From NCBI GenBank assembly GCA_963789955.1, contig CAWBMV010000015.1:192001-256000 (forward strand): a stretch of 64,000 bases of DNA, in the 5' to 3' direction. This document shows positions 1-64,000 of the stretch, piece by piece. The stretch comes from an uncultured Candidatus Rokubacteria bacterium. GTDB lineage: Bacteria; Methylomirabilota; Methylomirabilia; Rokubacteriales; CSP1-6. The notes below the pieces were generated by a model that worked only from the letters and a program-made list of their open reading frames with translations, did not search any database and had not been told where the DNA came from. The stretch's first letter is position 1. Every line of letters starts with the position of its first letter. A program made the position numbers and the translations under genes.

Positions 1-2135
1 GAAGGCTGACAATCTCGGCTGTTCTGGCGTTGACCCTCGTCTCCCAGATGGTCTTCGGTGTCGGGGCCGCGCGCGCAGCCGAGGGCGATGAAGGCTCGAT
101 CGGCCGTACCCCACCGCGACTGAGCTATGCCGACGGCGAGGTCTCTTATTTTCGGCCCGGAGCGCAGGACTGGGCCCCCGCCGAGGTCAACACGGCCCTG
201 GCGCCCGGGGACGAGCTCTACACGGGTAATCGCGGCAATCTCGAGCTCCAGGTGGGCGGGCGCGCGTTCGTCCGGGCCTGGGGCGACTCCCAGCTCGGCC
301 TTGTGAACCAGGAGCCCGACTTCGTTCAGATCAAGGTCACCTCCGGTCACGTGTCGCTCGACCTCCGCACGATCGAGGCGGGCCGCACCGTCGAGCTCGA
401 CACGCCTCACGCGGCCTTCACGATCGACCGCCAGGGCTACTACCGCGTCGACGTGACGGAGACGCGAACCTCGTTCGTCACGCGGCGTTCCGGGCAGGCG
501 ACGATGACGCCGGCCGGCGGTCAGGCCGTCGCCGTCGCGGCGAGCGAAGAGGTCGTTCTCGAAGGCACGCCGACACCGACCGTGCGCAGCTACGTGGCGC
601 CCGAGCTCGACGTGTGGGACAAGTGGAACTACGCGCGGACCGACGATTTGATCGACGCGGTCAGCTCGCGCTACGTCTCGTCCGGCGTGTACGGCGTCGA
701 CGACCTCGATCACTACGGCGATTGGCGAGTCGTTCCCACGTACGGCTCGGTGTGGGTTCCTCAGTCTGTCCCTGCGGATTGGGCACCGTACAGCACCGGC
801 CGATGGGTGCTCGACCCGTACTACGGCTGGACCTGGGTCGATACCGCGCCGTGGGGTTGGGCTCCGTATCACTACGGGCGCTGGGTTTCCGTCAGCGGCT
901 ACTGGGCGTGGGCGCCGGGGCCCGTGATCGTTCGGCCCGCGTACGCCCCGGCGCTGGTCGCGTTCTTCGGCGGCGCGAGCGTCAAGGTCGCCATCGGCGT
1001 TCCGGGAATCAGCTGGGTCGCGTTGAGCTGGGGCGAGCCCCTCGTGCCGTGGTGGGGCAGACCACAGTTCATCGGCCGGCCGACGTGGCACGGCTGGGGC
1101 GGGCCACGCGTCGTGAACAACGTCGTCATCAATCGCACGACGGTGGTGAACGTCACCAACATCAACGTCTACAAGAACACCACCGTCGAGCACGCGGTGG
1201 TGGCGGTGCGCGAAGACCACTTCGGCCGCGGCGGCAACGTCCAGCAGGCGCGCATCGCGCATGTCGACGCGCGTCGTCTCGAGCCGGCGCGGACACCGAT
1301 CCGCGTCACGCCGGACGCATCGAGCTACGTCGCCGGCAATGGGCGCGCGCCTCGTCCGCCCGAGAACACGATCTCCCGCGCCGTCGTCGCCACGCGGGCG
1401 CCGCGTCACGACGGTCCGCGCCCCGCTGAAGCGCCTCGAGCCGACGGCGGACGCGGCGCGGCGCCGCGCGCCGAGGGCTCGCGCAACACAGTCGGCGCAC
1501 CGCCACCTCGGATCGTGCCCGCGCCCAGGCCGGCCTCGACGGGGTCGGCGCCCGCGCGTCCGACGTTCGGCAACAGTGAGGTGGAGCGGGCGCGTCCGCC
1601 TCAGCCGCGGCAATTCGGCGCGCCCGAGCCGCCGGCGGCGGCGCCGGCGCCCTCTCGCGGCAACGCGCCGCGCCCAGACGGTAACGCGCCGAGGCCCGAC
1701 GGCGCCCAGCGGCCCGATGGCAACGCTCAGCGCCCTGGCGGCGACGCTCAACGTCCCGGCGCGAACGCGCCGCGTTCTGAAGCGAACGCGCCGCGTCCTG
1801 AAGTCAGCGCACCGCGCCCGGAAGTGAATGCACCGCGTCCTGACGCCCGGCGCGCCGCGCCCGGTGGCAACGCGCCGCGGCCGGACGCCAACGCGCCGCG
1901 TCCGGGTCCCGCGCCGTCAGCGCCGCGTGACGTCGGGCGCGGCAACGAGCGACCGACGCCGCCACCGGCACAGCCGTCTGTACGCGGACCCCAGCCGCAA
2001 CCGCAGGCGCGTCAGCAGCGGCTTCCCGGCGAGCCGGCCAACCGCATATCTCCCGAGCGCGCCGGATCACACCGCCAGCCGGAGCCCCAGCAAGAGCGGC
2101 ATGGAGGCGGGAAGGAACAGCAGCCCGGGCGCTGA
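1..2135 (+). CDS. Exported FecR-like / DUF6600-type protein with Trp-rich (WGWAPYHYGRW) region and long Pro-rich repetitive C-terminal tail; 5' end runs off the window
   Basis: Frame is open upstream of TTG30 (RLTISAVLALTLVSQM..., signal-peptide-like). It has an N-terminal RLSYADGEVS...NTALAPGDELYTG FecR-like beta domain, DLDHYGDW...WAPYSTGRW...PWGWAPYHYGRW motifs and a Pro/Arg/Ala tail. Confidence 0.75.
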   Translation, partial: RLTISAVLALTLVSQMVFGVGAARAAEGDEGSIGRTPPRLSYADGEVSYFRPGAQDWAPAEVNTALAPGDELYTGNRGNLELQVGGRAFVRAWGDSQLGLVNQEPDFVQIKVTSGHVSLDLRTIEAGRTVELDTPHAAFTIDRQGYYRVDVTETRTSFVTRRSGQATMTPAGGQAVAVAASEEVVLEGTPTPTVRSYVAPELDVWDKWNYARTDDLIDAVSSRYVSSGVYGVDDLDHYGDWRVVPTYGSVWVPQSVPADWAPYSTGRWVLDPYYGWTWVDTAPWGWAPYHYGRWVSVSGYWAWAPGPVIVRPAYAPALVAFFGGASVKVAIGVPGISWVALSWGEPLVPWWGRPQFIGRPTWHGWGGPRVVNNVVINRTTVVNVTNINVYKNTTVEHAVVAVREDHFGRGGNVQQARIAHVDARRLEPARTPIRVTPDASSYVAGNGRAPRPPENTISRAVVATRAPRHDGPRPAEAPRADGGRGAAPRAEGSRNTVGAPPPRIVPAPRPASTGSAPARPTFGNSEVERARPPQPRQFGAPEPPAAAPAPSRGNAPRPDGNAPRPDGAQRPDGNAQRPGGDAQRPGANAPRSEANAPRPEVSAPRPEVNAPRPDARRAAPGGNAPRPDANAPRPGPAPSAPRDVGRGNERPTPPPAQPSVRGPQPQPQARQQRLPGEPANRISPERAGSHRQPEPQQERHGGGKEQQPGR
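1659..1908 (+). repeat. In-frame 21-bp tandem repeat encoding about 12 copies of an xNAPRP(D/E/G)-like heptapeptide
   Basis: Translation GNAPRPD-GNAPRPD-GAQRPD-GNAQRPG-GDAQRPG-ANAPRSE-ANAPRPE-VSAPRPE-VNAPRPD...GNAPRPD-ANAPRPG. Confidence 0.85.
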
Positions 2136-2148
2136 GGTCGCGCGCGCG

Positions 2149-3358
2149 CTAGAGCTGCCGCGTCGCCAGCGCGGCCCCCTGCGCGAGGGCTTCGAGCTTC
2201 GCCCAGGCGATCTGCGCATGAACGCGTCCGCCGAGGCCGCAGTCGGTCGAAGCGATCACGCGTTCCTTGCCGACCGCGTTCGCGAAACGGGCGATGCGCT
2301 CGGCGACGAGCTCGGGATGCTCGACCACGTTGGTGGCGTGACTCACGATTCCCGGAAGGATCAGCTTGCCGTCCGGCAGCTTGACGTCCTGCCACACCTT
2401 CCACTCGTGCTCGTGGCGCACGTTGGCGGCTTCGAACGAGTACGCGCGGCACTTGACGGCCAGCATGACCTCGACGATGTCGCGCATGGGAATGTCCGTC
2501 GTGTGCGGGCCATGCCAGCTGCCCCAGCAGAGATGGAATCGGATTCGATCCTCGGGTAGCCCGCGAATGGCGTGGTTGAGCGCCTCGACGCGGACCATCG
2601 AGAACTGCTTGTAGTCGGCCACCGCCGGCTCCGGGTTCACCATGTCCCAGTTCTCGGCGATCGCCGGATCGTCGAGCTGCAGCACGAGCCCGGCGTCGAC
2701 GATGGCCTTGTATTCCTCTCGCATCGCGTCGGCGCACGCGAACAGAAACTCCTCGTCGGTCTTGTAGTGCCGATTCGCGATGCGCGCGGCGCTCCCCGGC
2801 GCGATCGACGTCATGAAGCCTTCTTCGATACCCGCCGCCTGCAGCGCGGCCTTGAAGTTGGCGATGTCCGACTGGATCGCGGCGTGGCCCGTGTACGTCA
2901 GCTGTGCCGACGCACACCGGCCAGAGCGCGGCGCGCGGCCCGGTCGTGATGCCGGAATCCGGATCGGCGTAGGCGGCAGCGAATTTCAGCCGGTCGCGAC
3001 GATCCGCAAAGCTCGTGAGGACGACCTCGCCGGGGCGAGATCGATGCGCCGGCATGTCGTACAGGCCCGCCGTGCCGAGCTCGAGCCCGCCCAGACGCTG
3101 GAACGAATAGCTCCACCACGCCCGGTAGTTGACCTTGTGCCCCATCGACTTACCGAACTCGCCGTCGCCCGGAATCGCGATACCGGCCTGCTTCTGGAGG
3201 CGCACGACCTCGGCGACGCTCGTGCGGAGCTGGTCCTGGAAGCGATGCTCGTCCGTCGCCATGCCCGATTCGCGCGCGCGATTCGCGTCGATCAGCGCCT
3301 CGGGGCGCGGCAGGCTTCCGGCGTGGCTCGTCAGGATTTGATCACGGCTCTGCCTCAT
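2149..3358 (-). CDS. Cobalamin-independent methionine synthase II family protein (single catalytic domain); one frameshift near 2900
   Basis: N-terminal ILTSHAGSLPRP and GDGEFGK; Zn ligands HLCWG, FEAAN, STDCGLG; GGAGGA RBS before ATG3358; split between ORFs 2012..3409 and 2149..2814. Confidence 0.85.
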
Positions 3359-3441
3359 GTCGCGTCCTCCGTTCGTCGCGCGAGGTGGTCGGGAGTGTAC
3401 TCGATACACGTCCCGGACGTCTCGCGGCGGCCGGCGGTCGT

Positions 3442-3474
3442 GTAGAAGTTACCCGGTTATCAAGTAACTTCTAC
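3442..3474. promoter_or_regulatory. Perfect 11-bp inverted repeat GTAGAAGTTAC-N11-GTAACTTCTAC in a divergent intergenic region (operator or hairpin)
   Basis: Read directly; AT-rich relative to the genome. Confidence 0.55.
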
Positions 3475-3594
3475 CCGCCCTTGGTCCCGGCCTGCTGAGC
3501 ATTTTTTGCCGATCGGCCCGATCCGCGTTTGACCTGACGCGAGCTTCCGCTCGCCGCGAGCGCCCTGAGCACGTTCCCGCTCTGGATCCGCGTT

Positions 3595-3610
3595 CGGCAT
3601 CGGCGTTGCT
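3595..3610 (+). promoter_or_regulatory. Candidate sigma-54 (-24/-12) promoter CGGCAT-N5-TTGCT
   Basis: Matches YGGCAY-N5-TTGCW with exact GG-to-GC spacing, but lies very close to the GTG3627 start. Confidence 0.45.
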
Positions 3611-3626
3611 ACAGGAGGTTATCCTC

Positions 3627-4829
3627 GTGGCTGATCACTCCACGTGCCTCTGCATCGTGTCTCGCGATCGGCTCCGCGGTAACGATTTCATCGCGGCCCT
3701 CGGCGCATCGATGCGCCCGCATGAGCAGCTCGAGATCATCGTGGACCGGAGGAGCGGCGAGCCCTCGCATGACTGGGATCCCACGCAGGACCGGCGCCGC
3801 CGGCCTCAGGTCGATCTCGCGCTGAAGGCAAACGGCTTCGCCGTCGTGCCGGCGCCGAGCCAAGGTGGCCGCCGTACGCCGACGTCTCTGCTGGTTCCCT
3901 CGGCCCCGGGCTCGGACGTCAGGTTTGACGGTGGGTTCAGCGGCGGGTTTGACGACGGGGATGACGACGAGGAGAGGCTCGAGGCGATTCGCAGCTTCAA
4001 GCGCGAGCGCTCGAGCAATCTGGTCCCGTGGCTCATCGCGGCGCTGGTCGCCGTTGCCGCGGCGGCGTTCATCTTGTCGCCGACAGGTTACGCGCTCAAG
4101 CAGACCGTCGCACAGCACATGGCGACCGATAGCACGAGCTCCTCGAGCGCAACGGCCTCCTCGAGCCCCCCGGCGACGGCGCCACCGTCGAACCCGGCGC
4201 CGGCGCCTCAGACGCGGGCGCCGGTCGTCGCCGACACGCCACCGGCTGCCGACGCTCCCGCGCGGGCGCCGGCGACTGAAACACCCCAGGTCGACCGACC
4301 GCTTCGCGGACCGGCTTCGCCCCCCGAGCCCGCGCCGCCGCGAGAGGCCGTGAGGGTCGATCCGTCGCGCGAGGCGGGAGCGCCGACATTCGAGAGCAGC
4401 GGGTCATTGGGAACGTCGACCGCACCAGGCGCCGCACGGCGATCGCGCTCGACGGAAACAGCTCGGCCGAGCACGAGCACGCCGATGCCGAGACAAGCCG
4501 CCGTCGCGCCGCCGCCGTCAGCGCCGTTGTCCAGATCGGTCTCGCCGCGGTTCGCGGGGCTGCCTCGCGTCGAGCTCAGCCGCGAGGCGGGCTCGTCAGG
4601 CGGGACGTACTCCGCGCGCATCGTGGACCCGGCGGGCAAGCCGCTGCCGGACGCCGAAGTCTTGCTCCTCGCTCGCATGCCGGACGGCACCGTCGAGAAC
4701 GTCCGCATGGACTTCTACCCGGATCGCGGAACCTATCGCGGCTCGCTGCCGACGGCGTCGTCACCCGTCGATATCCGGCTGCGTGTGATCACGGGCGACA
4801 AACGAGTCGAGATTCCACTCGGGCCCTGA
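3627..4829 (+). CDS. Bitopic membrane protein: N-terminal DRR-motif domain, TM helix, Pro-rich linker, C-terminal YtkA/FixH-like Ig-type domain
   Basis: AGGAGG before GTG3627; LCIVSRD...LEIIVDRR...DRRRRPQVDLAL; TM LVPWLIAALVAVAAAAFIL; C-terminal ARIVDPAGKPLPDAEVLLLARMP...GTYRG. Confidence 0.7.
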   Translation: MADHSTCLCIVSRDRLRGNDFIAALGASMRPHEQLEIIVDRRSGEPSHDWDPTQDRRRRPQVDLALKANGFAVVPAPSQGGRRTPTSLLVPSAPGSDVRFDGGFSGGFDDGDDDEERLEAIRSFKRERSSNLVPWLIAALVAVAAAAFILSPTGYALKQTVAQHMATDSTSSSSATASSSPPATAPPSNPAPAPQTRAPVVADTPPAADAPARAPATETPQVDRPLRGPASPPEPAPPREAVRVDPSREAGAPTFESSGSLGTSTAPGAARRSRSTETARPSTSTPMPRQAAVAPPPSAPLSRSVSPRFAGLPRVELSREAGSSGGTYSARIVDPAGKPLPDAEVLLLARMPDGTVENVRMDFYPDRGTYRGSLPTASSPVDIRLRVITGDKRVEIPLGP

Positions 4830-4857
4830 CCGCGCGCGGCGCCCCAAGGCGGACACT

Positions 4858-5682
4858 ATGACTACCTCGCGCAGAAGCCTCTGCATCGTGTCGCGCGATC
4901 CGTTGCAGTGCAGCGAGCTGGTCCTGAGCCTGCAGGCTTCGCTGGATCCTGATGACGAGGTCGAGATCGTCATGGATCGCCGGCGTGCGGGGGACGTGTT
5001 CGACACGAAATCCGGAGCACCCGCGGCGGTGTCCGTCGAGCGCCGCCACAATCCGGACGTCGATCTCGCAGTGAGGACCAAGGGCTTCGCGATCGTGCCG
5101 GCCGTGCCGATGACGTCTCGCCGTCGGGAGGAGCCCGACGCCGAAGAGCGCGCGCGTTTCGAGAACATCCTGAGCTTCAAGCGCCGGCACGAGTCACGAT
5201 CGGGGCGGGTCGTCGGTGACGCCGGCGCCGTCATGGTGGCGCTCATCCTGGCGCCTCCCCCGAACGGATTTTCCGCTCGCGTCCTCCGTGATGTGCCGTC
5301 GTCAGCGGAAGTGACTCGGCCTGAGGCCTCGAGCCCGGAACCCCGGCTCGGTCCGGCCGATCCATCCGTGGCGCCCGGCGCGTCCGGGCTCACCCCATCG
5401 GCGTCGCACGTCCCCAGCGCCGGGACCGCGGCTCTCACGCGGCCGAGTCCGGCGAAATCCGCGGTGACGCGGACCGGGGATCCATCGAGCGCGAGCGGCG
5501 CGATCGAACTCTACGCGGCCCGCGTCGGGGACGCGACCGAGCGCGTCGTGTCGAAAGCCAAGGATCTGATCGATCGCGTCAAGAGCGAAGTGATCGGCAG
5601 CGCCCCGATGAACGTCGGGCCAGAGCCGCCGGCACGCACGGTTCCGATCACCGGCAAGCGTCGTCCCGCCGATTCTCCGTAG
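4858..5682 (+). CDS. Paralogue of the preceding DRR-domain protein (hypothetical)
   Basis: LCIVSRD...VEIVMDRR...VERRHNPDVDLAVRTKGFAIVPA...EERARFENILSFKR aligns with the 3627 protein. Confidence 0.7.
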   Translation: MTTSRRSLCIVSRDPLQCSELVLSLQASLDPDDEVEIVMDRRRAGDVFDTKSGAPAAVSVERRHNPDVDLAVRTKGFAIVPAVPMTSRRREEPDAEERARFENILSFKRRHESRSGRVVGDAGAVMVALILAPPPNGFSARVLRDVPSSAEVTRPEASSPEPRLGPADPSVAPGASGLTPSASHVPSAGTAALTRPSPAKSAVTRTGDPSSASGAIELYAARVGDATERVVSKAKDLIDRVKSEVIGSAPMNVGPEPPARTVPITGKRRPADSP

Positions 5683-5830
5683 CTTCGAAGCCTGCCGTCG
5701 ACCGCGCGACGGTCGCATCCTCACTTTGAGGTTGCGTTCGATGCGGAGTGGGGCCAGAGTAGCGACCTCTAACGACAGGGTCGGGCCTGTGCCGAACGGA
5801 CCCAGCCAGAACGAGGGCGCGCACTCTCAT

Positions 5831-7522
5831 ATGCTCGCCGATCGCAAATATCCGCTCAGTCTGGTCGGGCTTTTCGGCCTCTACGTCCTCGCGGGAAAGC
5901 TCGGCCTCTCGCTCGCGTCGGTTCATGCGAGCGTTTCGCCGGTGTGGCCGCCGACCGGGATCGCCATTGCCGCGTTCTTGACGCTCGGTTATCGGGTCTG
6001 GCCGGCGATTGTCGCCGGCGCGTTCGTCGTGAACGTGAGTACCGCCGGATCGCCGGCGACATCGGTCGCGATCGCGCTCGGCAACACGCTCGAGGGTTTG
6101 CTCGGCGCGTATCTCGTCAATCGCTACGCGAACGGCGTGCGGGCGTTCGACCACGCACAGGACGTCTTCAAGTTTGCCGCGCTGGCGGGTCTCTTGAGCA
6201 GCCTGGTCAGCGCATCGATCGGCGTCGTGAGCCTCTCGCTCGCCGGCTTCGCCCGGTGGTCCGACTTCGACGGCATCTGGCTCACATGGTGGCTCGGCGA
6301 CGCCACCGGCGCCCTGGTCTTCGCTCCGCTCCTGGTGCTCCTGGTCCGCGACTGGGGGTGGAGCCCGTCACGCGGCCGCCTGCTCGAGGCCGCGGCCCTC
6401 TGGCTCACCACGACCCTCATCGGGCTGGCCGTCTTCGGCGAAGGACTCGCGCACCTCGGGTTCATGACGCTTCCGCTCACGTTCCTGTGCACGCCTCCAC
6501 TCGTGTGGGCCGCGGTGCGCTTCAGGCAGCGCGAGGCCGCCATGCTCGTCGTGGTGCTGTCCGGTATCGCGATCTGGGAGACCTTGCACGGCTTCGGTCC
6601 GCTCGCCAGCGTGCCGACGAACGACTCGCTCCTGCTGCTGCAAGTCTTCATGGGCACGGTGTCCGTGATGGCCATCTCGGCCGGCGCGGTCGTCGAGGAG
6701 CGCCGCCGCGTCGAGCACGAGCGCGAGCACCTGCTGATCAGGGAGCAGGCCGCGCGCGCGGAGGCGGAAGGCGCGAACCGCGCGAAGGACGAGTTCCTGG
6801 CGATGCTGGGGCACGAGCTCCGCAATCCGCTCGCGGCCATCATCAGCGCGGTCAGCGTGCTCGACCGCATCGGGGGACACGACGACGTCGCGATCCGTGC
6901 GCGCGAGGCGATCCGTCACCAGATCACGCACCTCGGCCGGCTGGTCGACGACCTCCTCGATATCGTCCACGTCACCACCGGGGAGATCGCGCTGGCGCGC
7001 GAGCCGTTGAATCTCGCGACCAGCATTCAGCGGTCGGTGAGCGATCTGGCGGGGACGGGCCGGCTGGAGCGTCATGTTGTCGACGTGCGCGCCGAGCCGG
7101 TCTGGGCGAACGCGGATCCGACGCGGCTCAACCAGATCGTCTCGAATCTTCTGTTGAACGCGATCAAGTACACCTCGCCGGGCGGCACGATTCGGATTCG
7201 CGTCATCGGCGAGGGGACGCTCGCGATCATCGGCGTCTCCGACACCGGCATCGGCATTCCACCCAAGCTTCTGTCGCACATGTTCGACGCGCCCTCGCAG
7301 GGCGACCGTCGGCTCGCTCACGCTCAAGGCGGACTCGGTGTCGGGCTCACCCTCGTGCGCCGGCTCGTCGAGCTGCACGGCGGGCAGGTCGAGGCCTTCA
7401 GCGAGGGCCCGGGCCACGGAAGCGAGTTCGTCGTGAGGCTGCCGCGTATCGCGCCCGCGAAGCAGACCGAGTCGCAGTCCGTGTTGCGCGTCATCGGGAA
7501 AGTCGCTTCCGTCAGGCACTGA
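5831..7522 (+). CDS. MASE1-domain membrane sensor histidine kinase (HisKA + HATPase); start could be as far upstream as 5726
   Basis: SPVWPPTGIA and WWLGDATG (MASE1); EFLAMLGHELRNPL H-box; NLLLNAIKYT, DTGIGI, GGLGVGL, GHGSEF. Confidence 0.92.
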   Translation: MLADRKYPLSLVGLFGLYVLAGKLGLSLASVHASVSPVWPPTGIAIAAFLTLGYRVWPAIVAGAFVVNVSTAGSPATSVAIALGNTLEGLLGAYLVNRYANGVRAFDHAQDVFKFAALAGLLSSLVSASIGVVSLSLAGFARWSDFDGIWLTWWLGDATGALVFAPLLVLLVRDWGWSPSRGRLLEAAALWLTTTLIGLAVFGEGLAHLGFMTLPLTFLCTPPLVWAAVRFRQREAAMLVVVLSGIAIWETLHGFGPLASVPTNDSLLLLQVFMGTVSVMAISAGAVVEERRRVEHEREHLLIREQAARAEAEGANRAKDEFLAMLGHELRNPLAAIISAVSVLDRIGGHDDVAIRAREAIRHQITHLGRLVDDLLDIVHVTTGEIALAREPLNLATSIQRSVSDLAGTGRLERHVVDVRAEPVWANADPTRLNQIVSNLLLNAIKYTSPGGTIRIRVIGEGTLAIIGVSDTGIGIPPKLLSHMFDAPSQGDRRLAHAQGGLGVGLTLVRRLVELHGGQVEAFSEGPGHGSEFVVRLPRIAPAKQTESQSVLRVIGKVASVRH

Positions 7523-7560
7523 ATCGCGGCGTCCTGCGCGGGCACCGAGTTGCGTGCAAG

Positions 7561-7580
7561 TTATGCACTGGTGTGGATAA
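7561..7580. promoter_or_regulatory. DnaA-box-like motifs (TGTGGATAA perfect at 7572-7580; TTATGCACT near match at 7561-7569)
   Basis: Reverse complement of TTATCCACA inside an AT-rich intergenic patch. Confidence 0.4.
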
Positions 7581-7640
7581 ACCTGTTGGCAAAATGCCGG
7601 TGTCGCTGTCTAAGATATCGACAATAATAGGATTTCGACG

Positions 7641-8999
7641 GTGAGAGAAATCCACAGGCTCGCCGTGGTCGGCGCCACCGCCATCGACGGAACCGGACGG
7701 GCCACGCTCCCGAGCGCCACGATCGTCATCGAGGGGACCACGATTCTCGCGGTCGGTCCCGCCGCAACGACCCAGGTCCCCGAGGGCGCCACGGTGATGG
7801 ACGGCCGAGGCAAGTTCGTGATCCCCGGGCTCGTCGACATGCACGTGCACGTCTACACGCCCGAAAAATGGCATCCGGAGTTCTTCCTGGCCGCCGGCGT
7901 CACCACCGTGTTGGATCTGGGCGGCCAGCTCCACGACGTCGCGGCCTATCGCACCGCGGTCGACTCGGGCGCTCGGCAGGGCCCACGCATCCTCTTCACC
8001 GGACCGATGCTCGAGGAAGGCGAGCCGTACGCGGGGTTCGCCGGTTTCTGCCGTCGCTTCGACTCGGCGCGAGCCGAAGCCGAGGTCGACGCGCTGGCCG
8101 ACGCGGGTGTGGATGCGATCAAGCTCTACGTGACCGTGCGACCCGACACCGCGCGCCGTGCGTGCGCACGCGCCCACGCGCGCGGCCTGCCGGTCTTCAT
8201 GCACCAGCACGCGACCTGGGGCGCCGAGGCCGCGCTGGCCGGTGTCGACTCGGTGGAGCACGTGAACGTGTTCGGCCAGCTCGCGCCGCAGGGATTTTGG
8301 CTGGCCGAGCCCGCGAGGTTGAGTCCGTTCGAGTACGGCGGCTGGCTCTGGCGGTGGCTCGGTGATCTGGACCCACGCTCCGACTCGGTGCGCCGCCTCT
8401 ACGACGGATTGATCGCCGCCGGCACCGTGCTCGACCCGACTCTGGTGCTCTACGCCGCGCGCCCGGGTGCGCTCGGCGACGATGTCGGCGATACGTCGAT
8501 GGACGACCCGGAGCGCACGAAGCTCCTGCCGCGTCTGCCCGCGGCGGTGGGCAAGGAGCTGGTCGGCCGATGGGCCGAGCGCCGCACCGCCGCTCACACG
8601 GCGTCGGAAGCGGCGAAGGATCGGACGCGGCGCGCGTGGGACAACATCCTCGCGCTGGTGGGCGGCTTCCATCGCGCCGGCGGCGTCGTGATGGCGGGGA
8701 CCGATTGTCCGAACGTCGCGATCGTCTCGGGCTTCTCGCTGCACCGCGAGCTCGAGCTGCTGGTGCGCGCGGGGCTTTCTCCGATGGAGGCGATCATGGC
8801 GGCGACGCGACGGCCCGCCGAACGGCTGGGCCGTCGCGATGTCTTCGGGACGATCGCGGCGGGTCGCTCGGCGGATCTCCTGCTGCTGACCGCGGATCCG
8901 CTCGCCGACATCCGCAACGTCAGACGTATCGAGCGCGTGATCGCGCGCGGTGCAGTCTACGAGCCGGACAAGCTACTGCAGGGCCTGCGAGCCGGCTAG
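7641..8999 (+). CDS. Amidohydrolase family protein
   Basis: GKFVIPGLVDMHVH metal motif, AGVTTVLDLGG, AGTD, GTIAAGRSADLLLL..DPL. Confidence 0.9.
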   Translation: MREIHRLAVVGATAIDGTGRATLPSATIVIEGTTILAVGPAATTQVPEGATVMDGRGKFVIPGLVDMHVHVYTPEKWHPEFFLAAGVTTVLDLGGQLHDVAAYRTAVDSGARQGPRILFTGPMLEEGEPYAGFAGFCRRFDSARAEAEVDALADAGVDAIKLYVTVRPDTARRACARAHARGLPVFMHQHATWGAEAALAGVDSVEHVNVFGQLAPQGFWLAEPARLSPFEYGGWLWRWLGDLDPRSDSVRRLYDGLIAAGTVLDPTLVLYAARPGALGDDVGDTSMDDPERTKLLPRLPAAVGKELVGRWAERRTAAHTASEAAKDRTRRAWDNILALVGGFHRAGGVVMAGTDCPNVAIVSGFSLHRELELLVRAGLSPMEAIMAATRRPAERLGRRDVFGTIAAGRSADLLLLTADPLADIRNVRRIERVIARGAVYEPDKLLQGLRAG

Positions 9000-9014
9000 G
9001 CGGCCGGCTCGCGA

Positions 9015-9539
9015 CTAGCCCGTTGCCGCCTGCGCGGACGGCTCACTGGCGACGCGTGTCAGCGGCCGCTTGATGCCCGCGCGATTGACCCAGTACGAGC
9101 AGACCTGGGCGTGCGCGGTGACCACCGTGGTGAGATCGCTCCCGCAGAGCGGGCAGGGGAACATGCCGGGCTCCGAGCGCGAGATCCAGCCGAGCCGGTA
9201 CGTGTTCTGGCATCTCTGGCAGGGAACGATGTGCTGGCTGCAGCACAGGAACAGGATCGCCTTCGAGTCCGGATCGTCGAAATCGACCTTCGCCGTGGTG
9301 CGGGGAACCGCGATCCACCGATCGACCTTCAGCTCCGCGTCTCCGTCGAGCCGGGTTCGTCGATCGCCACGGCGCCGATCGGGACGGTAGGCACCGTCCG
9401 TCGCGCGCCGGTCCTTGATCCGGCGGTCGACGATCACCTCGACCGTCGCGTCATCCGCGAACGTGTGGCTCAGCGACCGACACGCATCCTCTCCACTTCT
9501 CGGGACCACGATCAGGATCGAGCGCCCACCGTCGTGCAT
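9015..9539 (-). CDS. DRR-motif domain fused to a Cys/His-rich putative two-zinc domain
   Basis: VEVIVDRRIKDRR...DRRRGDRR followed by CCSQH, CQRC, CPLC, HAQVC; AAGGAG RBS before ATG9539. Confidence 0.7.
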   Translation of the reverse strand: MHDGGRSILIVVPRSGEDACRSLSHTFADDATVEVIVDRRIKDRRATDGAYRPDRRRGDRRTRLDGDAELKVDRWIAVPRTTAKVDFDDPDSKAILFLCCSQHIVPCQRCQNTYRLGWISRSEPGMFPCPLCGSDLTTVVTAHAQVCSYWVNRAGIKRPLTRVASEPSAQAATG

Positions 9540-9610
9540 GGCCTGACTCTCCTTAGGTGAGCACAAAGCTTACTCCGAAGGCGTCGGGAAACCAGCAAGA
9601 ACTATTGGCA

Positions 9611-9628
9611 GTTTTTACGAATAAAAAC
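9611..9628. promoter_or_regulatory. AT-rich palindrome GTTTTTA-CGAA-TAAAAAC upstream of the 9539 gene
   Basis: Perfect 7-bp inverted repeat, flanked by TGGCA/TGCCA. Confidence 0.4.
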
Positions 9629-9678
9629 GAGGGGTTGCCAGGTTGTCGCGTGCGGCTCGGGCGAGAGCTGCGACGAGA

Positions 9679-10068
9679 CTATCTCGCCCAGGCGCGATAG
9701 ACCGTGCCGACCGCCGCGCGGAGCGCGGTGCGGACCGCATCGTTGTCCGCCTGCGGCTCGCCGAGTAGCACGATGAAACCCACGGGAGTGCTTCCGAGAA
9801 ATGCGGTGCCGCTCACGCTGGCGAACTGCGCCATCGGAAACGTGCCGCGTCGAAGCTGGGGACCGCGCAGCTCGAGCTCGCGTCCGAGCGTCGCGGCGAG
9901 CGCGGACAGCGGCTCCGCCTCGACTTCGCGCGGAAGATCGGCGGCGATCACGAGGCCGTCGGGCGCGACGACGAGTCCTCCCGTGATGTGCTCGAGCTTC
10001 ATGAGCTCCGCGAGCAGCGCGCGAAGGTCGCGTCCGAGCGCCGGGCGCGCGGCGACGGCGGTGCTCAC
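9679..10068 (-). CDS. Stand-alone roadblock/LC7 (MglB/MglC-like) protein
   Basis: LAELMKLEHITGGLVVAPDGLVIAADLP...LSALAA roadblock signature; GTGA overlap with the upstream gene. Confidence 0.85.
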   Translation of the reverse strand: MSTAVAARPALGRDLRALLAELMKLEHITGGLVVAPDGLVIAADLPREVEAEPLSALAATLGRELELRGPQLRRGTFPMAQFASVSGTAFLGSTPVGFIVLLGEPQADNDAVRTALRAAVGTVYRAWAR

Positions 10069-10942
10069 GCGAGCTCCGAGCGGCAGCTGCCCCACACACG
10101 CTCCAGGTGGGAGACCGCGGTCGCGGCCGTCACGTCGCGATCGAACGCCAAGGTGAGCAGCGCCGCGTCATCGGTGCGGAGGTACGTCGTCTCCGCGGCG
10201 CCCTCGATCACCGCGTGGCGCAGCGGACCGAATCCGGCTCGCGCGAGTACCGCGGTCGCGATGCGCGCGAGCTTCACCGCGCGGGCGGCGACCGCTTCGG
10301 TCCGAGGTCCGCGCGGCTCGGCGAAGACGAGGGTCGCGTCCGGTCGCATGAACAGTGCTTCGCGGCTTTCGGTCGGCAGCTGCAGACGATCGGCGGGTGT
10401 CGCAGCCTTCGCCGCCGGCGCCTGCGTCGCGGCCGGTGTCGTTGGCCGTCGTCACCGCCGGGATCCTCGCCGGTGTCGCGATCGGTATCGCCGCCGGCAC
10501 GACCACCGGTGTCGCCGCGCGCTTGGGGTCGGCGCTCGGCGCCAGATCTCGCGTGACATCCAGGAGGGCGCGTGCCTCGGGAAAGTCGGGATAGCGCGCC
10601 AGCGCTCGCGAAAGCAGGTCACGACAGGTCTTCGCCTCACCGTCCTCGAGCGCGAGGCGCGCAAGCCCCAGCAGGGCTCGGGGTTGAGTCGGCTCGAGCG
10701 CGAGAACTCGCTCGAACGATGTCCGCGCCTGGCCGCTTTCACGCAGGGTCATGTGGAGCGAGCCCGGCGAGCAGGTGGCCGACGACGCTGCCGGGCTCCC
10801 GGATCAACGCGTCCGCCACGAGCTCGGCCGCGTCCTCGAAGCGCCCTTCGTCCCGGAGGCGTTGCGCCTGTCGGAACATCTGGGCGCTCGTCGGCTGCCG
10901 CCGCCTGCCCCCGAGCCGGTGCCAGATCCGCGCGAAGACCAT
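10065..10942 (-). CDS. TPR-repeat protein with C-terminal degenerate roadblock-like domain; two frameshifts (about 10760 and 10400)
   Basis: GRFEDAAELVADALIREPGS, ARTSFERVLALEPTQPRALLGLA, LSRALARYPDFPEA TPR motifs; C-terminal LARAGFGPLRHAVIEG...LLTLAF; joined from ORFs 10739..10942, 10168..10752 and 10065..10349. Confidence 0.7.
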
Positions 10943-11050
10943 GACGCATTCTCAGACTTTCAAAATCTTCGCCACGTGGCTTTGACGCGCCTTCGCGCCT
11001 GCCCTGTCGCGTGCTTGACGAAGACGAGTCACCCTGGCACGACACGCCAT

Positions 11051-11085
11051 TGACAGAAGTTGTCATCGAAACGGACCAGTTGTCA
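11051..11085. promoter_or_regulatory. Candidate enhancer (bEBP) site: TGACA-N5-TGTCA palindrome plus direct repeat AGTTGTCA x2, 20 bp apart
   Basis: AGTTGTCA at 11058-11065 and 11078-11085; about 85-120 bp upstream of the sigma-54 site. Confidence 0.5.
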
Positions 11086-11168
11086 CGAAGGCCGGTTCGC
11101 GCGGGCGCCAAGTCGCCTTACTGCCGCGTTTGTTCGAGCGTAAAGCCGCGCCCCACCGACGCTCGCGC

Positions 11169-11184
11169 TGGCAGATGGGTTGCA
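11169..11184 (+). promoter_or_regulatory. Sigma-54 promoter TGGCAG-N5-TTGCA for the chemosensory/Mgl operon
   Basis: Near-consensus -24/-12 element with exact spacing, 55 bp before ATG11239, with a GGGAGG RBS in between. Confidence 0.7.
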
Positions 11185-11238
11185 CCGAGGCACATATGGC
11201 GGACACGCCGGCAGAACGCCACGGGAGGCCTGCGTCTG

Positions 11239-11601
11239 ATGCCCAAGGTGATGGTGGTCGACGACGCCTATTCGGAGCTTCAGGTCATGGAGACCATTCT
11301 CCGGTCGGCCGGGTACGACGTCCTGACCTACCTGGACGGAGACCAGCTGGAGGAGAAGATCGTCAAGGAGCGGCCCGACGTCGTGCTGCTCGACATCGTG
11401 ATGCCCAAGCGCAACGGCTTCGACGCGCTTCGCGGCGTACGCCGGGACGAGCGCACCAAGCAGGCGCGCGTGATCGTGGTGAGCTCGAAGAACCAGGACA
11501 GCGACCGCGTCTGGGGCATGCGGCAAGGCGCGGACGAGTACCTCGCGAAACCCTTCACTCCCGATCAGCTGCTGGCGCTCGTCCGGCGGTTCCTCCGATG
11601 A
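11239..11601 (+). CDS. Single-domain response regulator, PilH/CheY-like
   Basis: VMVVDD, PDVVLLDIVMP, VSSKNQDSDRVWGMRQGADEYLAKPF (PilH-type signature). Confidence 0.9.
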   Translation: MPKVMVVDDAYSELQVMETILRSAGYDVLTYLDGDQLEEKIVKERPDVVLLDIVMPKRNGFDALRGVRRDERTKQARVIVVSSKNQDSDRVWGMRQGADEYLAKPFTPDQLLALVRRFLR

Positions 11602-12062
11602 CGACGAGCCTGCTCGACCCCGCGGCGGTCCGGGCGTGCGTGTTCGCGCTCGCCGGTCAGCCGTTCGCGATCGACGTCACCCAGGTGCGGGAGGTGGCGA
11701 TCTTCGAGGAGTGGACCACGGTGCCGCTGGCGCCGCCGCATCTCGTGGGTGTCGCCAATCTACGCGGCGACGTCGTGCCGATCGCGGACGCCCGGGCCGT
11801 GCTCGGGCTTGCGGCGCGCCGGGGCGCGCGCAAGGTGTCGACCTTGATCGTGGAGGCCGAGGGATTCGAGGTGGCGCTCGTCATCGACGGCGACGTCAGC
11901 CTCGAGGCCTTCGGCGGCATCGTGACCCTCGACGAGTCGAGCCCGCAGCCGCACGCGCGGTGGGCGCTCGGCTTCTTGCCGGATGGCGAGCGGCTCGTCC
12001 CGCTGCTCGATCCGGGTCGGCTTCTGCGCGCGCTGAGAGAAGCGCAGCGGGAGGAGGAATGA
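11598..12062 (+). CDS. cheW: CheW-family coupling protein (PilI-like)
   Basis: FAIDVTQVREV...TTVPLAPPHLVGVANLRGDVVPI; ATGA overlap with the REC gene. Confidence 0.9.
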   Translation: MTTSLLDPAAVRACVFALAGQPFAIDVTQVREVAIFEEWTTVPLAPPHLVGVANLRGDVVPIADARAVLGLAARRGARKVSTLIVEAEGFEVALVIDGDVSLEAFGGIVTLDESSPQPHARWALGFLPDGERLVPLLDPGRLLRALREAQREEE

Positions 12063-12079
12063 ATGACGAGGAGGGCGGC

Positions 12080-13385
12080 ATGACGATGAAGCGGCGGACG
12101 GTGCTCAAGGTGCTCTCCGGGGCCGTGGCGGGCAGGCGTTCTCGGCCGGAACCAGCGAGCCTGGGGCCAGACGCCCGTCTCCAAGGTCGTCGATCTGCGC
12201 GGCACGCCCGGGGTGAGCGCCCGGGACATCAAGATCGGGATGAGCGCCGCGTTCAAGGGCTCCTCGGCCGGCCTCGGCATCGAGCTCTACCGCGGCGCGC
12301 TGGCCTACTACTCCGAGGTCAACCAGCGCGGCGGCATCCACGGCCGCTCGATCTCGGTCGTGGCGCTCGACGACGGCTACGAGCCGACGCCGTGCATCAA
12401 GAACACGATCGACCTCGTCGAGCGCGAGCAGGTGTTCTTCCTCTCGAACTACGTCGGCACGCCGACCCTCACGCGCGCCCTGCCGGTGATCAAGCGCTAC
12501 GCCGACCGCCAGGTGATCCTCGTCGGCAACTTTACCGGCGCTCAGCCGCAGCGCGAAGAGCCCTACCTCGACCAGGTGTTCAACATCCGCGCCTCCTACC
12601 GCCAGGAAATGATGGCGCTGGTCGAGCGGCTCTGGCAGACGGGTGTCCGCAAGTTCGGCGTCTACTATCAGATCGACGCCTACGGGCGCAGCGGCACCGA
12701 CGGCGTCGCGCGCGGCCTCGCGCAGCGCGGGGCGCGCATCGCCGCCGAGGCCACCTACGTCCGCGGCGCCACGTTCGAGGATGACATGACTCCGGCCGTG
12801 CAGGCCCTCCGGCAGGCCGGCGTCGAGGCGGTCCTGTGCACGGGCGCCTATCAGGGCTGCGGCGCGTTCATCCGGACGGCGCGCGATCACGGTTGGGCCG
12901 TACCCATCTCGAACGTATCGTTCGTCGGCTCCGAGGCGATGCTGAGCCTTCTCATGCGCCACGGGCAAGCGAGCGGGCGTGACTACACGCAGGCGCTCGT
13001 CAACTCGCAGGTGGTGCCGAGCTACGACGACGTGAGCCTGCCCGGCGTCGTGGAGTACCGCACGCTGATGGAGAAGCACAACCCGCAGGTGCCGGACGCG
13101 CTGCGCGACGCCAAGCAGGCGCCCGAGCAGCTGAGCTTCCGAAGCCTCGAGGGCTTCGTCAACGCCCGCGTGATCGTCGAGGGCCTGCGCCGCACCGGGC
13201 CGAACCCGACGCGCACGGCCTTTCGGCAGGCGCTGGAAACGCTCAAGAACTTCGACCTCGGTATCGGAGCGCCTCTCACGTTCGGACCGGAACGACATCA
13301 GGGACTCGACAACGTGTACTTCACCAGAGTGGTGAACGGTCGATGGGCCCCCATTACAGACTGGGCGGCGGCGGTGAAAGCATGA
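12080..13385 (+). CDS. Periplasmic binding protein (Leu/Ile/Val-binding type 1 fold) with twin-arginine signal; frameshift near 12135
   Basis: [11 protein letters not shown]at-like leader; [11 protein letters not shown]...[19 protein letters not shown]...VGTPT...FNIRASY. Confidence 0.85.
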
Positions 13386-15154
13386 GCAAGCGAACCGTTC
13401 GACTCGGCCTGCTCGGAAAGATCATCCTGTTCCTGACGGTGACCCTCGTGCCGCTGGCGGCGATCACCTGGTGGATCTCGATCCGCGCCTTGACCACGAA
13501 CCTGACGGACGAGTTCACCTCGAAGGGGACCGCGATCGCCAAGAGCCTAGCGAGCTCGGGCGTCGATCTGCTGCTGACGCGCGATGCGTCGACGGTGCAG
13601 GCGATCGTCGACCAGTTCGCCGCCATCAACGGCGTCAAGTACGTCATCGTGTACGACCCGCAGAAGACGCTCGTGGCCCACACCTTCTCGCCGCTGGTGC
13701 CGGCCGGCATCGTCGAGCGAAACCTGGTGCCGGGCGAGGTGGCGCAACAGGTTCGGGACGTCGCGTACGCCGATCCGGTCACCGGTGTCGTCCAGCAGAT
13801 CATCGACATCGGCGTGCCGGTGCTGGCGGGCCAGCTCGGAACGGTGCGCGTGGGGATGGACCGCTCGATCATCACCGCGGCGGCCGCCAGGTCCGGCCAG
13901 AACCTGCTGCTCGTATTCGGCGGCGTCGCGCTGCTGGCGGTCCTCGCCGGCGCGGTCTTCGCCCACCAGATCACCAAGCCGGTCATCCAGGTCGTCAAGG
14001 TCGCCGAGCGAGTCGGACAGGGCGACCTCTCGAGGCTGGTCACCGTGAAGTCGCACGACGAGATCGGGCAGCTCGCCGCCACGTTCAACGACACCGTGGT
14101 GCGCCTGCGTGCCCTGGTCCAGACCGAGACGGAGCGCGACGAAGAGAAGCGCAAGCGTGAGGAGCTGCAGCGCAACATCACGCGCTTCCTCGACACCGCC
14201 ACCGAGATCGCGCAGGGCGACCTGACCAAGCGCGGTCAGGTGACGTCCGACGTGCTCGGCAGCGTGGTCGACGCGATCAACGTGATGGTCGGCGAGCTGG
14301 CGACCATCATCAACGACGTGCGCGACACCGCGCAGCAGGTCCTGACGAGCGCGACCGAGATGATCGGCGCCATGGAGTCGACGGCCGGCGGCGCCCAGAC
14401 GCAGTCGCGTGAAGCGGTGGGCGTGAGCGACGCCATGGAAGGCCTGAGCCGCTCGATGCGGCGGGTCGCCGAGAACGCGGAAGCCTCCGCGGCGGCCGCG
14501 AAGCTGACGCTCGACTCCGCCACCAAGGGCGAGCACGCGGTGCGCGCCAGCCTCGCCGGCATGCAGCGCATCCGGGGCGAGGTGCAGGGCATCTCGAAGA
14601 AGGTCAAGAGCCTGGCCGATCGCTCGCTCGAAATCTCCGAGATCGTGAACACGATCGAGGACATCGCCTCGCAGACGAATCTGTTGGCGCTCAACGCCGC
14701 CATCGAGGCGGCGGGCGCCGGCGAGTCCGGCCTGCGGTTCGCGGTCGTCGCCGAAGAGGTTCGCAAGCTGGCCGAACGCTCCGGCAAGGCGGCCAAGGAC
14801 ATCGTCGTGCTGATCAAGTCGGTGCAGGCCGAGACGCAGCAGGCGGTCGTCGCGATGGAAGAGGGTACCCGTGAAGTCGAAGCCGGCTTCAAGGTCACGG
14901 TCGAGGCCGGCGAGCGCCTGCATCAGATCGGCGAGATCTCCCAGAAGTCCGCCGCGCTGGCCATCGAGATCTCGGAGGCGACGCAGGACCAGGTGCGAGG
15001 CGTCGAGGGCGGCGCGGTCGCGGTCCAGTCGATCGCGGGCGTGGCGGTCGAGACCGAGAAGGCGGTTCTCGAGACGCGCAAGACGATGGACCAGATGGTC
15101 CGGGTGGCCGAGGCGCTCACGGCGAGCCTCGCGCGCTTCAAGCTGGCCACCTAG
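13382..15154 (+). CDS. Methyl-accepting chemotaxis protein (2 TM, periplasmic sensor, HAMPs; PilJ-like)
   Basis: [40 protein letters not shown] signalling hairpin; [16 protein letters not shown] overlap with the binding-protein gene. Confidence 0.95.
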
Positions 15155-15181
15155 GCGCTCGATCGACTGGAGGCGGGTTGC

Positions 15182-18104
15182 GTGGCTGACGGCGATCGGC
15201 AGTTTCTCCTGAGTGTCTTCCTGATGGAGGCGTGGGATACCCTCGCCGCCGTCGAGGAGGGCCTCGCCACGCTCCGCACTACGTCGGATCCGACCGCGGT
15301 GGTCGAGCATCTGGCGGTCGTGACCCACCGGCTCCGTGGCTCGGCGGCTCTCAGCGGATTTCCACAGGTCGCGGGCCTGGCCACCGCCATGGAGGAGGCG
15401 GTCGAGCGAGTGGCCGCCACGCCCGCGGACGGCGACCGCCGCTCGCTGGGGGCGCTCGCCGACATGGTGTTCTGGCTCAAGACGGCGCTCGACGTCATCG
15501 GCGAGACGGGTGTCGAGGACGCCGAGGCCATCGCGGAATCGCTCGCGGGTCTGGCCACGTCGACGCCGCGCGTGCCGCGTGACGAAACGTCGCGGCGGCT
15601 CGCCGAGCTCGACCGGTTCTTTACCGACCAGGCGGACGTCCTCGAATACTTCGTCCCGGAGGCCATCGAGCACCTCGAAGCGATGGCGCAGTCGCTGATC
15701 GCGCTGGAAGGCGAGGGCTCGACCGAATCGGAGATCGCCGGGCTGTTCCGCGCGGTCCACACGCTCAAGGGCGCCGCCTACACCGTCGGCTGCGGAATGA
15801 TCGGCGACCTCGCCCACCGGGTCGAAGACATGCTCGGCGAGGTTCGTGAGCGCCAGCGCCCGCTCGATCGCGCCGCGATCGAGACCGTGTTCGCCGGCCT
15901 CGATGCGCTGCGGCTTCTCGTGCGAAGCGGTGAGGATCGCGCCGATACGCGCGCCGCCGCCTACGAGCACGCGATGGCGCTGCTCGACGCCTTGCCGGCC
16001 ATCGGCGCGCCGAGCGCGCAGATGGCGCCGCAGCAGAGCGTCGAGGCGGCCGTCGCACAGATCGCCGCCGCCACGGCGGACGCCGTCGCGCCGAGCCAGC
16101 CGGCGGTGGCGGAGACTCCCCAGCGCCTGGATCCAGTCGTCGCTGCCGAACGCCTCGCCGGCGCGACCGAGCGCGTCGAACCGGCTACGCGCGGTCCGGA
16201 GCGCCGGTCTTCTCGCGACGCCGCCGCCCGCAGGGTGCGCCCGAGCATCCGCGTCAGCCTCGATCGGCTCGACGCGCTGATGAATCTCGTCGGCGAGCTG
16301 GTGATCACGCGAAGTCGTCTCGAGCGTCATCTGGGTCAGCTCGAGCAGGCCGGTGAGCTCCTGTCGTTTACCCAGTCACGCATGACCCAGACCGTCGCCG
16401 AGTTCGAGTCGAAGTACGCCGACCGGATGGTGCCGCCGGTCCGGCCCCAGGGCGGCGGCTCGCTCGAGCCGGGGGTCTCTCCGCTGGGAGAGTTCTTCGA
16501 CGAGCTCGAGTTCGACCGCTACGACGATTTCAATCTGCTGGCCCGACGCGTCGGCGAGATCTCGAGCGACCTCACGGAGATCCAGCACGAGCTGACCGGG
16601 CTGGTGCGAGTCGTCCGCGAGGACGCCGGCGGCGTGCAGCGGCTCAGCGGCGAGCTGCGCGGCCAGATCACGCGCGCCCGCATGGTGCCCGTCGGCCGTC
16701 TGTTCGCGCCGTTCGTGCGGATGGTCCGGGACGGCTCGCGGGCGGCCGGCAAGAGCGTCGTGCTCGAGGTCCGGGGTGAGACCGTCGAGCTGGACACCAC
16801 GATCGTCGAGCTGATGGCCGATCCGCTGATCCACCTCGTCCGGAACGCCATCGCCCACGGCATCGAGCCGGAAGAGGTGCGCCGCCGCGAGGGCAAGGCG
16901 CCGCAGGGCACGATCCATCTGGGCGCCGCGCACAAGGGCGGCTCGATCTACATCGAGGTGGCCGACGACGGTCGCGGCATCGACGTGGAAGCGGTCGGTG
17001 AGGCGGCGCGGCGTGGCGGATTCGTCACGGCGGAGACGCTCGCGCGTCTCGGCGAGCGCGACATCCTCGATCTGATCTTCCTCCCCGGCCTGACGACCGC
17101 GAGCTCGGTGACGACGGCCGCGGGCCGTGGCGTCGGCATGGACGTCGTGCGCACGAACATCAGCCGTCTCGGCGGCGAGATCGAGGTCCAGACCGAGGCG
17201 GGCCGTGGGACGCGCTTCCGGATTCGGCTGCCGCTGACCGTCGCCATCTCCGATGCGCTCATGGTGAACGTCGGCGCCCAGACCCTGGCGATCCCCGTGC
17301 CGTCCGTGAAGGGCGCGATCAACCTGCGAGCCCGAGGACGTCCGCACCGTCGACGGCGTGGAGTCGGTCGAGATCGAGGGCGAGAGCGTCGACCTCGTGC
17401 GCCTCGACCGCGTGCTGCAGATGCCGGCGCGCGCCGCGGGCGGCTCGCTGTCGATCGTCACGCTGAGAACCGGGCGCAAGACCCTGGCGGTGGTCGTGGA
17501 CGAGTTCCTGAACAAGGAAGAGATCGTCATCAAGAACCTCGGCGCATTCCTCCAGGGCATCGGACCCTTCTCGGGCGCGACCGTCACGGGACAGGGGCGC
17601 GTCATCTTGCTGCTCGACTCGATGAAGCTCCTCGAGATGAGCACCGCCGGGCCCTGGCCGCGCACGGCCGAGATCCGCCGCGAGCCCGAGGCGGTGGCGG
17701 CGCCGGCGTCCGACGCGAGGCGTCGCGTTCTGCTCGTCGACGACTCGGTCAGCGTGCGGAAATTCGTCGGCGGCATGCTCGAGCGCGCGGGCTTCCACGT
17801 CGTCGCGGCGCGAGACGGCGCCGAGGCGCTCCAGCAGCTGGCCGAGCAGTCGGTCGACGTCATCGTCACCGACCTGGAAATGCCGCGCCTCAACGGCTAC
17901 GAGCTGATCCGCGGCCTCAATCGCGAGCCGACCACGTGCGACCTGCCGGTGGTCGTCCTCACCACGCGCGCCGGCGCCAAGCACGTGAACCTCGCGCGCG
18001 AGCTGGGCGTGGAGCACTACGTCGCCAAGCCCGTCGACGAGGCGAGCTTCGTCCAGTTGATCGAGTCGCTCGCCGTCGCGGCGCCGGCGCGGGCGGGAGC
18101 CTGA
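15182..18104 (+). CDS. cheA: Hybrid CheA (ChpA/FrzE-like): 2 Hpt, dimerisation, HATPase, CheW, C-terminal REC; frameshift near 17325
   Basis: HRLRGSA and HTLKGAA Hpt motifs, RVSLDRLDALMNLVGELVI, HLVRNAIAHGIE, DDGRGID, GRGVGMDVV, VLLVDDSVSVRK...TDLEMP. Confidence 0.93.
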
Positions 18105-18111
18105 GGCGCCG

Positions 18112-18900
18112 ATGCCGCGCGTCATCCTGATCGACCCGGATCGTACGGCGCTCGCGGCGCTGCAGGCCGCGCTCGGACAGGCGGGCTTCAGTGATGTGCT
18201 CGCCGTGACCAGCGGCTCCTTCGCGCTCACGATGCTCGAGCGGAATCGGCCCGACCTCATCGTGAGCCGTGTGGGCGTGCCCGACATCGACGGCTACGAG
18301 CTGTGCTCGATCGTCCGCAAGGACCCCTTGATGACCGGCGTGCTGTTCCTCCTGCTGGCGAGTCCGGGTGACGAGGCGGCCGCGACCATGCTCGAGGACA
18401 AGCCGGATCAGACGCTCGCGGGCGACTTGCCGCTGACCGCGATCGTCTCCGAGGTGGCCACCCTGCTCGGACGCGGCAAGGCGGCGGCGCCGGTCCCGAC
18501 ACAGGAGCCGATCGCTCCGGCCGCGCAGCCCGACGGGGCTCACGGTCTGCGGGGGTCGCTGACCGTGATGGAGCTTCCGGACATCACCCAGGCGATCGCG
18601 CTCGGCGGCAAGACCGGCCAGCTCGTCGTGACTCTGTCGGCGGGGCGCGGCTCCGTGTTCTTCGATCGCGGCCGGGTCGTGCACTCGGAATTCTTCGGAC
18701 TCATCGGCGAGACGGCCTTCCAGGCGCTCCTGGTCGCCGCGCACGGTGAGGCGAACGGCAGCTTCGCGTTCAACCCGCTGGACGCGGCGGCGGCCAACGG
18801 CGTGAAGACGATCCACCGGGATCTGAAGCAGCTTCTACTGAGCGCCGCGGCTGGGATCGACGAGGGCCGCGCAGACGCGGCCGTGGCACCCATCGCCTAG
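18112..18900 (+). CDS. Pseudo-receiver + DUF4388 (PatA/PATAN-like) protein
   Basis: REC fold with LIDPD and PDLIVSR (phospho-Asp replaced by Arg); LRGSLTVMELPDITQAIALGGKTGQL...GRVVH...GSFAF DUF4388 pattern. Confidence 0.8.
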   Translation: MPRVILIDPDRTALAALQAALGQAGFSDVLAVTSGSFALTMLERNRPDLIVSRVGVPDIDGYELCSIVRKDPLMTGVLFLLLASPGDEAAATMLEDKPDQTLAGDLPLTAIVSEVATLLGRGKAAAPVPTQEPIAPAAQPDGAHGLRGSLTVMELPDITQAIALGGKTGQLVVTLSAGRGSVFFDRGRVVHSEFFGLIGETAFQALLVAAHGEANGSFAFNPLDAAAANGVKTIHRDLKQLLLSAAAGIDEGRADAAVAPIA

Positions 18901-18912
18901 GAGGGCGAGCTG

Positions 18913-19818
18913 ATGCAGAAGGTCCTCGTGGTGGACGACAGTCTGAGCGTCAGGAAAGTGGTCGAGAAGGCGCTCGAGGGCCGCGGGCTTCAAGTGCTCG
19001 CCGCCGCGTCCGGCGCCGAGGCGATCCAGATGATCGATCGCGACCGGCCCGACGTCGTGATCTGCGACGTCATCCTGCCCGACAAGGACGGCTATCAGGT
19101 CTGCCAGTACGTCCGTGCGCATCCCGCCATCGGCGCGACACCGGTTCTCCTGATCTCCGGGATCGACAACGGCACCGTCCAGGCGCGGGCCGCCGAGGTG
19201 CGATCCGACGAAGTGATGTTCAAGCCGTTCGGCGTCGAGGACCTGGTGCGGAAGATCGACACCTTGCTCGCCAAACGCTCCAACGGCGTCAAGCCATCCA
19301 CCGGGCCGCCGACCCCCGCGCCGGCGTCTTTGACCGTACCGGCCTTGACCCCCGCGCCGGCGCCGACGTCTGCGCCGGCATCCGCGCCGGTGCCGATCTC
19401 TGCGCCGGCCACCACACCGGCGCCCGCACCGGCGCCCGCGGCGTTTGCGCCCGCGGCGCACGATCAAAGTCTCAAGCAGAGGCTTCAAAGCCTCGCCGGC
19501 ACGCCCGGAGTCCGCTTCGTCGTGCTCACCGATCGCGAGGGGTTTCTCATCGAGACGGCCGGGGATCTGGCGCCGGAAGCCGACGAAGTGGCCGGCGCGC
19601 TCGCGTCGTGTCTCGCCGAGGCGTCCGACGGCATCGGCCGCGAGCTCGGCCAGGGCCAGCTGGTCGGAACGATCCTCGAATACGAGGCGGGCACCTTGCT
19701 GCTGCACGGCGTGGGGCCCTCGGCGTTGCTGGCCGTCCTGGTCCGCGATCAAGGCGCGCTCGGGAAGGTGCGCTACTACGTGAGAAAAATCGTGCCGGAG
19801 CTCGCGCGGGCTCTCTGA
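18913..19818 (+). CDS. Response regulator: REC, Pro/Ala linker, roadblock/LC7 fusion
   Basis: VLVVDDS, PDVVICDVILP, FKPF; PAPAP linker; LAGTPGVRFVVLTDREGFLIE...IGRELGQGQL...LGKVRY. Confidence 0.85.
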   Translation: MQKVLVVDDSLSVRKVVEKALEGRGLQVLAAASGAEAIQMIDRDRPDVVICDVILPDKDGYQVCQYVRAHPAIGATPVLLISGIDNGTVQARAAEVRSDEVMFKPFGVEDLVRKIDTLLAKRSNGVKPSTGPPTPAPASLTVPALTPAPAPTSAPASAPVPISAPATTPAPAPAPAAFAPAAHDQSLKQRLQSLAGTPGVRFVVLTDREGFLIETAGDLAPEADEVAGALASCLAEASDGIGRELGQGQLVGTILEYEAGTLLLHGVGPSALLAVLVRDQGALGKVRYYVRKIVPELARAL

Positions 19819-22092
19819 TGGCTCTGCCGCGCGCCTCGCGAGCGAGGTTGGTCTGGGCGCTCGAGCTGTCGCTCGGACTGGAGCTCTACGCCTGCGCGGT
19901 CCTCGCCCTGCACGCGCGTGGGCTCAGGGCGACTCCACTCGACGCCTCGCTCGCGCTCGTGCTGCCCGCGCTGGTGATCCCGCCGGTGTTCTACGTGCTC
20001 GTCGCGCTGGTCATCGTGCGTCCCCTCGCGCTCGTGCCGCTGATCGGCGCCGCGGCCGCGATGTGCGGGCTTCACGGATCGCTCGTCGCGGCGACCGGGC
20101 GCACTGTTCATGATCCCCGACCTCCTCGACTACGGCGCGGCCGTCGCCTTCGCGCTCTGGGGCTCGCCGGCCGTCACACTGCTCCAGCTGACGGCGACGC
20201 CGCTCGTGTTCGCCCGTCTCCGGCCGCTGGTGTCGGCGCCCCGTCCGCCGCGCGGCGACGCACGCGATGCACGGCCCGCAGTGACGCAGCGCCGGGTCGA
20301 GGCGCCAGCGATGACCGGCGCGCCACGGCCGCTGGCGCCCGCGGAGGCGGCGGCCGCCCCCGCGCTCCACCCGAATGCGCCGGCGCCGTCTCTCCGGCCG
20401 TCCACGGCACCGCCCGTTCCCGCGACCGCATTCGTCTCGCCGCTGCGAGCGGCCGCCGGCCACTCGACCACGTCGGCTCCGTCCGCCGCGCACACGGCCG
20501 CCTCGGCGCCGTCGACACCGACTGCCGTTACCCGGTCTGTGGTGTCGCCACTTCCTGCGGCCACCCGCCAGCCGGTCGCGAAGACACCGCCTGTTGTTGC
20601 GATGGCCGAGGCGAAAAGTGCGCCCGCGACGCCGGCCGAACCCACGCGAGGGGAGGCGCCATCGAAGCGGGCGCTCGACTGGGAAGAGCCGATGATCCGA
20701 GTTCCGTTCGTCCGGATCGCGGACCAGCTCCCGGTCGAGATGTTCGCGCGCGGTCCGGAGGGCCTGAAGGACACCCTGCGGCCGGGCGTGTCGCTGCTCG
20801 TGCCGAGAAAGCTGCTCCTGCCGCATCTGGGTGACGGTCTCGCGCCCGTGAAGTGGGACGTCGTCGCCGATCAGTTCCCGCTCGACGAGCTCGCCATGAC
20901 TCACGAGGAGATCGCGGAGCGCTTGCCGGACGGCTCGCTGCTCCTGCCGCTCGACGAAGTGATACCGCAGATCCCGCCCGAGCTGCTGACGCTCTCGACG
21001 CCGCCGGTCGACGTCCATCAGATCGAAGAATTTCCCGAGCCGTTCCAGCCGCACGCTCCTGCGCAACCCGATGCCGCCGGCGAAGAGACTCCCGCGGCCC
21101 ACGTCGCCCACGTCGAGTTCGCGGAGGAGCCGGAGGCTCCGGCCAATGCCGCCGAGCACGTCGATGAGGCGGAGACGGTCGACTCCGACGTCGTGGCCGC
21201 GGATCAGTCGGTCCAGCCCGAGCTGGAAGACTCGGAGCCAGAGCGTCCGACATACCAGGCGGCTGCGCTCGCACTGCCGGAGCCGGAGCGGCATCCCGAG
21301 CCCGTCAGGAGCGATCAGGCGCGACGCATCGCGGCGCTGCTGACGCCGCTGCTGAACGGGCTGGAGATCGGCCAGCGGGATGGCGCCGGCACGACGGTCG
21401 TGACGGTGATCGCGCCGACGCTCAGCGAAGACTCCGTCGTCCGGACGGCGATGCGGATCGTGCCGTTCCTCAGCGATGCGCGCTTGCCGGAGCCGGTGAC
21501 CCAGGCCACCTTGACCGCGGCCGGCACGACGATCGTGCTGACTCCGTTCGGGTCGCCCGACACCGGTGGCGCGCTCCTCGTGACGGCCGTGGCCTCGCGC
21601 GCGGGACTGGCCTGGCTGGAGCGCCTCTCGCGGACCGCGGCGCGCGAGGCGCAGATCGAGGCCGGCAACGGCAAGCACACGGGCCCCGAGAACGACTCCG
21701 GCGCTGGGCCGGAGCTGCGCGCGGCCATCGTGCCCCCCGGCGTGCGCGAGCTGGCCGACTCCTTGACGGCGTTCGGCACGGTGGCGCCGACCCTGCTGCG
21801 CGACCGGGCCGGGGCGCTCAGCGCGTGTCTGTTCCTTCCGACCTCACTCGATGCGGTCCCGCTGGCGAGGTTTGCGCGCGACCTGCACGCGGCCCTCGAG
21901 GGCACCGAGATCGGCCGGATCGCATCCGTCATCCTGAAGCTCGGTAGCCATCGGGTCGTGCTGCGCGCGATGGACGGCGTGTCCGGCACCGTGACGATGC
22001 TGGTCGGCGGCGGGCGAATCGATCGGCCGGGGCTGGCGCGGATCGAGCTCGACCGGGCCGCGACGCGGCTCGAGGCCCTGGTGGGAGGCTGA
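19818..22092 (+). CDS. Large membrane-anchored protein: about 4 TM helices, Pro-rich linker, LPxxxI/VxxQ(L/F/I)P repeats, acidic linker, two degenerate roadblock-like C-terminal domains; frameshift near 20098
   Basis: Hydrophobic N-terminus in ORF 19608..20834 from ATG19818, continued in ORF 20110..22092; C-terminal RAGLAWLERL and RPGLARIEL roadblock-like ends. Confidence 0.65.
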
Positions 22093-22095
22093 GCC

Positions 22096-22713
22096 ATGTC
22101 GGTGATCAACTACGCGAACCGGGTCATCGATTTCAAGATCGTCTACTACGGGCCCGGCATGGCCGGGAAGACGGCCAACCTGCAGTACATTCACCGCTGT
22201 CTGCCGAACGCCAATCGAGGGAACATGATCTCCCTCGCGACCGGCGACGACCGGACCATCTACTTCGACTTCCTGCCGGTGTCGGCGCTCACCGTGCGCG
22301 GATTCAAAACGCGCTTTCAGCTCTACACGGTGCCCGGTCAGGTCCAGTACAACGCGACGCGACGGCTGGTGCTGCGCGGCGCCGACGGCCTGGTGTTCGT
22401 GGCCGACTCCCAGTTCGAGCGTCTGCGCGAGAACGTGGAGAGCTTCCGGAATCTGGAGACGAATCTCCGCGAGTACGAGTCGACGCTCGACGAGATCCCG
22501 TACGTGCTCCAGTACAACAAGCGCGATCTGCCGAACCTGGCGCCGCTGACCTATCTCGAGTTCGTGCTCAATCGGCGGGCGTCGCGCGTGCCGTTCTTCG
22601 AGGCGTCGGCCATCGATGGCAAGGGGGTCTTCGACACACTCAACACCGTGTCGCGTATGGCGCTCGCGAGCGAGTTCGGCGTCGGACGGGAGAAGCGCAA
22701 TGAAGCCTCGTAA
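22096..22713 (+). CDS. mglA: MglA-family Ras-like small GTPase
   Basis: KIVYYGPGMAGKTANL, DDRTIYFDF, QLYTVPGQ, GADGLVFVADSQ, QYNKRDLP. Confidence 0.95.
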   Translation: MSVINYANRVIDFKIVYYGPGMAGKTANLQYIHRCLPNANRGNMISLATGDDRTIYFDFLPVSALTVRGFKTRFQLYTVPGQVQYNATRRLVLRGADGLVFVADSQFERLRENVESFRNLETNLREYESTLDEIPYVLQYNKRDLPNLAPLTYLEFVLNRRASRVPFFEASAIDGKGVFDTLNTVSRMALASEFGVGREKRNEAS

Positions 22714-23182
22714 TACGGTCATCCAGCAGCAGGACGCGGCGCGGATTCACGAGATCCTGTCGCGCTTCCTCGGCGACTCGAGCGCCGCCGAAGCCCTTCT
22801 GATCGACCGCGGCGGCCAGCTCCTGGCGATGGACGGTGACGCCCAGGCGCTCGACGCGGTGTCGATCTCGGCGCTGGCGGCCGCCGCCTTCAGCTCCACC
22901 GCCGCGATGGCCCAGCTGCTCGGCGAGCCCGAGTTCAGCGTGCTGTTCCACGAGGGCACCAAGCGCTCGATCCACGTCTCGACGGTGGACGACGAGGCCA
23001 TCCTGCTCGCGATCTTCGACGAGCGGACCACGGTGGGCATGGTGCGGCTGTTCGCCACCGAGGCGAGCCGCGCCGTCGGTGCGGTGCTGGGCGAGGCCCG
23101 CGCCCGCCCGAAGCCCCAGGCCGAATTCGCCGCTCCGCTGAACGACGCCGAGTCGCGCGCCGCGTGGACACCCCCGAGCTGA
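22700..23182 (+). CDS. mglB: MglB-family roadblock protein (MglA GAP)
   Basis: ALLIDRGGQLL...SISALAAAAF...LLGEPEFSVLFHEG...IFDERTTVGMVRL. Confidence 0.92.
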   Translation: MKPRNTVIQQQDAARIHEILSRFLGDSSAAEALLIDRGGQLLAMDGDAQALDAVSISALAAAAFSSTAAMAQLLGEPEFSVLFHEGTKRSIHVSTVDDEAILLAIFDERTTVGMVRLFATEASRAVGAVLGEARARPKPQAEFAAPLNDAESRAAWTPPS

Positions 23183-23183
23183 T

Positions 23184-23950
23184 ATGCGGCAGGTGCGAGT
23201 CGGCGGACGCTATGACGAAAGCCGCGAGCAGCGGCTGTGGGCGGCGCTCCTCGGGCTGATCGCGCTCGCGACCGTGGGCATCGCGGTCGTCATCTGCGAT
23301 GCCGGCAGCGGATTCTGCCATCCGACCCTGCTGCGGCTGGGCGCCGGGTTCATCGCCGTCGTGATCGCGGTCCGGCTGGGCCGGCCCGTGACGCGACGGC
23401 TGCGAAGCGTGCGTAACGGCCGTCGGGGCGAGCGCCTGGTCGCCGATCTCCTGCGCGGCCTACCGGACGACTACTGGCTCGTCAACGACGTGTCGCTGGG
23501 ATTGGCGCGCGGCACCATCGATCACGTGCTGATCGGGCCATGCGGCGTCGTCGTGATCGATACGAAAGATCTCGCGGGCCACATCCGATGCTGGGAGAAC
23601 AGCTGGTCCGTCAACGGATATCGCCAGGCCGACATCAGCCAGCGCGTCAACTCCTGGGCGTGCGCCGTCCGATACTTCCTGAGCGAAAAGCACCCGGACC
23701 TGGCCGACCTCGGCGCTCCGGTGGGTGGAGTCGGTGGTCGTGTTCACCCATCCGCTCTGCCACGTCGAAGCGAGTGACACGCGGGCCGACGGTCGTCCGC
23801 TACTCCCAGCTGTATCAAGCGGTGGTCGAGCTCTCGCGCAAGCATCACATGGCGTCGTCGACGGCGAGCCTGCTCGCACGGACCCTGGCGAAGTCGCAGG
23901 CGGACGACGGCGCCGTGGTCGAGGGCGATCCTCTCACATCCGTGTCTTGA
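23184..23950 (+). CDS. Membrane-anchored NERD (nuclease-related) domain protein; frameshifts near 23715 and 23785
   Basis: Two TM helices then GRRGERLV...[11 protein letters not shown]...[17 protein letters not shown]. Confidence 0.8.
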
Positions 23951-25164
23951 TCCGCTCGATCGCCTCTTCGGTCTGCGCGCGTGAGCCGAACGCGGTGAGC
24001 CGGAAATAGCCCTCGCCGCTCGGCCCGAAGCCGGCGCCCGGCGCGCCGACCACATTCGCTCGCTCGAGCACCCGATCGAAGAAATCCCAGGACGCGACCG
24101 AGCGCGGCGTGCGGAGCCAGATGTACGGCGCGTTGCGGCCGCCGTAGACGGTGAAGCCCGCGGCCGCGAGCCCGGCGCCGATGATCCGCGCGTTCTCCAT
24201 GTAGAAGTCGATCAGCGCCCGCACTTGCTTCTGCCCCTCGGGCGTGAAGACGGCCGCCGCGGCCTTCTGGATGATGTAGGGCGGCCCGTTGGATTTCATC
24301 GCCGTCCGGCGAGTCCAGAGCGCGTTGAGGGTCATCGTCTTGCCGTCGGCGGCCCGCCCCCGCAGCTCCTTCGGCACGATCGTGTAGGCCAGGCGCATCC
24401 CCGTGAAGCCGGCGTTCTTCGAGAAGCTGCGGCACTCGATCGCGACCTCGCGCGCGCCGTCGATCTCGTAGATCGAGTGCGGAACCTCCGGGTCGACGAT
24501 GTAACCCTCGTAGGCGGCGTCGTACAGGATGACGGCATCCTCCGCGCGCGCGTACTCGACCCAGCGGGCGAGCGCCTCGCGCGTCGCCACGGCACCGGTC
24601 GGGTTGTTCGGATAGCAGAGGTAGATCAGATCCACGTGCCGGTCGGGCAGCGCCGGCTGGAAGCTGTTCTCGGCGGTGCAGGGCAGGTAGACGATGCCCG
24701 CGTAGCGGCCCGCTCTCGTCGGCGCGCCCGCTGCGCCCGGCGACGACGTTGCTGTCGGCATAGACGGGGTAGACCGGATCCATGAGCGCGACGACGCAGT
24801 CCTGCGCGAAGATCTCCTGGAGGTTCGCGCTGTCGCTCTTGCCGCCGTCGCTCACGAAGACCTCGTCGACGGCGATCTTCACGCCGCGCGAGCCGAAGTC
24901 GTGGGCCGCGATGTCGGCGCGCAGGAACTCGTAGCCGACGTACGGGCCGTAGCCCTTGAAGGTCTCGCGCCGCGCCATGTCGTCCGCGGCCTCGTGGATC
25001 GCGCGAACGACGGCCGGCGGCAGGGGCTGGGTCACGTCGCCGACGCCCAGGTCGACCAGGCGAACGTCGGGGTGCGCGTCGGTGAACACCTTCGTCCGGC
25101 GCCGGATCTCGGCGAAGAGATAGCTCTGATTGAGGTTCAGGTAGAACTCGTTGAATCGCGGCAC
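23934..25164 (-). CDS. dapL: LL-diaminopimelate aminotransferase; frameshift near 24710
   Basis: [64 protein letters not shown]. Confidence 0.95.
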
Positions 25165-25228
25165 GGCGTTCTCCCGTGCGGATTCTAACAGAGGTGCCGG
25201 GCCGGACTCGTCGCCGACGTCCGAACGC

Positions 25229-26478
25229 CTACCAGCGCCCGAACGTGTTCACGAGCCCGAGCCACAATGCGCCGAGCTCGGCCCCCATCGGTTCATTGCC
25301 GATCGAGGCGGTCTTGGCCACGGCGGTATGTACGAGAACCAACTTTAGTTCAGGATCAACGTAGATCGACTGGCCATACACCCCGCGCATCAGGAAGCGC
25401 CTTTTCTCGCCCCGCAGTATCCAGAACTGATATCCGTACCCGTTGGCCGGGGGCGACATCGTGGGCGCAAACGCCGTCGGATGCTTGTGCCAATCCGTAG
25501 CTTCGAGGAGATAGTCTCTGGGAATGATCTGCTTGCCGTTCAGCGCGCCGTCATTCGCCAGCAGCATCCCCAGTCGGCCCCAGTCCCGCAGCGTCGCACT
25601 GAAGAATCCAGCGCCCCGCTCGAGACCGTCGGCGGCGGTGATCCATGTCGCGTCAGCCTCGGCGCCCATGGGTTGCCACAACCTTTTCGCGAGATATTCG
25701 GAAGCCGTCTTGCCGGTGGCCGCACGCAGCACAACGGTCAAGACCTGCGTCTCGATCGACGCGTAGTGAAAGCGCTCGCCTTCGGGCGCTTGCGCGTGTA
25801 TTGAAGGCCAGGACCGCGGCGATGCTGCCCTTGGTGCCGTGCAGCAGCGCGAACTTTGCGGCATCGTCACTCCGACCAAGGTTGTCTTCGGTGAATCGCG
25901 CACCGGAGGCCATGCGTAGCAGATTCCGAATTGCCGTGTGGCCGTAGATATTCCCCCGGAGTTCGGGCACATATTCGACGACCTTGTCGTCCAGCGAGCG
26001 GAGACGATGTTTCCGACAACGCCAACCCGATTCCAATGCTGATCAGCGACTTGGCCATCGAATTGGATAACAGTCGGTCCGGGGGTTTCCGATCGTACTG
26101 ATAGCGCTCGACGAGAATCTGACCGTCTTTGATCACGAGCAGCCCGGTGGCCCGTTGGTGCGCGAGGTAGTCATCGATCGTATGGGTACGTCCGCCAAAG
26201 CGGTACTGCAGCGCCGGTTCGGCTGCCGCGCTGTTCAGCGGCAATGGATTCTCGGCCTTGCGCAAGATGTGATGTTGATTCGGAAACAGCTTGTCCAGAT
26301 TCGTGTACGAGCCGACCCGGACAGAATCATCGAGATACCAGTTCGCGCGCGTCCCCATGGGATAGCCTTTGGACTTGCCCAGAAGCTCCTCATCGGGCGC
26401 CGCGGTGGCGACGCGGAAACAGCACAGACCGGTCGCGACGACTGCGACGAGCATGGTGAGAGAGTGTGCCACGGTCAT
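25229..26478 (-). CDS. Exported serine hydrolase (beta-lactamase / NylB-like family); frameshifted
   Basis: SMAKS SxxK motif, FHYASIET, LWQPMGAE, GYGYQFW, GVYGQSIYVDP; signal peptide. Confidence 0.85.
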
Positions 26479-26622
26479 CGGACGGCGAACTTGGGGCACG
26501 ACGCTGTCCCCCGTGGATTCTAGCAGAGTGCCCGGACGGGACTCGTCGCCTTGCGCGGCCACGCTCGATCGTATAAGTTGGCGGCGCGATCGAAGCGCGA
26601 ATCGCCCGAACGGAGGCGCTCG

Positions 26623-28185
26623 ATGAGGACTGGTGCGGTGTTGCGTCGGATCGTGGTCGCGATCATCGGTCTCCTCGGCCCGGCGCTCGCGGCTTCGGCG
26701 CAGCCCGCCGGAACGCTCGTCGTCGGTCTCGTGGCCGAGCCGGTGAATCTCGACCCGGCCCAGGTGACCGACCTCAACTCCAACCGGGTCGGCCGCCGCA
26801 TCGTCGAGACGCTCGTGACGTTCCCCGAGGAGAGCACGCAGGTCGTGCCGGGCCTGGCCGAGTCGTGGACCATCTCGAAGGACGGCCTGCGCTACACCTT
26901 CAAGCTTCGCAAGGGCGTCACCTTTCACGACGGCACGCCCTTCAACGCCGAGGCCGTGAAGTTCTCCATCGATCGGCAGTTCGATCCCGAGCACCCGGCC
27001 AACAAGCTCGGCAAGTATCCATTCGCCAACTATTTCTTCGGCAACGTGAAGGCGGTCGAGGTCGTCGACCCGTCGACGGTCGAGTTCGTACTGAAGGAGC
27101 CGCGCGCGTCGTTCCTGACGATCATGACGCAAGCGGCGACGTCGATCGTCAGCCCGACGGCCGTGAAGAAGTCCGGCGCCGACTACGCGCTGCAGCCCGT
27201 CGGCACGGGGCCGTTCAAGTACGTGTCGTGGGATCGCGGTCAGCGCGTGGTGCTGGAGAAGAACCCGAGCTACTGGCGCTATCCGGTGAAGGTCGACCGC
27301 GTCGTCTACCGGCCGATCGTCGAGGGCCAGGCGCGGCTGACCGAGCTCCTGACCGGCTCGCTCGATCTCATCGTCGACGTGCCGCCCGATTTCGTCGGGC
27401 AGCTCGAGCAGAGCCCGAAGACGACCTTGCTCAAGCAGGTCGGCGCCCACGTCTGGTATCTGGGCATCAACAACCAGAAGAAGCCGTTCGACGACAAGCG
27501 TGTGCGCCAGGCGCTGAACTACGCGGTCAACAAGGAAGCGATCGTGCGCGACGTCCTCAAGGGCACGGGCTCGCTCTCGCGGGGTCCGGTGCTGCCGGCC
27601 ACGTGGGGCGCCGATGCCGGGCTCAAGCCCTATCCCTACGATCCGGAGCGCGCGAAGAAGCTCCTGGCCGAAGCCGGCTACCCGAGTGGCTTCTCGACCA
27701 CGCTCTGGGTGCCGGAATCGGGCTCGGGGATGCAGTCGCCGGTTCCGATGTCGACCGTGATCCAGTCGAACCTCAAAGCTGTCGGCGTGACGGTCGCGCT
27801 GCAGACGATGGAGTGGGGCGCGTATCTCGCGAAGCTCCGGACGAAGGAGCAGGAGCTCTTCGCGCTCTCGTGGATGGCGGGCAACGAGGATCCCGACATG
27901 GTGATGTACCCGCTGCTCCACTCGAGCCAGTGGACGCCGGCCGGCCCGAATCGCGCGCTCTACAAGAACGAGCGCTTCGACGAGCTCCTGCACCAGGCGC
28001 GGCTGACGACCGACCAGGGCAAGCGCGCCGCGCTCTATCGCGAAGCCCAGCGCATTCTCGTCGACGATCCGCCGTGGATCTTCATCGACCACGAGATCCA
28101 GACCGCCGCCCATACCAAACGGGTCCAGGGGTTCAAGCTCCACCCGAGCTTCGACCTCCGCGTCGAGACGATCTCGCTGAAGTGA
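26623..28185 (+). CDS. Peptide/nickel ABC transporter substrate-binding protein (DppA-like)
   Basis: PGLAESWTISKDGLRYTFKLRKGVTFHDG, PVGTGPFK, VRQALNYAVN, YDPERAKKLLAEAG. Confidence 0.95.
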   Translation: MRTGAVLRRIVVAIIGLLGPALAASAQPAGTLVVGLVAEPVNLDPAQVTDLNSNRVGRRIVETLVTFPEESTQVVPGLAESWTISKDGLRYTFKLRKGVTFHDGTPFNAEAVKFSIDRQFDPEHPANKLGKYPFANYFFGNVKAVEVVDPSTVEFVLKEPRASFLTIMTQAATSIVSPTAVKKSGADYALQPVGTGPFKYVSWDRGQRVVLEKNPSYWRYPVKVDRVVYRPIVEGQARLTELLTGSLDLIVDVPPDFVGQLEQSPKTTLLKQVGAHVWYLGINNQKKPFDDKRVRQALNYAVNKEAIVRDVLKGTGSLSRGPVLPATWGADAGLKPYPYDPERAKKLLAEAGYPSGFSTTLWVPESGSGMQSPVPMSTVIQSNLKAVGVTVALQTMEWGAYLAKLRTKEQELFALSWMAGNEDPDMVMYPLLHSSQWTPAGPNRALYKNERFDELLHQARLTTDQGKRAALYREAQRILVDDPPWIFIDHEIQTAAHTKRVQGFKLHPSFDLRVETISLK

Positions 28186-28198
28186 GGTTCTCCAGGCG

Positions 28199-29149
28199 GT
28201 GAGGCGATACGTCGTCCGCCGTCTGCTGCTGCTCGTGCCGGTCCTGCTGGGCGTCTCGATCATCATCTTCATGGTCTTGCACCTGGCGCCGGGCGACCCG
28301 GCCGAGATCATGCTCGGCTCCCAGGCGACCCAGGCCGACCTCGAGCGCCTGCGCGCCGAGCTCGGCCTGACCCAGCCGCTCTACGTGCAGTACGTCCACT
28401 GGCTCGGTCTCGTGGCGCGCGGTGATCTGGGACGGTCGATCTGGATGAAACGGCCGGTACTGGCCGAAGTGCTCGTGCGCTTCAAGGCGACGCTCGTGCT
28501 CACCGGTGCCGCCCTCGTGCTCTCGACCGCGGGAGGCCTGGCGCTCGGCATCACCTCCGCGATCCGGCCGAACTCGCTGCTCGACCGGCTGAGCGCGGTG
28601 GCCTCGCTCTTCGGCGCCAGCATGCCGGTCTTCTGGCTCGGCATCGTGCTGATGGTGATCTTCGCGCTCTGGCTCGGCTGGCTGCCCGCCTCGGGCATGT
28701 TCGCGCCGTACGGCGGAGGGGATCTCCGAGACTTGCTCGTTCACCTGGCGCTGCCCGCGGTCACCCTGGCGGCGGCGTCGGTCACGATCATCGCGCGTCT
28801 CACGCGCAGCACCATGCTCGAGACCCTGGGGCAGGACTACATCCGGACGGCGCGTGCGAAGGGAGTCGTGGAGCGCGCGGTGGTGTTGCGCCACGGGCTC
28901 AAGAACGCGTTGATTCCGATCGTCACCGTCGTGGGCGTGCAGGCCGGCTATCTGCTGGGCGGTGCCGTCCTCACCGAGACGGTGTTTGCCTGGCCCGGCG
29001 TCGGCACGTTGATGATCCAGGGGATTCTCGCGCGCGATTTTCCGCTGGTGCAGGGATGCGTGCTGGTGGTCGCGCTGAGCTTCGTCGTCATCAATCTGGC
29101 CGTCGATCTCTTGTACGCGTGGCTCGATCCACGCATCCGCTACGAGTGA
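28199..29149 (+). CDS. Peptide ABC transporter permease (DppB-like)
   Basis: PGDPA, RLTRSTMLE..DYIRTARAKG, ETVFAWPG, DPRIRY. Confidence 0.95.
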   Translation: MRRYVVRRLLLLVPVLLGVSIIIFMVLHLAPGDPAEIMLGSQATQADLERLRAELGLTQPLYVQYVHWLGLVARGDLGRSIWMKRPVLAEVLVRFKATLVLTGAALVLSTAGGLALGITSAIRPNSLLDRLSAVASLFGASMPVFWLGIVLMVIFALWLGWLPASGMFAPYGGGDLRDLLVHLALPAVTLAAASVTIIARLTRSTMLETLGQDYIRTARAKGVVERAVVLRHGLKNALIPIVTVVGVQAGYLLGGAVLTETVFAWPGVGTLMIQGILARDFPLVQGCVLVVALSFVVINLAVDLLYAWLDPRIRYE

Positions 29150-29162
29150 TGGCGGCCGGACG

Positions 29163-30062
29163 ATGAGCGTCCGGGTCGCCGGAGTCGGCGATCCCGTGGT
29201 GCGCGCCGCCTCCGCGTCGCGCTTCCGGCGCGGCATCAACCGGATCGCGCGCCGCGATCGCCTGGCGATCGTCGCCGCGCTGGCCTTGCTCGCCGCGGTG
29301 CTCGTGGCGCTGCTCGCGCCCTGGCTCCCGCTGCTCGACCCGGACACCGTCGACACGCCGAATCGCTTGCGGCCGCCCCTGACCGCCGGTCATCGGCTCG
29401 GCACCGACGAGTTCGGACGCGATCTCCTGGCGCGTCTGGTCTGGGGCGCGCGCGTGTCCTTGCTCGCCGGCGTGGCCACCGCGGCGGCGGCGATGGTGAT
29501 CGGCGTGACCTTGGGGGTGCTGGGCGGCTTCTACACGGGATGGGTCGAGACCGTGGTGATGCGGCTCACCGACATCCTGATGGCGTTTCCGTACATCCTG
29601 CTGGCCATCGCGATCGTGGCGGGCCTCGGGCCGGGCCTGCGCAACGCGATGATCGCCATCGCGATCGTGGGGTTTCCGATCTACACGCGGCTCGTGCGCG
29701 GCGTCGTGCTCTCGCTGCGCGAGCGCGAGTTCGTCGAAGCGGCCCGAGCGCTCGGCGCGACCGATCCGCTCATCCTCGCGCGCCACATTCTGCCGCACCT
29801 GCTCTCGCCGCTGATCGTGGCCTTCAGCCTCGACGTGGGCGCGAAGATCCTCGCGACGGCCGGGCTGTCCTTTCTCGGACTCGGCACTCAACCGCCGACG
29901 GCGGACTGGGGCAGCATGCTCGCGACCGGCCGCCAGTTCGTCGTCCTGAGCCCCCACGTCGTGCTCCTGCCGGGTCTCGCGATCTTCGTCATCGTCCTGG
30001 CCCTCAACCTGGTCGGCGACGCCCTCCGCGACATCCTGGACCCCCGCACCCACACCCGCTGA
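29163..30062 (+). CDS. Peptide ABC transporter permease (DppC-like)
   Basis: LGTDEFGRDLL, REFVEAARALGA, LSFLGLG..PPTADWG. Confidence 0.95.
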   Translation: MSVRVAGVGDPVVRAASASRFRRGINRIARRDRLAIVAALALLAAVLVALLAPWLPLLDPDTVDTPNRLRPPLTAGHRLGTDEFGRDLLARLVWGARVSLLAGVATAAAAMVIGVTLGVLGGFYTGWVETVVMRLTDILMAFPYILLAIAIVAGLGPGLRNAMIAIAIVGFPIYTRLVRGVVLSLREREFVEAARALGATDPLILARHILPHLLSPLIVAFSLDVGAKILATAGLSFLGLGTQPPTADWGSMLATGRQFVVLSPHVVLLPGLAIFVIVLALNLVGDALRDILDPRTHTR

Positions 30063-30172
30063 CCCGGGAAGATCGCGACGAGACCGCGGATTCACTCCTA
30101 AGCCGATCTCGACGGAGAGGCGACGGACGCCGGGCCCGCGCTGTACTCGCGCGCCGTTGATATCGGCTCGAC

Positions 30173-30365
30173 GGGAAGACGGCGGCGCCGGGCGGGGTGC
30201 GGGAGGGGTCGAGCGGACCCGTTCCCGCGAAGCGCACGGCGGACGTCGCGCGCCGGGATGGAGCCCAGCCGCCGCGGAGCAGCGCACGCGCGCCGCGTGG
30301 TCCGTCCGACCCCTCCCGCACCGCATCCCGCCCGGCGCCGCCGCCTCCCAGCGAATCGAAATCTA
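30173..30365. repeat. Long imperfect inverted repeat (about 50-bp arms) between convergent genes; REP/MITE-like element or bidirectional terminator
   Basis: Arm 30173-30219 (GGGAAGACGGCGGCGCCGGGCGGGGTGCGGGAGGGGTCG...GGACC) pairs with 30299-30349; followed by GCGAATCGAAATCTA. Confidence 0.7.
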
Positions 30366-30760
30366 AACTGCGACGGGAGAGTCCGAACGAGCGTAGCTGA
30401 CCGTCAAAATCTCCCAGAGATGTCCGTCAGCGTCTTCCCAGTAGACGTTCTTCCCGCCGAGCCGGCGATTGATCAGCATGTCGTTCTCGCCGCGCGGACG
30501 GCTCCGGTACGCGAGCCCGGCGCTCTGGATGCGGCCGAAGATCTCGTCGAAGTCGGTGTCGCTGACGCGGAAGCAGAGATGGTAGCGCTGGAACTGCTCG
30601 CGATCCGCGAAGTCGACGGTGAGCGATTCGTTGACGTAGACCGGCGTGAACTCCCCGCGTGACTCTCTCCCAGGCCACGCCGAGCAGATCGGCCAGGAGC
30701 TTCGCCGATGCGCGACCGCTGGCGCGAGGGCACGATGACGTGATCGAGCTGGATGGCCAT
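30363..30760 (-). CDS. VOC/glyoxalase family protein; frameshifted
   Basis: MAIQLDHVIVP...FTPVYVNESLTVDF...HLCFRV...VYWEDADGHLWEI. Confidence 0.85.
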
Positions 30761-30787
30761 GGTGCGACCTCCCGCGACGTTGGATCG

Positions 30788-32329
30788 TTACGGCTTCTTC
30801 AGCCGCATGTCCTCCCAGGGTGAAGTGAAGTAGAGCTGCGTGCTCAGGCCGACGCCGGGCTCTTCGACCCGCGGGCCGATCCCGTGCTAGCGTGGCCGGC
30901 TCGAAGATCCCGCCGTACATGACACGGTCGTACATCAGACGCTGGATCTGATGCAAGAGCGCCTCGCGCTTCTTGCGGTCACGCTCCTGCGCCTGCTGGC
31001 GGAACAGATCGTCGATGTCCGGTGGCCGCCGGTGGCGTAGGGCGCCGTGCTGATGACGAAGTTCTCGATCCGTGAGGCCGCGTTGCCCGGCGCCGCCGTG
31101 ACCGTGACGAACACGCCCTGACGGGTACGTCGTCCGCCACGCCTCCATGTACGTCGCGCGCTCCATGCGCGCACGCGCGCGCGGATGCCGATGGCCGCGA
31201 GGTAGTTCGCGATGCTTTCGCCCATAGTGACGAACGGAGGAAACGGCGTGATCTCACCGGCGTCGAAGCCGTTCGGATAGCCGGCTTCGACGAGGAGACG
31301 CTTGGCGTGGGTGGGATCGTAAGGGATAGGGCTCGATGCGCTGCGCGAAGTCCATCCCGCTCGGGATGATCGATCCGGTCAGGCGCGAGAAGCCGAGTCG
31401 CTCCGCTTCGTTGAGCCCCTGCTTGTCGACCGCCATCGCGGCGGCCAGCCGGACGCGACGATCGTGCCACGGCGACTTCGGATTGAATTGCTCCGGGAAG
31501 TCGACCCACCACGTCGCGGGCGGGATCACGCTCGCGAGACGAAGCTTCGGATCGGCCTTGATGGTCGCCGCCTCGACCCCGACCATCAAGTAGCCGATGT
31601 CCGCCTCGCCGGTCTTCAGCATGGCCAGGCGCGTCGTCCGGTCCGGCACGCCCTTTGAAGACGATCGTCTTGATCGTCGGCTTCTTGCGCCAGTACTGCT
31701 CGTTCGCCTCGAGCACCAGCTCGACGCCCGGCGTCTGGCGAACGAATCGATAGGGGCCGAGCCCGACGGGCTGGCGACGGAAGCCCTCCTCGCCGACCTT
31801 CTCGAGGTATTTCCGGGGCACGATCCAGCCGGCGCCGGTGGCGGGCGTCGCGTAGAACGTGAGGAAATCGGGCCACGGCTTGTCCAGGACGAACCGGACG
31901 CGCAGCGGATCGAGCACGTCGACCGACTTCACGCGATCGTGCAGGAGCTTCGCCGACGCGCCCTTGTAGCGCTGGAACGAGAACTTCACGTCTTCCGCGG
32001 TGAACGGATCGCCGTTGTGGAACTTGAGGTTCGGGCGCAGCTTGAACTCGTACGAGAGCCCGATCGGCGCTCTCCTTCCACGACTCGGCGAGGCACGGGG
32101 CCATGTCGTTGCCGGGCAGCGGCTTGGCCAGCGCGTCGTGCATCGCGTACAGGAAGACGAACGGCGTGCCGATGCCCGGGGTCTCGGCCGGATCGAGAAA
32201 AGTCGGCGCGATCGACGCGTCGAACGCGACCGTCAGCTGCCCTTCGGGCTGACCCTGAGCCGCCGCCGCGCCGCTCCACGTCGCCAGAATGAACGCCCCG
32301 AGGAGGATCCGTCGCGTGAGCCCATTCAT
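30788..32329 (-). CDS. Peptide ABC substrate-binding protein (orphan); multiple frameshifts
   Basis: LDPAETPGIGTPF..HDAL, LAESW, PVGLGPYRF, WHDRRVRLAA across ORFs 31616..32872, 30979..31989 and 31254..31649. Confidence 0.85.
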
Positions 32330-32340
32330 ATCGAGCCTCC

Positions 32341-32979
32341 TCACGATTTGGTTTTCTTGCGCGCCGCGTTCGCCGCGCGCCAGAGGTACCAGGCGGCGAC
32401 GGAGCGATAGGGTTTCCACCGCTCGCCGACGGCGCGCAGAGCCTTCGGCGTCGGCCGCTCCCGTCGTCCGTACGCGACGCGGTATCCTTCGCGCACCCCG
32501 AAGTCGTCGACCGGCAGCACGTCGGGTCGTCCGAGCGTGAAGATCAAGAGCATCTCGACCGTCCACCGCCCGACCCCGTGAATCCGCGTCAGCTGCTCGA
32601 TGATCGCGTCGTCGTCGAGCCGCGCCGCCGCTCGCCGCGTCGGCACCCGACCCGCGACCGCGTGCCGCGCGATGTCCTTGATCGCCCGCACCTTGCCGCG
32701 CGAGAAGCCCGCCCGGCGCAGCCGCGCGGGGCGGGCGGCCGACACGTCCATCGGCGACGGGAAGCGCCCGTTCTCGAAGAGCGCGACGAAGCGCGCGAGG
32801 ATCGACTCCGCCGCGCGACCGTGAAGCTGTTGATGGGCGATCGCGCGCGTCAGCGCTTCGTAGGGCGACCACTTGCCGGGCGCGAGCTCGCAGGGACCGT
32901 GAAGGCGAATGAGCCGGCGCATCACCGGATCTCGCGACAGGTGACGGTGCGCCGAGGTCACGAAACCGCCGGTGGCCAT
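32341..32979 (-). CDS. alkA: DNA-3-methyladenine glycosylase II (AlkA family)
   Basis: YEALTRAIAHQQL, HhH motif LTRIHGVGRWTVEM, PVDDFGVR, WKPYRSVAAWYLW. Confidence 0.9.
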   Translation of the reverse strand: MATGGFVTSAHRHLSRDPVMRRLIRLHGPCELAPGKWSPYEALTRAIAHQQLHGRAAESILARFVALFENGRFPSPMDVSAARPARLRRAGFSRGKVRAIKDIARHAVAGRVPTRRAAARLDDDAIIEQLTRIHGVGRWTVEMLLIFTLGRPDVLPVDDFGVREGYRVAYGRRERPTPKALRAVGERWKPYRSVAAWYLWRAANAARKKTKS

Positions 32980-33035
32980 CGAGACCGGATACAGCGGCGG
33001 CGGCGATGGAGTCAAGCCGGAAGTACGAGTCGGGG

Positions 33036-33248
33036 CTACGCGGCTCCGTTCAGCGCGAGCCGGCGCTCCCACCGTACGCCGCAGTCGGGGCATCGCAGCC
33101 AGGCCACACCCCAGAGGGCACCGTTGGCGGCCACCTCGAGGATGCTGCCGGCGAGGCCGGCGCACTCACGATGGTCGGTCAGGTGTCCCTCGAAGCTCCG
33201 GACGAGGTCGGCGATGGCCGCTCCGCGAAGCGCAGAATCCGTCGACAC
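33036..33248 (-). CDS. Small hypothetical protein with HxxC...CxxC putative Zn site
   Basis: DHRECAG...LRCPDCG; fits the gap between co-oriented genes. Confidence 0.55.
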   Translation of the reverse strand: MSTDSALRGAAIADLVRSFEGHLTDHRECAGLAGSILEVAANGALWGVAWLRCPDCGVRWERRLALNGAA

Positions 33249-33275
33249 CGGCGAGAGCCCTCGCGGGGCGATCGG

Positions 33276-33660
33276 TCAGGGGAACTGCCGCTCGTTGACG
33301 GGCGGCCGGGTGCCGGCGGGAAATTGGATCGTGGTGTCGCCCTGCGGGCTCCGGCCGGTCAGCGGCGGAGTGTAGACCTCGTGATCGGACAGTCGGCGTT
33401 CCCAGTGGCCGGGCACGAGCACCTGACCGTCCGACGCCCGGAACCTGGACGAGTCGATCGGGCACCCAGAGCATGGTGGGCGGACGGACGCTGGGCGCCG
33501 GCGTCGTCGGCACGGGTCGCGTCGACGACTGGTTCAGCCGGTCGAAGATCGCGCCCCCGGGAGTCGTGCCGCCCGGCGCCGGTCTCATCTGGCCCCATGC
33601 CGGGTGCAGCGAGCTCACGCTCACCATCGCCACCACGCCGAGCGCCACGTACCACCGCAT
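33276..33660 (-). CDS. Small exported Pro-rich hypothetical protein; frameshift near 33430
   Basis: Signal peptide MRWYVALGVVAMVS...AWG; WVPDR...VPGHWER motif after the frame switch. Confidence 0.6.
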
Positions 33661-33732
33661 GACTAGATTGTCCCACTCTCCGGGCCGGCGCGCAGCTTCA
33701 TGCGCCAGAACGACGCGCCCAGCGGTCGTCTA

Positions 33733-34236
33733 TCAGAGCGCTTTCAGCATCGTGTCGGCGTCGCTCACCTCGAATTTGCCCGGCTGCTCGACGTTGACGG
33801 CCTTGACCACACCGTTGTCCACCAGCATCGAGTAGCGCTGCGAGCGCACGCCCATGCCGCGCGCGGTCAGGTCCATGTCGAGCCCGAGCGCCTTGGTGAA
33901 GATGGCGCTGCCGTCGGCCATCATGCGCACCTTGCCGCCGGCCTTCTGATCCCGGCCCCACGCGCCCATCACGAACGCGTCGTTGACGGAGACACACCAC
34001 ACCTCGTCGACGCCCTTGGCCCGGAGCTTGTCGAAGTTCTGCACGTAGCTCGGGACGTGCTTGGCCGAGCAGGTCGGCGTGAACGCGCCGGGCAGGCCGA
34101 AAATCGCGATCTTCTTGCCCTTGGTGATCTCGCCGACCGCGAACGCGTTCGGGCCGATCGTGCAGCCCGGCCGCTCGGTGTCGACCATCTCCGTCAGGGT
34201 TCCGTCGGGAATCCGATCACCAACCTTGATCGCCAT
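33733..34236 (-). CDS. Peroxiredoxin, Prx5/redoxin type
   Basis: GLPGAFTPTCSAKHVP, SVNDAFVMGAW, ADGSA, RSQRYSM. Confidence 0.95.
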   Translation of the reverse strand: MAIKVGDRIPDGTLTEMVDTERPGCTIGPNAFAVGEITKGKKIAIFGLPGAFTPTCSAKHVPSYVQNFDKLRAKGVDEVWCVSVNDAFVMGAWGRDQKAGGKVRMMADGSAIFTKALGLDMDLTARGMGVRSQRYSMLVDNGVVKAVNVEQPGKFEVSDADTMLKAL

Positions 34237-34321
34237 CACATCCTCCTTGAATGAACGCACGCCGTGAAGTTGATCGCGGCGGAGACGCCGCGGGGCAGAG
34301 TATCCGATACGCAACGCGCAA

Positions 34322-36668
<2,347 letters not shown>

Positions 36669-36672
<4 letters not shown>

Positions 36673-37593
36673 CGCGCGGCGGCCGACTCGGGCCCGCAAC
36701 ACGGGCGCCACGTCGTTCGCCACGCGGCGGAGGTGCGCGAGGTCGAGATTCGGAACGCCGAGCATGAGCTTCGTGATGCCGGCGTCCACGTGCTCGACGA
36801 GCCGCGCGGCGACCTCGCGCGCCGGTCCGAAGATGGCCCACTGATCGACGTCGAAGCGTGCCCCGTAGTAGCCGTGGAGAAATGCTCCCAAGGTGGCCCG
36901 CGCTCGATCGCGATCGTCGTCGACCGCGACGTACACGAGTCGGCCTGCGACGAGCGCGTCCGGGTTTCGCCCGGCGGCACGCGCGGCATCCTGCACGGCG
37001 CGCCACAGGCGGGGGAAGTCACGCACGGTGCCGAACGGGCTCATGATCCAGCCGTCGCCCAGCTCGCCGGCTCGGCGCAGCGCGCCCTCGGCGTGGCCGC
37101 CGACGTAGAGGGGAACGCGCGCCGCCGGACGGACGATGGCCTTCTCGAGGCGGAAGAACTGGCCCTGGTGGTCGACCGGCTCGCCGGTGAGCAGCCTCCG
37201 GATCACCGCGACGCTCTCCTGGAAGACCGTGACGCGGCGGTTCATCGGCACGCCGACGGCCACGTACTCCTCGGGGCGACCGCCGAGCGACACACCGAGA
37301 GCCAGCCGCCCGCCGGAGAGGTGATGAAGCGTCGACACCTGCCGGGCGACCACCGCGGCCGCGCGCAGGGTGACGACGAGCACCGCGGTCCCGAGCTCGA
37401 TCCGCCGGGTGCACGCGGCCGCCACGGCCAAGAGCATGAGCGGATCGAGCATGTTCGCGTCGTGGAAGATTCGATCCTCGGTCCACACCGCGTCGAGCCC
37501 GAGCGCCTCGACCTGACGGAAGAACTCCGCGTAGGCCTCGCCCGAATCGAGCGGCGTGACCGCGGAGCTCGGCACATGGATACCGACTGACAC
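36669..37593 (-). CDS. LLM-class flavin-dependent oxidoreductase
   Basis: EALGLDAVWTEDRI, CTRRIELGTAVLV, LSGGRLALGV, VPLYVGG...RRAGELGDGW. Confidence 0.9.
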
Positions 37594-37634
37594 GGACGAG
37601 GGCGGGACAAGCTTGATTGTAAAAGGCTATCACA

Positions 37635-37934
37635 TCAGGACTTCGGGGCCGCCCTTGGTCCGAAGGGTTCTGGCCGAAAGCCTCCGTCCCGGGCCTCCAG
37701 GAACGCCTTGAGGCCCCCCGACTGCATCGCGGCGATGAGCTCGGCCCGCTGGGCGTTGTACGAGGCGTGCGCCATGCTCGAGAACGGCGCGTTCATCAGC
37801 ATCCCGGCGCCGATGCCCGAGCGTGCCGCTGAGCCGCGCTGCAGGTTCGCGACGACCCGTGTCGCGCGGGTCATCCGCTGCGAGGCGCCGACGACCGCGA
37901 TGCTCGCCGGCTTCATCAGAGGCGCCAGATTCAT
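37635..37934 (-). pseudogene. Chimeric remnant: acyl-CoA synthetase (CoA-binding) N-terminus joined to an enoyl-CoA hydratase-like C-terminus
   Basis: MNLAPLMKPASIAVVGAS (CoA-binding start), then GGLKAFLEARDGGFRPEPFGPR (crotonase-like tail); only about 100 aa. Confidence 0.5.
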
Positions 37935-38037
37935 CGGCCGCCCGACTATGGCGGAAGGGTCGTCGGCTGTCAACGCGCGCACTCCACCGAGGACGGTGCG
38001 CGGGCGTTCGGCGCGCGCGATTCCTAGTCGCCGGCGT

Positions 38038-38373
38038 TCAGCGGATCGTCGAGGGTGGCCCGGAGTGCGGCTGCAGGTACGGGCTGGCTGGACCCGCGTA
38101 GGGGAAGTAGCGAGTCGTTCCCGGGACTTCCTGGTTGTCGACCGTCAGGCACGCGCAGCCGATGCCGGGGGGCGCGGACCATGTCGGCAGCTGGCACCAG
38201 CCCCACTGCGTCGTGCAGATGTTCGCCGGCGGCGCGACGGTCTGGGGAACAGGTCGCGGAGGCGGATGCGGCCGCGCGGGCGCGGTCGATTCGGGGCGCG
38301 GAGCGACCTGCGCTTCCGTCGTGGTGATCGTGCTCACCAGCAGCAGCGCCAGGACTGCCGGCGCGAGAGGCAT
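38038..38373 (-). CDS. Small exported protein with a four-Cys domain
   Basis: Signal peptide, then ICTTQWGWCQL...GIGCACL. Confidence 0.65.
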   Translation of the reverse strand: MPLAPAVLALLLVSTITTTEAQVAPRPESTAPARPHPPPRPVPQTVAPPANICTTQWGWCQLPTWSAPPGIGCACLTVDNQEVPGTTRYFPYAGPASPYLQPHSGPPSTIR

Positions 38374-38391
38374 TCGGCGCGCCACGGCGAG

Positions 38392-39363
38392 CTACTTGAG
38401 CCGCGGGTCGAGCGCGTCGCGGAGACCGTCGCCGAAGAGATTGAAGCCGAGCACGGTGACGAAGATCGCGATGCCGGGGAAGAGCGAGATCCAGGGATTG
38501 GAGTGAATGAACGCCACGTTGGCCTTCAGGTCCCAGCCCCAGCTCGGCGTCGGCGGCTGCGTGCCGAGCCCGAGGAACGACAGGGTGGCTTCCACGATGA
38601 TCGACGTCGCGATGCCGAGCGTCGTCGTCACGATGATCGGCGCCAGGCAGTTCGGCAGGACGTGGCGGAGAAGGATCCACGGATCGCGCACGCCGACGGC
38701 GCGGCACGCCTCGATGTACTCTTTCTCCTTGATGGACAGCACGCTGCCCCGGACCAGACGCGCATAGATCGGGATCCGTACGATGGCGATGGCGCCGGTG
38801 ACCTTCATCGTGCCGATGAGCCCCGCCGTCGGCGCGAAGATGACCATCAGGATGATGGCGAGCAGGTAGATCGGGAATGCGAGGATCAGATCCATCGTGC
38901 GCATGATGAGGGAGTCGGCGCGTCCGCCGTAGTAGCCGGCGATCATCCCGAACGGGACGCCGACGAAGAGGGCGAGCAAGACCGACGAGACACCGACCGC
39001 GAGCGAGATCCGGCTGCCGTGGATCACGCGGCTCAGCATGTCGCGCCCGAGCTGATCCGTCCCGAGTGGGTAGCTCCAGCTCGGGCGCTCGAAGGTGTGG
39101 GCCTGGTCGCTGGCGATCGGGCTCCGGGGCGCGAGCACGTCGGCGAACAGCGCGACCACCAGCAGCAGCGCGACGATGACCGCGCCGATCAGCGCAGTCG
39201 TGCTGCGCCGGAGTCGGCGCACGCCCTGCGTGAACGGGGATTCCGCCCGATCGCGTTTGGCCAGCCAGGCGACCTTCGGCGCCGCTCCCAGATCGGCTTC
39301 CTGAAGGCTTCCTCCGCTGATGCTCCGGAGCTGCCTCGCGCGCGTACCGTTGTCGTCGCTCAT
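38392..39363 (-). CDS. Peptide ABC permease (DppC-like)
   Basis: LGTDQLGRDMLSR, KEYIEACRAVG, LSFLGLG..PPTPSWG. Confidence 0.95.
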   Translation of the reverse strand: MSDDNGTRARQLRSISGGSLQEADLGAAPKVAWLAKRDRAESPFTQGVRRLRRSTTALIGAVIVALLLVVALFADVLAPRSPIASDQAHTFERPSWSYPLGTDQLGRDMLSRVIHGSRISLAVGVSSVLLALFVGVPFGMIAGYYGGRADSLIMRTMDLILAFPIYLLAIILMVIFAPTAGLIGTMKVTGAIAIVRIPIYARLVRGSVLSIKEKEYIEACRAVGVRDPWILLRHVLPNCLAPIIVTTTLGIATSIIVEATLSFLGLGTQPPTPSWGWDLKANVAFIHSNPWISLFPGIAIFVTVLGFNLFGDGLRDALDPRLK

Positions 39364-39370
39364 CGTGCCC

Positions 39371-40345
39371 TCAGGCGTACCGGATCCTCGGATCCAGGAA
39401 GGTATAGGTGAGATCGACGATCAGGTTGATCACGACGAACGCGAGCGCCGTCACGAGGGCGAAGCCCTGCACCTGCTGGTAGTCGCGCGCGATGATCGCG
39501 TCGATGCCGAAGGTGCCCAGACCAGGCATCGCGAAGAGCGTTTCCACGACGATGGCGCCCCCGATGAGGAAACCGACCTGCAGGCCCATCACCGTCACGG
39601 TTGGGATCAGGGCGTTCTTGAGGGCGTGCTTGAGCACGACCGGGCCCTCGCTCAAGCCCTTGGCTCGCGCCGTCGTGACGTACTCGGTGCGGATGACCTC
39701 GAGCATGCTGGCGCGGAGCAGCCGCGTCAGGAGCGCGGCCCGCCCCACGCCGAGCGCGAAGGCGGGCATCAGGACGTGCTGCGTGTTGCCCCAGAGGCTT
39801 GCCGCGCATACCACGGTCTGGCAGGTGCCCGGGAAGTACACCCAGCCCGAGCTCGGCAGTGCCCCGCCGAGCCCGACGGAGAAGATGAGCAAGAGCAAGA
39901 CACCGAGGAAGAACTCCGGGACGGAGACGCCGACCATGGCGATGGACGTCGCCGTGTAGTCGGCCCACGTGTTCTGGCGCAGGGACCCGATGATCGCGGC
40001 GGGGATGGCGATCACGAGGGCCACGACCATCGACAGGACGATCAGCTCGAGCGTCACCGGCAGGCGCACCAGAACGTCTTGCAGGACTGGACGACCGCTC
40101 AGGATCGAGCTGCCCCAGTCGCCCTGGGCGAGCTTGCCGAGCCAGATCACGTACTGGACCATGACCGGCTTGTCGAGCCCGTACTCCTGGCGCGCCTTGA
40201 TCGCGTTCTCCTCGGTGTAGGCGTCGCCGAGCAGCGACACGACCGGATCGCCGGGAATCGACCGCATCATGACAAACACCACGAACGTGATTCCGAGGAC
40301 GGTCGGAATGATCTGCAGCAGCCGGCGCAGAATGTAGGTTCGCAT
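39371..40345 (-). CDS. Peptide ABC permease (DppB-like)
   Basis: IPGDPV, EYVTTARAKGL, ETLFAMPG, DPRIRY. Confidence 0.95.
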   Translation of the reverse strand: MRTYILRRLLQIIPTVLGITFVVFVMMRSIPGDPVVSLLGDAYTEENAIKARQEYGLDKPVMVQYVIWLGKLAQGDWGSSILSGRPVLQDVLVRLPVTLELIVLSMVVALVIAIPAAIIGSLRQNTWADYTATSIAMVGVSVPEFFLGVLLLLIFSVGLGGALPSSGWVYFPGTCQTVVCAASLWGNTQHVLMPAFALGVGRAALLTRLLRASMLEVIRTEYVTTARAKGLSEGPVVLKHALKNALIPTVTVMGLQVGFLIGGAIVVETLFAMPGLGTFGIDAIIARDYQQVQGFALVTALAFVVINLIVDLTYTFLDPRIRYA

Positions 40346-40446
40346 CTCGGCCCTGGCTACCTGTCCGCTATCTTTCCGTGAATGCGAGTGGAGAGTCCGC
40401 GCACTCTACGGGAGTCCGCGCCTGTCGACAAGTGATCCCCGGCTCC

Positions 40447-42065
40447 CTATTTGTCGAGCCAGACTTTCTTGTAGACGATCTTGAACTCGGCCTGGTAGAC
40501 GTAATCCTTCATCCACGGCTGCGCCGCCTGGTAGAACGGTGAGCCGGAGATCGTGTTCCAGTAGAGCTTGTCGGCGCTGTACTCCTGCAACTCTCTGGCG
40601 ATGGCCTTGCGCTTCACAGGATCCATCTCTCGGGCGTAGCGCGTGTAGAAGTCGTCGATCCTGGTATCGGTGTGGCGCGCACTGTTCCAGGCCGCCGAGC
40701 TGGCCGACAAGGTAGGAGTTCTGATCCACGGTCAGGAGGGAGGCGAGGTCCTCGACGTACATGTCGAACACGCCATCCTGCGTCGCAGTGGTCAGCCAGC
40801 TGGGCTTGTCGACCAGCCGGATGTTCGCGGTGACCCCGATCCGTGCCATCTGCTCCTTGATCACGGTGGCGATCACGCTGAACACCGACTTCTCGCTGTT
40901 GGTCATCAGCTCGAAGGTCAGCGGTTTCTGTGGGCCATGGCCGGCCTCGGCCAGCAGCGCCTTGGCCTTCGCAGGATCGTAGGGACACATGTGATTGACG
41001 TCCACGGTGTCGATCGTGCCGGGCGGGATGATCCCGACCCATGGCGTGGCCCGGCCCTTGTACGCGATCTTGACGATCTCGTTGCGATCGATGCCGTAGC
41101 ACGCGACCGCCTTGCGGACCCTGATGTCGCCGAAGATCGGGTGCGGCCCGCGGTTCTTCGACATCGGCTTGCCGTCGGCCGGCACGGTGACCTTCATCAT
41201 GGCCACCATCGGCGTCGTCTCCTTCCCGGTCATGACCTGGGCGCGGGGGTTCTGAGCCCGGAGCGTGTCCACGTGATCGGCCGAGAAGTCGGCGATGAAA
41301 TCGATCTCGCCGGCCTTGAACGCCGCGAGTTGCGTGACCGGATCCTTGATCGTGCGGATCACGACGCGATCCAGGTAGGGAAGCCCCGGCTCGAAGTATT
41401 TGTCGAAGCGGTCCATGACCAGATGGGTGCCCTTCACCCACTCGACGAGCTTGAAGGGCCCGCATCCGACCAGCGCCTCGGGCTTTCCTGCCTTGCGCTC
41501 TTCGGGTGAGTGCTTCTGCATGGCAGCGGGCGAGAGGATGATCGATCCCCATGCGATAGGTCGCCAGCACGTGCATCATGAACGCGTACGGCTGCTTGAG
41601 TCGGATCTGGACGGTGTGGGAATCGACCACCTCGACGGAGTGCACCGCTCCGAGGAACTGCCGCATGTTGGACTTATTCGCGGGGTCCAGGACGTAGTCG
41701 AACGTGAATTTCACGGCGGCGGCGTCGACCTTGGTGCCGTCGTGGAACAGGACGTTCTTCCTGAGCTTGAACGTGTACAGGAGACCGTCGGGAGAGATCT
41801 GCCACGACTCGGCGGCGTCCGGAATGAAGTTCCCGTCGGGGGTCATGCTGACGAGCCCGCACCCGACGTTCGTCGCGACCCAGACCATCTCGTAGCCGGG
41901 CAAGGTGTAGAAGTCCATGCCCAGGATCTCGTTGCCGTAGGCGACGTGCAGGGTTCCCCCTCGTTTGACCGCCTGGCCTTCCGCCGCGATCGGCAGCACG
42001 GCGAGCACGACAGCGAGCGTGATCAGCGCGGATCCCCGACCTGGTAGGCGGTATCGTGAACGCAT
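40447..42065 (-). CDS. Peptide ABC substrate-binding protein; frameshifts near 41540 and 40710
   Basis: KRGGTL, AESWQISPDGLLYTFKLRKNVLFHDG, VGCGPFK, YDPAKAKALLAEAG. Confidence 0.9.
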
Positions 42066-42118
42066 GGTGTCTTTTCCTCCCCATTAATGGAGCGTGTGGA
42101 GCGGACGCCGCCGTTACC

Positions 42119-43743
42119 TTACAGCAGTCGCCTCCTGTCAACAAGGGGTGACGCGGGCCGCTTCAGAACCCGGCCTGGCAGTAGGCCGGTGTGGTCGCCG
42201 GCGTCGATCACGACCTCGCCGTTGACGAGGACGGTGGAGATGCCGGTGGCGTACGATGGGGATCGTCGTAGGTCGCGTGGTCGGCGACCGTGGTCGGGTC
42301 GAACACCGTGATGTCCGCCCATGCGCCCTCGCGCAGCACGCCGCGGTCGGCGAGTCCGAGGGCCGCCGCGGAGCCGCCGGTCGTCTTGGACAGCTGCCTG
42401 CGGCAGCGTGAGGAGCCCGCGCTCGCGCACGCAGTGCCCGACCACGCGCGCGAACGTCCCGTAGTAGCGGGGATGCGGCTTGCCCTGTGAGGTGACGCCG
42501 TAGGTCGCGAGCGCCGTGCCGTCCGAGCCGACCAGGACCCACGGCGCTCGAATGATCTCGTCCACGTCTGCCTCCGCCATGCTCCGGATCAGGATGCGGG
42601 TGTGGCCCCGGTCCTCGACGATCACGTCGCACACGGCGTCCAGGGGATCGACGCCGCGGCGGCGGGCGATCTCGCCGAGCGTGCGGCCCGCCTCGTCCGG
42701 CAGGTGCGGCGACACCGCCACGCGCACCACGTCCCACGACGGAATCGCGCCGAAGTTGTTGAGCCCGTCCTTCGCGATGTCCTCGCGGATGCGCTTCCGG
42801 ATGGCCGGGTCCTGCAGCCGTTCGAGCATCGCTGCGGCTCCGCCCTCCTGCACCCAGCTCGGCAGGAGGTTCTTCAACGGGTTCGTTCCCGTGTCGTACG
42901 GGTACTGGTCGCAGTCGACGTGGAGGCCGCGCGCGCGCGCGGAGGCGATCTCGGCGAGCAGCCTCCCCGCCCCTCCCCAGTTGTCCGTGCCGGAGAGCTT
43001 CAAGTGCGCGATCTGCACGTGAACACCCGTCGCCTCGGCCACGGCGATCGCCTCGCGCACGGCCGCGAACACTTGGTTGGCCTCGTCGCGGATGTGCGAG
43101 GCGTACGTCGCGCCGTGGCGCGCGAGCACCCGGGCCAGCACGAGGATCTCATCGGCGCCCGCATAACTTCCGGGCGCCGTGAAGAGCCCCGACGAGAGCC
43201 CGATCGCGCCCGCCGTCAGCGCTTCCTCCAGCAGCGCTTCCATGCGCTGGAGCTCGGCGGCGGTCGCGGCCCGGCGCTCCATGCCCACCGTCATCAATCG
43301 GAGCGTGTTGTGCCCGACCTGCATGATCGTGTTGACGGACGCGGACGGAAAGCTGTCGAGATACTCGGCGAACGTCACGTCGCGGAACGGAAGCCACGGC
43401 GCGCTGGAGGCCAGGTACTCGCGGAGCATGGCGGCGGTCCCGGGCAGCGCCGGCGCGGCGGACAGGCCGCAGTTGCCCACGACCTCCGTGGTCACGCCCT
43501 GGCGCACCTTGCCCTCGGCGCGCGGATTGAGCGGCAGCGTGAAGTCGGAGTGCGTGTGGATGTCGATGAAACCGGGGGCGACGACCTGGCCCCGCGCGTC
43601 GATGATCTGCCGGGCCGGCCGCGACGACCGGTGCTCGACGGCCGACGATGCGGCCGCCTGCGACCCGCCACGTCAGCCTCGCACCCGGGCGCGCCAGTGC
43701 CGTCGGTTGCCAGGATCGCCTCACCAATCATCAGATCGTCCAT
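42119..43743 (-). CDS. N-acyl-D-amino-acid deacylase (D-aminoacylase); frameshifted
   Basis: PGFIDIHTH, QGVTTEVVGNCG, SHIRDE, AHLK, GSDG, PHPRYYGTF, TGLLPGRVL. Confidence 0.9.
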
Positions 43744-43756
43744 CGTTCCCTCATGA

Positions 43757-43846
43757 ATCTAACGTCGCACCTCGGCCGGCGGGGCCCCAGCCCCGCGACG
43801 GCCTGCGGTGCGAACGGCGATCTAACGTCGCACCTCCGCCGGCGGG
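43757..43846. repeat. Two 27-bp direct repeats (ATCTAACGTCGCACCTCSGCCGGCGGG); the first is part of a 47-nt hairpin; REP-like element
   Basis: Copies at 43757-43783 and 43820-43846 (1 mismatch); hairpin CGCACC..GGCCG GCGGGGC-CCCA-GCCCCGC..CGGCC..GGTGCG at 43766-43812. Confidence 0.8.
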
Positions 43847-43849
43847 CTC

Positions 43850-44626
43850 TCACCGGCGTCGAGCGCGCCAGATTCTTCGTGGACCGCCATTTGCGTGCCC
43901 CGACTCGAGTGTGACGTATTCGTAGCTCGTGGTGGCCGACTCCGGCGGTCGCACCTCGATCAGATCCTCGACCTCGGAGAAGCCGTTGGCGGCGCAGCAC
44001 GCGGATCCAGTCCCCGTGCGCCAGATGGAACTCGACGCCCGGATCGCCGGGCCACTCGATCCGTCGCATGCCGAACGCCGGGCGGAGCAGCCGCTCGGCG
44101 GCGACGCCGTCCTCTTCCGGCACGCAGAGGGTGAAGAGCGGCGAATTCACCAGGAAGATCAGCTCAGCGCCGGGGTCGGAGAGCGCCGCCTCGGCGACCC
44201 AGCGATCCGGATCCGCCCAGAGGCAGGCGCCGTATTCCGAGATCGCCAGGTCGAAGGCTTCGCCGCGGCAGGGCACCTGCTCGGCGTCGGCTTCGATCAG
44301 CGGGAACTCGAGGCCGTGCCGGCGCTGGAGTCGGCGCGCGGTCGCCAGCTGGGCCGGGAGGCGTCGATCTCGACGACCTTGACCCGACGGCGGGCGAGCC
44401 ATGCCGACACGTAGGCTGTTCCGCAGCCGAGCTCGATTCCGGTCTTGCCGGCGAGGCCCTCGGAAACAGCATCAAGCTGAGCCCGGAGACACGCCAGATG
44501 CCCCACTCGGTTCGGCTCTTCTCGGGCCCACGCCCGCTCGCCGCCGGCGACGTAGTTCCGCGCCTCCGCGTTCCAGCGGACGCGGTTGCGCCGCACGTGG
44601 TCCGAGAGCGCGCGCTCGTCGCCCAC
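43850..44626 (-). CDS. Class I SAM-dependent methyltransferase; heavily frameshifted
   Basis: IELGCGTAYVSAWLARR, ADAEQVP..FDLAISEYGACLWADP, VEFHLAHGDWIR. Confidence 0.85.
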
Positions 44627-44633
44627 GCCAGCC

Positions 44634-45020
44634 CTACGGCCGCATCCGGCCGCGCGGAGTCACACCCGAGCGCGGCCAGGTGGGCATCGCGCTCGAGGTG
44701 GTGGAGCTCCGGATCCGCGTAGCTCATCAGCTCGGGGCGCGCGCGGCCGAGCATCACCTGAAGATAGGCGGGTTCGAGGCCCACGCTCGAAATCCGGGAC
44801 GACGCGGCCGGCGCCGAGACACAGTCCCAGCGCCCGAGCACGCTCCTCCGCGGCGGCCCGCACTGTCCACGAAGAAAACCTTCACCTTGCCGTCGAGGAT
44901 GAAGAACACCTCCTCGACCTCGTGCGTGTGCGCGGCGTTGCCCTGACCCGGCGGGACGAACATCACACTCAGGGTGAACTGCTCGGCGGGAATCGCGCGC
45001 GCGTCAGTCTTGCCCGATGG
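44634..45020 (-). CDS. Cupin domain protein (N-terminus missing, frameshifted)
   Basis: FTLSVMFVPPGQGNAAHTHEVEEVFFILDG. Confidence 0.75.
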
Positions 45021-45238
45021 TGCCGCTCCAGCTCGACTTCATCAGCCTCGACGATTGGACGATCAACGGCACGCCGCGCGAGTGCCTCGCGACGATTGCC
45101 GAGGCACGCGAGCGCTGCTCCACGGGATCGGCTTCACCATCTACAGCCTGCCGCGCGAGCGTGCAGGCGCGGATCGAGTACCTCCGGATGATCGCGGAGC
45201 GAGATCGTGCGGCCCGCGGCACGACGCTCGGCGGCTAG
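45017..45238 (+). pseudogene. C-terminal fragment of an LLM-class oxidoreductase-like protein
   Basis: WTINGTPRECLATI...ARIEYLRMIAE resembles LLM C-termini; no N-terminal part present. Confidence 0.45.
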
Positions 45239-45242
45239 ACCG

Positions 45243-46190
45243 ATGCTGCGGCCTGTTCGCGCTCCACCGGCCGGCGAGACGCGCACGAGGAGGCGTGCGC
45301 GCTGCTGGCCGACGCTCGGGTGAGGATGCGGTCGCGTTTACGCCGGCGGCACCGAGCTGCTGCTGCTGATGAAGGTGGGCGTGCTGCGGCCGCGGCACCT
45401 CGTCGACGTGAAGCGCATTCCCGGATTCGGCGGCGATCTCTCGCGACGAGGGCGCGTCGCGTGACGATCGGCGCGGCCGTCACGCACCGCACCGTCGAGC
45501 AATCCGCGCTCGTGCGAGCGCGCTGCCCGCTGGTCGGGACCGTCGCCCGGCACGTCGCCAACGTGCGCGTCCGGAACGTCGGCACGGTCGGCGGCAACCT
45601 CGCCTTCGCCGATCCGCACAGCGACCTGGCCACCTCGTTCCTGACCTTCGACGCGTCGGTCCGAGCTGCAGTCGCCGCGCGGGCGCGCGTGAGCTGTCGC
45701 TGGACGACTTCGTGCTCGGCCCGTGGGAGACGGCGCGTACCTCGAACGAGGTTGTCGCGTCGGTGACGCTCGCGCCGTGGCCGGGCGAGACCGCATGCCG
45801 CGTATGTGAAGTTCGGTGTGCACGAGCGTCCGACCCTCGGCGATCGCGGCGATGCTTCGCCTCGCCCCCGGTGGCTCGGGGCATCACGGCGGTGATCGCG
45901 TCGCGGAGGCGCGCATCGCGATCGGCTGCGTCAATCCGCGGCCGATGCGCATGGCCGGCGCGGAGGCGCGACTGATCGGCGCTTCCGTCACGGACCTGGA
46001 GCACGCGGCCCGCGAGGCATCGGACGCCGCCGCCGACGCCGTGGATCCCGCCGACGACCTGTACGGTCTGGGCCGACGAGAAAGCGTGAGACGGTGGCGG
46101 TGTTCGTGCGTCGCGCGCCCGCGTCGCGGTGTGGTGCTGCGGCGCGAGCTGTTGCGCGGTGCTACGTGCGTGCTCCGCGTGAAGGCGATC
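45243..46190 (+). CDS. Molybdenum hydroxylase FAD-binding subunit (CoxM/XdhB-like); many indels
   Basis: AGGTELL, VTIGAAVTH, VANVRVRNVGTVGGNLAFADPHSD, ARIAIGCV. Confidence 0.75.
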
Positions 46191-46191
46191 C

Positions 46192-46650
46192 GTGAATGCT
46201 TCATGTCGTCGTCAATGGTTCGCGACGCCAAGCTCGAGGCTGTGCTCGACGTGCTGCTGCTGGACGTGCTGCGTGACGGCCTCAGCTCAAGGGCGCCGAA
46301 GCGTCCTGCCAGACCCAGGCGTGCGGTGCTGTACGGCTTCTGTCGATGGCCTCGCCGTTAGCGCCGGACGTACCCGGCGATCGAGGCCGAGGACGCTCCG
46401 TGCGACGGTCGAGGGCCTGGCGAAGGGCATCGGCTCTATCCGCTCCAGCGCGTGTTCGTGGAGGGGGTGCCGTGCAGCGCGGCTTCTGCACGTCGGGGAT
46501 GCTGCTCGACGGCGCGGGCGATGCTGCCGAGAACGCGCAGCCGACTCGCGAGGACGTGTCGCACTACCTGCGTGGCAGCCTCTGTCGCGGACGGGCTACC
46601 GGAAGATCGTCGACGCGATCTGGCGGCGCGCCGAGCCCGCTCGATGAGCG
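46192..46650 (+). CDS. Molybdenum hydroxylase (2Fe-2S) subunit (CoxS-like); many indels
   Basis: LLLDVLRD, TVEGL, AVQ.GFCTSGML, LRGSLCR..GYRKIVDAI fragments. Confidence 0.7.
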
Positions 46651-48926
46651 CGCGACCGTCCGCGTCGTCGGGCACCCCGCGCCGCGCGTCGACGCGCTCG
46701 AGAAAGTGACCGGCCGCGCACGGTACGCAACCGACCTGACGTTCCCGGCATGGCTCACGCGAAGGTGCTCCGCTACCGTACGCCCACGCCCGGGTGCGGC
46801 GCGTCGACGTCACGCGCGCCCGTGCGCGGGCCGGTGCTCCGGCGCTGCTGGAGCCGATGGACCTGCGCGACCCGTGATAGGAACGGCGTATCGCGATCGG
46901 CCGGTGCTCGCGATCGACGTCGCCGGCGACGAGGGCGAGCCGGTCGCGGCGGTGGCCGCGGTCGACGAAGTGACGGCCGAGGAGGCGCTCGATCTGATCG
47001 ACGTCGACTACGAGCCGCTCGCGAGGTGATGACGCTCGAGGAAGCGCTGGCGTCGAGCGCTCCCTCGTGCACGCGGGCCAGCCTGCGGCAGGACACTTCG
47101 TGGATTCTCGACCTCAAGCGCGAATCAGAACCAACATCTGCCACCAGTTCGCGTTCGCGCGGGGTGATGCGGCCTCAGCACTCGCCGCCGCCGACGTCGT
47201 CGTCGAGGACGCGTACCGCTTTCCGCCGGTCCAGCACGTCGCGCTCGAGCCCCACGCGGTCGTGGCCGCCTGGGACGAGACCGGCGCTTTGACACTCTGG
47301 GCGTCGACTCAGAATCCGTACTCCGTGCGCGTCGAGCTGGCGAAGATGTTCGATGTCCCGCTCGCGCGAATTCGCGTCGTGGTCCCGCATCTCGGCGGCG
47401 GCTTCGGCAGCAAGACGTACGCGAAGCTCGAGCCCCTGGCCGCGACCCTGGCACGCGCGGCCGGCCGTCCGGTTCGCCTGGCCGCCTCGGTGCCGGAAGC
47501 GTTCCAGACGGTGCGCCGCTGCGCCTCGCGCGTCGCCATGCGCGCCGGGTTCCGCCGCGACGGCACGCTGGTGGCAGTCGAATGCGACGCCGACTACGAC
47601 GTCGGCGCCTACGCGGACATCGGTCCGCGCGTCGTTCAGAAGGGCACCTACACGGCGACCGGTCCCTACCGTGTCGCGCACGTGAAGCTCGAGGCTCGCG
47701 CCGTCTACACGAACACGACGCCGGGCGGAGCATTCCGTGGGTTCGGCGTGCCGCAGCTCGCGTGGGCGCTCGAATCGCTCTTCGACGTGGCGGCGGACCG
47801 GCTCGCTCGTGACCCGGTCGACCTGAGGCGTCAGAACTTTCTCGCCCACGGCGAGGAGTTCGCGCCGGGCGACACGCCGATCGACGGCAAGCTCGAGGAG
47901 AGCCTGAGCCGCGCCGCCGAGGCGATCGGCTGGAGCCAGGCCGCCGCGGCCGACCGCGGGCGCGGCGTGGCGGCGATGCTCAAGGCGTCGGTCGCGCCGA
48001 GCGTGTCGGAGGCGATCGTGCGCCTGCACGCGGACGGGAGCGTCACCGTGCTGGCGAGCGCCGTCGAGATGGGGCAGGGAACGCGCACCGTGCTCGCCCA
48101 GATCGCCGCCGAAGTCCTGAGCGTGCCGCTGACGCGGGTGACCGTCGTCCAGCCCGACACCGCGGTGACGCCGTACGATCAGACGACGAGCTCGAGCCGC
48201 TCGACGGCCATGACCGGTCGGGCCGTGCAAGCCGCCGCCGAGGACGTACGCGAGCAGCTCCTGCTCATCGTGGCGCAGAGCCTCGGCGTCGCGGCACGAG
48301 AGCTCACGCTCGGCGACGGCGCCGTCGTGGCGCCGACGCATCGCCTGTCGTACGCGGAGGTCCTGGCGTTGCGATTCGGTATGTCGGGCGGCGAGCTGAT
48401 CGGCCGCGGCGTGATCGCGCCGGGCCGCACCGCGGCGCCGCTCGGGGGCAGCACGCCATTCTGGGAGATGGCAGTCGGGGCGGCCGAGGTGAGCGTCGAC
48501 GAGGAGACCGGCGCGATCCGGGTCGAGCGGTATGTCTCCGTGGCCGACGTGGGGCGCGCGATCAATCCGCTCCTGCTCGAGGGCCAGGACGAGGGCGGCG
48601 TCGTCCAGGGACTCGGCCACACTTTGCTCGAGGAGATGCTCTACGCGGACGGCCATCTGCTGAACGGCACGTTGCTCGTCTATCGAGTGCCGCGCGCCGA
48701 CGACACGCCGACGGAACTCGAGTGTCACTTCGTGGAGAACGCCGACGGCAGCGGGCCGTTCGGCGCGAAGGGCGCGGGGGAGGGCAGCCTGATTCCGGTG
48801 AGCCCGGCGGTGGCCAACGCGCTCGCGCGACTCACCGGCGCGCGGCTGCGCGACTTGCCGCTGAGCCCGGAGCGCGTGTGGCGCGCGCTCCGGGCCCGCT
48901 CACGGGCGACAGGGAAACCCGCCTAG
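46644..48926 (+). CDS. Molybdenum hydroxylase molybdopterin-binding subunit (xanthine dehydrogenase / aldehyde oxidase family)
   Basis: RVDALEKVTGRARY, LGGGFGSK, GAFRGFGVPQ, EMGQG, EGQDEGGVVQGLG, GAKGAGE. Confidence 0.9.
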
Positions 48927-50062
48927 CTGAGCGCCCGGTACACCTCGGTCTCGAACTTCCCGAACAGGTCGATCGCCGTCTTGTCGTAGAATGTAGCAGC
49001 TGCGAGAGGAAGACGCTGGAGACCCGTTAGTCCGATCGATCCAGTAGTAGGTGTTCGCGAGGCCCGCCGACGCGAGGCCGCCGGCCGAGCGCCCGGTCGG
49101 CGCGTCCTCGTGTTGATCAGGAAGCTCAGTCCCCAGCCTCCGGCGATCCCCGGGAACAGGTCGACGTCGTTGGAGAGCCCGGGCGCCGCCGTCTTGATGT
49201 AGGGCACGTCCAACGGCGCGACGTGGTTCTGCGCCATGAGGTCATGGTCTCGACGCCGCAGGACCTGAACGCGCTCAGGGTGCGGCACGCACGATCATCG
49301 GCGCCAACGTCAGATAGTCGCGGCGCGGTGCCGTAGAGGCCGCCGCCGCCCATGAGGAACTCGGCTCTTCGGGGAGCGCGGAATCGATCGGCGCGCGCGC
49401 CCCCTTCTCGTCGCGCTGATGCACGCTCGCCAGCGGCTTCGCATCGACGGCGAGATCTTGAACGCGGTGTCGTTCATGCCGAAGGGCCGAAGATGTCGTC
49501 CTTGAACAGCTCTATCAGCTTCGGCTGTCCACCGTCGACGATTCCGCCGATCTAGTCCACGCTGATCCGTACTCCCAGCGGGTCGCCGGATTGAACAGGA
49601 GCGGGCGCGGTCAGCGCCGCGTCGCACGCGGCCATTCCCGGCGTCGGTGGCGCTCTGACATGCGATCTCCGGTTGCGACACCGTAGGCGAAGCCGCGGGC
49701 GCGCGCCATGAGGCGCCGCAGGCCACGGGCCGCTTGGCGCACCCGCAGGCGGGGTTGGCGGTGGCGTCGATCTTGAGCACCGGCTGTCGACAGCGACGAG
49801 ATCATCTTGCTCGCCGGGCCGTCGAGGCTCAGCTCGCTGGACCAGTCTGCATGGTAGCGGTTGCTGGTGATGGCTGTTGCAGCCACGCTATCGATACGAC
49901 GAAGTCGACGCGCTCATCGGCATCCTTGCCGAGCTGCGCTCGCCGAAGGCGGGCCCCCGCACACGTCTTCCTTCGCCCGCGGCGGCGAGCGCGACGATGC
50001 CGGCATGGCCTTCGACTGGGTCGCTGAGCGAAGAGCTTGTCGATGGACGCGATGGTTGGCAT
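48923..50062 (-). CDS. Serine hydrolase (beta-lactamase family); heavily frameshifted
   Basis: PFGMNDTAFKI, MGGGGLYGT, WGLSFLINT, NTYYWID fragments. Confidence 0.7.
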
Positions 50063-50572
50063 GTTAGTCCTCCGAGCGTGTGCGGATGAGCGAGAGCTGG
50101 AGGCGCACGCACCGGACGCCTTCGACGAAGGGCCTCGATGCCGCTGTTCAGGCCGCCGAGCGGAAACCGGCCTCCGCGCGTCGGAACCGCGAGGGTCGTC
50201 ATGATGATCAGTAGCATCTCGTCGCGATCGCGGCCTCCGCCTTGGCGTCGGCGCCGGGGCTGTCTCGGCGCCGGCCGTCGCCGCGCAGGACGAGCTGTTC
50301 GAGTCGATGGCCGCGGCAGCGGGATCGCGGGCAGCAATGGTCGTTCAAGCGGACGGGGCCCGAGCGTCGGCGCCACCCCGCGAGCGTGCCGCAGGACCAG
50401 TACGCGGGGCTGGGGTCCGAGACCGGTCGGTGCCACAGGCATGGCTGCTGATGCGGCGTGTCATCGTACCGATCAAGAGGAGCGAACGGCGATAGAACTG
50501 GATGATGATCACTGGATCTCCCGACGTCGAGGGTGCCGCGCTGGCTCGCTTGACGGTGTAGATGTGCGCGCC

Positions 50573-52005
50573 ATGGCCGCCGTGCGCGACCTCACGTTCA
50601 CCTCGGCCGTCGAGCTGCTGAAGCTCTACCGGGCGCGACGCGTCTGCCGCTCGAGGTCATGCAGGCGGTGCTCGCGCGCATCGACGCCGTGAACCCGAGG
50701 TCAACGCGGTCGTGACGCTCGCCCGCGAGGACGCGCTGCGCACGCCCGGCGCGCCGCGGCCTCCGCCGGGGCGCGTCGCCTGCCGCCGCTCTTCGGCATC
50801 CCCGTCGCCATCAAGGACGTCACGCCGACCAAGGGCATCCGCAACCGACGTACGGCTCCAAGCTCTTCGAGGACCACGTGCCCGAGAGCGACGCGCTGGT
50901 GGTGCAGCGGCTGCGCGCGGCCGGCGCCATCGTCATCGGCAAGACGAACACGCCGGAGTTCGCGTTCGGCCCGAACACCGTCAACACGGTCTTCGGCGCG
51001 ACGCGCAACCCGTGGAACCTCGCGCTGCACCGCCGGCGGCTCGAGCGGCGGCTCGGCGGCGGCGCTCGCGACCGGCATGTGCCCGCTCGCCGAGGGCACC
51101 GATCTGGGCGGCTCGCTCCGCGGCCCGGCGTCGTTCTGCGGGGTCGTCGGGCTTCCGCACCACGCCCGGGCTGATCCCGCGCTATCCGTCGGCGCTGGCG
51201 TGGGACACGTACTCGGTCGAGGGGCCGATGGCGCGCACGGTCGCCGACACCGGCGCTGATGCTGTCGGTGATGGCCGGCGCCGACGATCGCTCGCCGATC
51301 TCCTACGACGTCGACACGCGCGAGCTTGCCCGCGCGGCGAAGGCGCCGTCGGTGAAGGGCTGGCGGATCGCGTGGACGGCGGACCTCGGCGGTCTCGTGC
51401 TGGTCGACGACGAGGTGCGGACGGTCTTCGAGCGCGCGGTCGCCGTGTTCCGCGCCCGCCGGCGCGCGCGTGGAAGCGGCGTGCCCGACATGAGCGACGT
51501 GCCGGAGATCGTGCGGCTCACGCGTGGCCTGCTCATGGTGGCGCGGCACGCCGACAAGCTCCCGGAGCATCGCGCGGTCCTCCAGGAAGGGCTCGTCGAG
51601 AACACGGAGCAGGGCCTCGCGCTCACCGTCGCGCGACGATCGCGCGCGGCGAGCTGCTCCGCACGCGCCTCTGGCAGCGGGTGCGCGAGCTTCCTCGGAG
51701 ACGCGCGACCTGCTGATCACGCCGACGTCGGCGACGCCGCCGTTCCCGCTCGAGAGCCCGCACTGAGGTCAACGGCCAGCCCGTGGGCGAGGCTGCAGCG
51801 CTCGTACCTGACCTACGCGTTCTCGGTGCTGGGCCTGCCTGCCATCTCGATTCCCTGCGGATTCACGCGCGACGGGCTGCCCGTCGGCCTGCAGATCGTC
51901 GGCAGGCGGCGCGGCGAGGCGGCGGTGCTGCGGGCCGCCGCGGCCTTCGAGGCCGCACAGCCCTGGGCGGACGGGATCCCGCCGGTCGCGCGGCGGCCGT
52001 GCTGA
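50573..52005 (+). CDS. Amidase signature (GatA-like) family amidase; frameshifted
   Basis: [54 protein letters not shown]. Confidence 0.9.
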
Positions 52006-53268
52006 CGCAGCATCGCTGGTGGTCGACGTCCGCGACCGAGGCAGGAACGACTGCAACTGGTTGCTGGATCAACGTCGCGTCGGCGATCGCTCGAGAAGTG
52101 GTCGATCATCAGCCTGGCGGGGTCGGTGACATGGTGCTGCAGTCGGGCACGACGGCGATCGACGGCGCCGGCAACGTGCGGGCATCGGCGACGTCGCCGA
52201 GCAGGTCGAGGTGATCATGATGATCGCCGAGCGGAGCATGGGCAAGGCGGGCGGCAACCTGGCGGACGCGTGCGGAGCCGATCTACGTCACCGACATGAA
52301 GCCGGTGATCGTGCCGCGCGGACCGTCGCCCGGTATCTGCGTGACGCCGTCCTGCGTCCACGCTCGTGCAAGTCAACGAACTCGCGCGCCCGGAGCAGCT
52401 GATCGAGATCGAGCTCGACGCCATCGACGGCGCGGCGCTGCGGCGCAACGCATCTCGTCCGGGCGGGCCATCGAGGACGAGTACGCGTACTCGCGGGCGG
52501 TGCGCGTGGGCGACCGCGTGATCGTCTCCGGCACCACCGCGCTGAGTGCTCGAGGTGTCGTCGAAGGCAAGGGCGAATGTGTCTCGCCAGACGCGGCACA
52601 CGATGGACACGATCTTCTCGGCGCTGGCGCAGGCGGGCGCCGCGCGCGAGGACATCGTCTACACCAAGACGTTTCTCACCGAGCTCGCCCACAGCGCGGA
52701 CTACACGCGCGCGTGGCTCGAGGCCCTGGGTGAGGTGCGACCCACGTCGACCTTGCTCGGCATCCCGGCGCTCGTTCTGCCGGAGATGTTGATCGAGATC
52801 GAGGCGGAGGCGGTCATTGGAGCCGCGAAGACCCGCCGCGACATCTACACACAGCAGCAGCGCGAGAAGCCCCGCGGTTACGCGCGGGCCGTGGAGGTCG
52901 GCGACTGGATCTGGGTCAGCGGCTGCACGTCGATGAACGCCGCGGGCGAGCCGCAGGCGGCAGGCGACTGGGCCGCGCAATCCGATCTTTCGGTGGGGAC
53001 CGCGCAATGGGCGCTCGCGCAGGCCGGCGCCAGCCTCGACGACGTGGTCCGCCGGCGCACGTTCACCGTCGAGGGCGCCCGCCAGAATCGGCTCGGCGAG
53101 GGCCCGCCCTGGTTCGCCAAGAGCGCTCCGGCGTCCCTCGGCTGTCGCATCGCGGGGCTCGCGCGGCCCGAGCTGCTCGTCGAAGTCGAGGTGACGGCCG
53201 TCAAGGGCGCGCACGCGGGGATCGAGTCAATCGGCCCGGACGCCACCGACCCGCTGGATCGCGGCTAG
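51999..53268 (+). CDS. Protein with three tandem Rid (YjgF/YER057c/UK114) domains; frameshifted
   Basis: VGDMVLQSGTT...LARPEQLIEIE; YSRAVRVGDRVIVSGTT...PEMLIEIEAEA; YARAVEVGDWIWVSG...LARPELLVEVEVTA. Confidence 0.8.
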
Positions 53269-53362
53269 GTCGCGAGGAGGCGGGCATGACCGGCGGCGTG
53301 GTCCTCGAACCCGCCGAGCCGGGTGAGGCCCAGGCGCCGGCCGTGGTAGAACGTTGCCGGCG

Positions 53363-54445
53363 TCACTCGAACATCAGCACCGTGCGGGCGACCTCGCCGG
53401 CCTTCATCGCGCGGAACGCCTCGTTCACGTCCTCGAGCTGTCCGCGCCGCGTGATCATCTCGTCCAGGCGCAGGCGGCCCTGCTGGTAGAAGTCGATGTA
53501 CTTCGGCATGTCGACCTGAAGCGGTTCGAGCCCATGCTGCAGCCCTGGATGCGCTTCTCGCGCAGGAACACGCTGCCCTCCAGCTCGATCTTCTGCCCGA
53601 CCGGGATCATGCCGATGATCGTCGCCGTGCCGCCCGGGCGGAGGCACTCGAACGCCTGCTCGGCCGTCTTCTTGAGGCCGATCGCCTCGAAGGCGTAGTC
53701 GACGCCGCCGTCGGTCATCTCGCGGATGGCCTCGACCGGGTCGCCGTGCGACGCGTCGACGATGTGCGTCGCGCCGAGCTCCCTGGCCTTCGCCAGCTTG
53801 TTCTCGAGCACGTCGACGGCGATGATCATGCCCGCGCCCGCGATGCGCGCGCCCTGGATCACGGCGAGGCCGACGCCGCCGGCGCCGAACACCGCGACCG
53901 TCGAGCCCGGCTCGACGCGCGCCGTGTTGAGCACCGCGCCCACGCCGGTCGTCACGCCGCAGCCGATCAGCGCGGCGCGGTCGAGCGGCATGTCGTCGCG
54001 GATCTTCACGAGCGCGTTCTCGTGCACCAGCATCTTCTCGGCGTAGGCGGAGAGGTTCGCGAACTGGTTCACCGGCGCGCCGTTCCAGGTGAGCTTCGGC
54101 GGCTCGCTGCGGCGCGCGCGACGCGGCCGGGACTGGCAGAGGTGCGTCCGCCCGGTCAGGCAGTAGGCGCAGTGACCGCAGAAGACCGAGAGGCAGGCGA
54201 TGACGTGGTCGCCCGGCTTGAACTCCGTCGACCTGCGGGCCGACCGCCTCGACGATGCCGGCCGCCTCGTGGCCGAGGATCGCCGGCGTCGGGAACGGGT
54301 AGTAGCCGTCGACGAAGTGCAGGTCGCTGTGGCAGACGCCGCTGGCGACGGTGCGCACGAGCACCTCGCGCCCGATGGGCTTCTCGATCTCGACGTCCTC
54401 GATCGTCAGGGGCTGGTGGGGACCGTGGAAGACGGCGGCTTTCAT
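53363..54445 (-). CDS. Zn-dependent alcohol dehydrogenase (class III-like); frameshifted
   Basis: GVCHSDLH, LGHEAAG, CGHCAYC..C, IGCGVTTG, VFGAGGVG. Confidence 0.93.
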   Translation of the reverse strand: MKAAVFHGPHQPLTIEDVEIEKPIGREVLVRTVASGVCHSDLHFVDGYYPFPTPAILGHEAAGIVEAVGPQVDGVQAGRPRHRLPLGLLRSLRLLPDRADAPLPVPAASRAPQRAAEAHLERRAGEPVREPLRLRREDAGARERAREDPRRHAARPRRADRLRRDDRRGRGAQHGARRAGLDGRGVRRRRRRPRRDPGRAHRGRGHDHRRRRAREQAGEGQGARRDAHRRRVARRPGRGHPRDDRRRRRLRLRGDRPQEDGRAGVRVPPPGRHGDDHRHDPGRAEDRAGGQRVPAREAHPGLQHGLEPLQVDMPKYIDFYQQGRLRLDEMITRRGQLEDVNEAFRAMKAGEVARTVLMFE

Positions 54446-54548
54446 GGAGAGCTCCTTTCCTCTGAGGGGACGCTACGTCACACCACGCCGGACGTCAACG
54501 TGTCCGGTCCGGACCGCTCGAGCGCAGCGTCCGGTCAGCCGCGAGCGG

Positions 54549-54956
54549 TCAGGATTTCCCCTCGGGCTCCCGGTCGACCGCGCGCCCGGCCGATGCCCAG
54601 CCGGTGAAGCCGACCGCGAGGTGCGCGACGTTCGGGAACCCCATCTCGCGGAGCACGTCCGCCGCGAGCGCGGAGCGCTGGCCGCCGGCGCAGTACACGA
54701 TGATGCGCTTCGTCGGGTCGATCTTGCCGCTGTAGTAGTGAGAGGTCGGGTCGAGCCAGAACTCGAGCATGCCGCGCGGCACGTGGGTCGAGCCGGGAAT
54801 GAACCCGACCTTGCGCCGCTCGCGGACGTCGCGGATGTCCACCACCTGGGCATCGCCGCGCGCGATCTCGGCTTCCACCTGCTCGATGGACAGATTCTCG
54901 ATCCGCGTCTTCGCTTCCTCGACCATCTGCCCGACGGTCTTCTTCGGCTTCCACAT
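54549..54956 (-). CDS. Rhodanese-like sulfurtransferase
   Basis: VDIRDVRE, IPGSTHVPRGMLEFW, YCAGGQRSALA; GAGGAG RBS before ATG54956. Confidence 0.9.
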   Translation of the reverse strand: MWKPKKTVGQMVEEAKTRIENLSIEQVEAEIARGDAQVVDIRDVRERRKVGFIPGSTHVPRGMLEFWLDPTSHYYSGKIDPTKRIIVYCAGGQRSALAADVLREMGFPNVAHLAVGFTGWASAGRAVDREPEGKS

Positions 54957-54967
54957 GTTGGGGCTCC

Positions 54968-55706
54968 TCAGACGTGTATCGTTCGCACCGGAGGCGAGCT
55001 CAGGCAACGTGCGCGACGCTGCGAAGCGTCCGATGTCCTGGCGGGCGCGGTCGGTGAGCGCGTAGGTCGCGCGCTGCAGCCGCCGGAACCAGCCATAGAC
55101 GTCGCGCTGGAGAATGCGCGGCGCGTTCGGCACCAGCCCCGTCTCGCGCAGGGTCTTCAGGCTCGCGCGCCCGCCGCGCTCGATGAGGATCGCGCAGCGG
55201 AGCGCCTCCTGGCGATAGGCGGTCACGATGGGCGTCCGGGTGACGCCGCCGCGGTTCGGATCGCCGACGCGCCGCCCGTGCTCGCCGAGCAGACGCGTCA
55301 GATTCGCGGTCCGCCGGCGCGGCCGGTATGGAACGGGATCGAGGACCACCTCCACGCAGGCAGCGGTACTTCCCGGCGCGACGGTCATCAATCCGAGGCC
55401 GAGCCGGCGACACAGGTCACGCACGTCGCGCCGAAGAACGGAATGGCGGCGACCGCGCCGGCCGCGGGGTCGCCCGACGGCGAGGTACACGCGGTCCGTC
55501 ATCGTGAGCCGATCGACGCCCTGGAGCACGAGGCTCAGGCTGAAGGCCAGCTTCAGCTCGACGATCACGGGCGGCTCCTCGCCGCGTACCGCGACGACGT
55601 CGCAGCCACGGACCTCCGCCTTGACGTCGTAGCCCAGACCTTCGAGGAACGCCTTCACGGCCGGATAGAGGTCGGCCTCGGCGCACGCGGGTCCGCGACG
55701 TCGCAT
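54968..55706 (-). CDS. DUF2161-family putative PD-(D/E)XK protein
   Basis: EADLYPAVKAFLE..GYDVKAEV..CDVVAVRG..VIVELK; GDPNRGG..IVTAYRQEAL; YGWF. Confidence 0.85.
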
Positions 55707-55797
55707 CGACGCGATTCTACGCGGCCGACCCGCGAAAACGGCCACGTTCTCGTTTGTCTCACGGCCGGACAGACGGCTCGCGCGCGCCTGTCGTCTT

Positions 55798-56798
55798 TCA
55801 CGTGCGTACGGCCGGCAGCACCTTCTCGCCGAAGAGCCGGACGGTCGCGACCGGGTCGACCGCGAGGCTGACCGAGAACATGAGCCGCCGCACACCGGCC
55901 GCCCGAGCCGCGCGCACCTGCGCCAGACACTCATCGGGCGTGCCGCAGATGGCCAGACGCCCGGCGAGGTAGTCGAACAGGCCGAGCTCGGTCACGAGGG
56001 CGGCGTCGGCGGCGCCGGGCCGCGTGCTGTAGCGGCGGCGCAGCTCCTGCAGCGCCGCGCGATGCTGCGGCGGGCACACCACGCCGAGCCAGATCGCCGC
56101 CGCCCATGACGTAGGCCGACACGAACGCGAGGATCGCGCCGATCTTGCGTCGCGAGGCATCGCCGTCCGTGCTGCAGTCGAGACACGCGATCTGCCAGAT
56201 CTCGATGTCATCCGGGTTCCGGCCGGCGGCGCGCGCCGCTCGTGCAACCGCGCCCTCCGACTCGGCGACATTCGCGGCGGCGAGGCCGTAGTTGATGAAG
56301 ACGCCGTCTGCGTGCGCTCCCGCGGCGCTGAGTGAACGCGGATGGGATGCCGCGAGGAAGACCGGACTCGGTCGCTTCACCCACGGCAGGTGCGCGGTGC
56401 CGCCGCGGTACGACGCCGGGCGCCCGCGCAAGAGCTCCTTGATGAACGCGACGCCGTCGGCGAGCTCACCCGCCGGCAGACTTGCCGTCCCGAGGTTTCG
56501 CGTGCCGCTGTGGCCCGACGCCGATTCCGAGCACCGCGCGCCCGGGGGCCAGCAGATCGATCGACGCGATCGAGGCCGCCGCGACGGCCGGATGGCGCGT
56601 CACGAGGTTGGTCACGCAGACGGAGACCCGCGCGCGGCGTGTGTCCGAGGCCAGGAGCGTCGTCGCCACCCACGGATCCATCGCGATGCCCGGCGTGTCG
56701 GCGATGCCGACCATGTCGTAGCCGAGGGCGTCGGCCGCCTCGGCCATCGCCCGCACGAGTGCCACGTCATACGGCCAGAAGAAGAACCCGACCTCCAC
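55798..56798 (-). CDS. LLM-class flavin-dependent oxidoreductase (Mer-like); frameshifted
   Basis: GYDMVGIADT, CVTNLVTRHPAVAA, APGRAVLGIG, AICGTPDEC. Confidence 0.88.
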
Positions 56799-56822
56799 GT
56801 CAGGTCGTGAGCGCCGTGCCCC

Positions 56823-56945
56823 TCACGAGGGCCGGCGGCTCAAGAGGGAATCGAGCTGTGCCGCGTCGATCCACGCCGCGAAGACCTTGTCGGCCCCGGC
56901 CTCGAGCGTGCGGACCTGCGTGACCGACTCGTCGGTGTCGTGCAT
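56823..56945 (-). pseudogene. 40-aa N-terminal remnant of an SRPBCC/AHSA1 protein
   Basis: VRTLEAGADKVFAAWIDAAQL resembles the 'R...A..E.VF.AWTDP' SRPBCC start; GGGAG RBS. Confidence 0.45.
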
Positions 56946-57011
56946 GTTCTCCCGCTCTCTATGATTCTCTCGCCGGCGCGAAGCGATCGCCAATCGCGGC
57001 CCGCGGGGCCG

Positions 57012-57453
57012 CTAGGGGCGCGGCGCCGCCGCCGGCGGCATGCGAACGCGCGTCCACATGTTGACGACGAAGAGCAGCGACGCCACCGGTCTGTCCGAGA
57101 CCACCGAGCGCGATCATCACGCGCAGAGCCGTCGAGTCCGAGTAGCCGCCGAGCGTCTCGGCGAGCGCTCGCACGCATGTGGCCACGGTCATCAGCCAGT
57201 AGACGGCCTCGGCGAGCTCCGGGCGGTAGCGTCGATCGTCGCGGGCCGGCCGCGGGAACATCCACGTGGCCACGCCCATCACGATCATGAGCATGAAGCC
57301 CACCAGGAGGAGATGCACGTGCGCCGTGATGACCAGTCGCGGCGGGTAGGCCCCCGCGAGGAACTGGCCGACGCTGACGTAGGAGCCGAGCAGCACACCG
57401 GCGATCAAGAAGGCGAAGCTCGTCTTGATATATCGGCGGATCAGAGGCGGCAC
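57012..57453 (-). CDS. Small 4-TM membrane protein with HxH motif (cytochrome oxidase subunit I-like / NnrS-like fragment family); frameshift near 57090
   Basis: ITAHVHLLLVGFMLMIVMGVATWMFPR. Confidence 0.65.
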
Positions 57454-57457
57454 TAGC

Positions 57458-57727
57458 TCAGCGGGAGAAGCGCTGGGCCGCTCGTGCCCGTGCCTTGGCC
57501 GCTTCGTCCTCTCGGCTCCGCGGCGGCGCGTTCGTCTCGAGCGCGCCGAGCAGATTGCGCGAGACCGCGGCGATCTCGTCGATCGCCGCGAGAAACGCCG
57601 CCTCGTTGGCCTTCGACGGCTTGTTGAAGCCGCTCAGCTTCCGGACGAACTGCAGGGAGGCCGCTCGGATCTCTTCGTCGGTCACCGGCGGCTCGAAGTT
57701 GAACAAGGTCTTGATGTTTCGGCACAC
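57458..57727 (-). CDS. DUF2277 family protein
   Basis: MCRNIKTLFNFEPPVTDEEIRAASLQFVRKLSGF. Confidence 0.9.
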   Translation of the reverse strand: MCRNIKTLFNFEPPVTDEEIRAASLQFVRKLSGFNKPSKANEAAFLAAIDEIAAVSRNLLGALETNAPPRSREDEAAKARARAAQRFSR

Positions 57728-57745
57728 GGGTGGTTCCTCACGCGC

Positions 57746-58882
57746 CTAGCACCGCGTGAGCTCCTCTCTCAGGCGCGCCGCGACGGTCGCCTCTTCCCCG
57801 GGCTGGAGATTGATCGGGTCGACCGCGATCTCGTCGAAGTAGCCGCCCTGATGGGCGCCTTGCTGCACGTAGATGTGCGGATCACCCTTGGCCAGCGCGA
57901 CCTGCACGGCGTTGCCCGACGGCCCCGTCCAGTCCGGTGTGAAGTAGACGACCGCGTGGGGGATCACGCGGTTCACCGGGTCGTGCTCGACCACACAGCG
58001 CAGGCCGGGGATGTCCGAGAGCTTCTCGACGATGATCGTGCACACGTCGATGTAGCGCTTCATCTCCGCGGCCTCGTCCTCGGCGATGAACAGCTCGAGC
58101 GCCGTGACCAGGCCGCAGATCTCTTCCTTCGACGTCTTCGCGGCGCGCCCCAGCGCCTGGTTGGGGCTCGCGTTGAGCGAGACCGCGCGCACGAGATCGC
58201 GCCGACCCGCGAGGATGCCGGTGGACTGCGGCCCGCGGATGCCCTTGCCGCCGCTGAAGCTCACGAGATCGGCGCCGAGCCGGAGGAACTTGGTCAGGTT
58301 CTCGCGCGGCGGCAGCATCGACGCCGCGTCGACGATGACCGGGACGCCGCGGCGGTGGGCGATCGCGACGACCTGCGCCAGGGTGAGCACGCCCGGCGGG
58401 CTCGTGAACGGCGAGATCAGGTAGGCGACGGCGGCGGTCTTCTCCGTGATCGCGTCTTCGAGCTCGAACGGCTGCGTGCGGCGCGCCAGGCCGATCTCGA
58501 CCAGGACGCCGCCGGCAACGCGGTAGGCCTGATCGTAGGCGAAGCGATGCGCGCGCTGGATCACGATCTCGTTCCGCATCCCGCGCGTGTCGGGCAATCG
58601 CGTGATCTTCGCCGGGTCGTCGCCCGCGATGCACGCGGCGGCCTGCAAGATCAGTCCCGAGCTGGCGCCGGCGGTGACGAAGGCCGCCTCGGCGCCGAGC
58701 ATGCGGGCGATCGCGGCTCCGGCGGCCTCGTTGAGCTCGTCGATGTTCACGAGGACCGTCGAGGCCTGGCGCATCGACTCGAGCGCCTCGGGTCGCAGGC
58801 GCGAGCCGCCGTAGCGTGTGGTGGTCCCGGAGCCGTGAATGACGGGACGAACGCCGAGCTTCTTGTAGACGTCGGGGATCAT
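57746..58882 (-). CDS. SelA-like / DgaE-family PLP-dependent enzyme
   Basis: LGVRPVIHGSGTTTRYGGS, VIVDAAS, GADLVSFSGGKGIRGPQSTGIL, KTSKEEI. Confidence 0.85.
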   Translation of the reverse strand: MIPDVYKKLGVRPVIHGSGTTTRYGGSRLRPEALESMRQASTVLVNIDELNEAAGAAIARMLGAEAAFVTAGASSGLILQAAACIAGDDPAKITRLPDTRGMRNEIVIQRAHRFAYDQAYRVAGGVLVEIGLARRTQPFELEDAITEKTAAVAYLISPFTSPPGVLTLAQVVAIAHRRGVPVIVDAASMLPPRENLTKFLRLGADLVSFSGGKGIRGPQSTGILAGRRDLVRAVSLNASPNQALGRAAKTSKEEICGLVTALELFIAEDEAAEMKRYIDVCTIIVEKLSDIPGLRCVVEHDPVNRVIPHAVVYFTPDWTGPSGNAVQVALAKGDPHIYVQQGAHQGGYFDEIAVDPINLQPGEEATVAARLREELTRC

Positions 58883-60249
58883 GCGAGGCCCTCCTCCTTC
58901 ATGTCGCGGATCGCCGCCTCGAATGCGGTCAGGGTCTCGCCGATGACCTCGTCGGTATGGCAGGTGCCCACGAGCGCCCGCCCGCCGTTGAAGTCGACGC
59001 CGTGCAGGATGAGCGCCTGACGGAGCGCCCGGCTCTGCTCGGCGCTCTTCGCGTCGAGCCGTCGCCAGTCGACGTCCTGCACCGACTGATCCGAGCCGTC
59101 GCGCGGAGGCGTGCCGGCGCCGAAGAAGATCTTCCAGTCGCTGTGATCGCCGTAGATCTTCCACGGCACGCTCTCGCGCGCCAGGATCTCGTTCATGCCG
59201 TGGCGCAGCTTGGCGGCCTGCTGGTTGGCGAAGCGGATCGCCTGGCCGTCGGCCACGGAGGACAGCATCGCGACACCGGCCGCCGCCGACAGCGGATTGG
59301 CGTTGAAGGTGCCGGCGTGGGCGATCTTGGCGCGGCGGTTCTCCTCCGCGGTCGGCTTCGTGGCCAGATAGCTCATCACGTCCTCACGGCCGGCGCAGGC
59401 GCCGCCCGGAAGCCCGCCGGAGAGGATCTTCGCCATCGTCGTGAGGTCGGGCCGGATGCCGAGCTTTTCCTGGGCGCCGCCGGGCGCCACGCGGAAGCCG
59501 GTGACGACCTCGTCGAAGATCAGCAGCACGTTCGCGCGCCGGGTCTCCTCGCGAAGCGCGGCGACGAAGGACGCCGGCGCCGGCACCGAGCCAAAGTGAC
59601 CACCGGTCGGCTCGATGATCACCGCGGCCACGTCGCCCTTGGCGAGGCGCGCGCGCACCGCGCCGATGTCGTTGGGCGGCAGCACGGAGACCAGATCGAC
59701 CACTTCGGGAAGCTGGCCGGCCTCGGGCTCGGCCTCGTAGGGCGCGCGCACGCCGACCTCGAGCCCCTCGTGCCAGCCGTGGAAGTGGCCGGCGAACTTG
59801 ACGACGTGACGCTTGCCCGTGAACGCGCGGGCCAGCCGCACGGCCATGTGGGTGGCCTCGGTGCCCGTTCCGGTGAAGCGCACCCGCTCGGCGCTCGGCA
59901 CGAGCCGGCACACCCACTCGCCCCACTCGACTTCCTTCTCGTGACACGCGCCGTAGTGGGTGCCGCGCAGCGCCTGCTCGCGCACGGCCTCCGCCACCTG
60001 TCGCGGATTGTGCCCGAGGAGCAAAGCGCCATGCCCCATCCAGTAGTCGACATAGCGGTTGCCGTCGACGTCCCACTTGTAGGCGCCATCGGCGCGGGCG
60101 ATGTAGAGCGGGAACGGCTGCATGCGACGGTTGTCGTGAGTCACCGCGTCGGGGAAGAGGCGCCGGGCGCGCTCGTACAGCGCGCGCGAGGCGGGCAGTG
60201 CGTCGGTGTAGCTGTCCTGGAGCTTGGACGAAGCGGCGAGGCGGGCCAT
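58879..60249 (-). CDS. Class III aminotransferase (GSA aminomutase-like)
   Basis: WDVDGNRYVDY, GTEAT, HFHGWH, LLIFDEVVTGFR, AKILSGGLP, AGTFNANP. Confidence 0.9.
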   Translation of the reverse strand: MARLAASSKLQDSYTDALPASRALYERARRLFPDAVTHDNRRMQPFPLYIARADGAYKWDVDGNRYVDYWMGHGALLLGHNPRQVAEAVREQALRGTHYGACHEKEVEWGEWVCRLVPSAERVRFTGTGTEATHMAVRLARAFTGKRHVVKFAGHFHGWHEGLEVGVRAPYEAEPEAGQLPEVVDLVSVLPPNDIGAVRARLAKGDVAAVIIEPTGGHFGSVPAPASFVAALREETRRANVLLIFDEVVTGFRVAPGGAQEKLGIRPDLTTMAKILSGGLPGGACAGREDVMSYLATKPTAEENRRAKIAHAGTFNANPLSAAAGVAMLSSVADGQAIRFANQQAAKLRHGMNEILARESVPWKIYGDHSDWKIFFGAGTPPRDGSDQSVQDVDWRRLDAKSAEQSRALRQALILHGVDFNGGRALVGTCHTDEVIGETLTAFEAAIRDMKEEGLA

Positions 60250-60383
60250 GAGAGATCTCCTCTGATTGGAGGCCGTGATGATCGGCGACGCCGGTACGTT
60301 ACGCCCGTCGTCCGGCGCCGGTCAAGGAAGCGCATCCGCGACGCTCGCGTTCGCGGTAGTATCTCCGCTCGCGGAGGATTCTC

Positions 60384-61800
60384 ATGCGTGCGTCCTCGTC
60401 CTCTCGGTCGTCGTCGCCGCCGTGCTCGTCTCTCCGGTGTCACGACCCGGACCCAGCGCGCAGCCGGCCACGCTCGAGCCGCACCAGCAGCTCCTGCGCG
60501 AGATCTATCAGGAGCTGATCGAGATCAACACGACCAACTCCGTCGGCGACAACACCAGGGCGGCGGAGGCGATGGCTCGCCGGCTGATCGCCGCCGGGTT
60601 CTCGGCCGCCGACGTCCAGGTGCTGGTGCCGACTCCGCGCAAGGGCAACATGGTGGCGCGCCTGCGCGGCACCGGGGCCCGACGGCCGCTGCTGCTGCTG
60701 GCTCATCTCGACGTCGTCGAGGCGAATCGGGAAGACTGGTCGGTCGATCCCTTCAAGCTGCTCGAGCGGGACGGCTACTTCTACGGCCGCGGCACCACCG
60801 ACGACAAGGCCATGGCCGCGTCGTTCGTGGCGAATCTGATCCGCTACCGGCGGGAGGGCTTCGTGCCCGACCGCGATCGTCATCGTGGCGCTGACGGCGG
60901 ACGAAGAAGGCGGCGGGCACAACGGCGTGGTGTGGCTCCTCAAGGAGCATCGGGCGCTGATCGACGCCGAGCTGGCGATCAACGAGGGCGGCGGCGGGGC
61001 GCTGCAGAAGGGACGGCGTGCGGTCAACAGCCTCCAGGCGAGTGAGAAGATCGTCCAGAGCTATCGGCTCGAGGTGACGAACCGCGGCGGGCACAGCTCG
61101 TTGCCCGTCAAGGACAACGCGATCTGGCACCTCGCCGCCGGCCTGGCGCGGCTGGCCGATTTCGACTTCCCGGTCAACCTCGACGAGGTGAACCGGCAGT
61201 TCTTCGAGCGCACGAGCGCGCAGATCGGCGGATCGCTCGGGGACGACTTCCGCGCGGTCGCGACCGGCAACCGTGATCCGGCGGTCGTGGCGCGGGTCGC
61301 CGCGCTGGGCCCGGTGTTCAACTCGCGGCTGCGCACGACGTGCGTCCCGACGAGGCTCGAGGGCGGCCACGCCGACAACGCGCTGCCGCAGACGGCCCGC
61401 GCCGTCGTGAACTGTCGCGTGCTTCCGAACGAGACGGAAGCAGGACGTGCGCCAGCAGCTCGTCCGCGCGCTCGCGAACGACAAGATCAAGGTGACGCCG
61501 ACCAACAAGTTCTTCCCGAGCCCGCCGTCGCCGCTCACGCCCGAGATCATGAGCGCGGTGGAACGCGTGACGCAGGCGCTGTGGCCCGGCGTTCCCGTCG
61601 TGCCGACGATGTCGACCGGCGCCACCGACTCGAGATATCTGCGCTCCGCCGGCATTCCGGCCTACGGCACATCCGGGATGTTCGGCGAGGTCGACGACAT
61701 CCGAGCACATGGTCGCGACGAGCGGCTGCTCGTGCGGTCGCTCTACGAGGGGCAGGAGTATCTCTATCGGCTCGTGAAGGTGCTCTCGTCCAAGCCGTAG
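60384..61800 (+). CDS. Exported M20/M25/M40 metallo-hydrolase; frameshifted
   Basis: LLLAHLDVV, YGRGTTDDK, TADEE, GGHSS, GGHADNALP, STGATDS, AHGRDER. Confidence 0.9.
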
Positions 61801-61806
61801 ACACAG

Positions 61807-61844
61807 CGACGCCGGTCAACGCGCCTCGGCGCTGACCGGCGTCG
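61807..61844. terminator. Hairpin between convergent genes (putative bidirectional terminator)
   Basis: CGACGCCGGTCA...TGACCGGCGTCG perfect 12-bp stem with inner GCGCC/GGCGC. Confidence 0.65.
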
Positions 61845-61870
61845 GGAAACTCTCGGGGAAGGCCGCCGCG

Positions 61871-62314
61871 CTACTCGAGATCCAGCTCGTCGCGCTTCGG
61901 CCCGACCGTCTTCATCGTCTCGAACCCGTTCTCGACCATGTCGCAGTAGAGCTCGACCCGGTTACCGTCCGGATCGAAGAAATAGACGCTCCGGGTCACG
62001 TTGTGCTCGGCGGTGCTGTCGAGCGGGATCCCCATTCGCTTGAGCTCTTTGTAGGCGGCCTTGAGCTCCTCGAAGTTGTCGAGGCGCCACGCGACGTGGT
62101 GCAGGCCCGGCTGAGTCTTCGCCGGCGGCTCGCCGGTCGCTTGCTGGAAGAGCGCCAGGTCGTGGTGCTCCTTGCCGAAGCTGAGGAACACGGCGCCGCG
62201 CTCGAGATTCTCGTGAGCCACCTTCAGGCCCAGGGTCTGCGTGTAGAAGTCCCGAGATTTCTCGGCATTTCGGACGTTCAGCACGACGTGACCGAGCCGC
62301 TTCGCCTGGATCAT
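61871..62314 (-). CDS. VOC family protein
   Basis: LGHVVLNV, HHDLAL, GLHHVAW, SVYFFDPDGNRVELY. Confidence 0.9.
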   Translation of the reverse strand: MIQAKRLGHVVLNVRNAEKSRDFYTQTLGLKVAHENLERGAVFLSFGKEHHDLALFQQATGEPPAKTQPGLHHVAWRLDNFEELKAAYKELKRMGIPLDSTAEHNVTRSVYFFDPDGNRVELYCDMVENGFETMKTVGPKRDELDLE

Positions 62315-62466
62315 GGTGTCCCTCCCCGGAGCACCGAGGGCGCTCCCGTGTACCCTCGCGCTTCGCTTACTTTACCGCGCTTTCGCCTCCGCTGCGCAAC
62401 CCCCGATTGCAGCGCGCCGCGAATTCTGGAACACGAGCGCCACTCTCGTGCCGGACGCACGCCAGC

Positions 62467-63579
62467 TCACGTGGCGCGAGAATCGGCCGCCACGACGAGG
62501 CGCTGGCGGCGCTCGACGCCGCCGCGCACGAGGGGAACCAGCTCGCGCCCGAACTCGATCGCGTCCTGGAGCGGGTCGAATCCGCGGATCAGCACGGTGC
62601 CGGCCCCGGCGTCGTAGTAGTCGAGCAAGGATTCGGCGACCTGCTCGGCGGTCCCGACCAGCGCCGTGGTGCTGCCGGCGGCTCCCGTGGCGGCGGCGAT
62701 CGCGGTCCAGAGGCGCTTGTCGTGCACCTCGCCCCGGCCGGCAAGATCGAGCAACCGCTGCGAGCCGATGCTCTGCGGCCGCGCCGGCGTCGTCGCACCG
62801 CCCCGCAGCTCGACGATGCGCTCGAGAATGCCGCGCGCGCGGGCCCAGGCTTTCTCTTCGGTCGCGCCGAGGATCGGACGCACCGACACGCTGAACCGCG
62901 GCGCGCGGCCTGGAGGCGCGGCGGCGCGTACCTCGGCGATCGACTGTCGGATGGCCGCGACCGGCTCACCCCAGAGCGCGTAGACGTCGCAGTGGCGCGC
63001 GCCGACCGCGAGTGCTGCGCCGGAGGCGCCGCCGAAGTAGATCGGAATCGCCGGCTGCTGCAGCGGCTTGACCTCGGAGAAGGCGCCGCGCACCCGGTAG
63101 AACTCGCCGTCGAAGTCGAATGGACGGCTGCTGGTCCAGGTGCGACGCAGGACTTCGAGATACTCGTCGGTCCGTCGGTAGCGGGCGTCGTGGTCGAGGA
63201 AGTCGCCGTCGCGCTGCTGCTCGACGTCGCTGCCGCCGGTGATGATGTGGAGCGCGATGCGGCCGCCGGTCAGGTGGTCGAGCGAGGCGGCTTTCCGCGC
63301 GGCGAGCGTCGGCGCGACGAACCCGGGGCGATGGGCGATGAGGAAGCCGAGCCGCGTCGTGGCCGCGGCGGCGTGCGCCGTGACCACGAAGCCGTCGGCG
63401 CCCGTCGAGCCGTAGCCGACCAGCACGCGGTCGAAGCCGCCTTCTTCGTGGATGCGGGCGAACTCCGCGATGAAGCGCGGATCGACGGCGCCGGTGATGA
63501 TCGACTTGCCGTAGATCTCCGACGCCAAGGTCGTCGAGATCATCCCGATGATTTCGATTCCGGAGCTCCGCACGGTCAC
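62467..63579 (-). CDS. LLM-class monooxygenase (SsuD-like)
   Basis: FLIAHRPGF..PTLAAR, GGRIALHIITG, RYRRTDEY, IYFGGAS, LWGEP, ALVGT. Confidence 0.92.
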   Translation of the reverse strand: MTVRSSGIEIIGMISTTLASEIYGKSIITGAVDPRFIAEFARIHEEGGFDRVLVGYGSTGADGFVVTAHAAAATTRLGFLIAHRPGFVAPTLAARKAASLDHLTGGRIALHIITGGSDVEQQRDGDFLDHDARYRRTDEYLEVLRRTWTSSRPFDFDGEFYRVRGAFSEVKPLQQPAIPIYFGGASGAALAVGARHCDVYALWGEPVAAIRQSIAEVRAAAPPGRAPRFSVSVRPILGATEEKAWARARGILERIVELRGGATTPARPQSIGSQRLLDLAGRGEVHDKRLWTAIAAATGAAGSTTALVGTAEQVAESLLDYYDAGAGTVLIRGFDPLQDAIEFGRELVPLVRGGVERRQRLVVAADSRAT

Positions 63580-63586
63580 CTCCGCC

Positions 63587-64000
63587 TCAGGACCGACGCA
63601 GCTGCTCGAGGATCTTCACCGTGTCTGCCGGCTCCGGCCGGTGCGTGTAGTCCGGATCGGCGTTGACGGCACGGATGATGCCCTGACGATCGATGACGAA
63701 CCTGGCCGGAACGGGTAGGCGCCACGTACCGTCACCATTGCCGCGCGCCAGATCGATCCCGAACTTCGTGTAGATCTCGCGCAGGTCGTCGGGCAACGTG
63801 AAGACCAGGCCGTACGATTCGGCGACGCGATTGCCGAAGTCGCGCAGCATTGCGTAGGCGAATGCCTCCGCCTCTTGCGTCTCGCGCGGTGTCCGCGCCA
63901 CCTGGGGCGAGATGACCGCGAGGCTCGCGCCGGCGCCGGTGATCTCGGGCAGGGCACGCTGCAGAGCTGCCAGCTCTGCGTTGCAGTAGGGTCACCAGCG
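63587..64000 (-). CDS. AhpC/TSA-family peroxiredoxin-like protein, probable selenoprotein (UxxC); 5' end outside the window
   Basis: In-frame R-W-TGA(63992-63994)-P-Y-C-N-A-E-L...AVISPQ continues into ORF 63587..63901 (WRLPVPARFVID..G.IR...DYTHRPEP). Confidence 0.85.
63961..63979 (-). other. Bacterial SECIS-like stem-loop
   Basis: GCAGAGCT-GGC-AGCTCTGC perfect 8-bp stem starting 12 nt 3' of the UGA, with a G-initiated apical loop. Confidence 0.7.

Follow-up and report, generated by a model that had tools for sequence, protein, structure and literature searches.

The sequence analysed here is a window of 64,000 nucleotides from a Candidatus Rokubacteria assembly (GCA_963789955.1, contig CAWBMV010000015.1, positions 192,001-256,000 of the forward strand), in which the locus of interest occupies positions 9,679-23,950. 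It comprises 11 co-oriented genes on the plus strand, with intergenic gaps of -14 to +27 bp, and a divergent pair on the minus strand about 300 bp from the start of the first of them. All genes named in the first-pass annotation were found where it had placed them, and its description of a single run of tightly spaced or overlapping genes was borne out. A scan of the locus for promoters and terminators gave matches at chance level; contigs from two RNA runs span most of its genes, which is no measure of transcription.

The plus-strand run opens with a PilH-like single-domain response regulator (REC, 11239..11601; Response_reg), followed by CheW (11598..12062; PF01584, E 4.9e-21), a Leu/Ile/Val-type periplasmic binding protein (~12080..13385; Peripla_BP_6, E 3e-47; PDB 4kv7, E 2e-48), an MCP (13382..15154) with two transmembrane segments, sCache_3_2, HAMP and MCPsignal domains and a 40-heptad (40H) signalling domain, and CheA (15182..18104; 969 aa in a relative). 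Next come a pseudoreceiver fused to DUF4388, or PATAN (pseudoREC-DUF4388, 18112..18900; PF14332, E 5e-14), and a receiver joined through a Pro/Ala linker to a roadblock domain (REC-roadblock, 18913..19818; Response_reg; Robl_LC7, 45 bits). The run continues with a membrane scaffold (19818..22092) made up of three to five transmembrane segments predicted from hydropathy, a 115-aa domain flanked by linkers, and two roadblock-like domains, then mglA, encoding a Group 1-type small GTPase (22096..22713), mglB, encoding a homologue of the roadblock GAP (22700..23182; Robl_LC7), and a gene for a membrane-anchored NERD protein (23184..23950; PF08378). The minus-strand pair encodes a stand-alone roadblock protein, RB0 (9679..10095; Robl_LC7, 24 bits for a cut-off of 23; the start may lie at ~10068), and a TPR-roadblock protein (~10065..10940; TPR_19 and fold; ~258 aa in relatives, with two frame changes here). 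The initial count of one GTPase and five genes with roadblock-like domains was thus confirmed by Pfam and fold: the five genes hold six such domains, one of them weak, recognised by Pfam in three genes and by fold in the TPR protein and the membrane scaffold.

Six genes are frameshifted in the assembly, namely those for the TPR-roadblock, the binding protein, CheA, the scaffold, NERD and a flanking dapL-like gene. Seven of their breaks are single extra bases relative to intact relatives, located near 10766 (TPR-roadblock), 12134 (binding protein), 17331 (cheA), 20097 (scaffold) and 23707 and 23787 (NERD), with the seventh in the dapL-like gene; the six that fall within the stretch compared are also absent from closely similar public soil and sediment contigs. 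The TPR-roadblock gene has a further frame change in its linker, near 10440-10500. Assembly errors are the most likely cause of the frameshifts in the six genes. True pseudogenisation was rejected because the breaks are single bases missing from relatives and from independent contigs, and an assembly join was rejected because six genomes of the genus have the full gene order.

Each arm of the MCP carries 14 more residues than E. coli Tsr, which fits the 40H class, and PilJ-type receptors score higher against it (194 and 157 bits) than WspA-type receptors (115 and 112 bits). Receptors of the 40-heptad PilJ type are common to the Tfp and ACF classes. CheA of the Tfp class carries several Hpt domains and ends in a receiver, features that are present here in the arrangement of two Hpt, dimer, HATPase, CheW and REC domains. 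Operons of the ACF class (Wsp/Frz-like) include CheR and CheB, neither of which was found in the operon or in the 87%-complete genome, where one MCP, one CheA and one MglA were found; cheR and cheB are added in the loci of several relatives. A CheA tree with five references and long branches recovered the protein as sister to Deinococcus CheA (support 99/98). The CheA and MCP trees do not settle the placement between Tfp and ACF, and the position in the MCP tree of the pQBR103 receptor, which is truncated in its locus, is meaningless.

An aspartate occupies the phospho-site of the single-domain REC in 38/38 loci scored, and this protein is 49% identical to the REC of D. aetherius and 45% to the second regulator of Acinetobacter pil-chp, where the labels PilG and PilH follow from gene order. 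The receiver of REC-roadblock retains the phospho-aspartate in all 46 loci and is PilG-like (it scores 84 bits with the first regulator of Acinetobacter and 55 with the second), and REC-roadblock is similar to MglB by profile (probability 99.6). The pseudoreceiver lacks the aspartate in 47/47 loci (Ser in 43, Thr in 2, Cys and Gly in 1 each) and stands N-terminal to PATAN, the reverse of the PatA-type order. After Deinococcus, the nearest counterparts of the MCP, CheA and both receivers are those of Pil-Chp and cyanobacterial systems. In Synechocystis, PATAN domains bind PilB1 and PilC, according to passages of 10.1101/2021.06.11.447907.

MglA resembles the proteins of T. thermophilus (E 2e-70) and M. 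xanthus (E 4e-65) and keeps G1, Arg53, Gln82 and NKRD, the features of Group 1; judged from the sequence, its catalytic residues are intact. MglB matches M. xanthus MglB at E 3e-21 and scores 69.5 with the NCBIfam MglB model, under the cut-off of 200. The two genes overlap by 14 bp, the scaffold gene ends 3 bp before mglA, and the order mglA-mglB is the reverse of the usual Group 1 pairing. A complex prediction of MglA with two REC-roadblock output domains (score 0.14, mark 0.34) is evidence neither way.

The accessory domains had been proposed to adopt roadblock folds, and the proposal fared differently from one domain to the next. It stood for the C-terminal domain of the TPR-roadblock protein, for which an AF2 model of a relative's domain (pLDDT 91.7) superposed on M. 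xanthus MglB (6hjm) with Z 15.6 (rmsd 2.2, 115 aligned), and moderately for the last domain of the scaffold, with Z 6.5-6.8 to MglB (rmsd 3.0 and 113 aligned at Z 6.5), values that are middling and lowered by the 473-residue size of the model; of 48,161 chains, eight reached Z >= 5, all of them roadblocks. The second-last scaffold domain has a roadblock-like order of secondary structures and aligns with the last over 98 columns (E 0.01), and its assignment is weak (Z 4.6 to MglC, with IclR domains close behind). The scaffold measures ~753 aa in intact near-identical proteins and has no Pfam match; Foldseek with the 473-residue model gave no match at E <= 0.001, and the best 120 of 164 matches in a protein search were close relatives, one of them named Rokubacteria. 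An Atlas search with its 115-aa middle domain brought up only hypothetical clusters of Verrucomicrobiota (0.79-0.87, low recognition), a lead only. The RB0 profile matches the REC-roadblock domain (probability 95.8). The best 60 of 92 profile matches of the TPR-roadblock protein in the PDB were generic TPR proteins, which gives no specific link to SgmX.

The expected synteny was recovered in Rokubacteriales: in 59/59 genomes with both genes on one contig, REC-roadblock is followed by mglA at a distance of 2.3-4.2 kb. Clade mglA is nevertheless absent in 27/98 genomes that carry the chemosensory core with REC-roadblock, a count that includes some assembly gaps and in which five contiguous loci show clean deletions. 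Within the genus, clade mglA and RB0 occur in the same 11/17 genomes, and mglA, mglB and TPR-roadblock/RB0 were lost jointly at least twice, in two or three separate lineages, with the core kept and no visible damage to it; REC-roadblock in the genus genomes devoid of clade mglA shows ~80% identity. This co-loss is not strict, since RB0 is retained in seven genomes that lack clade mglA, including contiguous loci of another genus (g21). In one family (f4), REC-roadblock is present in 11/21 genomes, none of which has an MglA at E 1e-15, and in other families mglB-mglA follows dnaX-ybaB-recR, far from cheA. TPR-roadblock/RB0 may lie upstream and divergent, downstream on the same strand or downstream and convergent, always within the locus. 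Of the 24 informative genomes from other genera, 18 (10 genera) encode a PilB paralogue directly after mglB, and the three paralogues tested were all above the TIGR02538 cut-off. In this genus the place is taken by NERD, which had been listed in the gene run; it was rejected as a core part because it follows mglB in this genus only. The MglA switch is an optional add-on, lost more than once among relatives, and these natural deletions set the core of the locus apart from its MglA module.

The core extends to Deinococcus. D. aetherius (NZ_AP026561.1) has the same first seven genes in the same order, from REC through REC-roadblock, with identities of 60% for the binding protein, which is probably a ligand donor to the MCP, 46% for the MCP and 38% for CheA, and with the same REC-roadblock fusion (own profile, E 2.6e-9). 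D. radiodurans (NZ_OV024759.1) shares the core order but has no binding protein and three MCPs there. In contrast to the Rokubacteria locus, the stretches examined in Deinococcus contain no scaffold, mglA, mglB, TPR-roadblock, RB0 or pilB, and the scaffold is therefore not needed for the core. The Deinococcus operon is annotated as chemosensory, and a literature search yielded no functional study of it. A plasmid search with MglA returned one record, from D. ficus, in which the 8 kb around the match hold no chemotaxis genes; in this species mglB-mglA and the chemosensory CheA are carried by different plasmids. Generic receivers dominated the outcome of a plasmid search with the complete REC-roadblock protein. 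In the light of Deinococcus, family f4 and the 27/98 genomes above, the initial view of the locus as a self-contained cascade from receptor to G protein, with an output necessarily through MglA, is not supported as it stood.

The genome encodes pilB, pilT, pilC, a pilin, pilM, pilO and a secretin-type gene in one cluster, as had been looked for, with PilB and PilT above the TIGR02538 and TIGR01420 cut-offs; the cluster lies on a different contig from the operon, and the pilB paralogue is absent from this genome. Co-occurrence with pili does not discriminate, since 96 of the phylum's 104 good genomes have PilM. The locus and pilM share a contig in several genomes, within ~35-85 kb of each other, and in one relative a Tad pilus cluster follows the locus instead. 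No flagellin was found in the 17 genus genomes, and the loci examined held neither a cyclase nor a transcription factor nor any other output gene. Because of the complete type IVa pilus cluster, the failure to find flagellin and the pilB paralogue that follows mglB in sister genera, type IV pili are, on gene content, the likely target, which favours the pilus steering suggested by the first-pass annotation.

Several known systems bear comparison. With Pil-Chp of Pseudomonas and Acinetobacter and cyanobacterial Tax/Pil, the locus shares a 40H receptor, a multi-Hpt CheA with C-terminal REC, PilG-like and PilH-like receivers, a PATAN domain and type IVa pili, but a dead receiver precedes its PATAN domain, its PilG-like receiver bears a roadblock and is encoded after cheA, and it adds a binding protein, a membrane scaffold and a GTPase module. 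Like the Frz pathway of M. xanthus, whose targets are MglA/MglB/MglC/RomR/RomX/RomY, it combines a chemosensory kinase, a Group 1 MglA (Arg53/Gln82), MglB, extra roadblocks, a regulator of REC-linker-output type and a pilus target; here, however, the genes form one string, in the order mglA-mglB and with a receiver fused to a roadblock, whereas passages of PMC4316618 place M. xanthus mglA away from its partners' genes. Actinobacterial conservons (CvnA-D) also encode a sensor kinase, a roadblock protein and a small GTPase together. According to the same passages, their kinase is a classical histidine kinase, used with LPxR, they have no response regulator, and their GTPase is of Group 2 and lacks the arginine finger (PMC4316618), unlike the CheA array, three receivers and intact Arg53 found here, and the locus is not a conservon by definition. 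A literature search found no paper on the Rokubacteria operon; the survey of the neighbourhoods of 449 MglA genes in PMC4316618 and Makarova et al. 2006 may already include MglA or roadblock genes next to chemotaxis genes.

We favour, at about even odds, a Pil-Chp/Tax-like system that would steer type IVa pili, in which an optional GTPase module is joined to an older core, because the core is shared with Deinococcus stretches that hold no mglA, its proteins are near Pil-Chp, a pilus cluster is present, a PilB paralogue follows mglB in most informative genomes of other genera, synteny holds in 59/59 cases and the module is co-lost. Counting against it are PilM in most genomes of the phylum, the tree placement between Tfp and ACF, the lack of a pilB paralogue and the separate contig of the pilus cluster in this genome, RB0 kept where clade mglA is missing, the lack of a scaffold gene in the Deinococcus stretches and the weak roadblock match of the second-last scaffold domain. 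An amino-acid-like ligand would be caught by the binding protein and handed to the sCache receptor, and the receptor-CheW-CheA array would phosphorylate the PilH-like REC, the REC of CheA and the PilG-like REC-roadblock. The core output, without MglA, would be pseudoREC-PATAN acting on PilB/PilC as cyanobacterial PATAN does, positioned or gated by REC-roadblock, in Rokubacteria probably via roadblock-roadblock pairing with the scaffold. As an optional output, MglA, MglB, TPR-roadblock and RB0 would form a polarity switch joining the same roadblock network: phosphorylation would shift the site of MglB GAP activity, MglA-GTP would mark the pole of pilus extension, and most genera would add the dedicated PilB paralogue encoded beside mglB. 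It is conceivable, if rather doubtful, that REC-roadblock is a phospho-switched roadblock that swaps dimer partners among hetero-paired roadblocks held on a membrane scaffold in a Ragulator-like manner, linking the pilus-type kinase directly to the GAP of the Ras-like GTPase and to the dedicated pilus motor.

MglA could instead be the main output, with phosphorylated REC-roadblock being or gating its GAP, and genomes without mglA relying on an MglA in trans or holding a decaying pathway. The tight coupling of scaffold, mglA and mglB, the single MCP, CheA and MglA of the genome, the MglB-like profile of REC-roadblock and the separate plasmids of D. ficus are compatible with this, but REC-roadblock keeps its phospho-aspartate and high identity in genus genomes that lack clade mglA and persists in family f4 with no MglA at E 1e-15, and we regard this reading as unlikely. 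A control of non-directional pilus functions (adhesion, cell contact, DNA uptake) or of a non-pilus, ACF-like output appears less likely again. The unsettled tree placement, cheR and cheB in several relatives and the Tad cluster following one locus would suit it, as would the spherical cells and diffusive surface motility reported for Deinococcus in passages of PMC12393216. Against it stand the absence of other output genes from the loci examined, a receptor and receivers that resemble Pil-Chp more than they do Wsp-like systems and, in passages of PMC12024867, the altered polar location of pili in T. thermophilus upon loss of MglA/MglB.

Two separate pilus regulators might also have been co-located near pilus genes for co-expression, with no direct cross-talk, and mglB-mglA distant from cheA in other families, the clean loss of the MglA module from an apparently undamaged core and the pilM genes on the same contig are in line with such an arrangement. 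We consider it improbable, as order and spacing are constant in all 59 cases, which span many genera, mglA directly adjoins or overlaps a roadblock gene on the core side, and both halves contain the same pairing domain.

A phospho-switched REC-roadblock, if real, would connect a chemosensory kinase with a small GTPase directly at the molecular level, and in Deinococcus, Chloroflexota and Acidobacteriota the same protein would define an output that is independent of MglA. It took many years of work on scattered genes to trace the route from the Frz kinase to MglA in Myxococcus. In the present locus, one operon lists the kinase, receiver-roadblock, scaffold, MglA/MglB and, in most genera, a pilus motor, giving a short set of candidate contacts, and the presence of the core in the cultured, surface-motile D. 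radiodurans makes the roles of REC-roadblock and pseudoREC-PATAN testable now. For an abundant, uncultured soil lineage that mostly lacks flagellin, the locus is a candidate steering system.

The eleven plus-strand genes at 11239-23950 (a first REC, cheW, a binding protein, MCP, cheA, pseudoREC-DUF4388, REC-roadblock, a membrane scaffold, mglA, mglB and NERD) are separated by gaps of -14 to +27 bp, with a TPR-roadblock gene (10065..10940, minus strand) and a stand-alone roadblock gene, RB0 (9679..10095, minus strand), divergent upstream. All genes named in the first-pass annotation were found where it had placed them. Six genes within and beside the operon region carry frameshifts, with seven breaks that are single extra bases relative to intact relatives (near 10766, 12134, 17331, 20097, 23707, 23787 and 24707); the extra bases at the first six sites (10766-23787) are also absent from very similar contigs in public runs from soil and sediment, and intact, near-identical scaffold proteins (~753 aa) are known. 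From these sequence comparisons, the frameshifts are most likely assembly errors. The break near 24707 lies in a gene for a DapL-like aminotransferase (23934-25164, minus strand), which has a paralogue on contig C34. Two proteins without known family, at 9015-9566 (minus strand) and 4858-5682 (plus strand), have a common VEVIVDRR...RR motif; the former has a Cys-rich, zinc-ribbon-like C-terminal part and weak paralogues on contigs C1 and C6, and its gene borders the operon across the whole genus, including at loci without mglA.

MglA was found (E <= 1e-15) in 124 of 251 genomes of the phylum. The clade of the operon's mglA, taken as the 78 genomes with at least 67% identity, obtained a FastTree support of 0.999 (13 clade members against 12 others), and the REC-roadblock output domain matched in 102 genomes, of which 98 were kept at E <= 1.4e-18 and four weak ones discarded. 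Where clade mglA and REC-roadblock share a contig they lie on the same strand and 2.3-4.2 kb apart (59/59 genomes). They are on different contigs of fragmented assemblies in 12 genomes, and seven have clade mglA without a retained REC-roadblock match. These are counts and not statistical tests, because related genomes are non-independent. The operon is real and conserved. In other families, mglB-mglA follows dnaX-ybaB-recR (six loci directly, one with intervening genes, two too short to judge), and in a one-contig genome of another family it lies 3.4 Mb from cheA; in this genome dnaX-recR is on a different contig from the operon. One family f13 genome carries a Rokubacteriales-type operon with an extra MglB-like gene convergent on mglB (L044:1334-2318), possibly through transfer or bin contamination (8%). 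At L021:7800-12700, cheA is shortened and the genes from its end through to mglB are gone; directly after the shortened gene stand a pilB paralogue and the paired TPR-roadblock and roadblock genes.

In this genome (87% complete) a single MCP, CheA and DUF4388 protein were found, each encoded in the operon, and neither CheR nor CheB was found; additional cheR, cheB and cheW genes occur in some relatives' loci. In the receptor, an sCache domain and two TM helices accompany a signalling domain whose arms are each 14 residues longer than those of Tsr, hence 40 heptads; CheA is ordered Hpt-Hpt-dimer-ATPase-CheW-REC. The phospho-Asp is present in the first REC (38/38 loci scored) and in the REC-roadblock receiver (46/46), and absent from the REC of the DUF4388 (PATAN) protein (18112..18900, plus strand; 47/47). 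The first REC resembles the second regulator of the Acinetobacter pil-chp operon, and REC-roadblock the first, which by gene order we take to be PilH and PilG, respectively. Four loci of families f7 and f10 (L026, L027, L028, L030) hold another chemosensory cluster (cheR, MCP, cheW, REC, shorter CheA), a clade of its own away from mglA.

The operon's MglA, the only one found in this 87% complete genome, retains G1, Arg53, Gln82 and NKRD, and MglB matches that of M. xanthus (E 3e-21). Structural comparison of predicted folds identified the tail of the TPR protein as a roadblock (Z 15.6); the scaffold (19818..22092, plus strand) has two C-terminal alpha/beta domains, of which the last resembles roadblocks at Z 6.5-6.8 and the preceding one does so weakly (Z 4.6). 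From fold and domain matches, the five roadblock-like genes of the first-pass annotation are therefore confirmed, with five clear or fair domains and probably a sixth. The scaffold's middle domain (20677-21030; ~115 aa, pLDDT ~90) has an internally repeated beta-helix motif and matched no Pfam family; in the Atlas it came closest to clusters of Verrucomicrobiota hypothetical proteins (0.87, weak). It is doubled in L005, L007 and L034 and missing from family f4 scaffolds. In a single sequence, P0094, a shortened REC-roadblock is fused to the scaffold, by natural deletion or misassembly. A second TPR-roadblock/roadblock pair, ~75% identical, is isolated at G000:C37:185306-186282 (L037:7307-8280), with no adjoining chemosensory or mglA genes.

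All 17 genomes of the genus have REC-roadblock; clade mglA and RB0 are both present in one set of 11 and both absent from the remaining six. A 4 kb contig of one of these six encodes an MglA of a different clade. In five of them (L023, L024, L025, L042, L070) the locus is contiguous over the site, the scaffold directly adjoining NERD or dapL; in L023, short pieces of mglA and of the TPR gene survive. A five-segment tree of 14/17 genus genomes places the losses in two well-supported lineages and probably a third (74/84). Among the 98 REC-roadblock genomes, 69 have mglA and RB0, 20 neither, seven RB0 alone and two mglA alone; arguing against a strict co-loss, genus g21 has three contiguous loci with mglB and RB0 but no mglA.

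The first seven genes, REC to REC-roadblock, recur in identical order in Deinococcus aetherius (60% identity for the binding protein, 46% MCP, 38% CheA) and as the same core, but with three MCPs, in D. radiodurans, which shows surface motility according to the accessible part of PMC12393216; mglA is absent from both stretches. Deinococcus CheA is sister to the Rokubacteria CheA clade (99/98), in a tree that does not separate Tfp from ACF placement. Acidobacteriota and Chloroflexota, too, have REC-roadblock clusters (Atlas scores 0.96-0.98), and such fusions are mentioned in passing in the available text of PMC4316618.

On balance we favour, at about even confidence, a Pil-Chp/Tax-like core that acts on a pilus motor, with an optional MglA polarity module. 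The PATAN protein would act on the motor, as PATAN domains of Synechocystis do on PilB1 and PilC (10.1101/2021.06.11.447907, in the part available); phosphorylated REC-roadblock would gate this action, and MglA, MglB, TPR-roadblock and RB0 would join the core through roadblock pairing, each protein contact in this scheme being inferred. A TPR adaptor bridging MglA and pilus would parallel SgmX. In the 34 genomes where sequence downstream of mglA-mglB was available, mglB is followed by a pilB paralogue in 18 (10 genera), NERD in 10 (all of this genus) and roadblock genes in six; the three paralogues tested all pass the PilB equivalog cut-off, with MshEN and an N-terminal extension, and three of the four genomes of this kind that were checked encode a further, closely related pilB apart from the paralogue. 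At L033:14700-19500, mglA without mglB precedes a Tad/Flp pilus cluster (TadE, RcpC/CpaB, secretin). On a contig other than that of the operon, this 87% complete genome carries a type IVa pilus cluster; neither flagellin nor the operon-type pilB paralogue was found in this genome. Flagellin occurs in 5/98 REC-roadblock genomes; PilM, present in 96/104 good genomes, does not discriminate.

That MglA is instead the main output seems unlikely; in family f4, REC-roadblock occurs in 11/21 genomes and RB0 in 0/21, and six loci read have core and scaffold without mglAB. An output other than motility is more doubtful still. Least probable is mere clustering, with no cross-talk between the chemosensory and MglA parts.

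Searches on mglA/roadblock/chemosensory genes, Rokubacteria MglA and Deinococcus, with subscription papers outside their scope, found no description of the operon, nor do the accessible parts of PMC3441718, PMC12393216, PMC12024867, 10.1101/2022.05.07.491037 and PMC9481161 hold one. According to the available text of PMC4316618, Group 1 mglA occasionally adjoins PATAN genes, and lies away from partner genes in M. xanthus and Bdellovibrio. The operon is undescribed in the literature searched, its parts and theme being known. The deletion series divides it into a core and an MglA module, and because the core occurs in Deinococcus, the system is testable in a cultured strain.
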